DNA of 64,000 nt from Podarcis muralis (GCF_964188315.1 NC_135659.1:9176001-9240000), one strand, 5' to 3'; counted from the stretch's first letter, positions 1-64,000 are shown. Notes: generated by a model from the letters alone, not told the origin. Translations and numbers: made by a program.

Positions 1-120
1 GGGTCTCACTGTGTGTGCAAATGAGCAAAAGGTTAAGTTGGCATGATACCCTTGGAATAGTGGTCACTGCTGATACCATAACATTCTCTTTTGCAAGTAA
101 AAATTAAAACTTTTGTGATA

Positions 121-402
121 CAGTGGTGCCTCGCAAGACGAAAATAATCCGTTCCACGAGTCTCTTCATCTAGCGGTTTTTTCGTCTTGCGAAGCAACCC
201 TATTAGCGGCTTAGCGCTATTAGCGGCTTAGCGGCTATTAAAGGCTTAGTGGCTTAGCGGCTTAGCGGCTAAAAGGCTATTAGCGGCTTAGTGGCTTAGA
301 AAAAGGGGGGAAATCGTCTTGCGAAGCAACTCAAAAACGGAAAACCCTTTCGTCTAGCGGGTTTTTCGTCTTGTGAGGCATTCGTCTTGCGGGGCACCAC
401 TG
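121..402. mobile_element. Tc1/mariner (Tigger/pogo-like) MITE, family A
   Basis: TIR cagtggtgcctcgcaagacgaa / ttcgtcttgcggggcaccactg, TA flanks, internal agcggct(t/att)a minisatellite. Confidence 0.88.
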
Positions 403-1263
403 TATAACAGTTCTGCAGTCATTACTGAAGTAGTAATTCCAGGTATGAGTTTCAGGTTGAAGTTAAAGATTCTTGTATGAAGAATATTGTACAAACACTT
501 CAGTAGAAAATGCTGGCAATTTTGATAGTTTTAAAATTATTTAAAGTGTCTGTTTGCACTTGTATGGCCCTATAGTCACACATCGTAGTGACTGTTAAGA
601 AATTGCACTTGCAGACTCTTGCCTTGGTAATAAAAACAGAACCGTTCTATCATGTTTTCACAGGTCAGAAGCTGCAGGGTTTAACCTTGGGCATGTAACA
701 ACAGTGGCAATTAATTTCTCAGCTTATTTGTACATGTTACTATGTTCTATGTGTACTAGAGGTTTGGGGGATCTTTAGCAACTGTTGTTTCTCGCAGCTG
801 CTGTGGGCACAGCGGTTCCTAGCCCACTCGTGCTCTTGCGTCGTTTCCAGTAGAATGGGACAAGGCATTTGCTCCTGATGCTCTTGGCATGAGAATTTGC
901 GAGAGGTGTCGGAACCAAAATCTATCCAATAGCTTCCCATAGAGCCTCATTCAGAAGCTCCTTTGTAAATTTTCCAGTGATTTCTTACTGCCAAGCAGTT
1001 GTGCAAAGAAAGCAGCCTAATCTGGTTTTGTCTGTGCAAATTAATACTTAAGCCATGTTCAGATGACTGTCTGTAGATGCATAAATGATTGCTTATGAAG
1101 CTGTGGGTGCACACAGCTTGCCCTTCCTGTGCACAAGCTTTAGTGCCCAAACCCTGGTGTGTATTAAACTGGAGTTCCTTGTTCGGTTTGAATTCAGGGA
1201 ACTCTCGAGTTTATGTCACTATCCTTGTTCGTTAGCTAAAATTAAGCTCAAGCTACACTGTTT

Positions 1264-1620
1264 GGGACAGGGGTGGCGCTGTGGGTTAAACCACAGAGCC
1301 TAGGACTTGCCGATCAGAAGGTCGGCGGTTCGAATCCCCACGACGGGGTGAGCTCCTGTTGCTCGGTCCCTGCTCCTGCCAACCTAGCAGTTTGAAAGCA
1401 CATCAAAATACAAGTAGATAAATAGGTACCGCTCCGGCGGGAAGGTGAACGGAGTTTCCATGCGCTGCTCTGGTTTGCCAGAAGCGGCTTAGTCATGCTG
1501 GCCACATGACCCGGAAGCTGTATGCCGGCTCCCTCGGCCAATAAAGTGAGATGAGTGCCGCAACCCCAGAGTCGTCCGCGACTGGACCTAATGGTCAGGG
1601 GTGCCTTTACCTTTACCCTT
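1264..1620 (+). mobile_element. Sauria SINE, full length
   Basis: tRNA-like head with box A (GGTGGCGCTGTGGGTTAA) and box B (GGTTCGAATCC), ACCTTT-type tail, TSD acactgttt(gg) on both sides. Confidence 0.92.
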
Positions 1621-2617
1621 ACACTGTTTGGTCATAATGTGGAATTCTGAGTTAATGTAAGCCAAAATCTGGATATCAAACACATCCTGTGGTAGAACAC
1701 AGATCTGCTGTTTTAAGAAGTTGTGGACAATTGGTTGTACAGAGCCTTAGTCTGCAGTAAGTGTGTCATGCACACAAATGGGCGTTTTTCATGAAAATTT
1801 GCACTTGCTGAGTTGAGTTCTGTGCTACTGTTGTTACCAGTTAGCTCGAATGTGGCGGGGATCTAAAGGACGGTGATCTTACTGGTTACACATTTACCAA
1901 ATGTGTTAGTCTTTTGTTAGGAAATCAACAAGGTATTGATTGGAACATGTCTGAATCTTCAACAATACAAGCATTATTCTGTATCCCCTGCTTGTTTGTG
2001 TTGTGTACAACTGAGCATCAAGACTAGATAATCTTGATGTTGCCCTTTTAGCGTTTTGTTGTTACAACTAAGCAGGCAGGAAGCGCTGTAATCTAAGGTA
2101 AATGGAGCATGAAATGGTCTAGCTTGAGAGGCGCATAGCTGATTTCAGGCCTTGAGGGGGAAATGGGATGAGATAGAGAAAAATCTGTTTTTACTATTAG
2201 TTCAAATTCCCTCCAGCCATCATGGTTGAAGAAGTGTCTGACAGCAAACATTTCTATTGGTGGTCCTTGATGCTGAACACGTTTCCTACACTTGGTATAT
2301 TTGTAGGCAGGATACTCAACAATATTTCACTTTTTACATCACTCACCTTACAAAAATATGTGATGTTGTTACCAATTTTATTACCAATTGCCAACACTGT
2401 ACAGCTCCATTTATCCAAAAACTGTATGATGGCCAAATGATTCTATCAATCAGGAACATATAATGAACAAAGGATTTACATAGTTACACTGCCACAGATC
2501 TGTCCTATAATGCTGGATAATTTGATCATTTCTATAGAAGAGAACATGCTATCATTTTCTGTAACTACGTTTTCTGGTGACTAAATGTGTATGACACTTT
2601 TTCTTTTTCTTTTGCAG

Positions 2618-2783
2618 TTTCGGGTGTTCACTGCCCCCTTCCATAAGGTGGGCTTTGCAGATTTCTGGCTGGCCGACCAGCTTAATAGTCTGGCTGTGAT
2701 ACTTATGGACCTTGAATACATGATTTGTTTCTATAGCTTTGAGCTCCAGTGGGCAGCCAATGATGCATTGCTGGCAGATCCAG
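2618..2783 (+). CDS. XPR1: XPR1 coding exon (approx. human exon 10): [25 protein letters not shown]...LLADP
   Basis: Translation matches the XPR1 EXS domain. Polypyrimidine tract plus ttgcag acceptor and cag|gtatgt donor. 166 nt, ending in phase 1, compatible with the next exon. Confidence 0.97.
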
Positions 2784-3261
2784 GTATGTCAATTAGAAGG
2801 GAGCTTCATTAACGGCCATGTGCAGGCAAATTTAGGCTTATTTGCTTAGTGGAAAACCATAACAAATATAGGCATTTGGCATGCAGTCAAAAAAACTACA
2901 ACCCCACATATTTACTTGGTGTGTGGGAATGGTGTTTGTTTATAGCACCTAATTAGGAACTTAAAGTTTATAGGAAAGTGCTTCTGATAAGCTAGGTTTT
3001 AAGGTCCAGTTCAGGGTGGTGTTGTGGTCGAATTGTTGGTGGTGTGTTTGCTTCATTTGTTTGCTAAGTTTCCATGCCATGACTTCACGTGATAAGGCAT
3101 TGATATGAAATATCCCTGGAATGGAGAAGCATTAGATTAATAATGTCGGGCCGTTGCTTGAACCACAAAGCTACTTTCCTTTGGTAAAATGAGACAATTT
3201 CAAGAGGAAACTACAGGACGTATTTTGCCTTGCATTTAGAAGCTTGTCTTTATTTTTGCAG

Positions 3262-3456
3262 TTGGTCAGATCTGCAACACCTATGCCTATGGAGTGCGAG
3301 CAGTTGTCCAGTGCATTCCTGCGTGGTTGAGATTCGTCCAGTGCCTGCGCCGATACCGTGACACCAAGCGGGCCTTTCCCCACCTTGTTAATGCTGGCAA
3401 ATACTCCACAACCTTCTTTATGGTGACATTTGCAGCCCTTTACAGCACTCATAAAG
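3262..3456 (+). CDS. XPR1: XPR1 coding exon (approx. exon 11): (V)[24 protein letters not shown]...AALYSTHK
   Basis: tttttgcag acceptor and aag|gtactg donor. Frame continues from the previous exon. Contains the conserved CLRRYRD and LVNAGKYS motifs. Confidence 0.97.
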
Positions 3457-4014
3457 GTACTGGTTTGAGAGCCTTTGCTGGTCAGTTTGATTCTTCTACT
3501 TGATTCTTCAACATCTTATTTCTCAGAATCGTTGGCAGTGTATATTTATGGGACACAGAAGAGAAACCGTTGCAGAATTCAGGGGCTACAGGTTAAGACT
3601 CAATCATAGCTTCTGGGGAAATAGTTCACTTGCCTTTCAATCCCCCCACACATTTCACTATGGACTGTGTTTAAACTTGAGCATGGCTCAATAAATTCAA
3701 GTTAGTTCTTCATGCCCACCGTTTAAAACACTTGTATTTATTTCTGTATAGTCGGAGTACCACAATTTCTCTCTTCCCAAATTACTATTTATACAAGGCC
3801 GTGGTTACTTTACAGATGCTTAGTAAGTCCATCCTCCCAATAAGTTTGTGATCAAAGTTTTAACAGTGGAGAAACTAAGGGAAGAGATGAGGGTAGCAGC
3901 AGGTGAACATGAGTAAATGCAGTTAAATGTCTTTAAAATAGGAATCATAAAATGAATTCTAAATCTATTAGACCTGCAAGTTGGCCCCAGAAAAGAATTA
4001 TTTGTTTCTCTTTA

Positions 4015-4094
4015 ACAATTAAGATCATACTAGAAGTAATTCTGTTGAATTCAATGGAATTCACACTCAGGAAAGTAGGGTTAGGATTGCAGCC
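4015..4094. mobile_element. Degenerate short palindromic interspersed repeat (ttgaattcaatg core); similar copy near 50745-50835
   Basis: Self-complementary core ending ggattgcagcc, recurring in the window. Confidence 0.4.
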
Positions 4095-5126
4095 TATATG
4101 GAATTTATATTTATGCAGTCTACACCATCTTAAGCATCTCAGGGAAACTTGTAAACCATCATTGCCATTTCCTAGATTTAGGAAAATTTGTGAGGGTAAA
4201 AAATCATGGTTGCAAAACATTTCCTATCAAGGTAGGAAAAGATCCCTCCCCTCATATGTTTTTGCTGTGAACAAAAATGGTTTAGCTGCTAGATATTGGA
4301 AAAAAAATTAACAATGGTTCAAGACTATGTTTTGTAATTAACCACCTTTTTAGGATGGGCGTTAACAGTGCTGGATAAAACTGAAAAGTGACCATAATCG
4401 TACGAGTGTTGAGAAATGTTCCCAGTGCCTTTTGACTTCCAGGTGTAATTTTTACTCAGAATGATGGGCAATTGCTTCCAAGCCATTAATCTGCAGATTG
4501 AGGTATCTGAACCAACATATTTCCACATCTCCGTGGAAACCACAGTGATTTGCTTTTGCTGTTCTTGCAGAAGAATAAGGCTTTTTCTTCCTTGTGCTTT
4601 AGGCAGTCATGGTGCTTGTCTTTGTTCTTTTCCCCTCAACTCCCATATGAGTCAAGAGATTTCAGACTCCCTTTAAAACACATGCTGATTTATCCACACA
4701 TGTAGGCAAAAGTACATGTTTTGAGTAATCTGCATGCTTGTAGGTACAACAAAAGCAGAATTTGAGCTGCAGAATCTCAACTTTTTAAAATAGCCCTCCG
4801 GTAAGCTTCTAAATCTCCTCCTCCTCTTCAGGTTCAGCACAACAAATTGTGCCACCTAAGGCAGGGGGTGGCTCCTACCACACACATAAAACACACACAC
4901 AGCAAGCACAACGATACACACTTTTATTTCTGCCCTCTGACAGTCCCCATCTCCTCTTTGCAGCACCAGTGCTGTCTCCTTCTGGAGGGCTTGTCTGGGG
5001 AAGAGGGAGTTTTCGCTTTAGCACTAGAACCTTGGTGATGGAGTTAAGAATAAAAAAAACACCCCAGTCCTTTCCACTCATACATGTGCACAGCACATTT
5101 CTTTAGGATGTGCACCCAGATAATTG

Positions 5127-5385
5127 CCATATTTTTTGCTCTATAAGACTCACTTTTTCCCTTCTAAAAAGTAAGGGGAAATTTGTGTGCGTCTTACGGA
5201 GCGAATGGAGGCTGTGCAGCTATCCCAGAAGCTAGAACAGCAAGAGGGATCGCTGCTTTCACTGCACAGCGATCCCTCTTGCTGTTCTGGCTTCTGAGAT
5301 TCAGATTTTTTTTCTTCTTGTTTTCTGCCTCCAAAAACTAGGTGCGTCTTGTGGTCTGGTGCGTCTTATACAGCGAAAAATACGG
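5127..5385. mobile_element. Tc2-like (TcMar) MITE, family C
   Basis: TIR cc(g/a)tattttt.gctctataagac / gtcttatacagcgaaaaatacgg. Same interior as copies at 28105 and 52675. Confidence 0.85.
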
Positions 5386-6312
5386 TGTTTATTTCAACAG
5401 AGGAAGGAAAGGGGGCAGGAACGACAAGACAAACAAATAAGCAGGTAAAGAGGCAAAAAAACTAACAAAAGGACCACAACAAGAGTGGTCAAGAAGTCAA
5501 AACAGGAGTTTTTCCTGCAGAGAAAAATGCCCAAGCTAAGCAGACAAGAAGCAGGGCAGATTTGGAGTGCGGAATGGCTTCTCCCTCTTCCTTACCTGCA
5601 TGTCACAAAAGTAGCCCCTCGCTCCCAACTTTCTCTCTATCTCCACATAAGTGACAAGTAGCTCATAGCAACTGAGGGAGTTGGATTGGGTTGCTGCACC
5701 ATACACTCTTTCTTATCATTTTGGATGTTTAAATTTCTATTTTCTTAACATTGCAGTGTCACAGAAGACCGGTTTATACAACAAACTATGTGGCATTTAA
5801 TACTCTGTGACTGACACTGTTTCACAATGTATTTTTGCACAGATTTTGCATTGCTGCCTGAAAAAATACTCAGTTGGCTGCCGTTTCATAGTTTTCCAAC
5901 TTAGGCTTCTCAAAAGCTTTGGGATAAATGTTAGGTCTAATATTTGCCTGAAATAATTGTCATCAAAATTGGTTAAGCTGCGGCTTTAACAGCTTAGTTA
6001 TGCTGATAAGGAGATGTTTTTGGTCATATTGACTGCTACTCTTGACTTTAGGCTTCAAAGTTGGATTCCTTAAGTATAAATAGACTTGTCTTCAGTGGGT
6101 CAAAACATATCAGGACTCAAAAACAAAACACATTTCCCTCAAGTAGTCTCATAAGTTGGGAGATCTCTCTGATTAAGAGGAATCATTCCAATAATAGAGC
6201 ATCTTTAGCTTATTTTATTATAATTGAAAGCTCCATTATAACGTGTGCCTTTCGAGCTGCGTTCATCTCTGTGTTTCTTTAGCCTGATTAGCCAGAAACT
6301 AATAGCCTAGTT

Positions 6313-6694
6313 GAAGAATTGATGCTTTTGAATTATGGTGCTGGGGGAGACTCTTGAGAGTCCCATGGACTGCAAGAAGATCAAACGTCTCCATTCTGAA
6401 GGAAATCAGCCCTGAGTGCTCCCTGGAAGGACAGATCCTGAAGCTGAGGCTCCAATACTTTGGCCGCCTCATGAGAAGAGAAGACTCCCTGGAAAACACC
6501 TTGATGTTGGGAAAGATGGAGGGCACAAGGAGAAGGGGATGACAGAGGACAAGATGGTAGGACAGTGTTCTCGAAGCTACCAGCATGAGTTTGACCAAAC
6601 TGCGGGAGGCAGTGGAAGACAGGAGTGCCTGGCGTGCTCTGGTCCCGGGGGTCACGAAGAGTCGGACACGACTAAACGACTAAACAACAAGAGC
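6313..6694 (+). mobile_element. RTE-BovB LINE 3' fragment
   Basis: Encodes DAFELWC..RLLRVPWTARRSN, has a CAA tail, and a perfect 12-bp TSD aatagcctagtt (6301-6312 / 6695-6706). Confidence 0.93.
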
Positions 6695-7877
6695 AATAGC
6701 CTAGTTCAGAGCTGGTAGTGAAATGCCAGGGTAGTACCGATAGAGGGAAGCACCCCAGGTCATCAGTGTGGTATAATAGGGAGAAATGGAAGGTGATGTG
6801 AAATTGGGAAGTCAGCCCTTTGCCATTAAGAATGGATGTGCTTCTAAAGGGGCGTTAGTATGAAAACCCGGGGAGGGGACCTTGTTGCTTACTGCTCGAA
6901 TTGTGCAAAAGAACAGGCCTGTGATGGTTGCCATGGTGACAGAAGTATGTTCATTATTTTTTCAAAGGCCTCCCACCCCATTACGCTCTTATACGCAGTT
7001 GCTAGCTTCAGGGAGAAGGGGGAGGGGGGCTCCCAGCCACCAGCCTAGAAACCAATAATCCTCTTTATGGAAGGTCAGGTTGCTGTTGGCTGCCATCATC
7101 TCTTTGTGTAGGAGCCGCTGAACATGTTACAGCTGTTCTGGTGGAATTGTTTTCCTTCATTGATTGTTGCAGTCAAGGAAATTTCTGGCTTTTTCCCAGA
7201 GTCTGATTCTCACGCGCATATTTGTATAGATTAGCTAGACTCCTTTGGGACAGAGTTTTGAACAGCCACATCAAGCACTTAAGCTGCATTATCTATGGCA
7301 GCCATCCAAGCACATTTATGCGTGTAATTGTGACTGAAATTAGTAGGACTTGCTGCATATCATGCGTTTAGCCTGGGATACTGGAAAGTTTTACCCATAG
7401 GAGTGCAAGAGGAGATAATTCTTTGTGTAGGATATTAGCAGTTTTTTTCTTGAAACTTGTTGCTTCTGGTAAAACATTTACCCTTCAAAATCAACAGCCA
7501 AGGTTGTAGTGCGCTCTCTTCTCATTCAGCCTTGTAACTAAAACATGTCAATGGATATGAATCCCTCTCAAACCATTACTTGTAGGGATGGTATCCTACT
7601 AGATGTTGTTGTTTTGTTTGTATTCCCCAATATCCTGAGCTGCGGAATGTTACATAGGAGCCTCAATTATTGTGATTTTTTCAATAGCTTCTCAGAAGCT
7701 TTCTAAGAGGAGGAAAGCAGAGAGGCAAGCACATATGCAGTGCTAGAAACCCTAAAGTCAGACAGAAATTTATCTTGTAAATTTTCCATCTAGCTTCAAA
7801 CCCTAAACCGTTTATTTGACCAAACTGAAACCACACAATTATTCATTTTACCTTCCACCGCGCCAAGTCTATGTATC

Positions 7878-8112
7878 TCAAGTATCTTGGATCTCAAACG
7901 CCTTGGCTCCCGAACCAATTGGCTCCCGAATGATCAAAACATGGAAGTGAGTGTTCCGGTTTTTGAACGATTTTTGGAAGCTGAACATTTGGCGCAGCTT
8001 CCGATTGGCTGCAGGATGCTCCCAATTGGAAGTTGTGCCTTGGTTTTCGAACGGTTCTGGGGGTTGAACAGACTCCCGGAAATCATTCTGTTCGAGAAAC
8101 AAGGTACGACTG
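7878..8112. mobile_element. Tigger/pogo-like MITE, family D, left end degenerate
   Basis: Right end gagaaacaaggtacgactg|ta and a degenerate matching left end (agtatcttggatctcaaac). Confidence 0.65.
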
Positions 8113-9002
8113 TACTATTTTCTGACGTAGTAACATTTGTTGCTAAATTGTCATCTGCAGATAATTATTACATTTAATATAAGAGGACAAATTTCTACTA
8201 TCGCTTCTACTTTATACTGGCTTTGTACTTCCTTCTGCATATGTTGATTATCTTCTAAAATAAATAATAAGGCATGTATGCATTCTGGATAGCTCCCTTT
8301 TACATTTTTTGAAGCAAAGTCTACTCTATATGGCTGCGGGGAAAAGTTTGACTGACTGGGTGATAATCAACTGCCTTGTTTGGTCTGCACAAGAACTTCC
8401 ATTTGCACAGTGGGACTTCCCCTCTCCCCCCCCCACCCCTGCCCCCTTCCCATATCTGCTCCAGAGGGTTGAAGTAACATCTAGAACAGATTTAGGGCCA
8501 GGGGGAAGAGGGGGTTGAAAACCCATTGTAGAAGCAGAAAGCCTTTGCATTGATGGGCCACCTTACTTTGAATACAAGCCACTGTCCTGCATCTGTGTGG
8601 ATGAGAAAATGGGTCTTTCATTGTTTTGTGGGTGCTTCCCCCCCATAATCTATTGCCAAATAATTCTGAATTATTTTAAAGCACAGATGAGCTGCTTATT
8701 CCAGAAACCAGTCAAATTGAAAATTTGAGCCACTGCCTTGACTTTGATACATTTTTTAAAAGATCTAAACAATAGAAGTGAGATGTCAGCAACTTGAAAA
8801 TATACTAAATCATCCCAGATCTATTTCAGGCTGTTGCATAACCATCTATTTTTTTCATTAAATGGGTTCCAGCAACCAACAGTAATTAAGATGGGGAGAA
8901 TCTCTTAACCAAACAGCTTGATTAAGTTAGCTATTACAACATCTATAAGTGAATTACCTTTTTCATCTCTTAAATTGTGTGGCCTTTTCTTAACACCCTT
9001 AT

Positions 9003-9222
9003 CTATTATAATAATTACGAATGATTATACAAACTTAACTGGAAGAATTAAACAGTGCTTTGGAAACTAGCACCCTTGAAAGCAATGGCTTTCAAATTGT
9101 TCTGAAGAAACCTATTATAATAATTACGAATGATTATACAAACTTAACTGGAAGAATTAAACAGTGCTTTGGAAACTAGCACCCTTGAAAGCAATGGCTT
9201 TCAAATTGTTCTGAAGAAACCT
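9003..9222. repeat. Perfect 109-bp direct tandem duplication
   Basis: 9003-9111 is repeated at 9112-9220, with ct microhomology at the junction. Confidence 0.95.
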
Positions 9223-9725
9223 GGGACTCTCAGGAGCTTGTCAGGGTTCCTGAATTAAAAAATAATTTGCCCACATGTTATTTATTCATTAATAAACAGG
9301 GCCAGAGGAGTATTCGATTTCTTCTGAGTCACTCCCTTAGTGCACACAAGGCAACAGTGAATCCAAACCAATTACTTACAAGCCAATAATTTTTAAAAGG
9401 CACCCAATTTTTTTTTCTGTGAGAGCTGTCTGATATTTATTCAGAATGTTTATATTCTGCTTTACAGCCTCAAGAGGCTCTCAGAGCAACTTATGAAAGA
9501 TTTGCACAATACAATCGCATTCAAGAAAATTAGTACATGTTGTTTATTTTGTAAAATTTATATACCACTTCATAGTTTATTTAAAAAAAACCTCACAGCC
9601 ACACTTCAAAACATAAAAAGCCTTTAAGGTTTTTAAACATTTATTGTGTGTTTTTAGTTGTATCTGTTTTATTTTTTGCTGTGGGCTGACTTTGGTTCTG
9701 CCCTGGGAGAATTATGAGCCATTAA

Positions 9726-9761
9726 ATACATACATACATACATACATACATACATACATAC
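9726..9761. repeat. (ATAC)n microsatellite
   Basis: About nine tetranucleotide units, read directly. Confidence 0.9.
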
Positions 9762-9769
9762 TCATACCG

Positions 9770-11270
9770 GCAGCCAGTGTGCCCAGCCATTAGTGCCCAT
9801 CAGCACCCTGGCTACTGCATTCTGTACCACTTGAAGCTTCCAAACAGTCTTCAAGGGGAGCCCCATATAGAGCACAGCACAATTGTACTAGGTGTGGGTC
9901 ACTGAAGCCAAGCTGTCTATCCAGTAACAGCCATAGTTGGTGAACTATGGGGAGCCAGAAATAGGCACTCCTAACCAATAAAGACATGTGTGCCTCAAGC
10001 AACAGTGCTGAATCAAGGAGCTCCCCCATGCTATGAACCTGAGCTCTCCAAGGAAATGGCATCCCATCTGGAATTGGTTATGTACTCACTTCCTAGACCT
10101 GAAAACTTGTGACACGTAGCACCTCCATCTTGTTTGGATTCAATTTCACTTTACTAGCCCACACCCAGCCCACTGCAACCTTGAAGAAGCAGTCTAGCAC
10201 CTGCACAGCCTCTTCTGGTTCAGATGGTATGGAGAGATAGAGCTGTGTGTCATCAGCTTAGCGATACATCACTCCAAAATCCCAGATCACGTCCCCTGAT
10301 GGTTTCATATAGACATTGGAACGGCATGGAGGGCAGTATTGGCCTCATGGGACACCACAAGTTAACTTTCCTGGTGCAAAGTAATCGTTTCCCATTGCAC
10401 ACTAGAAGTCACCTGGAAGGCAGTAGGAAAACCACTGCAATACCTCCAGCTCTCAACACACAGAGCCAATCCGGGTCCATAGTATCAAAAGCCGCTGAGA
10501 GGTCAACAGAGTAGCACTCCCCACTGTCCCTCTTCCAATGCAAATTTCATCAGCCAGGTCAACCAAGGCAGTTTCAGTGCTATATCTGGGCCTGAGCCCA
10601 TATGGAAAAGGTCCAGATAATTCACTTATTCTGAGCATGCCTGTAGTTGAACTGCGACCACTCTCTTGAACACCTTGCCTAAGGTGGAAATATTAACAGT
10701 TGCATAATAGCTCTTCAACAATTCCTGGTCCAGGGAGGTCTTCTTAAGGAGAAGGCGAACCACTGCCTCTTTAACGGGGGGTGGGGGGGCAATACCTTCC
10801 CCACCTGCATTGGGGCATGAACCCTTCCAGTTAACCTTCTCTGGCTTGCTTCTGTGAGCCTGATGGACAAGGGACAAGAAGTTTGGTGATCAGCTGGGCC
10901 CCTTCAATAGCTTGTCCATATGATTAGGCTACAGTTGAAACAGAAACAGACATTGCTCGGAATATGTCCAGATGAATCCTAACAATAGCTTCAAATCCCT
11001 TCATATTTGGGTGATTGAAGTACCTTGCAAGCTTCTCATGGCAGGCTACTACTGATGGTTCAAAATGAACCCTCCTTCTGGCCTGAAGTTACTAGTTTTC
11101 TAACTACTTGGAAGAGCTCTGCTGAATGGCTACTGCTCTGGATTGGCGCTTGCTTGAGTACCCAGGTGAGTAGAGCTGAGTCAAAACAGGGCCTCCCACT
11201 TGATCCAGGTCTCAGTGATGCTTGCCAAGCCAGCCCCCTCATCCACAATCAAGTCATGGGTGAAAGATGA
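9770..11270 (-). mobile_element. Degenerate L2 (CR1-clade) LINE ORF2 fragment
   Basis: Minus-strand peptide remnants GLRPRYSTETALVDL (cf. GFRP.HSTETAL) and LLDSALLLEAHMS...ALYGAPLE (cf. LD..L.LEAQVS...NALY.GLPL), with frameshifts. Confidence 0.75.
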
Positions 11271-12188
11271 CTCTTTTTGGACCAAAATAAGCACCACCAA
11301 ACTAAAGGTTCGACTGACATGCTCCACCAAATTCTGATGGTTGAGGGATAGCACAGAAGAAGTAATGGTTTTAATATATCTTACAACCTATTCACATGAT
11401 GGTTAAACTTTATGGAGGTCATGTTCCTCCATTTAAAGGCCCTGTCTTTGTGTGTGATAGAAAGGCAACCAAAATGGAAGAAATCCAGGTATCCAGTTAA
11501 TTGAAAATAATCACATGATAACATGGCCGTGTGAATCTTTTTTGAATACCAAAAGCTTACTAATTGAGTACTTAATTATGACAGGTGCCCGATGGAGCGA
11601 GGCGTAATTTCTGCCTCCTTGCAATGAAATTATTTTCAGTGGCTTTATAACTCAGGACAGCTGAATTTTAATAGCTGCAAAGGCAGCAAAGTCTGATAAA
11701 TGCTGTTTATGTTGCTTAATAGGGTCCGCCAATGGACCCTGTGAAGACTTGAGGGTACATGTGAACAAGGTGTGAACAGAAAGACCAATGTGCTGAGTTT
11801 CCAGTTCTTAGGAATTCAGGAGGGGAAAGGTCTAATCCTTATCAAACACATTGGGGAGGGGAAAAAACCTTAAAGCCACTTACTGAACGTAGTAAATTAT
11901 TTTCAAAGAGCTTAGAACTGCTGGATGTGCAGACACAAATCCCGTCTTAAAATAATGGCTTAAATTAAATGTTTCATTTTCTTTTCTACAGGACTTTCAG
12001 TAAATTAGCTTAAACATGTGATACCTACGTAACTGTTACATTCCTAGCAGAGTGCCTGTTCATCATCATATTGGGGGTGGGGGAGCAGCAGCAGCAGCTT
12101 ATAATTATTGAGATTTTGTCCTTCTTGTGAAAAAGGCTAACTTAGGAAAATCCATTTCCGCCCCCTTCCGTTCATTAATTCTAAAGTA

Positions 12189-12402
12189 CAGTGGTACCTC
12201 GGGTTAAGAACTTAATTCGTTCTGGAGGTCCGTTCTTAACCTGAAGCACCACTTTAGCTAATGGAGCCTCCCACTGCTGCTGCACGATTTCTGTTCTCAT
12301 CCTGAAGCAAAGTTCTTAACCCGAGGTACTATTTCTGGGTTAGCAGAGTCTGTAACCTGAAGCCTCTGTAACCTGAAACGACTGTAACCCGAGGTACCAC
12401 TG
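12189..12402. mobile_element. Tigger/pogo-like MITE, family B
   Basis: TIR cagtggtacctcgggtta / taacccgaggtaccactg, TA flanks. Confidence 0.9.
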
Positions 12403-12567
12403 TACACTCTGCTAGGAGGTCGGATACATGTGCAGTTTGCATGAATGTGGGGCACAGAGGAGTGGGACAGCTACTGAAGCCTCAATCATTCAGAATTTCA
12501 CAAGAGGCTGAGTGGATGCTGCTTCGAAACAACTTAGAGCTGCTAAACAGTAAGGAAAGGATTAGGC

Positions 12568-12699
12568 CAGGCATAGGCAAACTCAGCCCTCCAGATGTTT
12601 TGGGACTACAATTCCCATCATCCCTTACCCCTGGTCCTGTTAGCTAGGGACCATGGGAGTTGTAGGCCTAAAACATCTAGAGGGCCGAGTTTGCCTATG
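12568..12699. mobile_element. Fold-back hAT-like MITE (ggactacaa.tcccatcatccc family)
   Basis: Arms caggcataggcaaactc / gagtttgcctatg. Near-palindromic interior, same family as 36714. Confidence 0.75.
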
Positions 12700-12719
12700 G
12701 GGATGGGAAGAGGAAAATG

Positions 12720-12861
12720 NNNNNNNNNNNNNNNNNNNNNNNNNNNNNNNNNNNNNNNNNNNNNNNNNNNNNNNNNNNNNNNNNNNNNNNNNNNNNNNNN
12801 NNNNNNNNNNNNNNNNNNNNNNNNNNNNNNNNNNNNNNNNNNNNNNNNNNNNNNNNNNNNN
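12720..12861. other. Assembly gap (142 N)
   Basis: Run of N bases. Confidence 0.99.
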
Positions 12862-13442
12862 ATGGAGTGAGGAAGTGGCACACAGACAGAGAACCATTTA
12901 AAGAGTGAGCAGGCACACCAAGAGAAAGGTTGAAGGTCCCAAAGGCCCTTCACCATGAACTCTTATGCACACAAGAATCAACAGACACAGGGATCAACAG
13001 ATTTTCCTGCTGACTCAGGAAGCTTAGGAAAATCTTTAATACGCGTGCCGAGGCTCCAAGAGCCTTGCAAGCCATGTTAGGGTGCCTGTTTTCTCCATCA
13101 TTGCTGCTCCTACAAGGTTTTTGGGAGTTGTGGGTGAGAAGACTTTCTCAAAGGCCACATTTGCATGTAAAGATGAGCCTGACTATTTGGCTTATTGTAG
13201 TTTTTAAGGATTCAGCATGGTAAACCAGAAAAAATTAGCTTCATCTGAACCAGAGATCATGATATTTCATTAAAAATTATACAGTGCTTGATTGTAAAAA
13301 AAAAAAAAAAGAGCCCTCAAAGCTGGTTACAAAAAAAGTTAATAAAATTATCAAAACAACAATAATTTAAAACTTTCAAAAAGTTGAAATATCAATAGAC
13401 TAAAAACAGATTAAAACTTGCATCCGTTTTCTAAACATCCTA

Positions 13443-13793
13443 GGTAAAGGTAAAGGGACCCCTGACCATTAGGTCCATTCGTGACTGACTCTGGGGTTGC
13501 GACGCTCATCTCGCTTTATTGGCTGAGGGAACCGGCGTACAGCTTCCGGGTCATGTGGCCAGCATGACTAAGCTGCTTCTGGCAAACCAGAGCAGTGCAC
13601 GGAAATGCCGTTTATCTTCCCACAGGAGCTGTTCCTATTTATCTACTTGCACTCTGACATGCTTTTGAACTGCTAGGTTGGCAGGAGCAGGGACTGAGCA
13701 ACAGGAGCTCACCCCGTCGCGGGGATTCAAACCGCTGACCTTCTGATTGGCAAGTCCTAGGCTCTGTGGTTTAACCCACAGCGCCACCCGCGT
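13443..13793 (-). mobile_element. Sauria SINE
   Basis: Reverse complement of the 1264 copy, with ggtaaaggtaaaggg tail and box A/B. No clear TSD. Confidence 0.92.
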
Positions 13794-14282
13794 TATACAG
13801 TATCCACTGTATAACAGGTATTAAATGATCCTTCCTTCTCAGGAGTGAGCCCAAGATCTTTTGCTGCCTGAGACAAAAGGATGAGGTGGTGCTTTTCCAT
13901 GTTCTTTGCCAGTTGGACTAGCAATTGGATCTTTCTTCAGCGCTTGTAAACAAGGCAGTGTCCTCTGCTACACCTGAGAGGTTAGCCAAGGGCAGGGTGC
14001 TTGGTACACGTAGCTCTATTCTCCCAGCACCTCCCCATTGCTCTTTGCCCCTTAGTATCTGCTGCTTCACTCTTGCCTAGTGGTAGGGCTGGTGCTTTGC
14101 ATCCCACATGACTGCCTAAAATTAGCAGGATGTGATAAGGGTTGCTGGCAGAACTGCTTCTTTACCCTTACAAGGGAAGGTGAAAGTGAATACAAGACAG
14201 GGAGCCATAGTTTAGAGTTCAGCGTGGGGCTTCGTGTTCCTTTAACTATACTCTGTTTAGCTTCTCATCGGAGCAATTGATA

Positions 14283-14889
14283 TTTTATTTTTTTAAAGAT
14301 TTTTATTAAAGTTTTCAAAGTATTACAAAAAGAAAAAGAAAAAATACAAAGTAAAAACAATTAAAAACAATTCAATCTTTCCGTGTCTTATCTTTCATTC
14401 GCTTGTTCCCCAGACCTCCTCACACCTCCCTTTTTTGTATCCAGTTCAATTAGTTGGTTCAGCAAATCCTTTCCCTCTTTGTTTTTATCCTAATCTTTAA
14501 TCTTAATATATTATAACTTTAGATTATCCCGTTAACAATCCATTTTTACACATCTTTATAACATTACTGCTGAAAACCACTTAACTTCAATCCAACATCA
14601 TTCTAACATTCATTAATTTTGCAGTGTTTCTGTAAATAGTCTTTAAATTTCTTCCAATCTTCTTCCACCGACTCTTCTCCCTGGTCTCGGATTCTGCCGG
14701 TCATTTCTGCCAATTCCATGTAGTCCATCACCTTCATCTGCCATTCTTCCAAAGTGGGTAGATCTTGTGTCTTCCAATACTTTGCGATAAGTATTCTTGC
14801 TGCTGTTGTTGCATACATAAAGAAAGTTCTATCCTTCTTTGGCACCAGTTGGCCGACAATGCCCAGGAGAAAGGCCTCTGGTTTCTTCA
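14283..14889 (-). mobile_element. L1-clade LINE 3' fragment (ORF2 C-terminus, 3'UTR, A-rich tail)
   Basis: Peptide FLLGI...AARILIAKYWK..LPTLEEW, AATAAA plus A-rich tail, and an 18-bp TSD tcatc(g/t)gagcaattgata (14265-14282 / 14890-14907). Confidence 0.8.
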
Positions 14890-17354
14890 TCATCTGAGCA
14901 ATTGATAGCCTAGCCTAAAGCTGAAATGAATGTAGCTTGGGATGAATGAAACCGTTCTGACTTAGTAGGTGGAACAATATGATTCATGTTCAGTCAGAAG
15001 GCCTGTATCTTACTGTAGTACTTATCTGAAGATTAAGGCAGCTTTCTGATAACCCCTCAGATTTCCTGGTCATATTATCATGGCTTTAACAATCAGCAGA
15101 AACCGCAGCTACCTGCAGCGACTGACCCTCCCAGAATACTTATCACATGCTATTGTGCTCTGTGCCAGTTCTTCAATAACACAGGGCATTGATTTTCTGC
15201 CCCTTTCCCCTCAAGCTGCATTGAACAGAATATATTGTTTGCCTTCTCTAAGATAAATCGAGAGAGTAAATAAAGTAAATTCATTCAAAGCAAATGTAAT
15301 GTTAATAGTTTGTACAGCGGAAATGTTTCTGTTTTATAGAGCGGCCGTTTTCACAATGCATAAAAAATGGAATGTATCGGAAGGAAGCTATTCTTATTCC
15401 TGCCTTCCATATTGCCTGGCAGTTACTTCAAGAACTTATCAACCCACATTAGAAAAGGATGCAAATTTGTATTATTCCTTTTTCATTTCAACGCAATATT
15501 CTGAGCACATTAGTCAAATGTGTGACTTGTTTATGTGATGGCAGAAAAATGAGTGAGTGAGACACAGTAAGGCTGTAAGTTCACAAAGGACATGACAGGT
15601 GTTTATTACGAAAGATTAGTTCACCATGAAGTGTGCGTGGTAATATATTACTGATATAAACCTGCAGGCTTTGCAGGCCAGTGCTTGTGTGTTGCCTGTC
15701 TGTGACTTTGATTGACACAGAAATACTATCAGAAAACAAACAAACATGTACAGTCACTTCTTAAAGTATGACAGAAATTAGAGGCTTCTGAGCACGTCAC
15801 CTTCCAAGTGTATGGTGGAGACATTTTTTCTCCGCATAAGGATTGTCTTATGGGAAAAGATGTGTTGAGGCAGACCTCAACGCTTTTTACACTTTTGAGA
15901 TGTAGTTATTTTTAAAACAGAGAACTTGAGATTCTGCGCCAAATGAGCCCAGTCGTCTTCCTGTGTTGTACAGATGCCAGAAAAACCAAGTACTTAACGC
16001 AAAATAATATATTGTCATTCTACAATAAATGGAATAAAGAATAAACGAAGTCATTAGAATGCACATGCAAAAAACCACACCAGGAAACAAATTGGTACAT
16101 ATGCTTATTGTGGCCATTATTTATGCAATAAGTCCTTTAAAACATGCATATACATGTTTTGTAGAGTGGTTTGACTAAACACCCAGATCTTAACTAGAAT
16201 TAGCTTAATAAAATTGAAACGATAACAAGGGTGGATTATGATGAATTGTCTATTGTTTTGGAAAATAAAACACAGCAGCTACTTATTTGAAATAGGCAAT
16301 AAAGGTTTTTAAAAATTCCATCTTCTAATCATCTGAACTGCTAATGAGTGGCGAGTCTAAAGCACAACAGCTTTTCCTAACTCGTTATCACCTGCACTTC
16401 CTGCTGCTTCTTTTTAAGGGTTTGTTGTTTCCAAATACACACAGACATCATCATAAGCATGTACCCTTTTTGCAAATGAAGCAGGCACATGGTGCTTGGG
16501 GTCTCTGGTTGGAATACCAATGCCCTGATTTTCCAGCCTTCCAAACAGCACTGAAGAGGACTGGTAGGACTCGCTAGTGGAGATTGAGATATAATTGCCT
16601 GCCTAGAGCAACATCTTTCCGCTACATCACCTGAATACTAATAAGGAGAAACAATAGGGGAGAAAGGTGGCAGGCAGAACCCCAGGAAAGGAGGTTGGGG
16701 AGCAGGGGTGGTGATAGCGTTGTGGGCAAACAATTCAAGAGGTGAGACCAAGAGGCGAGGAAAGCTGTGTGCTTTTCATTGTGTGTGTGTTTTGCGAGTT
16801 CCTTTATTTGTAGTGAAATCTTAGCATAAATTATAATTTGCCCACGTCAATAATTCAACTACCAGAGGGTACAGACCAGTTCAGCTGCTGTGGAAGAGAA
16901 TTATGGCCTGGGGATGCGGAGGCAGAAAAGCTTGCTTCTTTGAATTAGCTTGGCTGCTAATGCAGCGCAAGATGTTAATAGAGTTCTCTGCCATGCCTTC
17001 CTCATAGGGACTTGCCCTTCTTAGTATCAATTTCTGAAAATGATTTGATCTTACTTTGAGGCTGCCTTTAGAACAAACCTATTTTTACGCCTCCCCCCCC
17101 TCTCTCTTTGTTTTTTTATTTTTATACTATGGTTGCTATGACTGACTTACCACTCCCTAAGTAAGACCCACTGAAATCTGTGGGTTTAAGTTACTGCTGA
17201 CTAAATTAAGTCTACCCATTTTAGTGGGTTTGCTCTGTTTGACTTGGCCGTATACCAAGCTATTGCTCCTGCCAGAATTTTTTTTAATTATTTTTTAGTT
17301 CTAGGTGATACTCTGATAAGATCTCAGTAATACAGCGTGAGAGCGCAGAGAATA

Positions 17355-17773
17355 CCGTACTTTTCTGTCTATTAGATGTACCCATGTATAAGACTCCCCC
17401 TATTTTGGGGGACTCAAATTTAAGAAAATGGGGGCGGGGAGATGGCTCAGAGAGAGTTGTTGAGCTTTTTTTTGCAGAGAATTGACCAGAGTTTTACAGT
17501 GAGGGGGAATTGCTAAAAATTGCTCACTTGCCACAGCGATAGCCAATTGCCAACAGAGCCTTTCCCAGCAAAAAATCTCTTACCCAACTGAGAAAAGCTG
17601 TCTGCTGACAATCGCAATCGTTGGCAGCCGCCAATCTCGACAGCCAGTCCACAACAGTGTTTGCTTCACAAACCAATCACCAACCCATTCACTATCCATG
17701 TATAAGTTGAGGCACGTTTTTGAACATTATTTTAGAGTAAAAAAAACCTCGTCTTACTCACGGAAAAGTACGG
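17355..17773. mobile_element. Tc2-like MITE (longer family)
   Basis: TIR ccgtacttttc / gaaaagtacgg, TA flanks. Confidence 0.8.
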
Positions 17774-18949
17774 TAATTGCAGTGCTCTGGGAGGTTGGAG
17801 GAATACTGTAAACACGTTTGGAATACTTAAAAAAAACCCTGGAGTTTTTTGTATAGGGTACGAGGAATCCTCTTGTAGCTCGATAGCTGCAGCCGCGTGG
17901 TAAAATGGCAAATATTCACCAGGCAAATTATGGGAATTGCTACTACAGGATGGAATGATGGCCCTACGGCTTGGGTTGCTCTAAAACAGGATTTGACAAA
18001 ATCATGGAGGACAAGGTTATCAATGACTACTGCTTATGATAACTATGTGCTACCTCACGAATAACGCAAATGTTTTACGTTGGGGAAAATTGCTTGCAAA
18101 GATGTGTGTATTAGGTGAAATGTTTGCTAAAGTGCTCACACCTTTTTACAAGGGCCTTTAAAAAAATGCAAACTAATGTGGAAATGTGAGGAACTGAATT
18201 AAAGACTGAAGATGATGAACAGAGAGAAACCGAATTAGGCAGAATTTGTCTCTCCTTATTCATGGCTAGAATTATTCTTTAGAGATTTTGTGCGCATGCT
18301 TGCAACTAGATTAATAAGCTTTCTCTTCAAAGGCCTTGCTAGTGTTAAGAGGTTGCTAGGAGGCATGATTTGCTAGTATGAATATAAGATTGGTGGGCAA
18401 TAAATTTATTTGACAGAGGAAAATGAACATCTCAGGGGTTAAATATTGTGGAAGAGCCTCTGGGCAAGTCAAATGTTAGTACAATTAAAGTGTTCTTGCT
18501 GCTTTGCAGAACCTTTAGACAGATTAGTAAAGTGATTTTCAACTATATGCAGAACAAGCTTGGCTGTGAATACAGATTATCTCACTGTGTAATGGAGAAC
18601 TAGCTAATTCTTCCACCTACCTGATGAAGAGTTCTGTGGAACCTGAATTTTATTTTACATGTCAGGAACTAGTCTGTTTTATAAGCTTTATATTGTAGTA
18701 GCTTGGACCTTGTGGCGGTAGCAGATCTGATTAGAGCAGGTTTAATTCCAGGCTGTCTTCAAATTTCTAGTTTTAAATTCCCCCCTGCCCACCCCGGGCA
18801 CCAGCAACCGACGCTACGCCACTTCTTGTGCAGAACCTCTTCAGATGTCAGCAAGATTTCACTGTCTTTGTTCACTCATCAATGTTTAGCCTCTGTTCAT
18901 CAAAGCTGAGACACTGAGTTTGCCTACATGTCTTTAAAAACAAGTGTCT

Positions 18950-19733
18950 TTCCAGAAGAGAGATCTTGATGCATCCAGACTTACTCTAGAGCACTAAGCT
19001 TGGGCCTGAAATATAGAGAGTTTAGAGGTTGGAGTTCTTTATGTAGAGTTTTGAGGTTATTCAGAACCATGTGTTAAGTGATGGAAAAGCTGGGATAGGC
19101 TAGCCCAGCTTTGGCATTTACACATATTTCTTTCTTAATACTTGTAAAATATTGGTCTACATCTGAAGTAGACTCTACAAAGTGCAAGCTTCTGTCACAA
19201 TCAATCTGTCTTCAGGGTCCGAGGGTGGCTCAAGACTCCCCGACCACCACCCCAGCAAGGCAGATTTCAAGTACTACCCTGTATAACCTGCCCTTCATTA
19301 CACTAGAATTGGCCAGTGGAATTAATACATTTTTGTTACTTCAAGAAATTTTCTGAACTGAACATTGCTGCTGCATTTTCCTATGTGCAAAAACATATGC
19401 TTCCATCTACTGGGCAAAATGTGAATGGCAGCCTTGTCAGTGATTATAATAATAAAAGTAATTCAGATTTAAGTTTTTCCCAAACGCTCAAAGCATTTCA
19501 CATCCATCAACGAACAAACCATCCTGCAGCCAGTATTATTGATCCTGCAGGGTATTTCACTCTGAAGTAACACTCATTAAGCATGATGTCTACATGCTGT
19601 TCCAGAAGAGAGACCTTGATGCATCCATAGTTACTCTATCACTAAGCTTGGGGCTGAAATATAGGGAGTTTAGGGGTTAGAGGTCCTTACGTAGAGTTTT
19701 GAGGTTATTCAGAACCATATGTTAAGCAATGGA
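18950..19733. repeat. Two diverged ~135-bp direct repeats (18950-19085 and 19600-19733)
   Basis: Shared ttccagaagagaga.cttgatgcatcca ... gtagagttttgaggttattcagaacca. Confidence 0.85.
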
Positions 19734-20807
19734 TCTCTCCACCATCAGAAGTCAGGCAGGTGGCGATAGCACCATCTGCCCTCTGGGGTCTCATGAACAC
19801 CCCTTATTAAATTACATGATCCTGTGTGGTCTGCTTACCATAACGATGTATTCCCTATACAGTGTTTCGTGTATTCTCACCTCGTTTGTTTTGCATGTTT
19901 TTGTGTGTGAAAACCTTTAGTTTAAAAAAGTTTTAGAAAAGAAAAAAGGAAGAAAGCTGATGGTAGCTCAGTTCATAGTGCATGAGACAAGTGTCCTCTA
20001 CCTTGCGAACCTTATGCTGCAGGAGAACTTACTAAATTTACCAATTAAATAAAATGGAATCAGCATTCCAGTAATATCAGTCTTGCAAAGTAGTCCAGTG
20101 TTATCTCTGTATTGCAGAAGGAAGTTTCGGCTGAGAATATGGCTTGAGAACATTGCTCCTAGCTGAGCAGGGTTTTGAACTGGGACCTTGCATCTTAGAC
20201 TCCCAGTTGTGCTAGACAACATGGGTTCACGTTTTTCTTCTTTATCCATTTGTTTACCTAAAAGATACATTTAAAAGCTAGGACATATCAGAACAAATCA
20301 TCTCATAAGATTTCAAATGAAACTGCTGTCATTTGCAGGGTGCCAGTTGAATCCCATTTAAAATGGGAAAGAAATGTGTATACTACACAGCAGTAACCAT
20401 TACAAAGTAGTCATACAAAAGAATGGATAACATTTACTCTATTCATTACTGAATTATTTCCAAAAAATAAGCCTCCATCATACACTTGAGTCTTGGGGCA
20501 GGTGGGGCAGACACCGTTGGGGTTCCTTTTTTTTTTGCAATACGAAAGTGGCCTCCTTTCAGTAACCTGCATTTTCTTAAAGTTTCGGGTTAATTTCTTT
20601 CAGAACACTGTTTATTCATATTTTCATAGAAACGGATACTGTCAAAATTCACATCAGTGTTACTCAAATTCATGACATAATTTTGTGCTCCTTGTGTAAA
20701 ATGCTATTAAGCTTGCTCCCAGATGTATCCAAGCTCATAACTAAACTTCATTCCAGCTGAATGGTCTGCTCATTTTTATACAGCGACACTGTTCTTCTTT
20801 CCTGCAG

Positions 20808-20974
20808 CTCGAAAACACAGCGACTCCCAAGTGTTCTTCTACCTGTGGATCGTCTTCTATTTTGTCAGCTCCTGCTACACCCTCATCTGGGACTTGAAGA
20901 TGGATTGGGGTCTCTTTGACAGGAATGCTGGCGAAAATACTTTCCTGCGGGAAGAGATTGTCTACCCACAAAAG
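20808..20974 (+). CDS. XPR1: XPR1 coding exon (approx. exon 12): (A)[13 protein letters not shown]...[10 protein letters not shown]...EEIVYPQK
   Basis: ttcctgcag acceptor and aag|gtgcgt donor. 167 nt, phase-consistent. WDLKMDW motif. Confidence 0.96.
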
Positions 20975-21175
20975 GTGCGTATGCAGGTTGCTTTTGTGAA
21001 GATCTTTATTTGAAAAATTGGGAGGATTTGAACTGTTGGCACTTTCACACCCTGAGGGCATTTGCTTGTGATGCCATCCATTTGAGCAAATGAATCCCAC
21101 CCATATTTAACACTGGAGCTGTCACAAAAAACCAGGTGCCTTTGAAGGAGAGAATTAGCTAAAATAAAGTAACTT

Positions 21176-21364
21176 GGGAAAGATGGAGCGCACAAGGAGA
21201 AGGGGACAACAGAGGACAAGATGGCAGGACAGTGTTCTCGGAGCTACAAACATGAGTTTGACCAAGCTGCGGGAGGCAGTGGAAGACAGGAGTGCCTGGC
21301 GTGCTCTGGTCCATGGGGTCACAAAGAGTCGAACACGACTAAACAACTAAACAACAACAACAAC
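21176..21364 (+). mobile_element. RTE-BovB LINE short 3' fragment
   Basis: GKMER/TRRRG remnant, (CAA)n tail, TSD gtaactt. Confidence 0.9.
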
Positions 21365-21424
21365 GTAACTTTCATTTTAACACATTCAGTGTATACATTG
21401 TTGTTTGGTCAATAATTGGATATA

Positions 21425-21636
21425 GAGTGGTACCTTGGGTTACATACGCTTCACCAACACAGAAATAGTACCTTGGGTTAAGAACTTTGCTTCAGGATGA
21501 GAACAGAAATTGTGCTCCTGTGGCGCGGCGGCAGCAGGAGGCCCCATTAGCTAAAGTGGTGCTTCAGGTTAAGAACAGTTTCAGGTTAAGAACAGACCTC
21601 CAGAACGAATTAAGTTCTTAACCCGAGGTACCACTG
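21425..21636. mobile_element. Tigger/pogo-like MITE family B, opposite orientation to the 12189 copy
   Basis: Ends cgaattaagttcttaacccgaggtaccactg|ta. Small internal deletion. Confidence 0.85.
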
Positions 21637-22335
21637 TATCCACATAAGCAAGAACTGGAACAATTGGGGGGGGGGATCTGTTTCTATTCTTCTCCCTCCC
21701 TCTCCCCCACCACTTCAGCCCTTACGAGATTATCTTGTTTGTACATACACATCGCAACAGAGCCATATGGGAATTTCCTGTCCAGCTCTTCTCTTGCCTC
21801 TCTTCCCCTCTCACTTACCTGCGGTTGACATGAAGTAAGAACCAGTGGCAGGTTGTGACCCCAAAGACAAACAGGTTGGGTCTTGGTTGGTCTGATAGGA
21901 GAGCAGGGGCTGCCTGGTAAGTGATTGCTTTTAGATACAGCAACAAGGGGGCATGTCGTACACAGAAACCCACATAGGCGAGAGGCAGTTTTTTCAAGTT
22001 GTCACAGCACCAGCATCCTCCTTCAGGGAAGGTGTGCTGTATTCCTCACAGCTAACTAGTTGCCCAACACCAGGCATGGGCAGTATAGACAGAAACCATG
22101 GTCATGGCCATCTGTTGTTAATAGTTACAATGGTTTGCTTACAGATGCAGTCAAATGCAGTCCACCAGGTTTCCAACAAGTCCACTCACACGCCCAGCCA
22201 TGCCCCTCACTGGTCCTATTTTGCACCCTCCTTGATCATTTTTGCCTGGCTGAACAGCGTTCTAGAACTCTGATCATGTAACTAGCTTGCCTGAATGAAG
22301 GAGAGTGAAGAGTGTGTTGAATCCATTGACATCCT

Positions 22336-22490
22336 ATGCCTTTTTAAAATGTGACTCTTTTTTTGGGGGGGGGTATTGGGTTGTTATATTTATTTTGATT
22401 ATATATATTGTGGTTTTTGTGTTGATCTTTTCTGTGAACCGCCCTGAGACCTCCGTGTATAGGGTGGTAGATAAATTCAATAAATAATAA
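22336..22490 (+). mobile_element. L2-type 3' tail fragment
   Basis: tgtgaaccgccctgagacctccg.gtataggg.ggta.ataaat followed by a (TAA)/(GAT) tail. Same motif at 39228 and 45915. Confidence 0.55.
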
Positions 22491-22627
22491 ATGATGATGA
22501 TGATGATGATGAATGTGTGTACAGACTAGCTTACTCTACAAAGGTATCATTTACATGTTTTGCTCCTCCCACCACTGGCATGCGGTTCCCCAGAATGCAG
22601 TCCTCAGGCTGAAAAACCTTTAAAGTA

Positions 22628-22879
22628 CAGTGGTACCTTGGTATGCATGCGTTTTGGTTTGCATACGTTTTGGATTACAAACACGTCAAACCCAGAAGTT
22701 CGTGTCCTGGTTTGCAACCTTTTTTTGGATTACAAACCCCCCCTTTTTTGGGGGGGGGGGATTACGAACAAAAATTTTTTGGAGGCCCCATTGGCAAAAG
22801 CGCACCTTGGGTTACAACCTGTTTTGGTTTACAAACGGACCTCCGGAACGGATTATGGTTGTAAACCAAGGTACCACTG
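22628..22879. mobile_element. Tigger/pogo-like MITE, family E
   Basis: TIR cagtggtaccttgg / ccaaggtaccactg, TA flanks. Confidence 0.88.
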
Positions 22880-23206
22880 TACTCTCTGGCAACGGGGTAT
22901 TTGGAAAACAGCCAATCAAGAAGCATGCCATCTCGCTGCCAAATCTTAAGGAATGAAGCTGTTGTTGCTGCTGTTGTTGTTAGTGTAGTGTTGTTCCTTC
23001 GACAAATCAGCTGTTTATCTCGCTTTTTTGTGATGATACTTTTATGTTATATGGGAATATAGAATGCAGACAAAAGTCTGCACAGAAACCACACTGAGCA
23101 AATCCAAGGGCTGGATTCTTCTTTTGCTCTACACTTTTATTTGAAGGTGGATCTGGCCGATAACCTTGCTCTGCATCACAGCGGTCTTTTCCATCTGTTT
23201 CCTCAG

Positions 23207-23346
23207 GCCTATTACTACTGTGCCATTGTTGAGGATGTGATTCTGCGCTTTGCATGGACTATCCAGATCTCTCTTACTTCCATGCCAATCCACCCTTACG
23301 CCGGGGATATCATCGCTACTGTGTTTGCACCACTTGAGGTTTTCCG
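23207..23346 (+). CDS. XPR1: XPR1 coding exon (approx. exon 13): [17 protein letters not shown]...PLEVFR
   Basis: ttcctcag acceptor and ccg|gtaaga donor. 140 nt. LRFAW motif. Confidence 0.97.
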
Positions 23347-23388
23347 GTAAGATCCATTACCTAAACTACTACCCCAGTTTTTGCAGAC

Positions 23389-23954
23389 CAGGGTGGATTT
23401 GATTTAAATCACTAGTCACTAAGACTTGATTTAAAGCATTTTTTAACAGAAAGACTCACTCTTGCTGGTATAAATTTTCAGAGTAGTTTTTACAGTTATA
23501 TCAAAAATTACCGATTTGGTTATACTGTTAGAAATACATAGACAGACAATTACGAATTTATTGTGAGGTTTAGTAAGTTAACTGTTTATATTTGGACAAC
23601 TTTTCTGCTGTACTTTATTGGAAGGAGAAAAATAAACATTTCCTTAATAACAATTTAAACAATTTATTTAACTAAAACAATAACATTATAGCATATATAT
23701 CCATGTTTGTTAACTGATGTGGTTAAACAATTTTAAAAAAAATCTTAGATGAGTTTTAGCACACATGAAAAACTTAAAACAAATCCTTATTTCCTGATGA
23801 ATAGCCTTTGGACTATAATGTAACTTAAATAGAAAACTATATTTAGAAAGATTTTTCCTCCAAAAGCATTTGTATTTCAAAAATCCAATTTAAATTAAAA
23901 ATATCCGATTTTTAAATTATTATTTAAAAAAATCATTGCTTTTTATCCACCTTG
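23389..23954. mobile_element. Non-autonomous hAT-superfamily DNA transposon, AT-rich
   Basis: TIR cagggtggat / atccaccttg and a perfect 8-bp TSD ttgcagac (23381-23388 / 23955-23962). Confidence 0.85.
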
Positions 23955-24774
23955 TTGCAGACCTTGTTTGCAATTAATAGTGAGTGATACATTACCTCAT
24001 AGAGTCAAAAACGTCAAATCTCCCAGCTGAACACTCCAGGATCTGTGAACTTATAATTGTGTGTTCCTGTATCGCAGCCTTTCCCCTGCTCGGTGACCTC
24101 CACGTCATTTGGGGTGGGGAACCTCTGGCCATTTCCCCCAAACCACACCCACCTGCCCCCCACACCTGTTGTCATCATCGTAATTGAATTCGTATTATTA
24201 TTATTACTTACTTATTAAATGTATTAGTTGCCTTTTTTGCCACAGCAGCTCAAAGCGACTTAGAATATTCAAGCACATGTGCACATATATACATACCTAC
24301 ATTAGAGCCAGTGGGGAAAAACAATTCTGTTTTTTAGAAGTAGACTAAAACACCCCAGCCATGCAAAAAGGCCATAGATAAGTAAAGCCAAAGCCCTAAC
24401 GGGAAAAGGTATGTTTTTCTCTGGCGCCTAGAGATATGTAACAATGGCGCCAGGCAAACCTCCCTTATAAGGTTCTGGCCTGCTGGCTCAGGCTGAGAGT
24501 AGGCAAAGGGCAAAACATTGAAAGACTAGTCTTGCGGTTTTATGGAAATAAACAAAAACAAAAAAAAGAAAGGAAACAAATACAGGTAGTGGAAATCAAA
24601 GTCAAGTCTGCAGTCAAGATATGAGACTTCCAGATCTTTGGTGACTCCATATTGCCTCTTTTGCATCTGGTTATGTCCACACAGCCATCCTCTAATCTGT
24701 GTTCCCTTTCTTTCTTGCCCAGCTTTGCAGAAAGCTAGTAAAGAGAGTTGCAGAAATGATGGTATTTAAGATTA

Positions 24775-25053
24775 CAGTGGTGCCCCGCAAGACGAATGCC
24801 TCGCAAGATGAAAAACTCGCTAGACGAAAGGGTTTTCCGTTTTTTGAGTCGTTCCGCAAGACGAATTTCCCTATGGGCTTGCTTCGCAAGACGAAACGTC
24901 TTGCGAGTTCTTGCGAGTTTGTTTCCTTTTTCTTAAAGCCGCTAAGCCGTTAATAGCCGCTAAGCCGCTAATAGCCGTGCTTCGCAAGACGAAAAAACCG
25001 CAAGACGAAGAGACTCGCGGAACGGATTAATTTTGTCTTGCTAGGCACCACTG
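24775..25053. mobile_element. Tigger/pogo-like MITE family A
   Basis: TIR cagtggtgccccgcaagacg / gtcttgctaggcaccactg, TA flanks. Confidence 0.88.
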
Positions 25054-25239
25054 TATCTAGGGAAGTAATAATTTATTAGTTCAGACCCTCCTCACCCCTA
25101 TTCAGTAATACTTGCCATTCTAGCATTTCCAGTTTTCTTCAAAGGAGCTCGCACCACTGTACCATTGTCGCGGTCGTTCTCATCTTTGCAGTGGTCCCAC
25201 GAGACAAGCTGGTTGTGAGGAAGTGTACAAGACTTCCTA

Positions 25240-25476
25240 CATAGAATCATGGAGTTGGAAGGGACCCCAGGGGTCATCTAGTCCAACCCCCTGCAATGCA
25301 GGAATCTCAACTAAAGCATCCAAGACAGATGGCCATCCAACCTCTGCTTGAAAACCTCCAAGGAAGGAGAGTCCACCACCTTCCAAGGTGGTCCATTCCA
25401 ATGGGCAACAGTTCTTACAGTCAGAATGTTCTTCCTGATATTTAGTCAGAATCTCCTTTCTTGTAACATGAAACCC
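25240..25476 (-). mobile_element. CR1 LINE 3' fragment
   Basis: catagaatcat tail (ATTCTATG octamer on the minus strand), homologous to the 3' end of the 56705 element. Confidence 0.8.
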
Positions 25477-25718
25477 TGGAAATCTTGCTTTTTTCCCCAA
25501 GTGTCTGACATCCTTAAGTTACTTAGTTCTTAGGAGGGGAAAGAGACTGTCCATTAATGACATTTATCAGTCACTTGTAAATTTAGTGCAGAAAGTTCCC
25601 CAGGATTGGTGGTTTTCCTCTGTTCCCACTCACTTGGAAAGAGAGGGAAGTTTTGTTTCACAAATGGCTTTTAGACTTTAGCAGCTGTTAGGAGCTTTTT
25701 GCATTTACAATGCATTTA

Positions 25719-26099
25719 CTGTATTTTTCTGTGTATAAGATGGGCTTTTTGGACCCAAAAATGAGGTTCAAAATTTAGGCTCGTCTTATACACAGGTAGT
25801 GCTGAAGGGGGAGGCGTGAATGGTTTTTTGGCGTGAGCCCGAGATTGTAAGCAGCGATTGGCTGCTTGATTGTTGGGGGGGGGTGTGTGCCGAAAATCGC
25901 TCACCCACTGGAACGAAGTGCAAGCCTAAGATTGTAAGTGGCAATTGTAAGCGACGCGTGCGGTTCTGCTCTGAGTTCTGGCGGGTGAGCGATTTTTGGC
26001 ATTCCCCCAAAATAATCCTCCCCAAAAGCTCAATCCCCCCTATTTTCTATATTTTGAGGCCCCCCAAACAGGGGGCGTCTTATAGACGGAAAAATACGG
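25719..26099. mobile_element. Tc2-like MITE
   Basis: TIR c(c/t)gtatttttc.gtgtataaga / cttatagacggaaaaatacgg, TA flanks. Confidence 0.85.
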
Positions 26100-26131
26100 T
26101 ACGTCGCTTACTACGGTTCTGTATCTTTCAG

Positions 26132-26353
26132 GCGATTTGTGTGGAATTTCTTCCGACTGGAGAATGAGCACCTGAACAACTGTGGTGAATTCCGAGCTGT
26201 CCGGGACATCTCGGTGGCACCACTCAACGCAGATGATCAGACCCTGCTTGAACAGATGATGGACCAGGAGGATGGTGTCCGGAATCGTCAGAAAAACCGG
26301 GCCTGGAAGCGTAGCCAGAGTGTGTCCTTGCATAGACCGCGTCTTGCTTCCCA
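26132..26353 (+). CDS. XPR1: XPR1 coding exon (approx. exon 14): [25 protein letters not shown]...RPRLAS(Q)
   Basis: ctttcag acceptor and cca|gtacgt donor. 222 nt. RLENEH motif. Confidence 0.97.
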
Positions 26354-26467
26354 GTACGTATTTGTTTCTTTTTTGAATGAGAGTGAGGGCTTGTCCACAC
26401 TTCCCCTTGTCCCGCTGCTTTTCCCCGGGGGAAACGGCTCTTTAGCGCTCAGTCAGAGCAAATGGCA

Positions 26468-26962
26468 GCATCTTACAAAGCAGAGACATCACCTTGCCAA
26501 CAAAGGTCCGTATAGTTAAAGCTATGGTTTTCCCAGTTGTGATGTATGGAAGTGAGAGCTGGACCATAAAGAAGGCTGATCGCCGAAGAATGGATGCTTT
26601 TGAATTATGGTGCTGGAGGAGACTCTTGAGAGTCCCATGGATCGCAAGAAGATCAAACCTATGCATTCTTAAGGAAATCAGCCCTGACTGCTCACTGGAA
26701 GGACAGATCCTGAAGCTGAGACTCCAAAACTTTGGCCACCTCATGAGAAGAGAAGACTCCCTGGCAAAGACCCTGATGTTGGGAAAGATGGAGGGCACAA
26801 GGAGAAGGGGACGACAGAGGACGAGATGGTTGGACAGTGTTCTCGAAGCTACCAGCATGAGTTTGACCAAACTGTGGGAGGCCTTGGAAGACAGGAGTGC
26901 CTGGTGTGCTCTGGCCCATGGGGTCACGAAGAGTCGGACACGACTAAACTAAACAACAACAA
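26468..26962 (+). mobile_element. RTE-BovB LINE 3' fragment
   Basis: Open frame [26 protein letters not shown]... and a 14-bp TSD cagagcaaatggca (26454-26467 / 26963-26976). Confidence 0.94.
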
Positions 26963-28104
26963 CAGAGCAAATGGCAACCAGGTTTTCTGCATTGTTCCAG
27001 TTTAAAGCTAAAGAGCTGCTTTTCCCTGGGAAAAGAGCAGGAGAAGGAGAAAGCCACTCAGACCCATGCTTTTCAGGCACGGGACAAGCAAAGCTGTCGA
27101 TGTGCCCTAAGCAAACTTCTACTGCATCTGCAAGGCATGGCTGACAGATCCTTCTCTACTGCCAATGTGAATGGACTCGATAAGTGTACTTGCACAATAC
27201 TTCTGCTCAGCACAGTCTTTAGGAAGAGACTGCAAAATCTGCTCATGGCAGGCCGATTTAAGGAGGACAGCCTGAACAAATTATGCAGGTGTTGTTTGAT
27301 TATGAGTCACTGCCAATAGACGTGATCACAATTTTTATTCCAGAGCTAGGTGAGTAATCAAAATTTAGAAAAGGGGGAGATTGTGAGCAACACATAAGGG
27401 AAAAGCAGGATTTTTTCAAGAGCAAGGTCCTTCTGATAACTACCTATCAGGTCACTTTTGATCTTCAGGTTTTAGTACCTACCACATTTTATGTTTTTAA
27501 CATCAGCACTTTGGCAGTAACTGGAAACACCACCCTTTAAAAAAATAATAATAATGAAAGAATTAGTTGTCTGTACTGAGTGGTGCTTTAGAAGCCTGTT
27601 GCTCTAATTTTCTCCAAACCCCCCCCCCTTGTGATTAAGGCAATATCCCTGGCTTTTTGAAAGGTCTAAGAAATTTAAATTTGGAGATCAGTGAAGCTCA
27701 ATAACAGGCTGAGCAGCAAAGATGCAGCAATTAGGGCAGGGTAGATTCAGTGTATGAATGCCAAGCTGTATGCAACTTTTACCCACATTATGGGCAGAGG
27801 CCTGATTGCAGTTTGACTTTATAGGTTCAGAGAGACCTCAAAATGTGTAGAGTCTACGTGTAGCTGAGGAGTAAAAGTATTCTCCCCCACCTAACCTGCT
27901 CAGACACCCTTGTCCTAGTCTACACACCCAGCCTCTGTGAACTTTAGCTCCTGATCTTGAGAAGGATGACACACATTAGACCTCTATAAATTAGAAAGTG
28001 TGCATAAAATCCCTATTTTGTGTTTTACTGCTTTACTATAAGCCAACCAGAGAACCTTTATGTTGTGGAATCAAACACAGATGCTGTCAATAAAAAATGA
28101 ATTA

Positions 28105-28364
28105 CCGTAATTTTTGCTCTATAAGACTCACTTTTTCCCTCCTAAAAAGTAAGGGGAAATGTGTGTGCGTCTTATGGAGCGAATGCAGGCTGCACAGCTA
28201 TCCCAGAAGGCAGAACAGCAAGAGGGATTGCTGCTTTCACTGCACAGCGATCCCTCTTGCTGTTCTGGCTTCTGAGATTCAGAATATATTTTTTTCTTGT
28301 TTTCCTCCTCCAAAAACTAGGTGCGTCTTGTGGTCTGGTGCGTCTTATAGAGCGAAAAATACGG
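28105..28364. mobile_element. Tc2-like MITE family C
   Basis: TIR ccgtaatttttgctctataagac / gtcttatagagcgaaaaatacgg, TA flanks. Confidence 0.9.
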
Positions 28365-28452
28365 TAATTATTATCCTCATGCAAGACAACAAAGTCTCTA
28401 TCTTGTGTTATATATTTTTTCTTCAGCTGTATTTAATTTTGTGTTTTCCCAG

Positions 28453-28513
28453 GTCCAAGTCTCGTGACACCAAGGTGTTAATAGAAGACACAGATGACGA
28501 AGCAAACACATGA
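28453..28513 (+). CDS. XPR1: XPR1 last coding exon: SKSRDTKVLIEDTDDEANT*
   Basis: ttttcccag acceptor. C-terminus essentially identical to mammalian XPR1. TGA stop at 28511-28513. Confidence 0.97.
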
Positions 28514-31500
28514 AATGTCCACAGAACAAAGTTCCACATCCCTTGTGTTCTCTCGCTTTACTACCTTCTCCCTGCCCCCCCGCCCCACACAACACCACCA
28601 CCAACAACAACCCAACTTCTGGTATATTTCCAGCAGAAAACAGGAGAAAAAAATCTGAACACACTTTCTGAGCTCTTCCGGACCGGATCCTATGGACTCC
28701 AACAAGCTCACTGTGTTTTCTTTTCTTTTCTTCTGGTTTTAATTTGATTTCTTGTTTTTAAAATAAAAAGGTTACTTCGTTTTGCCAATCAGAGGGGACA
28801 CTTATGGAAGGAACTGTCTTAAAGATTGTTTTCAATCGCTTCAAGGACATAACAATTTCGATGAGGAAGCATCGTCGGGACTCCCCGAGGGGACTCTACC
28901 GAGAACTCACTCAGTCTCTGCTCGGTCCAGTTTTGGCGGGTTGAAGCTGGACCTGCATTTTAAACTCTGGCTCATGCTCTGGTTTTTGGTGTTCTCCTCC
29001 TTCATAACCCAGCACCAAGGCACTGGTTGCACTTGCCGGGAAAGTGCACTTAGGGCAGTACCTTCATTCATGAAGCTACTTTTTAATTTGATGTGACTTT
29101 CTTATCATTTTTTGGAAATACGATGTATTTGTTGCACATAGTTTTCACATTATTTATGATAGTTGACAACTATATAAGAGAATGGTTTCGAGTCCTGTGC
29201 AATGAAGGTGGTAGCTCTCTTAAAAACAAGGCGAGTGGTGGGGGGGAGGGGACGTAGATCCTGAATCTCTCTTCCTGTGAGGTTACGCCCCTTTAAAATA
29301 CCTCTTTGACGAGAGAATTTGCACCGCTTTGACCTGACTTTTTCTTTCTCTTTTTCCATTTGATTTCTTTTAAACCAAAGTTTCTCTTGTGGGTTTTACT
29401 TGCTGCTGCTGCTGCCGCTGCTGCTGGTCCCTCAGAAACCTGGGCATGATTTTAGCCGGATCATCCTTGTCTCTCTTTGGGTTTTTGTTTTTTTAAATGT
29501 AGCTGTGCAGAAGTAGTACAAATGATCTTCAGCTTTCTGACGGAGGTTAATCCCGTGCAGTTCCTCAGATACCCGTGCAAAAAAAAAGCCTTAGTTTGTA
29601 GATTAGGAAAAGTTTTTTGCTTTAATGAGCTGAGTCTTTAGGACATTACCCTTTTAAACAGGGGATACATGCATTATTCCATTTACTTCAGCTACATAAT
29701 AGGAGTGAAACTTGGGATTAAGTGAAGAAATGGTCTGCCTTGTTGGGGATACAGGATGATGCCTTCATCAATCCAAATGGGGGTTAGGCAGACACTCAAG
29801 ACCTTGTCACTTAGGTGAGTTGGAGACTGTGGTCTCGGAAATTGGTATTGCAATAGAAAGGGCTTTTTAATGCTTTAAAAATAATAATAATTAAAAAAAA
29901 AACCTTTTGCCATACTTTGGCAAATACTCTTCTGACAATCACTGGCCAAGAACATCCTCAGGTTAGCTTTCTTTTCTTTCTTTTCTTTTTAACCTATCTA
30001 CCCCAAATCCTGCCAAGCTTAGTGTTAGACCTGACTTCTGCAAGTATTATATTAAGTGGCACTGCTAATGGGAGTAAGGGTAGATGGCCATACAGTTTAG
30101 AAAATTCTTTAGGAAAAGTTTCCAGCTTGATTTTGTTTTAATCCACGTTGGCCTCCAGAGCCCATAGGATAGAGCAGCATGAATGTCTTAAGATGACCAT
30201 ATCCACCCCTCGTAGTCGCAAGCCTTGTTGTGTATGCCACGCATTTGTGCTTAATGTTAGCAAACGAAATCTTATTTGTGCTCTGTTACACAGTGTGTGC
30301 GTATGTGAGGTCAACACCATATAGTGGGGAAGCTACTAAATTTCCCTGAACCCTGAACTCTGTCTCTATTCCAAGACTTCACAGCAAGGACTGTGTTGTC
30401 TCTCTCTCTCTCTTTTTTAGCCATTTCAGGTTGTAACTTCTTGCTAGTTCCTTTTCTCCTGCGGAGTCGTCTAGGGTCTGCAGATCAGAGGCACACTTTT
30501 AAGCAAAGAGGGTTTCTCCTTAATCCTTACCCCCTTTTTCTTAGTTGATAATTGTGTCCCTGCTTACCTATTTATTGCCCACTTATCTTCTCAAGCCATT
30601 CATTTTGTAGGGCAACTGTGGCTTAAAAAAAAAAAAAAAGTATTCATAACGTGCCTGTATCCCAGAGGAACTAGAGACTGGAATCTGCTACTCTTCAACA
30701 GAGCAAAACAAGTCAGCAAAACAGTGGCTGCAAATTAGGGCCTCTTAGCAGGCAGAAGAGTGAGTCCTAGAATCTCAGTCACTTGTATTGTGCTTTAGCC
30801 TATCAAGATAATTGCTGGGAGAACTGCAAAAAAAACCCCCACAAATTTTAACATGATGGATGGCCAGGAAGAGAGGTGTGTGGATGTTGGTAGAAAACAT
30901 GGGAGTTGTGCAGTGTGAGTTCTTCTGCCCATTTGGTATTCGAAAACCAAGCTACTCCAAGAGGAAATAATTCTGAGAACAGTTTTTAACGATAGACCCT
31001 ACATGTCCTCCTGGGGTTCAGAAGCTCCAGCCTAGCCGTGCTGCCTTTCTCAGACAAGATGCATTTGCAATTAAGGAGAGCCTTTGAGATATTTCAAGGG
31101 TTTTTGTTTTGTTCTCTTTTTTTCTATTCCAGGGGTCGGCTTTGTTTTGTTTGTATTTTACTTACGAAAATAGTTGATTTTTATTTTATTTTATGCAGCA
31201 ATCTGGTTGTTAACTGATAATTACCGCTGACTGTCTGAGAATAATGGTGACTAATTATAAAAGTTAGGAAGATTAACGGCGCGAAAGGATCAACGTAGCC
31301 TTGGGATGCTGGTCTGAGCAAATCATGTGTCACCTCCCAAAGCAATGCAACACTTCTTAAGCTAGCGTAGAAAGAACTTGGCAGAGAGGTTTGAAAGAAC
31401 AAGGGTAGAGTAGGAGGAGCAGTCAGTCGCTGGAGAATTCTCAGCAGCCCATGGACTCAGGTAGGATGAAGGGAAAGGCTTTATCTGGACACAGGTGATA

Positions 31501-34500
31501 GTTATAAAGAGAACTGAAAACAGTGTCCGGCAAATGTCATTGGCAAAGTTTTCTGTGCTTTGTCATAGCATCATCTCTGGCCAAACTGGCCTTGTAGGTT
31601 TCTGCAGCATTAAAAACTTGAAAAGCCTTGCTCACCAGATAATAGGAATGGAACGTGCCACAGGCAAGAGTGCCCCTTTTATGCTGCTATCAGTACTCTG
31701 AAAAAAAGCTGTTCTTAGCAGTGGGATGCATCCAGCTTATCCGGAAACGACTGCACAGCTGGTCCAGACCTTGTGTCTATGGGAACCCTTAATCAATTCT
31801 TGTGGGCATTGCATTGTTGCATTTGATTCTGATACAGAGGGATAGTCTTCACTCTCCCAACATTAATGACGTTCTCAGAAGAAGGCAGAATTCAAGACTA
31901 CTGTTTGGAGTGGCAGGTTTTACCAGGAAGCCCTTACAGTCTTTCTTCCAGCGGTGGTTTAGCTGCTGTAATGCCTTGGGCATTCCATTCCAGTATGGAT
32001 TTTAAAAAGAATGGGAGTTTCAGTACTAACTCGGATTTCTATATGTAGCATACGAACTAGGAGATTGCAGGTCTTGCCAGTACTGGAATTCCTTTCCAGA
32101 TTACATATCAAGCATGCTAGGCTAACTGTGGACAAGATCCTTGACTTCCTGCTTCAGGTCTTTTGAAATGAGTCACTCATGCTTCTGGAATCGTTTTTAA
32201 AAAGAGCCTCTTCTCTGAATTTCTTATTTCGTTCTTACAGCGGTCAGTGCAGAGTGGGATCCACAGCTGTGCCAGAAAGGTGGTGTTCCCTGAACCCCTC
32301 ATTTTAAAAAAAACCAGCTGGTTTAAATTTAAAGATGGAATATTGGGACTGCCAGGACACAGCTTCCTCCTTCTTGAATTGAAAAGGCTGTCTTTTGATG
32401 GAGACATGCAGTGGTTCCCCCCCCCCCCCAAAAAAAAGGACATTAGGAGAATGTTGCTTCTGGTGTGTTTACTCATTCCACTTCCACCTCTAATCAGCAG
32501 TCTGTAAGGGTTTTATTAATTGGTAAAACATGTTAAGCCTGAGGTGACACAGGAACAAGAAATGACTCTCGGCTGTCTTTGAAGCTTGTTCATCTCTAGC
32601 TTTTGTTTCAGCAGCCTCTAAACTTAGGGTGGTCTTCCTCTCTGCAACTTTCTTAGGTGGAGCTATGTTAGAAAAATCGAGATACAGTATGTGGCTTAAA
32701 TGAAAGCAGGTTAGTGATATTTGCCTTCTGCCTACCATGGGCATTTTAGAAGCATCTTGTGTGAGAATGTGCAGAAAGACTTTGCTACTTTGGCTTTCCT
32801 TTTTAAAAAGGGGTTTCCCGCTTTCTTGTGTTTGAGCAAATGGAGGAAAGGTTTGTCTCAAATCATAGGACCCCCAGCTGTCTTCTTTCCCTCTTTCTCC
32901 ATGGTGGTTCCCAGGTCATGGAGAGCAGTAGGAATTTTCCTGCACCTCTAGAACCAGGATTCAATTTTTTTTTTTTCATACAATAAAGGTAGGTTTTGAT
33001 AATCTTTCAGACCATGCTTGCTATCCCTGTTGATCAGTTTTCTTGACTGCCACAAGCAAGCAAGCTCTGCAGAAAAATGAGCAGCATATCTCCATTTGGT
33101 GCTGCATTTTCCACTTGTATTCAGGAGAAGTTCTGTGGTTCTGGATTCTAGGGGTAGGAATGCCCAGTCTCCCTTACAAACTGCCTGTTGTTTGTCAGGA
33201 CTTGACACTGATAACAAGCCCAAACAGGGGACAGACTTCTTTCTTGTTTAGAAGCGCTGTTGCTTTCAAATTGTGTTTCTTGGAACACTGGTGCTCCTTA
33301 AGTAGAAAGTCAATAGTTGCAGGAATGGTTCCTCGAAATAGAATTTGTCAGCTATTATTTCTCTTTAGTGTACTGCTGCTGAGAGCGGTTACATGGGGCA
33401 ACAGGAGGTCCAGCGTTCCTTGCCAACATCCATTGTAAACTGTCCCCTAAAGCATATGCCCCAGAACCAAATGCGCGGAGTACAGGAAACCCACAGCGAC
33501 GAGGTTCAACAAAGGGTAGGTTTGAAAACACTGATCTAGATCTTCCCAAAGATACAAATGATTCGGTTTTAACATGTGCGTTTTCCTTCGCATGGAAACA
33601 TTACCAAGGAGGGCCACAGATTTTCATTGCCATAAGTAAACTGGGGCAGATAAGATGTGTTCCAGGGGGGCAACATTGCTACTGTGATAATCCCCTACTC
33701 CCATAAGAATGTTGAGGAAAGCCAAAGTTTTCTGAGATTCATCCGAGGGATAAATTAAAATGCCTAATTTTAGACATTGCAAACTGCCCCTCTCGTGATT
33801 GGTTGCTAGCAGGAGGTGGGGTAGCAGTGTCTGTTGCAGCTACACAAGGCAACTGAACCCCTTTACTGTGACGACAGACCTCATACTTTATGAGCACCAA
33901 ACTTGGCAGGGTGGGGAACATAACCCTCCAGGTATTTCCGGACTACAGCTCCCATCATCCCTTGACCATTTTGTGTAGGGCTGATGAGAGTTGGAGTTCA
34001 ACAACACCTAGAGGGCTATGAGGCCCCTATCTCTGCTTGACCAGAACTGATATATCCTTTTCACCTGCAAGCAGCTGATCAGCCATGTGGAGAAAGAAAT
34101 TGCTCGGCCTTAAATACTGGAGCTTTGGGCTCAGCTGGCTAATGAGAGGGGGAAAGGAGAGGAAGACCTCATTGATCCGGAAGGGAAGGGTCATTTCCAT
34201 AATGCTAATATCTGTGTCCAGTGTCTTTTTGCCGCTCTTCTATTAAAACTCTCCCCATAAATGTGACGAGCCCAAAGAGATGTCACACATTCTGGGGCAA
34301 GACTGATGAACCTACTACTCCAGTAGCGCTATGAAAAAGCAACCAGGGTGCTTACAGTTTCTGATTGCAAGGTGTGTAATTTGGCAAACCCAAGCCTTTG
34401 ATTGAGAAAAGTTTTTTTCTTTTTTGCGCTGCCGGAGTAGTTGTGGGTAAAGGGAGCTGCAGGGTTGATAATTCGACTGGAAATGTAATCCTCTCGTGCC

Positions 34501-35170
34501 CATACAGGCTAGTGGATGAGCCTGCTTACCAATCTATACGATAAATCCCCTCCAACCTATTTAGCTTTATACTGTGTAGATTCTTCTTACGGTGCTTGGA
34601 GGTGGCAACGAACTTTTCGTTCACACCTTTGCCCTGCTCTTCCTCATTCCCATTCCTCTACACCCTTCCAGTGTGTTGGTCTACATGATGATTATATAAA
34701 GTTTGAAGCCCTGAGCTATAGGTGTCAAAAGTAACTATGGAATGTGATTTAGTCCTCTTGTGGGTGCTTTTCTCTTTACTTTCTTCCTTTCTCTATCCCC
34801 TTCTCCACTCCTGTTTTGGCTCAGTGGAAAAGGTGAGGACAAAGACTTGCCGCTTGCTTGGACTCATGATGATGTTATCCGTGATTGCGCTATTAGCTGT
34901 TTCCTTCTCCCTCCCCTCCCTCCCCCCCAAAATGGATATAAGACTTTTCTGAAGTGTGGAATTAACTTTCTTGATAAGTAGGTTTAAAAAAATGCACAAT
35001 GTGGTACTGTTTCATAGTTCCTAGATGGTTGTATAAAAAAAAAAAGTTAATGTGGTTTGTGTTTTTAAAAGGAAAAAAGTGATTGGTTTATTAATCTGTC
35101 TTTTTCATTATTACAAGCTTTGTTTTCCAATAACTTCGTGCCTGCTTCGTTGTTTTGCATTTTGTGCACA
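28514..35170 (+). other. XPR1: Probable XPR1 3'UTR (3' end uncertain); proximal AATAAA at 28762-28767
   Basis: Follows the stop codon, is U/AU-rich, and has no recognisable TE until ~33900. The distal end is inferred from UTR-like composition only. Confidence 0.45.
33907..34035. mobile_element. Degenerate fold-back hAT-like MITE
   Basis: ggactacagctcccatcatccc core and a partly complementary right arm. Confidence 0.55.
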
Positions 35171-35358
35171 GTAACTGACCCTCCTTGACCACTTGGTTCT
35201 TGAACATATAGATGATAATAACACTGGCCGCAACCTACCTGGGAATAGACTGTTCTAGACCTGGGGACAAGAAAAGAAACACCTTCAAATACAGCTTTGT
35301 GGCTTCAGATAACTTCAGATAACCCTACATTGGATAAATTCCTGTTGTTTTATCTATA

Positions 35359-35649
35359 CAGTGGTGCCTCGCAAGACGAAAAACTCACTAGACGAAAGGG
35401 TTTTCCGTTTTTTGAGTCGTTCCACAAGACGAATTTCCCTATGGGCTTGCTTCGCAAGACGAAACGTCTTGCGAGTTATTGCGAGTTTGTTTCCTTTTTC
35501 TTAAAGCCGCTAATAGCCGCTAAGCCGTTAATAGCCGCTAAGCCGTTAATAGCCGCTAAGCCGCTAATAGCCGTGCTTCGCAAGGCGAAAAAACCGCAAG
35601 ACGAAGAGACTCGCGGAACGGATTAATTTCGTCTTGCGAGGCACCACTG
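35359..35649. mobile_element. Tigger/pogo-like MITE family A
   Basis: Perfect TIR cagtggtgcctcgcaagacgaa / ttcgtcttgcgaggcaccactg, TA flanks. Confidence 0.9.
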
Positions 35650-36713
35650 TATAGTTTTTATGCTGCTTTAATAGAAAACCTAAGTATTCTATATAAAAAC
35701 ATTTAAGAATACACCATTCAATAAAAAATCCTAAATACTAGCTAAAAACAGAACTTGATATCACCTAGGAAGCTGCCTCATTCCGAGTCAAGACACTTTA
35801 GCTAGTGACTCTCCCACGTTTCAGTCAGGGGACTCCCCAACCCTTCATGAAGATGGAGATTGAACGTGGGGTCTTCTGCATACAAAGCAGATACTCTTCC
35901 ACTGCCCTCCCGAAAAACAACGCGTGTCACATCTTAATTAAATCCCTATGGGGAATTTCTAAGTGCTAGCAAGGTTACTGCTTCCCCACTTCTCGATGGC
36001 ACCCATCTGTCTCGAGAAAAAACGAAGTGCATCTGTGGGGGTGAAGTCCATTAGCAGCACCAAAGGGACCTCCTTGGACAGTGTGTGTGGCAGTTCTGGG
36101 CTGCCTAGACGACAAGACCCCCCCCCCCCAGCCTCACTGATGTGGTCCAAAGCAGAGCAGAGCAATACGTTTGGCACCAGCTGGGCTGCAGGAAGGATCT
36201 GTACAGGGCAGGGATAAGAAGCATGATCAAAAGTGGTGATTGCACATCGTGCGTTTCAATGCAAAAGGCTCCCTCCTCCTTCAGATTGCAAAGGTTGCCC
36301 TGCAAGTTGCTTGTCATTTGAACTTCAGTGAGCAGGGCAGGCCCAATAATTCTTGGTACCTGAAGTAGAAAAATGGAGTGGCAACTGATGAACATGAGTG
36401 CAGTTCTCTGGAAAGTTCGGCTTCGCAAGCCCCGCTAATGTGAATGGGAGCTGCTCTGCGCCCCGTGGACTGAATCTGCCTCTCATTCTCTCTTTCTTAA
36501 TGCTGAAAGCGAACCTCCCGAAGTCGCATGCACACTTTCCATTTAAAGCACTCCTGCACCGTTGTAGCAGGAGGTTCCCAAGGATCCAGGGAAGTTTCCA
36601 GGATTCTTTGGTGGGGAGGGCGGAGCCCTGACTTTACAAGGTAATACAAGAGTGCTTTAAAGGAGTGTTGCACATGCGCTATTAATGTCACTGTAGTTCT
36701 TCTGCACCATGGG

Positions 36714-36848
36714 CAGGCACAGGCAAACTCCAGCCCTCAGATGTTTGGGACTGCAATTCCCATCATCCCTAGCTAACAGGACCAGTGGTCAGGGATGATG
36801 GGAATTGTATCCCCAAACATCTGGAGGGCCAGAGTTTGCCTATGCCTG
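36714..36848. mobile_element. Fold-back hAT MITE
   Basis: TIR caggca(c/t)aggcaaactc and an 8-bp TSD accatggg / accaaggg with one mismatch. Confidence 0.85.
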
Positions 36849-37041
36849 ACCAAGGGGAAAGGGGTTGGTGCAGGATTGGCAGCTGAAACAACCAGTTCTG
36901 TTTGATCGAACATAATGGAGCAAAAGCAAAGGGTTTCATTGGCTATTTCGAGGAGGGTGAATTGCCAAGCATTGATGCATTTAACTGAAGAGGTCAGTAT
37001 AAACAACAAAACTTGTAGGGAATTTCTGCAGGATGGCAGTA

Positions 37042-37283
37042 CAGTGGTACCTTGGGTTAAGAACTTAATTCGTTCCGGAGGTCCGTTCTTAACCTGAAAC
37101 TGTTCTTAACCTGAGACACCACTTTAGCTGATGGGGCCTCCCGCTGCCACCACGCCGCCGCTGCGCAATTTCTGTTCTCATCCTGAAGCAAAGTTCTTAA
37201 CCCGAGGTACTATTTCTGGGTTAGCAGAGTCTGTAACCCGAAGCGTCTGTAACCTGAAGCATCTGTAACCTGAGGTACCACTG
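37042..37283. mobile_element. Tigger/pogo-like MITE family B
   Basis: TIRs and TA flanks as for the 12189 copy. Confidence 0.9.
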
Positions 37284-37368
37284 TATAGGGCACTCCCACA
37301 CGAGCCATTTGCTGAATATTTGTAGGTTTCAGGAGGAAGAATCCGTGTGACATCATGCTTGAGGTATA

Positions 37369-37718
37369 AAGGTAAAGGGACCCCTGACCATTAGGTCCAG
37401 TCGTGACTGACTCTGGGGTTGCGGCGCTCATCTTGCTTTATTGGCCAAGGGAGCCGGCGTACAGCTTCTGGGTCATGTGGCCAGTATGACTAAGCCGCTT
37501 CTGGCGAACCAGAGCAGCGCACGGAAACACCGTTTACCTTCCTGTGGGAGCGGTACCTATTTATCTACTTGCACTTTGACGTGCTTTTGAATTGCTAGGT
37601 TGGCAGGAGCAGGGACCAAGCAACGGGAGCTCACTCCATCGCGGGGATTCGAACCGCCAACCTTCTGATCGGCAAGTCCTAGGCTCTGTGGTTTAACCCA
37701 CAGTGCCACCTGTGTCCC
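37369..37718 (-). mobile_element. Sauria SINE, full length
   Basis: Box A/B and tail, with a 14-bp TSD atgcttgaggtata (37355-37368 / 37719-37732). Confidence 0.93.
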
Positions 37719-38279
37719 ATGCTTGAGGTATAGACATCCCAATTTCCCCTCTTTGAGATAAAAACCACTGACTAGCACTGTTAAGACTGGTACGGACATG
37801 AAAACTGAACACAAGCTCTTCCAAGGTGGAACTACAGTATTCCATTTTGGGTGGGGTTTGTTTTTGATGCATTTTGTGACATATGGGGACGGGGGTGTTC
37901 TACTGCCACACCTCCACGGGCCCAGTTTGGCACACCAGAGACATTTTATTTCCAGGAACAGCCACAGGATAACAGCTTTTTGTTTTCTAACACCCACCCT
38001 CTTCTCGGTATCAGAGGGGGAGAAGGACTTGTGTAACGTCAGAAAGTCTAGCCTATTGCTAGGTTTTTTGTTGGTCTGCAATCTCCAGGGCCATTAAGAA
38101 GATGATGAAAAAACAGTTCCTGGCAGTTTTATACCCTGGCTGAGTCATTTGTGAAGCTTGCAATGAAACAGATGAGGGATCAAAGGCCTTTGGAGTAAAA
38201 TGAGATGGTGCCCCCCCCCCCATTTCTACTTCTCTTCCTTTCCCCTACTCCCAAGAACCAGCACCACTGCAAGACAGTA

Positions 38280-38502
38280 CAGTGGTACCTCGGGTTAAGT
38301 ACTTAATTCGTTCCGGAGGTCCGTACTTAACTTGAAACTGTTCTTAACCTGAAGCACTTTAGCTAATGGGGCCTCCTGCTGCCGCTGCACCGCTGGAGCC
38401 CGATTTCTGTTCTCATCCTGAAGCAAGGTTCTTAACCTGAAGCACTATTTCTGGGTTAGCAGAGTCTGTAACCTGAAGCATATGTAACCCGAGGTACCAC
38501 TG
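38280..38502. mobile_element. Tigger/pogo-like MITE family B
   Basis: TIR cagtggtacctcgggtta / taacccgaggtaccactg, TA flanks. Confidence 0.9.
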
Positions 38503-39227
38503 TACAGGGGTGGAGGTGGGTGGTGGGTGGGGAGTGTGTTAACTCCTCAGCTGCTGGACTTCTTGTTCCCCAGGAGAAGTTTCCTCCTCTGTGCTTCTCC
38601 AGATCTTATTATACTCTTTGTCTTCAGCTCTTTGTCCTTCCACTCAACAGTCCCAAATGCTCTGCTCAGCCTCCTGCACCTGTCAAGGGAAAGGAGAGCA
38701 GAGCTACAAAACGCCCCAAGGTGTTGCTGCTGCAGAAGATCTGGCCATGTTTTTTTTTAATCTACTAAATAAATAAGATGCAGTGAAAGTGATGATGAGT
38801 TTGATCCAAGCATCCTTCCAGACCCTGACAGATATACAGACTCTGACCAAGAGGCTGAGTGAGCCAGAAAGCCATGGTGTGGTGGCCCTGGGATGGACAA
38901 ACAACGTTCTGGTGGAAGCGCATCAGTGGTAGAAACAGCGCCAAGAAGAAGGAAGATGGAACTCCGCAAAGAGGACTCGTTTGCAACATTAGATACAGGT
39001 CTTTCCCTTGCAGAACATGAAGCACTAGTATTACATCTGCTCAACAACCAAAGCTAATTTCTCCCCCCCCCCCTCTTATTTCAAATCTATTTTTGTCTTT
39101 GTTATCAGAAGGGCACCCAGCCAATTTGGTTGCCAGTAAATATTGCTACAGACATTTCTGAAATCATGGTCTTTCCAATGAGTGGCTCTTGTCCAGGTTT
39201 GTTACTTTAAATGTGAGGATCCTATGC

Positions 39228-39385
39228 TCTTTTAAAATGTGTTTTTTTTGGGGGGGGGGTGGAGGGTTATTGCTTTTATTTTGATTATGTATTTTGTGGT
39301 TTTGTATTTCAATTTTATTCTGTGAACAGCCCTGAGACCTCCGGGTATAGGGCAGTATATAAATAATAAAAATAAAAATAAAACA
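39228..39385 (+). mobile_element. L2-type 3' tail fragment
   Basis: tgtgaacagccctgagacctccgggtatagggcagtatataaat followed by an (AATAAA)n tail. Confidence 0.55.
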
Positions 39386-40488
39386 ACAAGCCGTACGTAG
39401 GAGGCATGGAGAAAGTGGTGGTTCTAGGCATGAATAAAATAGGCACACTCAGTCATATGAATGGCCCGCTGGTGTAGATGAAACACTGTGGATGCCAAAT
39501 CATAAAATTCTGAAAGTTGTGGACGGTGTGGTGCTACCCCTTATTCTGATAAAAGGGGTTGAGAAGGATAATAACATTCACCAGAAGGCTTGTGTGTGTG
39601 GATGTGCCTATGGAGATAATTGCCCTTTTCCCTTTAGTATGTTTCAGTGCTGCATAAAGTCACAGTGCACGTATTGCAAGACCAAATGCTTGCTTTATTC
39701 AAACAGCAACAGCAGCAGCAAAAATTAGGACGTCTAACTAACCATCTTATCCATGCCAGCTTTAAATTACACAGCGACAACTCCTCTGAACATGGTTGTA
39801 ATCTTCCCCATTAGCCGGTCGCACATGTCCTCTGTCGAAAATAGTCTCTGTGCTAACTCCAGCGACAAATCAGCCCTTGGTTTTCTTTAGCCTGATGAGA
39901 TTTGCAAAATGGGCAGAGTATACCGGAAATTGAAACATTCCATTCTGCTGCTACAGCGGTTAGCCAAAAAAAAGAAAAGGGGGGAAAGGGGGGGGGGGGG
40001 AGGAAAGGAAAGAAAAAAAAACAGGCCTTGCGTTTCTAGTACACTTTACCAGGACTTCTATAAAGGCGTTTCTGTTTAGGCGAGCACTTAAAGACGACAA
40101 CAAAGGTGATGCTGAAGTCAACAGCCATGGATGGGGCAGGGGTGGATTAAAACAATTTCATAATCCTAGCGATTTCCCTTTTTTGATCGGGATTATGAAA
40201 CCAATCATGAATATCAAAAGCTGCAGCTTAAATCAGCGACTTGGGACAGATGCCCTGCAGCTATGGACACAGCAAGAATGAAGAGCGGAGGATTCCTTTT
40301 CATTTAGGGAAAGTCTCTTGGCCCTTTGCTTCCCATTCCCCGTTCCGGTCAACTTACCGGCTGCTGGGTTTAACTGGAATGGCTGCATGATCAATATTCA
40401 GGTAAGAATTGCTTCTTTAAAACATCCACGGCGGTTTGCTGATCCGAAACAAAGCTAAAGACAAAACTATACATTTGGGAAAGCAAGG

Positions 40489-40493
<5 letters not shown>

Positions 40494-40537
<44 letters not shown>

Positions 40538-40541
40538 GTGT
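40494..40541. repeat. (GT)n microsatellite
   Basis: About 24 dinucleotide units with one interruption. Confidence 0.95.
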
Positions 40542-41258
40542 AAGTGTAACCTGGGGCATTTGTGTGAGCAGCGTTTTAATGCTTATAGGCAGCTATTGTT
40601 CTATTGATCCCAAAGGATAACAAGCTCAAAATTTAGAGGTGCACAAAAACCTTGGATTGGCATTTTCTGTGCGGTACTGCAGTTCAAAATCTCTTCTACA
40701 TCACCACACACTGGTGTAATAAAGCCGCCTGGTTTTTCATCATAGGGTAATAATTCTTTTTTTTAAAAAAAACTTCCTTTGATGGCCTGCTGTATCTTTG
40801 GTTATCTTATGCTTAAAACACGTTTGCACTGTGAAACAAAACCCATCCGTCACCATCCAATGTATGCATCCTTCGCACCAGATGACGTCTTGGCCATCTT
40901 CAGTGTTACTCTTCGGCAGCTGTATTGGGAGTTAGAAAAAGAGAATGTGCTCTAACCCATTTGACACCCCCAAAGTAAGAGTGTTCTAACCAGAATCAGA
41001 ATGAAGACAGCAGGATCACTTTAAGAAAAACCACACTTGCAAGCAATTTACTGATATACGGGCGGTTGTCTGCTGTTTTTATATGCTAACGAGGGAGCAG
41101 TAAATGTGGTGCTGTTGCTCTGTGGCACTAATAATAATTATTTTATTATTACAAATCCCATCAGCCCTGGCCAGCACAGCCAATGGTGAAGGAGGGTGGC
41201 TGTTGTAGGACAATAACAGTGGTTACGACATCAGAAGCCAGTTTAAATTGGTTTGAGA

Positions 41259-41500
41259 GCTGGTGTAATACAGTGGCTAAGAAGCTGAGCTATGAATCTG
41301 GAGGGCATTGGGTCTGAATCTTGCTTATTTAGCCTGGTGCGTAAATAAGCCTAAGCACCTGCAACAACCATGTATTCTTTACCTTCCTTTGCCTCTATTT
41401 CTCCTGTGCTGGAGTTTAGACTGTAAGCTCCTTCAGGCAGGGAACTGTCTTATTGTACTCAGTAAACCACCATGCACATGGAAGGTGCTAGATAAACAAT
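41259..41500 (+). mobile_element. Ancient tRNA-derived SINE with L2-like tail
   Basis: Degenerate head ggtgtaatacagtggctaagaagc and tail agactgtaagctcctt.aggcaggga.ctgtc. Confidence 0.45.
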
Positions 41501-41920
41501 CACCATTCAGGGAGGTAGGAAGCTTGGATGGATTTGGCAAGGTGTGGGGAGAGCCATTCTAGACCGGTCCTTTTTTTGGAGGATTCGCTAGGAGAATGGG
41601 GGAACCTTGACAGACCAAGTACTGTAGTCTTAGGCTTCAGAGCATGTGCAGAGTTCTTACAAGAAAGATGTTCTGAGAGTTTGAAAGTCTTGACAGGGCT
41701 CATCTTTGGTTACCTGGAAAGGATGGCTCCGAGGAGGCAAAAGGAACCAAAGGGGCAGCTTACATAGTTATAGGAATTAGAGATGGAAACTTCTTCCTTA
41801 AGCAGAGTATAGGATCAGTGATGAAATAAACTCTACCTCTGATTTAAGTGGTTCTATGAGCCAAAAATCTACCGACAGGATGAGCCCACCTCCTTAATGA
41901 TTCTGCACTTCCATTAAAAT

Positions 41921-42453
41921 TTGTTGTTGTTGTTTAGTCGTTTAGTCGCGTCCGACTCTTCGTGACCCCCTGGACCAGAGCACGCCAGGCACTCCTGTCT
42001 TCCACTGCCTCCCACAGTTTGGTCAAACTCATGCTGGTAGCTTCGAGAACACCATCCAACCATCTCGTCCTCTGTCGTCCCCTTCTCCTTGTGCCCTCCA
42101 TCTTTCCCAACATCAGGGTCTTTTCCAGGGAGTTTTCTCTTCTCATGAGGTGGCCAAAGTATTGGAGCCTCAGCTTCAGGATCTGTTCTTCCAGTGAGCA
42201 CTCAGGGTTGATTGCCTTCAGAATGGATAGGTTTGATCTTCTTGCAGTCCATGGGACTCTCAAGAGTCTCCTCCAGCACCATAATTCAAAAGCATCAATT
42301 CTTTGGTGACCAGCCTTCTTTATGGTCCAGCTCTCACTTCCATACATCACTACTGGGAAAACCATAGGTTTAACTATACGGACCTTTGTTGGCAAGGTGA
42401 TGTCTCTGCTTTTTAAGATGCTGTCTAGGCTTGTCATTGCTTTTCTCCCAAGA
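41921..42453 (-). mobile_element. RTE-BovB LINE 3' fragment
   Basis: Open frame [27 protein letters not shown]... and an 11-bp TSD tccattaaaat (41910-41920 / 42454-42464). Confidence 0.94.
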
Positions 42454-42649
42454 TCCATTAAAATAGTGTGAGTCATTTCAAACCAGTTAGCCTGTTGTGA
42501 GAAGAGAAAATATTGGTTAGTCAATATAATGCCGCCGCTCCGCCCCCCCGCCCAGTTTTGTGGAATACAGCTTCCACCATCTCTATAGCTGAGGATGATG
42601 GGAATTGTAGTCCACAAAAATCTCTGGAAGGCACTATTTTGGGATTTGT

Positions 42650-43425
42650 CAGGGGGCTGCTTATCAAATTTTCAGTTGACACAACGCTGGGAAGAATCGC
42701 ATCAAGAACAAAAGATTCCAAACCATCTCAACAACCTGAACTATTGAGCCAAAACCAACAAGATGAAATTCAGCAGGGATAAATGTAACAAAAAATTAAT
42801 AGGTGAGGTGGAATTGGGGAAAGAAACCTGGCTTGGAAGCAGTACATGTGAAAAGTATTTAGGAGCCTCCATGGATCAGCTTGTGAACCAGCAGTGATGA
42901 TCATAGAGGGGCAGTCTTACGTTTCGTTAACACAAGCGTAATTCCAAGATCAGGCAAAGCAATAGTTACGCTATGTTCTGTGGTGGCTGGGCCACATCTA
43001 AAGCCCCGAGTGCCACATTTTAGAAAGGACACTGACAAAGTCAAGGATGTCCAGAAGAGGGCAACCAGAATGATAAGGGGTTTGGAAACCAATGTTCTAT
43101 GAATGGTGGAAATAGGAGAGGTAGGACTGGAGAAGATTAAGGGGAGACAATCTGCAGGGCTATCACACAGAAGATGGAGCAGACTTGTTTTCCCTGTCGC
43201 TCTAGAAATCAGGACTAGAACCATACTGAAGACAAGCTGGTTCCAGCTAAGTGTTAGGATAGCCTTCCAAATGGTAACAGATGTTCAGCACTGGACTGAC
43301 TGGGAGATGGTAGACTCTTCCTTGCGTTTAAGCAGAGGACGGATGGCCATCTGTCTGGGGTACAGGAGATGCATTCAGCATAGAGCAGGTGGTTGGATTA
43401 AGGGGTCCCTTCCTATTCTATGAGA
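42650..43425 (+). mobile_element. Old degenerate CR1 LINE 3' fragment
   Basis: Remnants LIKFSVDTTLGRIA (cf. [12 protein letters not shown]) and aaggatgtccagaagagggcaacc, ending ...cttcctattctatga. Confidence 0.7.
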
Positions 43426-44529
43426 CTAAACATTTCTCAGCCTCACCCAGCCTCCATATATGCTTGCTACGTGTCTTACCAAACAGGGGGTCTGGAAAAT
43501 TACAAGATAACCCACACAAGGAGCTTCAGTCACACACAAAGCTATGTGAACTTATTGTTTGCAGCCTTTGTAGCAACACGAGGCCACTGCGTATTCTGGG
43601 TGCATCCATAAGGCTCCTAGGCTACAGCTGCACCTATAGCTTAAGGTACATTTCTTATTATCCCAGTTGAACTAGAAAAACCTCCAGCATTACTTATTAC
43701 ATTTTGTAGTTCTGCAGTGGCACATAAAGGGTGGTCAGATCTCTGGACAGGAGAGAACACAAAATGCTGCTTTGTCTGCCTTGCTCTTCTTATTGTGCAC
43801 AAGGGAAATTGGGCTGTTTAGGACGCAACTAGGGAAATATTTAAACAAGAGATCAATATGAATTCCCTGGAAGAAATAAAGAAAAGACTCTTGACCCCAC
43901 ATGGCAGTCTTTGGATTCAAAGTCTGAGTTACTGGTCCAGAAAACTAGCAAATTTTAACGTGGATTTTATGCCTTAAGCCTCACTAGGTTCAGGACGTAC
44001 CAGAACGTAGATGCAGGGAAGATTATCCTGGCAAGCAGGCTTTCATCTTTCTCTTTCTACAGCAAGTGCTTTAAATAAAGGCCCTTCCTTCCACATCCAA
44101 TTGTAGCCTTAGCAGTGCTTTTGTTCCTTGCTTGCAGACAGCAGCTGAGAGGGGGAAGCAATTTTGGAAGAGAGCTGTTAACTTTGCAGGGTTGCAAGGC
44201 ATGTCAGGAGCACTGTTCTACCCCTTGTAGCCAATACTGGTCTCCGACGGGCCAGTCAACTCTGGACTCTGCAGGCTCTGGTTCTGCCAAGTTCAACCTG
44301 CCACATGACAGGCTCTGCCCATTCCTCTTCATACTCTAAACTCTTCTCCTGATCTTCCAGTTGCCTCCAGGCTGCCATTGATCCACCTCTTTCTACCAGC
44401 GGAGGCTGGTCCATTAGGGCAATTGGTGCCCTGCCCTGCCAATCAGCTTCCTCCTTCTCGGGCTCAGTGATGTGCTGTAGAACTCAGGAAAATGGGGACA
44501 AAACTTACAGTTGGCTCTGCCTGTCATTT

Positions 44530-45010
44530 ATAATAATAATATATTTGTACCCTGCCCATCTTGCTGGGTTTCCCTAGCCACTCTGGGCGGCTTCCAACAA
44601 AGATTAAAAATACATTAAAGTGTCACACATTAAAAACTTCCCTGAACAGCCTTGACACGTCTTCTAAATGTTAGGTAGTTGTTTATCTCTTTGACATCTG
44701 ATGGGTGGGCGTTCCACAGGGCAGGTGCCACCACCGAGAAGGCCCTCTGCCTGGTTCCCTGTAGCTTTGCTTCTCACAATGAGGGAACCGCCAGAAGGCT
44801 CTCGGCGCTGGACCTCAGCGTCCGGGCAGAATGATGGGGGTGGAGACGCCTCTTCAGGTATACTGGGCGGAGGCTCTGGCTCCACATACATGCTGGGCGC
44901 CCTGCTTTTTCTGCCCCCCCCCAATCCCATGGACACCCCCCTCCACTGTTTTCTTGCTCAGTCTATTTCTCTCCTGGCTCCTCCAGCTTTGCCAATGGGG
45001 CCAGTACTCA
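44530..45010 (-). mobile_element. L2-type LINE 3' fragment
   Basis: Reverse-strand L2 3' region (gttccacagggcaggtgccaccaccgagaaggccct) with an A/T-rich tail at the left end. Confidence 0.55.
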
Positions 45011-46079
45011 CCATTACTTGAGAAGAATGGACTGTGGAACTCCTTGTCAAGAGACTGGGAGGCCTCTTTTGCCCCTTCTGACAGCCTGTTGCTGCTGTGC
45101 AAAAACATTACAGGCAGGCGCTTAACCTGCCCATCTGTTCTTTTTCATTCCCTTGCCTTGTTCATGGAAGTCTTTTATCTGCCGCCTCTTTTATTTGCTG
45201 CCACCGCCTTTTAATTTTTTTATTGTTTAGCAGGATTTAGATCGTACACTAGCTTGAGCATCTCTTTGAATGGAAGGGTAGCATCTTCTTTTGTAAATAA
45301 TTTTAACATTTTATCTTAAGCATCTCAAATTGCTTTCGAGCTTATCCCTTTCAAAGCAGTTTCAAAGCTCTTACACATCTTATGAAAACGTCCAAAAGAA
45401 GAGCGTCTTTGGATTCTTTCGCTTTTGCCTTTATCTTGTATTCCCCACCCCCACCCCCGAACTGCTCTGAGAGCTTTGGATGAAGGGTGGTATACAAATG
45501 TAATAAATAATAATAATAATAGCCAGAGAGAGAACAAGAGAGCTGTGCCTCTGTATGTTTTGGAATGATGTCGCTTTTTTAAGAAGCTCAGTCCTACGAA
45601 CAAATGCAAAAGCTGCAGGCCGCATCCTTGCAGAGCCCTGAACTTCGGCTCAAAGCAAAACTCGGAGTGTATAAATATGGAGAGACTCACCTGGCACTAC
45701 CATTACATAGCTATAGGTGCAAGGAGAAAACATTCTTCTTTACCATGGGTGTAGACAGGATTTTGTTGGGGGGGGGGGGGCAGAACCGAGTTATGTGCAA
45801 CGCAGTTGATCAGATAAAGTTAAATAGCCAGCTGTTCTCTTTGGTGGTATCCTGAGATTGCCGTCGCCCATCTTTTTAGGACCACTTTTGTTTGAGACAG
45901 AAGCATCCCATCATTATTATTTATTGAATTTATATACCGCCCTATAACTGGAGGTCTCGGGGCAGTTCTTTCCCTGGGGAGCTTTAGATAAAGGGCAGTG
46001 TAGTCACAGCAATAATAATTAGTAATACTAATAATAATTCTTTTTCAGCCTCCCCCCTTCTCTTCAGAGCGGACTTCGC

Positions 46080-46080
<1 letters not shown>

Positions 46081-46123
<43 letters not shown>

Positions 46124-46124
46124 T
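46081..46124. repeat. (TAA)n microsatellite abutting the CpG island
   Basis: About 14 trinucleotide units. Confidence 0.95.
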
Positions 46125-46139
46125 CTTTTTCAGCTCCCC

Positions 46140-46560
46140 CCCCCCTTCGCCTCCTGCCTCGTCGCCCCCAACCTCCGAGGTCTTTTCCAACTCCAGCCAT
46201 CATCTCCCTGAGAGAGAGAAGGGCGCATTCCTGAAGGGCAGCCAGCGGCCGCTGAGAGAGAGCCAGAGCCAGCCCGCTTCCTCCCTCCTCCTCCTCCTCC
46301 TCCTCCGCCATCCCTCTCTCCCTCCCTTCTCCGGGGTTTCAGGAGCGAGCAGCGGCCTTTCCAGCTTCGCCCCCCTCAGCCGCCTCGCCAGAGCCTCGGC
46401 CTCCCTGCCGGCCCAGTCAAGACCGGCGAGGCCTGGCGCCGCGGCCTAGTCGTGAGCGGGAGCGCCGGGCTCGCGTTCCCCGGCATGCCGCTCTCAGGTC
46501 CCAAGGGCGCAGGGGGCTTTGCCTGGCTGGGGAAAGAGGCCGAGTGCTCCTCCCTACATC
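46140..46560 (+). promoter_or_regulatory. KIAA1614: CpG island, probable KIAA1614 promoter / first (non-coding?) exon
   Basis: Sharp local rise in GC and CpG, with (CCT)n and GC boxes, about 5 kb upstream of the first coding exon. Candidate donors are GTGAGC (46452), GTGAGT (46746) and GTGAGC (47011). Confidence 0.7.
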
Positions 46561-47061
46561 TTGAGGCCCTGCTTTTTTGGGGGGCGCCCTCGTTTCCTAA
46601 GCGTGTGCTTTTTTAGATATATGTGTGTATGTAAAAGGATATTTATACGTGCATCTTCTTTGGGCACCCCTGCTCCCTAAGTGTGTGCTATATATATATA
46701 TATATATGCATGTATTGGCATCTTTTCTCATTGGCGCATGAGGTGGTGAGTGAAGTGAGAAGAGGCTCCTGGTTTTCTTCAGGGGATGCCAAGAGCTCAA
46801 GAAAAGTCCCTTTTGCCTTTCTGAGCGGCTGCTCCGTCCTTTCAGGTCTTCTGCTGGATCCAGTCGGTGCAAAACTATCTCTCGGGTCTTGGATGGATTT
46901 GGGGAGAATGCCTTCGCAGGGCTGCAAGCCCCGGACTCAGTTGCGCAGGCTGCAGCTGTGCCCATTTCCCCGTCAAGGAAAGTGAAGGGCAGCCGGCCGG
47001 AGAAGGCCTGGTGAGCACAAATCTTCTCCGTCTGTCTCTTTGGAGTGCAAATTCCAGGGGG

Positions 47062-49089
47062 TGCTCTTGTGGGCTTTGCGCTCCCTGGACTTGAATGCAT
47101 GCGCAAGTAGAAGCTTCCTACCGTGGCAGTTACAAATGATGCTCTTGCGGGCCATGCGCTCCCTAGGCTTGCTTGCTGACTTCAATGCATGCGTGAGTAG
47201 AGGTTTCCTGCCATGGTACTGTAGTTAGAAATGATGCTCTTGTGGGCTTTGTGCTCCCTGGACTTGAATGCATGCGCAAGTAGAAGCTTCCTACTGTGGC
47301 AGTTACAAATGATGCTCTTGCGGGCCATGCGCTCTCCAGGCTTGCTTGCTGACTTCAATGCATGCGTGGGTAGAGGTTTCCTACCATGGTACTGTAGTTA
47401 GAAATGATGCTCTTGTGGGCTTTGCGCTCCCTAGACTTGAATGCATGCGCAAGTAGAAGCTTCCTTCCGTGGCAGTTACAAATGATGCTCTTGCGGGCCA
47501 TGCGCTCCCTAGGCTTGCTTGCTGACTTCAATGCATGTGTGAGTAGAGGTTTCCTACCATGGTACTGTAGTTAGAAATGATGCTCTTGTGGGCTTTGCGC
47601 TCCCTAGACTTGAATGCATGCGCAGGTAGAAGCTTCCTACCGTGGCAGTTACAAATGATGCTCTTGCGGGCCATGCGCTCCCCAGGCTTGCTTGCTGAGT
47701 TCAATGCATGCGTGAGTAGAGGTTTCCTGCCATGGTACTGTAGTTAGAAATGATGCTCTTGTGGGCTTTGTGCTCCCTGGACTTGAATGCATGCGCAAGT
47801 AGAAGCTTCCTACCGTGGCAGTTACAAATGATGCTCTTGCGGGCCATGCGCTCCCTAGGCTTGCTTGCTGACTTCAATGCATGCGTGAGTAGAGGTTTCC
47901 TGCCATGGTACTGTAGTTAGAAATGATGCTCTTGTGGGCTTTGCGCTCCCTGGACTTGAATGCATGCGCAAGTAGAAGCTTCCTACCGTGGCAGTTACAA
48001 ATGATGCTGTTGCGGGCCATGCACTCCCTAGGCTTGCTTGCTGACTTCAATGCATGCGTGAGTAGAGGTTTCCTGCCATGGTACTGTAGTTAGAAATGAT
48101 GCTCTTGTGGGCTTTGTGCTCCCTGGACTTGAATGCATGCGCAAGTAGAAGCTTCCTACTGTGGCAGTTACAAATGATGCTCTTGCGGGCCATGCGCTCT
48201 CCAGGCTTGCTTGCTGACTTCAATGCATGCGTGGGTAGAGGTTTCCTACCATGGTACTGTAGTTAGAAATGATGCTCTTGTGGGCTTTGCGCTCCCTAGA
48301 CTTGAATGCATGCGCAAGTAGAAGCTTCCTTCCGTGGCAGTTACAAATGATGCTCTTGCGGGCCATGCGCTCCCTAGGCTTGCTTGCTGACTTCAATGCA
48401 TGTGTGAGTAGAGGTTTCCTACCATGGTACTGTAGTTAGAAATGATGCTCTTGTGGGCTTTGCGCTCCCTAGACTTGAATGCATGCGCAGGTAGAAGCTT
48501 CCTACCGTGGCAGTTACAAATGATGCTCTTGCGGGCCATGCGCTCCCCAGGCTTGCTTGCTGAGTTCAATGCATGCGTGAGTAGAGGTTTCCTACCATGG
48601 TACTGTAGTTAGAAATGATGCTCTTGTGGGCTTTGCGCTCCCTAGACTTGAATGCATGCACAAGTAATAGCTTCCTACCGTGGCAGTTACAAATGATGCT
48701 CTTGCGGGCCATGCGCTCCCTAGGCTTGCTTGCTGACTTCAGTGCATGCGTGGGTAGAGGTTTCCTACCATGGTACAGTGGCCCGTTCCAGAGGCCCGTT
48801 CACACGTGAGCAGAAAGCAACCCACGTCTGCATGTGTCATGATTCGCTGCTTCTGCGCATGCGCGTGATGTCATTTTGTGTGTCTGCGCATGCGCAAGCG
48901 GCGAAACCCAGAAGTAACCCTTTCCGATACTTCCGGGTCGCCGCAGGATGCAACCTGAAAACGCTGAAGCAAACGCAATATGAGGTATGACTGTACTGTA
49001 GTTATTTCTGATGCTTTTGTGGGCTTTGCGCTCCCTAGACTTGAATGCATGCGCAAGCAGAAGCTTCCTACTGTGGCAGTTACAAATGA
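47062..49089. repeat. 173-bp tandem array (~10.4 units; 78+95 bp subunits; 865-bp higher-order repeat), interrupted by a MITE
   Basis: The gtagtta anchor recurs at 47221, 47394, 47567, 47740, 47913, 48086, 48259, 48432 and 48605, an exact 173-bp period. Confidence 0.97.
48776..48993. mobile_element. Tigger/pogo-like MITE with rearranged left end, inserted at a TA of the array
   Basis: Right TIR gaggtatgactg|ta. TA duplicated (48774-48775 / 48994-48995). The array resumes in register on the right. Confidence 0.8.
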
Positions 49090-51391
49090 GGCTGGGGCTC
49101 GGATGGAGAAAGTGAGGCAACAGCTGCTGGCTCAAGAATTTGGTTGTGTGCAAGCGAGATGGTGGTTCAGCAGGGCAAGTTGATGGGTCCCGAACCTCAA
49201 ATGAAGTTGGTTTGAAACCAAGAGCTCGGTCTTGTTTCTCTTTCTACAGCAGTGGCTCTCAAAGGGTGCGGTGTGCCACATTGGTGTGGCAGGAGGACAG
49301 GATGGCAAATGTGGAGCATCCATGGTGTGTAGCACCATCGTCTTGCATTTTTCATTGCAGGGGTGGTTTCTTGGAAGAACTCTCGTTCTTTCCCTCCCGG
49401 TTTGCTGTGATTAGTGTCCCTGAGCCAGTCCGGGGGCAGCTATTAAGTGTTTCAGAACGCCCCCCAGCCAATCGCGTCATTTTTTTGTGCGGTGCAGAAA
49501 CCATGGTTTGTAGCGATGCATGAACATGGCCATGGTTTCCTCTGCTTTGAAAACGAGGATAGCTACACACAGCTTGCATTGGCTTCTGACACATTCTCCG
49601 TTAAACCGTGTTGCCCTGTTCTAAATCCAAATTGTGCATAATAGGCAGTGGGACGGTGCAAAAGTAATAAGGAAACTGTTCTTTTCCATGCCTTTGAAAA
49701 GAGCGGCATGAACGTGCCTGTTGCCATGGGCACAGTGCTCGCTCCTTTTTCATGCTTGCCTGCTTGTCGCCGCTGCAACAACCCAGTAGAGCAGCAAGCG
49801 GGAAAAGAAGCTCTTAATTCCATGGCCCCCTCCTTTGCAAACCTTTTTCCAAGCTGGAGTATATTTCAGATGTTTAAAGCATGCTGTGGACATTGTTGAG
49901 ATAGCTTTGTTGGAGATGGCTGTGGAAGTTGATAACTGGGAGGGGTGCAGCTGAGAATGTGACCCTGCAGCCCTGTTTTGCCCCCTCCCTCAGTGCTGTA
50001 GCATCAAAACTGCAAGTTGTGTAGTACCGTTTTATTTGCTGGCCAGATTATCCATGGATTGAGGAAATCCAAATATAGCAGGTGGAAAGTGTGGATTGCC
50101 GCATGGATGAGGAGGATGTTTTGTAGATGTGACAAAAAAGGAGACACAAGATGTTTCTAAATCCACATTAAACTCCAGTGTTGATGAGACCCTACGAAGG
50201 GGTGAGTTGCTTTTGGGGGGGTTAATTGTGCCCCAAAGCACCACTCCTGAAGAACAAGAAAAGTAACTCAGCAAGACCCCAAATTACTCTTTCTCCTACT
50301 TACTGTGTTATGATTTTGCTGTGAGCCATTCTCCGAATCAGAGAGTTCTGACTAGAGAAAGAGAGAGAGATCTCTCTCTAGTAGAGAGATCTGCACTATC
50401 TGTTATTTCTATGTGATGGAACATGGAAAATTATTCTGTGAATTCCTTACATCTGGAAAGCCAACAGTTGTACTAAGCTCACTGTGACAGCTACTAGTTA
50501 TGATATAGTAGGGCCTTCTCTATCCCATGATTTTGCCAAAATTAAGGAGGGGCACCAAATTTTTGCTATTGCTTGGAATATCTTTTCTTCCAAAGACTCT
50601 CTTTGCTTTTTAAAAAAAGGAAGTTTCTGGGTAGAGTTCATACTGTGTGCGAATCACTTTGCGAAATCTCAGGAATCAAGTGTGGGTCTGAATGAGGTGC
50701 AAAACAATCAGGATTGTGTGTGTTGTGATTCTGCAGGCATGCAGTAAAACCGTGCAGTGTGGTCCTACTTGGAATTAAGGCCCATTGAATTCAATGAGAC
50801 TTGCTCCAAGGTAAATGCATTTAAGATTCCAGCCATGAAATGTGGTATGGGATGCAGAATGGGCCTTTCTGAGGTTCTCTGCTTTCATTTGCAAAACAAG
50901 GAAGTTTCTTTCAGCTGCTAATAGATATATGCTTCAAAGAATGGCTGCTTAGTGCTGGCTGAATAAATGACCAGGTGGCTATGAGCAGGTGCCCTGCAAA
51001 ACTCCTTGCACTTTCATATGACCCAGCAAAACCAGAATATATTAGGCAAAATAATAAAACTGAAGACTAAATTATGTTAAATTGCTGTTTGCTCTATTTA
51101 CATAATGCATGTAGACTGTAAGATTCTGCTTTTCTCGGCAGAAAATCTGGATTATGATTTGGGTATGTAGTAAATATGACCCTGGGAGTGACTACAGAGT
51201 GGGCCTTTAATTCTCACTGTGCTGCTTTTCTGTCCCCGAGGTTGGAGAGAACAGAATAAATGGAGTAAAATCAACGAAATACGTAAATTTGTACAATTTA
51301 GGCAGGATTTATTTTGTGCAGAATTTTGATTATCTTGAATAATTATGGATATTTGAATGCAGAGCATGAAACCCTCTATCTGGGTCCCTCT

Positions 51392-51499
51392 TAGGTTGGC
51401 CAGATGCAAAAGAGAACAGAGGTATTGCACCTTTGATAATTCCCAATTCTAGACAACTATTAAAGGTGCAGGGGCCCTGTCCTCTTTTAGCCAACCCTG
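51392..51499. mobile_element. Fold-back MITE, hAT/Tip100-like termini
   Basis: taggttggcca...aaaagagaacag...tgcacctttg versus aaaggtgca...ctgtcctctttt.gccaaccctg. Confidence 0.55.
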
Positions 51500-51608
51500 C
51501 CCCCTGGTAAGGCCCTTCAGACAATGTTCTCTTGCCCAGCAATCGTATTGAAACGTCTGTTATTGTTTCCCCCACGAAAAAGGTACCTCACCACCTGGAA
51601 GTGGGAGC

Positions 51609-52575
51609 ATGGAAGGGAATTTCGCTACTGAAAAGAGAAGGACGCTGAACACCTTGAAGCAATGTGTCAGAAATATTCCTAGAGCGAAACAGCCCCCCGA
51701 GAACATTGATGATACAGGGGAGCATTGTCTCAACGGGCCATCCTGGGTTCCACTGGGGCTGCTGCGGGATTCAAGCAAGGGCACTTCTGTTCTGGAGTCC
51801 AAAGTTAAAGCTCTGAAAGAGAAGAGGAGTGCCGTCCACAGGCAGGCGGAGGCAGCACCCCAGGAGCGGGCTTCTCCCAAAAAGGCCAAGGCCCGGAAAG
51901 GGAAGCCGCTGACGGAGCCTGCTCCTCAGGATGCTGTGGTGGAACCTCAGGCCCAGATCCGCACCTACCTGACAGATGTGCTGCTGGACAGCACTGACTA
52001 CCCACGTCTCAAGCAGGAGGGATCTCAAGGGGCAGTACGTACAAGCCTGCTTGTTGACGACTTTGAACCTCTGAAGGGGTCTAAGGCGGCAGAAGAGCCT
52101 GCAGGCATGGGCTGGAGCTCACCCGAGGCATTCCAGAGGCTTCCAGGAAGCGACAGGATGGATAAAAGGGGCTCGTCAGGAAATGCAAAAAGGGCATCGC
52201 AGAATGGCCTCTGTGGGGCCAGCTCCTTAAAGGACCTTTCCTTCAACCAGAAATATTTTGAGGATGCAAACGGCAGAGAAGAGCACCTGGTTCATGGTAT
52301 GGATTTCGAAAGCGGTCCTTTTCTCCACAAAGATGACGCCTGTGGGGCGGGAACAACCGGCCGCCTTTGGCGAACCGAGAGCTGGGACAGTCTCTGCAGC
52401 GGCGGAAGCAATGCCAGCACCCTGTCCCTGGCAGAGAGAGTGGAGAGGAACCGGTCGATGCTGCAGGAAATGTTGAGCGCGACGCAGTTTAATAGCCATT
52501 CCTTGCGGGAGCTGCATACTCTGCGTCATCACAAGAAGGATGGCCCAGGCCGTGGGAGAGATGGGCCCAGTAACG
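51609..52575 (+). CDS. KIAA1614: KIAA1614 coding exon beginning at probable start codon (MEG...SVLESKVKALKEK...LSLAERVERNRSMLQEML...)
   Basis: Motifs SVLESKV(K/R)ALKEK and LS(L/A)..RVERNR..LQEML match KIAA1614. Strong Kozak context (AGCATGG), in-frame TGA 60 nt upstream, acg|gtatgt donor. Confidence 0.88.
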
Positions 52576-52674
52576 GTATGTGGAAGCAGGGTGAAGAGGT
52601 TTTCAGAAACCGAACAGGATTTGCAACTTGGATGGGTAGTAGTGGGGAGAAATACTGTGAGAGTTCAGAAAGTA

Positions 52675-52934
52675 CCATATTTTTTTGCTGTATAAGACCC
52701 ACTGTTTCCCTCCTAAAAAGTAAGGTGAAATGTGTGTGCGTCTTATGGAGCAAATGCAGGCTGCGCAGCTATCCCAGAAGCCAGAACAGCAAGAGGGATT
52801 GCTGCTTTCACTGCCCAGCGATCCCTCTTGCTGTTCTGGCTTCTGAGATTCAGAATATTTTGTTTCTTGTTTTCCTCCTCCAAAAACGAGGTGCGTCTTG
52901 TGGTCTGGTGCGTCTTATAGAGCGAAAAATACGG
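52675..52934. mobile_element. Tc2-like MITE family C
   Basis: TIRs and TA flanks as for the 28105 copy. Confidence 0.9.
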
Positions 52935-53979
52935 TATTGCAAAAAGGGGGGGGGACCCGCCAGAACTGAATTTCCACCTCCCTCTCCACTTGATCCTCGC
53001 TTTTTCCTCCCCCAAACGTCTTGGTTTGATCCTCAGGAGACGCAACCACCCCACCATGTCCCATCTTATGCTGTTCTTCCATTCTCTACACCCTGCAATC
53101 CATATGACGGCCCCTAGTCCATGTTGATGCCACAGATCCCTTTGCCTTTGGTCTTAAAAAAAGGGAATTGTGGGGATGGGCTAAGATTTTTGTCACAACA
53201 ACGGCATGTGAGAGGGGGCTGAATAGGTTTAACCTCTCCCCCCCGCAATATCCCAGCAAAAATGTCCCCTTCTCTGCTACTGTTAGCCCCAAGAAGGAAG
53301 CTTCCTCTGGCGCCAATGGGAACCAACTTCCTGGGGCTAATAGTAAGCACATACTCTCTCAAGAACGTAAGTCCCAGCGTTCCTCAGTTGCTGCTGGTAT
53401 TTTCTTTGCACTGGCAAGAGGAGCCTTCAGGTTTTGGCTGCTGGCTGGCAACGGGAGGGAGGGACAAGTCCCATAATAATCAGGGACATTGAGGTCCCAG
53501 GGCAGTAGGAGCCAAGACTATTAATAGGATTTGCAAGCCCAAGCATATATGTGCGTAAATGAGTTAGGCCTCTGGTCTTCGGAGTGCAACAGTCATTAGA
53601 TTTGAGAGGCCAGGAGCAGTTTCTCAATGACATTTATCGCCCATGGAATAATTACTATATATGTATGCCATGTCTTGCAGTCAGATCAGGCAGCCAGAAA
53701 TATACAAAGGGACCTAAAGAATACAAAGAGCCCATTACTTTCTCCCACCCAAAAAGCAGACCAGGTATGTAGGCTTACAAGTTTGTACAGAGCCTAGAGC
53801 AGGATGCTTGGGTGGTGCAGAATTGGGACACCGGGCCCAAATCTTTGGGGTGAGGAACACTGAATATAAATAGCCTTTTCTCGGTATAAGATGTGTCTTT
53901 TCACACAAACCATGCTGCATTTCATGTGGCTAAAGTATACACAATAATAACATGCACTTCTCTTGTCCTGTGTCTACAG

Positions 53980-54043
53980 AGATTCTGGCAAATGATGTAG
54001 ACTGGGATTCTGGAGTTTCGTTACAGGATTCTGAAGGCTACCG
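53980..54043 (+). CDS. KIAA1614: KIAA1614 64-nt exon: (E)ILANDVDWDSGVSLQDSEGY(R)
   Basis: ctacag acceptor and ccg|gtaaga donor. The DVDW.SG.SLQDS motif matches the human protein. Phase-consistent. Too short to appear in the ORF track. Confidence 0.92.
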
Positions 54044-55843
54044 GTAAGATTTCAGTATCCTCATTCCCCTGCGAAGGCAAGGAGACACAATCCAAAAATG
54101 CTTATAGCCATTTCTAACTTGGGACTTCACACTGGAGTTGACTGCATGTTTGCAGCTGTTTGTGTTCCCATTTAATCTGCGGTTCCCCAGATTCTTTTAG
54201 GAAAAAGATGTGCTTTAAATGATTGGTTCTAATCCCTACCCCGCAGACTGCTTGAATATTGATGAGGGTCATTGCAGACCACTTAATGATTTTTCTGCCT
54301 GTTGCAGCAATTGCAATACGCCATGCTAGATGGCGTACGATTTTTAATAGCATTTTTATAGCTTCTTTCATTTCTTATATATTGTATTTTCTAGAATTCA
54401 AATTGTAATGCAGTAAAATACGAAGGAAGAAATAAAAATACAATTAAAAGTCAGTGCGAACATATGGATATTCCATCTCCCATCTTCAACCACAAATCCA
54501 CAGACCGCACTTTGGGAACCGCTGCTTCAAATTACACTATGGATGCGACGAGAGAGTGGTTTGCTTAAAGGCCATCGTGGTTGGTTTGTTGCTGAAAATA
54601 ACATTACCGCCCCCCGGGCAAAACATCTGGGAAATTTTGAACTGAAATTACACAAGGGGCTTCTGCTCGTCATTGGGGGAGTGTTTTCTCTGTAAAACAG
54701 CAGTCGGCTTCATTGTGCTGCTGCTCCTTCCGAAAAACCTCAGCAGAGCAAGATGCGAGCCTCCGTGTGTGCGTCGCGAGGTGTGCAGGCTGCAGTGAAA
54801 GAGTTAAGCTCAGGCCAGCTGAAGTGAGTCTGTGAGCGGATTAAAATAATCACGAAGATTAGGGTGAAGACCAATAGGGGAAGGGTTTGAGCGATAGGCA
54901 TGTTGATTGTGCAGAGAGAAATGGGTCACATGGTGAAACAGTGAAAGCTTTAAGATGGTGGACCCCCCCACCCTCACAACCCTTTCCTTTTCTAGTGTTG
55001 CAGTGCTTAGAAGACGGGAAGGGATAAAGAAAACCATTGCAGGCCGATGTTTGGTGCACCAGCAGCGATGCATGGAGGGGGTGGGCGGCTTTGGACTCAG
55101 CACAGCGTTAGAGGGTGGTACCAGCAGATCCAGCACAGGCTTTAGAGGAAGAGTTGTTTCTCAGAGTAGCTGCGTTGCAGGCGTGAGATTGTTCCACGCC
55201 ACCCCAGGATCCCCAAGCGGCGCAAGATTCCAGGGGTTGCAGGTGCCCTTACCAGGGTCTGTGCTCCCTTTGGAGACCACGAGGCACAGCAGAGACTGTG
55301 GTGTCTTGATGATATGTGGTTTAATTTATACATAGATACAACCTGCACCTAGATGGAGGGATTGCCGGCTATTCACATCCTATGAGGTCTGGTTTCTGCC
55401 TTAAGGGCAGCTTTGGATGAAAGGACTGCAAAAAGCCACCCTCTGGGTCTCTTTGTTCCAGCCTGCCATCCCTAGCTCATGTGGAGCGCTGACCCTCTTC
55501 CTCCTCCCCATTGCTAACCAACTCCAAGGACCTCCCAACAACCTGTGCCATTCAAAGTTGAAACCCTAAACCTCTGGTGGTTTCCTGGACAGGCCACCAG
55601 TGGCCTTTGTCCCCTGCTAATGGCCCATCTACCTGAGCTGGCTTAGCTTGTTAGCATAAGTAAATCCAGGGGTGTTGCACATTTGGCAAAATTTAACCAA
55701 ACCTTGATTAATTCTAGCCCTCCCCCCAAACCCATAACATCATCCCAGGTTCAATCCCTGGAATCTCCAGATATGTCTGAAAGAAGCAGGACTGGGAGAG
55801 AATCAGATCCGACATGCTGGAGAGATGCTGTCAGTCAGTAGAC

Positions 55844-56372
55844 CAGAGCTTTCTAAACTGTGTGTCTCAACACGTTAGTGTGCCAGCTATAGTGTAGGTT
55901 TGTTGTGCAAACGCTCCCTGCGCTCCTCCCAGGGCTGGAAAGGGGTCGGTTTCAGCATCTTGGGCTTGCCGATCAGAAGGTCGGTGGTTCGAATCCCCGC
56001 AACGGGGTGAGCTCCCGTTGCTCTGTCCCAGCCTCTGCCAACCTAGCAGTTCAAAAGCACACCAGTGCAAGTAGATAAATAGGTGCCGCTGCGGCGGGAA
56101 GGTTAATAGCATTTCCATGTGCTCTGGCACTTGACACGGTGTCCCGTTGCGCCAGAAGCAGTTGAGTCCTGCTGGCCACATAACCCAGAAAGCTGTGGAC
56201 AAATGGCCACTCCCTTGGCCTGAAAGCGAGATGAGCACTGCAACTCCATAGTTGCCTTTGACTGGACTTAACAGTCCAGGGGTCCTTTACATCCCCCCCC
56301 CCCATTACTGTGTTGCTAAATGATGCATGTCTAAAAAGTGTGTCATCAATGTGAAAAGTTTGGAAGGCTCTG
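55844..56372. mobile_element. hAT (Charlie-like) MITE containing a Sauria SINE
   Basis: TIR cagagctttctaaact / agtttggaaggctctg and an 8-bp TSD cagtagac / cagtggac. Confidence 0.8.
55961..56290 (+). mobile_element. Sauria SINE, 5' end degenerate or truncated
   Basis: Box B GGTTCGAATCC and body homologous to the 1264 copy, ending ggggtcctttac. Confidence 0.85.
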
Positions 56373-56380
56373 CAGTGGAC

Positions 56381-56527
56381 CATTGGTCTTCAGCTGGTGG
56401 GTCACTGCCTGATATAAGGTGTGTCCCAACAGCAGCACTGTATCATTTTTAAAAATTAAGAAATTGGTCCCCAAATGCATGCTCATTCTAATGGCGAGTC
56501 CTGGGTTTGAAAAAAAGGTGAACACTG
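56381..56527. mobile_element. Older degenerate hAT/Charlie-like MITE
   Basis: Left end cattggtcttca...gggtc and right end ...gaacactg, flanked by degenerate .tagac target copies. Confidence 0.5.
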
Positions 56528-56704
56528 ATATAGACAGTCCTGAGCTACATGGACCAAGAATCTAACTGAATATAAAGCAGCTTCTTAACCCATCTGGTGA
56601 TGTTAACTCAGAAGTAAATTTGACGGTGCTTACTCCCTAGTCAGGGTGAGTAGGGTTGTATATCTATATTGCTCAGTCCTTCCTTGAAGCTCACTGTTAA
56701 TATT

Positions 56705-58330
56705 GAATCATAGAATCATAGAATCATAGAGTTGGAAGAGACCACAAGGGCCATCGAGTCCAACCCCCTGCCAAGCAGGAAACACCATCAGAGCACTCCT
56801 GACATATGGTTGTCAAGCCTCTGCTTAAAGACCTCCAAAGAAGGAGACTCCACCACACTCCGTGGCAGCAAATTCCACTGTCGAACAGCTCTTACTGTCA
56901 GGAAGTTCTTCCTAATGTTTAGGTGGAATCTTCTTTCTTGTAGTTTGGATCCATTGCTCCGTGTCCGCTTCTCTGGAGCAGCAGAAAACAGCCTTTCTCC
57001 CTCCTCTATGTGACATCCTTTTATATATTTGAACATGGCTATCATATCACCCCTTAACCTCCTCTTCTCCAGGCTAAACATGCCCAGCTCCCTTAGCCGT
57101 TCCTCATAAGGCATCATTTCCAGGCCTTTGACCATTTTGGTTGCCCTCCTCTGGACACGTTCCAGTTTGTCAGTGTCCTTCTTGAACTGTGGTGCCCAGA
57201 ACTGGACACAGTACTCCAGGTGAGGTCTGACCAGAGCAGAATACAGTGGCACTATTACTTCCCTTGATCTAGATGCTATACTCCTATTGATGAGGCCCAG
57301 AATTGCATTGGCTTTTTTAGCTGCCGCGTCACACTGTTGGCTCATGTCAAGTTTGTGGTCAACCAAGACTCCTAGATCCTTTTCACATGTGCTGCTCTCA
57401 AGCCAGGTGTCACCCATCTTGTATTTGTGCCTCTCATTTTTTTTGCCCAAGTGCAATACTTTACATTTCTCCCTGTTAAAATTCATCTTGTTTGTTTTGG
57501 CCCAGTTCTCTAATCTGTCAAGGTCGTTTTGAAGTGTGATCCTGTCCTCTGGGGTGTTAGCCACCCCTCCCAGTTTGGTGTCATCTGCAAATTTGATCAG
57601 GATGCCCTTGAGTCCATCATCCAAGTCGTTGATAAAGATGTTGAATAAGACCGGGCCCAGGACAGAACCCTGTGGCACCCCACTAGTCACTCTTCTCCAG
57701 GATGAAGAGGAACCATTGATGAGCACCCTTTGGGTTCGGTCAGTCAGCCAGTTACAAATCCACTGAGTGGTAGCATAGTCAAGACCGCATTTTACCAGCT
57801 TCTTTACAAGAATATCATGGGGCACCTTGTCAAATGCCTTGCTGAAATCAAGGTAGACTACATCCACTGCGTTCCCTTCATCTACCAGGCTTGTAATTCT
57901 GTCAAAAAACGAGATCAGGTTAGTCTGACATGACTTATTTTTCAGAAATCCATGCTGACTATTGGTGATCACAGCATTCCTTTCTAGGTGCTCACAGACT
58001 GTTTGCTTAATGATCTGCTCCAGAATCTTCCCTAGTATTGATGTCAGACTGACTGGGCGGTAATTATTTGGGTCCTCTCTTTTCCCCTTTTTGAAAATAG
58101 GGACAACATTTGCCCTCCTCCAGTCTGCCGGGACTTCGCCTGTTCTCCAGGAATTCTCAAAGATGACTGCCAGTGGTTCTGAAATCACATCTGCCAGTTC
58201 TTTTAATACTCTTGGATGCAGTTCATCTGGCCCTGGAGACTTGAATACATCTAGACTAGCCAAGTATTCTTGTACTATCTCCTTAGTTATTCTGGGCTGT
58301 GTTTCCTCTGCTGAATCATTTGCTCCAAAT
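56705..58330 (-). mobile_element. CR1 LINE, 5'-truncated, uninterrupted ORF2 reverse-transcriptase region (56788-58263)
   Basis: [32 protein letters not shown] and IKFADD motifs, with a 3' (ATTCTATG)n tail. Confidence 0.96.
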
Positions 58331-59533
58331 TGAGTCAGCCACTGCTTCTCTGCTTACGTCTGCTATCCAAGGATGTTACAAAGATAAGGCAGATTGAAAG
58401 AAACCCATGGACACCACTCTGAGTTCTTGAAGGAAGGGCAGAATACTAATATCTGTTTAAGAACAAACCCATCATTTATGCTTTTTCTGTATCTGTAATT
58501 ATTCTCTGTATGGTTTTTATTGTGTTATAAATCACTTTGGGACACCTCGTGGGAAGCTGTTCATTAAATAAATAAAGACTGGTACAAGTCAGTATTTATC
58601 GAGCAACACAATACCCTTTTCAGGGGAACAATTAAAAGAAAACATCTCATCTAGGCATGTAGAGTGTGCTCCCTTGCTTTTTTTGTGGGAGTGGGTGAGA
58701 TTACTTCCTGAAGTGAGAAGATCCTTGGCCCTTTTCTTTAAACCAGAGTGTCTCCTTGAGTCTTGAAGTGACATCTTTTGGGAATGTGGAAGCAATTTCG
58801 TAGAGAAGACCTATTGCCAATTATATGAATGTTGGCTTCTTAGTCTTGCCCTGATCTGTGGGGAAACTCAGTTCTTCAGGTTTATTTGGGCAGGTGTGCT
58901 TGAAAGACCAGAGCTGGCCCCTGGCAACACAACTAGTGCTGTATTCAGAAGATGTGAATTTGCCAGTTGTGGACACCTGCAGGATGCCTTTGACATCATA
59001 TGTGCTAGAGAGCTATCTATCTATCTCATCATCATCAATCTCTGTGTTTCTTGGTTTTTAACAATGTATAGTCTTCCACTCCAGTGTTTTGGGTAGTGCA
59101 GAGCCTCCCAATTCTTTTAAAAATGTGCATTCAAGACTGCTTGGGACTCTCTTCGGTGGGGATGGGGCGCAATTTTTAAGGAACTACCAAGTACATCTTT
59201 TTACTTGCTGTCATATGTAATTGAACGGCTTCTTTTAGTCTGGAATGTACAAATTTCATCCTTAAATGCTTTGACCTCCCTGCAGCTTTTCATCCTGGCT
59301 GCATGTCTAGAAATCAGTTTTGAGATGGATGCTACCAAGCTGGCTATATCTTGACCTAAAAGATGCCACCTAGTGTGAACTCAGGCAGCTGCAGGGGACC
59401 TAAACCCAGCCTCCATGAGTGTGTTGTCTCCCCACCACACTGCTGCCACCGTCACTGTTAAACCACTCTTAATCCTTGTTATTTTTTTCCTAATCCTCCG
59501 CTGCTTCCTTGCTCCCTGCTGCTTTGCCTGCAG

Positions 59534-59677
59534 GGCCTTTGTTCCCAACCAGGAGCTGGAGCTGAGTCCCAGGCATGAACAGGCCAAGCAACTGCTGCAG
59601 AGAGCTCGCATGAAGGCCAGGACGAACCCACTCCGAGCAAGCCATAACATCCTATCTACTGCCCCTCAGGAAAGGAG
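59534..59677 (+). CDS. KIAA1614: KIAA1614 144-nt exon: [39 protein letters not shown]...
   Basis: cctgcag acceptor and gag|gtaagg donor. [24 protein letters not shown] motif. Confidence 0.94.
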
Positions 59678-60212
59678 GTAAGGCCAGTGATTTATCCTGC
59701 TCTGGGCCTGGGAGGCAGATCAGGGAAGAGGGCAGGAAAGAAGGATCTGTACTGCGTTTCCTGTCCGCAGCCCTCCATTCCAGCTTTTGCATTTCTTGCC
59801 TTTTCATCTTTCACACTTGTAAACCGCTTGTGCTGTTCGCATCTATAGTTCTCCACTCACAAAATTCAATACACTGCCAACCGTGTACCTGTCCGCTGCG
59901 CTCATTGAATACATTTGTACCTAGTGCTGGGGGATTTTCTGTCAGCCACCCCCCATTGGGGGAGGTATATTGTCTATCTTACTTCATCTCATCAAGGTGT
60001 TAGACTGCCTAGTCTAAAACTATGGTCAGAGTGAGGTGCTGTGCCAACTAATCAAGGAGAGCGCCCCAGGAATTATAATGTGTGTTGATTCTGGACCAGG
60101 AAAACAACAACAATGTATGTGATGAAAAACATAACTTCGGATTGAGATGCAAACATCTGATGGAGTGAAATCATCGATTCTATTAATTGTAGTCACACCA
60201 TTGATATGACTT

Positions 60213-60476
60213 TGTTGTTGTTGTCTAGTCGTTCAGTCGTGTCCGCCTCTTCGTGACCCCCTGGACCAGAGCACGCCAGGCACTCCTGTCTTCCCCTGCC
60301 TCCCGCAGTTTGGTCAAACTCATGCTGGTAGCTTCGAGAACACTGTCCACCCATCTCGTCCTCTGTCGTCCCCTTCTCCTTCTGCCCTCCATCTTTCCCA
60401 ACATAAGGGTCTTTTCCAGGGAGTCTTCTCTTCTCATGAGGTGGCCAAAGTATTGGAGCCTCAGCTTCATGATCCG
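60213..60476 (-). mobile_element. RTE-BovB LINE 3' fragment
   Basis: KLRLQYFGHLMRREDSLEK frame and a 13-bp TSD attgatatgactt (60200-60212 / 60477-60489). Confidence 0.93.
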
Positions 60477-61390
60477 ATTGATATGACTTAGGCATCCATA
60501 GTTACCAAAACAGGGACTAGCTGGCTCCTGTACAGAAATGTAGTCATGAATATAAACGTAAGAACATATTGTATGGCAAATTCACTTGACCGAAATTTTT
60601 AGAATAAGATTTAGGGGGGGAAAGGATGTGCACCGTTGTTGTGATAGCTGAAAGGTCTTTTAGCATAGGAGGGGAAACATAACTTGTCATGGGTGTTTAC
60701 AAAATGTGTGGCAAGCTGCTGGATCTCATGGGTAGCTGAATTTCTGGCCACCGTGCTGTGAAACCGTTGTTTAATGCTAAACATTAAACAACGTTTAGCA
60801 GTGTGCTGATCTTTTGTTGTGCAACAGATGAGGGTTTCGCTCACTCTCACATGGCCAACACACCAAAGATTATTGTAAGCGCTGGTGGAACACATTCTCC
60901 ATCCCCTATGCCAAGCACGCTGGCAGCTTATGCAGAGTTATTGAATCTGGAGGATTATGTTGGTTTTATTTCATGATAACAAGAGAGGCGCTAGCTATAA
61001 GGTCTTTGCATCAAGGCACACTTGTGGTGTTTGCTGAACAATATCAAACATCATCTCTAGAGTAAAACGAAAACATAACCTCCACCAGCAAACTTGCATT
61101 GCTGCTCTATATTCTACCCTTCCTCCTATGCTCTGCGGAAAAGAAAGCACTTTTAATATAAATAGCACAGGTGCTCCAGATCCCATAGAAAAGGATCACA
61201 TGGATCTGAGAAGCGCACGTGACTGCCGGCTGGGTGTCTTGGCCTAACTGAAATCTGACTTGGAGATGTAGCCACTCCTAAGACCAAGGCTAGCATGTAA
61301 GGAGAGCACTTGAAGTTTTTCCTATAGCTGTAGGGAACTAGAATAAATCAAGGAGTCAGCGGGGGCCTGACATCAGCAAGTCCTCTTTAA

Positions 61391-61406
61391 TAGCGCCATC
61401 TGGTTA
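61391..61406 (-). promoter_or_regulatory. Candidate CTCF site (TAACCAGATGGCGCTA)
   Basis: Close match by eye to the CTCF core. Motif only. Confidence 0.4.
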
Positions 61407-61799
61407 CTTGTGCAGTTGCTGTGTGTTGAGCATGAGTAGTATCATTGCTGAGTTATCCAGTCCCGAGCCACCCTTGATTTTAAAAGAGTAAATCCATCTC
61501 GCCGATTTGCTGACACGTGCTTTTTTTCTAAGCCTTGATACTCTGAAGCCATTGGCTTTGCAGAGCACAAGCCTGTTGGTCAATCCTAACCAGTTCCTTG
61601 GATCTTCCCCTCATTCAGTACACATCCATAACCTCTGAGCGGCCCTTCCTGCTAGAATGCAGCTGCAGAGAGTATTGGCACAGCATTGGGATCCTGGTGA
61701 AGGAGTTGCCAGGTTCAATGTCCGTGTGATAATTGCAAGGCAGTCAGGATACATTTATCTTGCTGAACGGATCTTGGAAGAAAGGAGATAAGCTTAGGC

Positions 61800-61936
61800 C
61801 ATTGTTTCTCAAACTTGGATTCCCCAGCTGTTGTTGGACTACAACTCCCATCATCCCTGACCGCTGGTCCTGCTAACTAGGGATGATGGGAGTTGTAGTC
61901 CAGCAACAGCTGGGGACCCAAGTTTGAGAAACACTG
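61800..61936. mobile_element. Fold-back hAT-like MITE (near-perfect ~55-bp stem)
   Basis: gtttctcaaacttgg...ccct / aggg...ccaagtttgagaaac. No TSD found. Confidence 0.8.
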
Positions 61937-62097
61937 CTGCAAGTAGAGAAGTTACAAGTACCACCTTGGTAAGCGTCCTGGGTGCTTAGTAAGCCAAGTG
62001 GTGCCCTCTGCCCAGCATTTGGAGGCAGCTCAGTCGGAGGTAAGGATGATCAGTGTGAACAGGCGCACAGTCTTATTCTCTCTGTTGTGTGCCTCAG

Positions 62098-63776
62098 GGA
62101 TGGCTGCGGGATCTCTGCTGCAGACGCAAAGAACTTTGCTCTGAAGGATGGAGACCCCCACGCCGGCGGCAACCTGAGCGACTCGTCCAGCGGGGAATCC
62201 AGCAGCGAGCAGCAAAGGAAGCGAGGGCCGTCCCCGTCCCGAGTGCGTTTCGAGGATGAGTCTGCGCGAGATGCCGAGGTCCGCTACTTGGAGCGCCTGC
62301 AGCTGCGTCAGAAGCGGGTGTTGGATTCCGTCCTTCTGTCTCTGGGCCGTGGCCCGCTGGTCTCCAAACCGGACCTTACGGATTACATCAACGGTGAGCT
62401 TCACCGCAAAGAGAGTGGCGGCGGCGGCAGCAAACCCGGCTGGGAACAGCAAGGCAGCAGGGGGCGCTCCGAGAAGAGGAAGCCTCTGGTGGTCAACGAG
62501 GAAGGCAAGTGCAGCGCATGCGGATCTTACGTCAGGAATCTGGCAGCCAGTCAGAACCCAGATACCGGAGCAAATCAGACTGCGAAGAGCGTGCATCAGT
62601 CTTGCAACATCCCCCGAGAGGGCAAGGAGCTAGGTCGGGCCAATGAAAGCAAAGAGCTCAACGCTACCCAAGAGGACTCGCGAACCAGGGCTTTGGGTCC
62701 CAAAGGAACTCCGCTGTGGATCCTTCCTTCCCGCCAGCGTGTTTACACAGAGCGCATCAAGGAGACGTACATAGGGGAAGTGACTTGCATAGATGAGGTG
62801 GATTCTGCTCTGGACAGCACCACGGATACATCGGACAGCTACAGGACGGACAGCGAGGAGGCTGGTGCCAGCAGCCAACGGTCAGTGGTCAAAAGCTCCC
62901 AGCACCGCGGGCCTGGTCCCGATCCCAGGCCGTTTTCCCCTTCAGAGGGGGAAGCCAAGAACAGGAAGGCCAACGGGGAGAGGCCCAGAGCAGATGGCAG
63001 CTGCCGTGCTAGTGGAGGGGAAATTGTGCCTCGCAGAGGGGAAATTGAATCAAGCGCTAATCAAGCCAGCGACTCTTCCTTGAAGGGGGCCTCTGAAGTC
63101 AGAGATCAGGTGACCAAAATGGCAGCTGGTAAGGCAGAAGTCTTTCCCAGAAGCAGCCAGCCGGTAGATCTGTATCAACTGGTGAAGAAAGGCAGGATGC
63201 AGGAACATCCAAAGCTGTCCAAGGCCCCATTAAAGCAATCCGCACCCTCCTCCCACCCTCAGCAGTTGCCTTCCCATCTGGTCCCTGATGGTGCCGCAGA
63301 CTCCATGAACAAGAAGCCGGTGGAAACTTCCAACCGAACTCGTAGGCCAACGAACAATTTAAGTCAAACCAAGCAAGAGCAGGACTCTTCCCAGCAGCTA
63401 ACTGAAGAGATGAGTGCCGGCTACAACTTTGCTTACCGAGTTCCTGCGCCGCCCACCACTGGAAAAGCCCATCCTTCCCCTATGCCTTACAGGAGGGCTG
63501 CTCTGAGCGGCAGCCACAAGCTCACTAGCCAGGATCCTGGGCGGATGGACCAAGCCAATGAACTATCAATTTACTCGGCCTCCTCTAATAGCTTCCAGGA
63601 GGAGGAGAGTGGCCAGCAGAGTCCAAAGATGCTCTCCAAGAACCAGCTCCTGGCCTTGTCCACCAACAACTGCAACAACACATATGCCAAGCACGAGCCA
63701 AAAACCTTAGGGACTGCTGCAGTGAAGAGCAGAGGGGAGCAGCCCCAGGAGAGACAGAAGCTGGAAAAAAACCAAG
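62098..63776 (+). CDS. KIAA1614: KIAA1614 large exon (SDSSSGESS...RVRFEDESAR...SKPDLTDYING...EVDSALDST...LLALSTNNCNN); gene continues beyond window
   Basis: gcctcag acceptor and aag|gtaaga donor. Several blocks match human KIAA1614. Open frame throughout. Confidence 0.93.
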
Positions 63777-64000
63777 GTAAGAGGTAATGTTGCCCTTTGG
63801 ACAACTGTAGAGAGGGCATCATGGTAGGCCATCCAGCAAGGCAGTTGAGAATTTGTACTCTAGATGATTTGTGCAAGTCAGATTTATTTATTCAGAGTTA
63901 TTGAACTTGCATAGATTTGCTTATTTTGCATGCCTGACCCTGACTGTGAATACAGTATTTAAGTTTTTCCGCAAATTTTGATTAAGGGTACCTTTAGGGT

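Follow-up and report, generated by a model that had tools for sequence, protein, structure and literature searches.

A locus-specific lacertid minisatellite upstream of the KIAA1614 first coding exon, with incipient higher-order structure in Podarcis muralis

Introduction

Locus-specific minisatellites and variable-number tandem repeats (VNTRs) of vertebrate introns and promoters consist of head-to-tail units of tens to hundreds of base pairs at one locus. We describe here a tandem array of Podarcis muralis that resembles them in these features, as well as in its length of approximately 2 kb, its non-coding nature, its quick copy-number change between lineages, and the greater divergence of its edge units. 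The classical minisatellite has a unit of 10-100 bp, whereas the P. muralis unit is a 173-bp heterodimer, and a VNTR is defined by length polymorphism within a species, whereas the copy-number differences known here for the array are those between species (3 to 21 subunits).

The array can also be likened to the higher-order repeats (HORs) of primate alpha satellite, in that diverged monomers (87 % identical) are grouped into an amplified multimer, and the copies of the resulting block are more alike (99.6 %) than are neighboring units (approximately 96 %). In contrast to alpha satellite, the array comprises ten units at one euchromatic genic locus, with two top-level copies and without genome-wide abundance or heterochromatin.

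In squamates, the repeats sSat1-3 form short arrays of 70-290-nt units with low amplification and taxon-specific structures (Vassetzky et al. 2023, PMC10702118), and the present array is similar in these respects. The SINE-derived satellites of squamates are multi-locus (PMC10702118), whereas the array occupies one orthologous locus without a detectable SINE head or dispersed parent, differences from sSat1-3 that concern their description. Satellites described from lacertids include pLHS, pLCS, pGPS, HindIII, and TaqI (PMC7397244), and the period of approximately 170 bp and the HindIII site of the array are superficially like those of the HindIII family. The classical lacertid satellites each account for a share of the genome in the per cent range and lie in centromeric or interstitial heterochromatin (PMC7397244), whereas the array reaches only a few-fold single-copy depth, a comparison made by description. 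A literature search for a 173-bp lizard satellite returned nothing relevant.

As far as tested, the unit represents an undescribed family of a known kind, a locus-specific minisatellite with incipient higher-order structure. The array is thus ordinary in kind, and its value is that of a clean example of tandem-repeat evolution, in which a five-species series at one orthologous locus captures monomers, a dimer unit, and an incipient higher-order block at a euchromatic site, with two independent transposon insertions as time markers. It might serve as a small model of satellite origin or as a length marker for population work on wall lizards, and would have no bearing on KIAA1614 function unless a regulatory effect were shown.

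Locus and gene structure

The window analyzed was a 64,000-nt stretch of P. muralis DNA (GCF_964188315.1, NC_135659.1:9176001-9240000), and positions are counted from its first nucleotide. The following features define the gene context of the array.

46251..46650, no strand assigned: CpG-rich stretch, candidate promoter or CpG island (GC 0.65, o/e 0.71, 29 CpGs)
46907..47010, + strand: candidate 5' exon end, with consensus donor ctg/GTGAGC at 47010/47011; exon start undefined
51583..52575, + strand: KIAA1614 first coding exon, with ATG at 51609, acceptor ...aaaaag/GTACC at 51582/51583, and donor at 52575/52576
62096..63778 (approximate limits), + strand: large KIAA1614 coding exon with DUF4685 (Pfam PF15737, E = 3e-20)

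The first-pass annotation had named the gene as KIAA1614, and this identity was borne out by the DUF4685 match, by homologues carrying the same name, and by exons 100 % identical to the P. muralis protein. The translation of 51609-52580 was 100 % identical to residues 1-322 of the P. muralis KIAA1614 homolog isoform X1, and residues 39-599 of the ORF at 61982-63787 corresponded to residues 420-980 of the P. muralis protein, again with 100 % identity. Alignment with the annotated orthologues, including the protein of the agamid Phrynocephalus, placed their residue 1 at the ATG at 51609.

The array starts 51 nt beyond the donor at 47010/47011 and ends 2.5 kb before the first coding exon. The CpG-rich stretch, which is approximately 82 % identical to its counterparts in Lacerta agilis and Zootoca, ends 412 bp upstream of the array, in keeping with an earlier statement that a CpG island lies about 500 bp from it.

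Contigs from public runs were placed on 46100-52099, and no RNA reads were found on the array. A single stranded RNA read fragment falls in 46900-47099 and is oriented like the exon-2 reads. A 5.9-kb RNA contig matches from 51581 into the first coding exon; the 336 nt that it carries 5' of this match had no counterpart anywhere in 46100-51580, which suggests that the first exon of this transcript lies further upstream and that the array lies in its intron. An annotated two-exon gene model of P. lilfordi (L002 5641-9491), encoding 56 aa, extends from just upstream of the array into the KIAA1614 first coding exon. The model is out of frame relative to the main ORF and looks like an upstream ORF or a 5' UTR artefact; its sole consensus-splice solution joins the donor orthologous to 47010/47011 to the exon-2 acceptor. 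The array had first been placed at the "promoter/intron 1" of KIAA1614. This placement is reasonable, and its intronic half is the better supported by the donor, the acceptor, the P. lilfordi model, and the RNA contig. The array is therefore probably intronic in P. muralis.

Anatomy of the array in P. muralis

The array and the elements within it are as follows.

47062..48776, + strand: tandem array of nine complete 173-bp units (A, 78 bp, plus B, 95 bp), followed by A10 and the first 80 nt of B10
47062..47753, + strand: units 1-4, the first of the two recent duplicate copies (3 of 692 bp mismatched relative to 47927-48618)
47927..48618, + strand: units 6-9, second copy of the recent duplicate (865-bp offset; 99.6 % identity to units 1-4)
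48777..48991, no strand assigned: unclassified high-copy CpG-rich interspersed repeat inside subunit B of unit 10, recognized by word depth and lack of similarity to the unit
48992..49089, + strand: distal remnant, consisting of TGTAC (which may be a target-site duplicate), the last 15 nt of B10, and the terminal A subunit at 49012-49089

Tandem Repeats Finder (TRF) reported 47062-48776 as a repeat of period 173 with 9.9 copies, 96 % matches, and a score of 3171. With B10 completed beyond the interspersed element, the P. muralis array holds ten 173-bp A-B dimers, or 21 subunits when the terminal A is counted. Alignment of the two subunits gave 68 identical positions of 78 (87 %), with additional segments of 12 nt and 5 nt in B, and so reproduced the dimeric unit of the first-pass annotation. 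The same annotation had treated 47062-49089 as one uninterrupted array, and in this it was mistaken, as the array is broken at 48777-48991 by the 215-bp interspersed element.

Units were cut each 173 bp from 47062 and compared by pairwise Hamming distance. Unit 7 was identical to unit 2 and unit 8 to unit 3, while unit 9 differed from unit 4 at one base and unit 6 from unit 1 at two, matching exactly the identities reported beforehand. Units 1, 5, and 6 are near-identical among themselves, and unit 6 carries two variants seen in no other unit. Mean identity was 98.7 % at the five-unit offset and 95.6-96.5 % at all other offsets. Comparison of unit 10 with unit 5 gave 8 differences in 158 bases, placing unit 10 outside the recent duplicate, and the top level is therefore a single two-copy duplication in a five-unit register. 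Either unit 5 or unit 10 was probably altered later by conversion, or lay outside the duplication event.

TRF, the unit distances, the A/B alignment, and the offset identities together support the three-level anatomy. As in satellite HORs, the multimer copies (98.7-99.6 %) are more alike than are dimers (approximately 96 %), and these in turn more than A and B (87 %), with only two copies present at the top level. The 865-bp higher-order repeat thus stands as regards its five-unit register and the 99.6 % identity of units 1-4 to units 6-9, with the qualification that it has only two copies and excludes unit 10.

The most diverged units are those adjoining or beyond the 215-bp insert, and the terminal A has 94 % identity to the unit. 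Thirteen positions of the 173-bp unit are variable, and four of these are transitions at CpG dinucleotides. The short palindromes listed earlier were all present (AAGCTT 10 times, ATGCAT 20 times, and TACCATGGTA 6 times). The CpG o/e of the array is 0.46 versus 0.38 for the whole window; retention of CpGs is thus slightly above background, and the description of the units as keeping "many CpGs" is weakened accordingly, also by the CpG transitions among the variable sites.

Comparison of five lacertid species

The loci of other lacertids were retrieved by way of their KIAA1614 proteins, giving five species including P. muralis. The order of subunits in each is listed below.

Zootoca vivipara: A A A B B A; no insert; 6 subunits
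Lacerta agilis: A B [element] A; a different, 624-bp element; 3 subunits
P. raffonei: A B A B[insert] A; insert as in P. muralis; 5 subunits
P. lilfordi: seven A, B[insert], three A; TRF period 78, not 173; 11 subunits
P. muralis: nine A-B dimers, A, B[insert], A; the array of the window; 21 subunits

The five lacertids share the left junction ...TTCCAGGGGG/TGCTCTTG and the right junction ...AAATGA/GGCT.GGGCTC, and since the same flanks bound the array in all of them, the array has not moved. The terminal A subunit is kept in 5 of 5 species. A tree of the 46 subunits from the five species resolved A and B clades (support 98/93), and within it P. lilfordi A1-A7 formed a species-specific clade (96/94). 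As all five species are represented in both the A clade and the B clade, the A/B split is older than Podarcis, Lacerta, and Zootoca. The array had been taken for a young element, a view contradicted by P. lilfordi, P. raffonei, Lacerta agilis, and Zootoca vivipara, which all carry A and B subunits with the same flanks on either side. Of the five genomes, only that of P. muralis shows the dimer amplification and the 865-bp duplication.

Subunit identity between species was 89-96 %, compared to 89-98 % in the adjacent unique flanks. Subunit divergence is thus about equal to flank divergence, and no extra constraint is seen. In Phrynocephalus (L001) only the coding exon aligned, with no array in the 10 kb upstream, and this agamid was set aside as too distant to be an informative orthologue.

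The interspersed insert and a second element in Lacerta agilis

The 215-bp insert has a CpG o/e of 1.12 and contains two GCGCATGCGC palindromes, a decayed third copy, and one CCGGAAGT motif, a motif content that resembles that of a housekeeping promoter. Its boundary is ambiguous by approximately 5 nt (GGTAC/TGTAC), such that the target-site duplication is either GTAC or an imperfect 5-mer. Summed word depth over the insert was 3.3e5-6.5e5 versus approximately 40-170 in the flanks in one public run (X1), and 2.9e4-5.8e4 versus approximately 10 in a second (X2), these figures being rough as they derive from assembled contigs. Such contig word depth corresponds to thousands of genomic copies at >=90 % likeness, and the insert sequence occurs in RNA libraries as well.

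The insert occupies the identical site in P. lilfordi, at L002 6423-6653, and in P. raffonei, at L003 7093-7329; the Lacerta and Zootoca arrays lack it. Its shared position in P. muralis, P. lilfordi, and P. raffonei indicates that the insertion predates the split of these three species. According to Yang et al. 2021 (PMC8114931), who used a crown-node calibration of 18.6 Mya, the major clades of Podarcis split approximately 16.7-9.8 Mya.

The Lacerta agilis array harbors a separate, GC-rich element of 624 bp (L004 6161-6784) just before the terminal A subunit. This element has an 11-bp TIR (CAGGGCCGTCT / AGACGGCCCTG) and an 8-bp target duplication (AATGATGC), and is hAT-like.

The unit is confined to a single locus

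Searches for further copies of the unit found none in the 64-kb window or in approximately 46 kb around each orthologue, in all approximately 290 kb of lacertid sequence. Word depth in the array was 44-417, compared to 38-170 in the flanks (run X1), which is of the order expected from the ten copies of the array itself. The array is not a genome-wide or dispersed satellite. It is 2 kb long with few-fold single-copy depth, far from the high abundance and long heterochromatic arrays that characterize satellites, and its head-to-tail repeats at one locus, evident from TRF, the lack of other copies, and the depth, are those of a minisatellite. Neither depth nor the local and orthologue searches detected a dispersed family, in agreement with the first reading of the unit as belonging to no known one. 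Scans of metagenome and viral contigs for the unit gave zero matches, as expected.

Several other identities were considered and rejected. The unit is not a coding repeat, with stops in all six frames. The 78-95 nt length of the subunits and their AUGAUGC...CUGA content had suggested a structured RNA; Rfam gave no match for a snoRNA/miRNA cluster beyond chance hits, even at E <= 10, and both strands folded more weakly than their shuffles (z = +2.4 and +2.9). Local alignments of the array with the 215-bp insert and with flanking DNA fell inside the range of shuffled controls, so derivation from either was discarded. Cargo of a DNA transposon was likewise rejected, as no inverted repeat pair brackets 47062-49093 within 45500-50800 and the array is bordered by orthologous unique DNA in each of the five species.

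Origin of the array and alternative explanations

The above considerations make it highly probable that the array is a single-locus, non-coding, neutral minisatellite at the start of the KIAA1614 5' intron, with no function of its own. The persistence of the array at one site across lacertid genera was counted against this explanation. Neutrality is suggested by flank-like divergence over short sequences, in which weak constraint would escape detection.

The history of the array may be outlined as follows. A short A/B minisatellite would already have been present before Podarcis, Lacerta, and Zootoca diverged, and turnover by unequal exchange, which we infer to be the mechanism, or by replication slippage would have led to independent gain and loss of subunits in each lineage. 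The interspersed repeat would then have inserted into a distal B subunit, near the 3' edge, in the Podarcis ancestor, leaving at least one intact B upstream of the insert, since P. muralis and P. raffonei carry intact B subunits. In P. lilfordi the proximal part would have been homogenized with A monomers, while in P. muralis the A-B dimer would have been amplified upstream of the insert to reach ten units. The last step would be the duplication of a block in the five-unit register, with a divergence of 0.4 % between the copies. The greater divergence of units adjoining or beyond the insert would follow from a block to exchange there and from the escape of array edges from homogenization, as expected.

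We weighed as an alternative that the array is a cis-regulatory variable repeat, in which some 20 UGCAUG (RBFOX-type) or transcription-factor sites would tune first-exon choice or KIAA1614 output. TGCATG occurs 22 times in sense and 2 times in antisense orientation within the 2 kb, while the whole 64-kb window has only 40 sense occurrences, and the motif is kept in 44 of the 46 subunits from five species. As in RBFOX-type clusters, these are sense-strand motifs in an intron near a splice site, the closeness of the array to the donor placing the first approximately 85 nt past it. In P. muralis, three protein accessions share one identical isoform X1 sequence, which may reflect several 5' UTR variants. 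On the other hand, the UGCAUG, HindIII, and NcoI sites owe their number solely to the copying of one ancestral subunit, and the UGCAUG count is thus a by-product. Since 13 of the 173 positions vary, 12 motif positions would all remain unchanged with a probability of approximately 0.4; the motifs show no conservation beyond that of the remaining subunit sequence, and the subunits none beyond that of the flanks between species. The array has no RNA coverage, and the 5' exon of the main RNA contig lies outside 46100-51580. We therefore regard a regulatory role as quite unlikely, and the tuning of KIAA1614 expression suggested in the first-pass annotation finds no support. A narrower form of this proposal, in which growth of the array from 3 subunits in L. 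agilis to 21 in P. muralis would provide a dosage-variable platform of UGCAUG or other motifs that alters KIAA1614 first-exon choice or output, appears very improbable; if true, the locus would be a regulatory VNTR evolving in nature, for which the lacertids would supply an orthologous allelic series.

A second alternative derives the unit from a mobile element, either a squamate SINE-derived satellite or a tandem array carried within a DNA transposon, and would make it a member of a dispersed family. Tandem repeats derived from SINEs, with units of 70-290 nt, are present at many squamate loci, including a few in lacertids (PMC10702118). This origin is quite unlikely in view of the lack of a tRNA-like head in the unit and of TIRs, the dissimilarity of the unit to the flanks and the interspersed insert, the lack of a second copy in the lacertid sequence searched, a depth only few-fold over single copy at >=90 % likeness with no dispersed close copies, and the fixed position of the array between the same flanks in five species.

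It is very improbable that the 865-bp duplication, and perhaps the copy number too, is an assembly artefact: the P. muralis array was read from one assembly only (GCA_964188315.1, OZ076958.1, base-for-base identical to the window), is longer than short-read contigs can span, and had at most a 0.60 share of its sampled words in any public run, but the duplicate blocks differ at 3 sites and unit 6 has private variants, neither of which would be expected from a simple error of collapse or expansion. Current long reads are also far longer than a 2-kb array (the assembly was presumably built from long reads, judging by the accession type), and four independent assemblies contain orthologous arrays of like structure.

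Other features of the window

Retrotransposon remains were observed at 41934-42617 (-), 26494-26952 (+), and 56788-58263 (-). Two ORFs share the tail ...RTRWLD...SMSLTKLWE...DRSAWR...SRTRLN, which we take to be typical of BovB/RTE elements; the 41934-42617 ORF matched no family when scanned against Pfam. A 491-aa reverse-transcriptase ORF (Pfam RVT_1) is situated in the intron that separates the first coding exon from the DUF4685 exon. In the same KIAA1614 intron as the array, contig depth rises to approximately 290-850, versus approximately 100, at 49296, 50700-50899, and 51300-51499, stretches that are probably fragments of moderately repeated elements. A run of 142 N at 12720-12861 marks either a gap in the assembly or masked sequence.

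A second variable tandem repeat is found at 46020-46145, at the upstream edge of the CpG-rich stretch, with a unit of (ATA)n plus TTCAGCCTCCCCCCTTCTCTTCAGAGCGGACTTCGC. It has approximately 2 copies in P. muralis and approximately 8.5 copies, with a period of 61-73, in P. lilfordi (L002 4191-4854).
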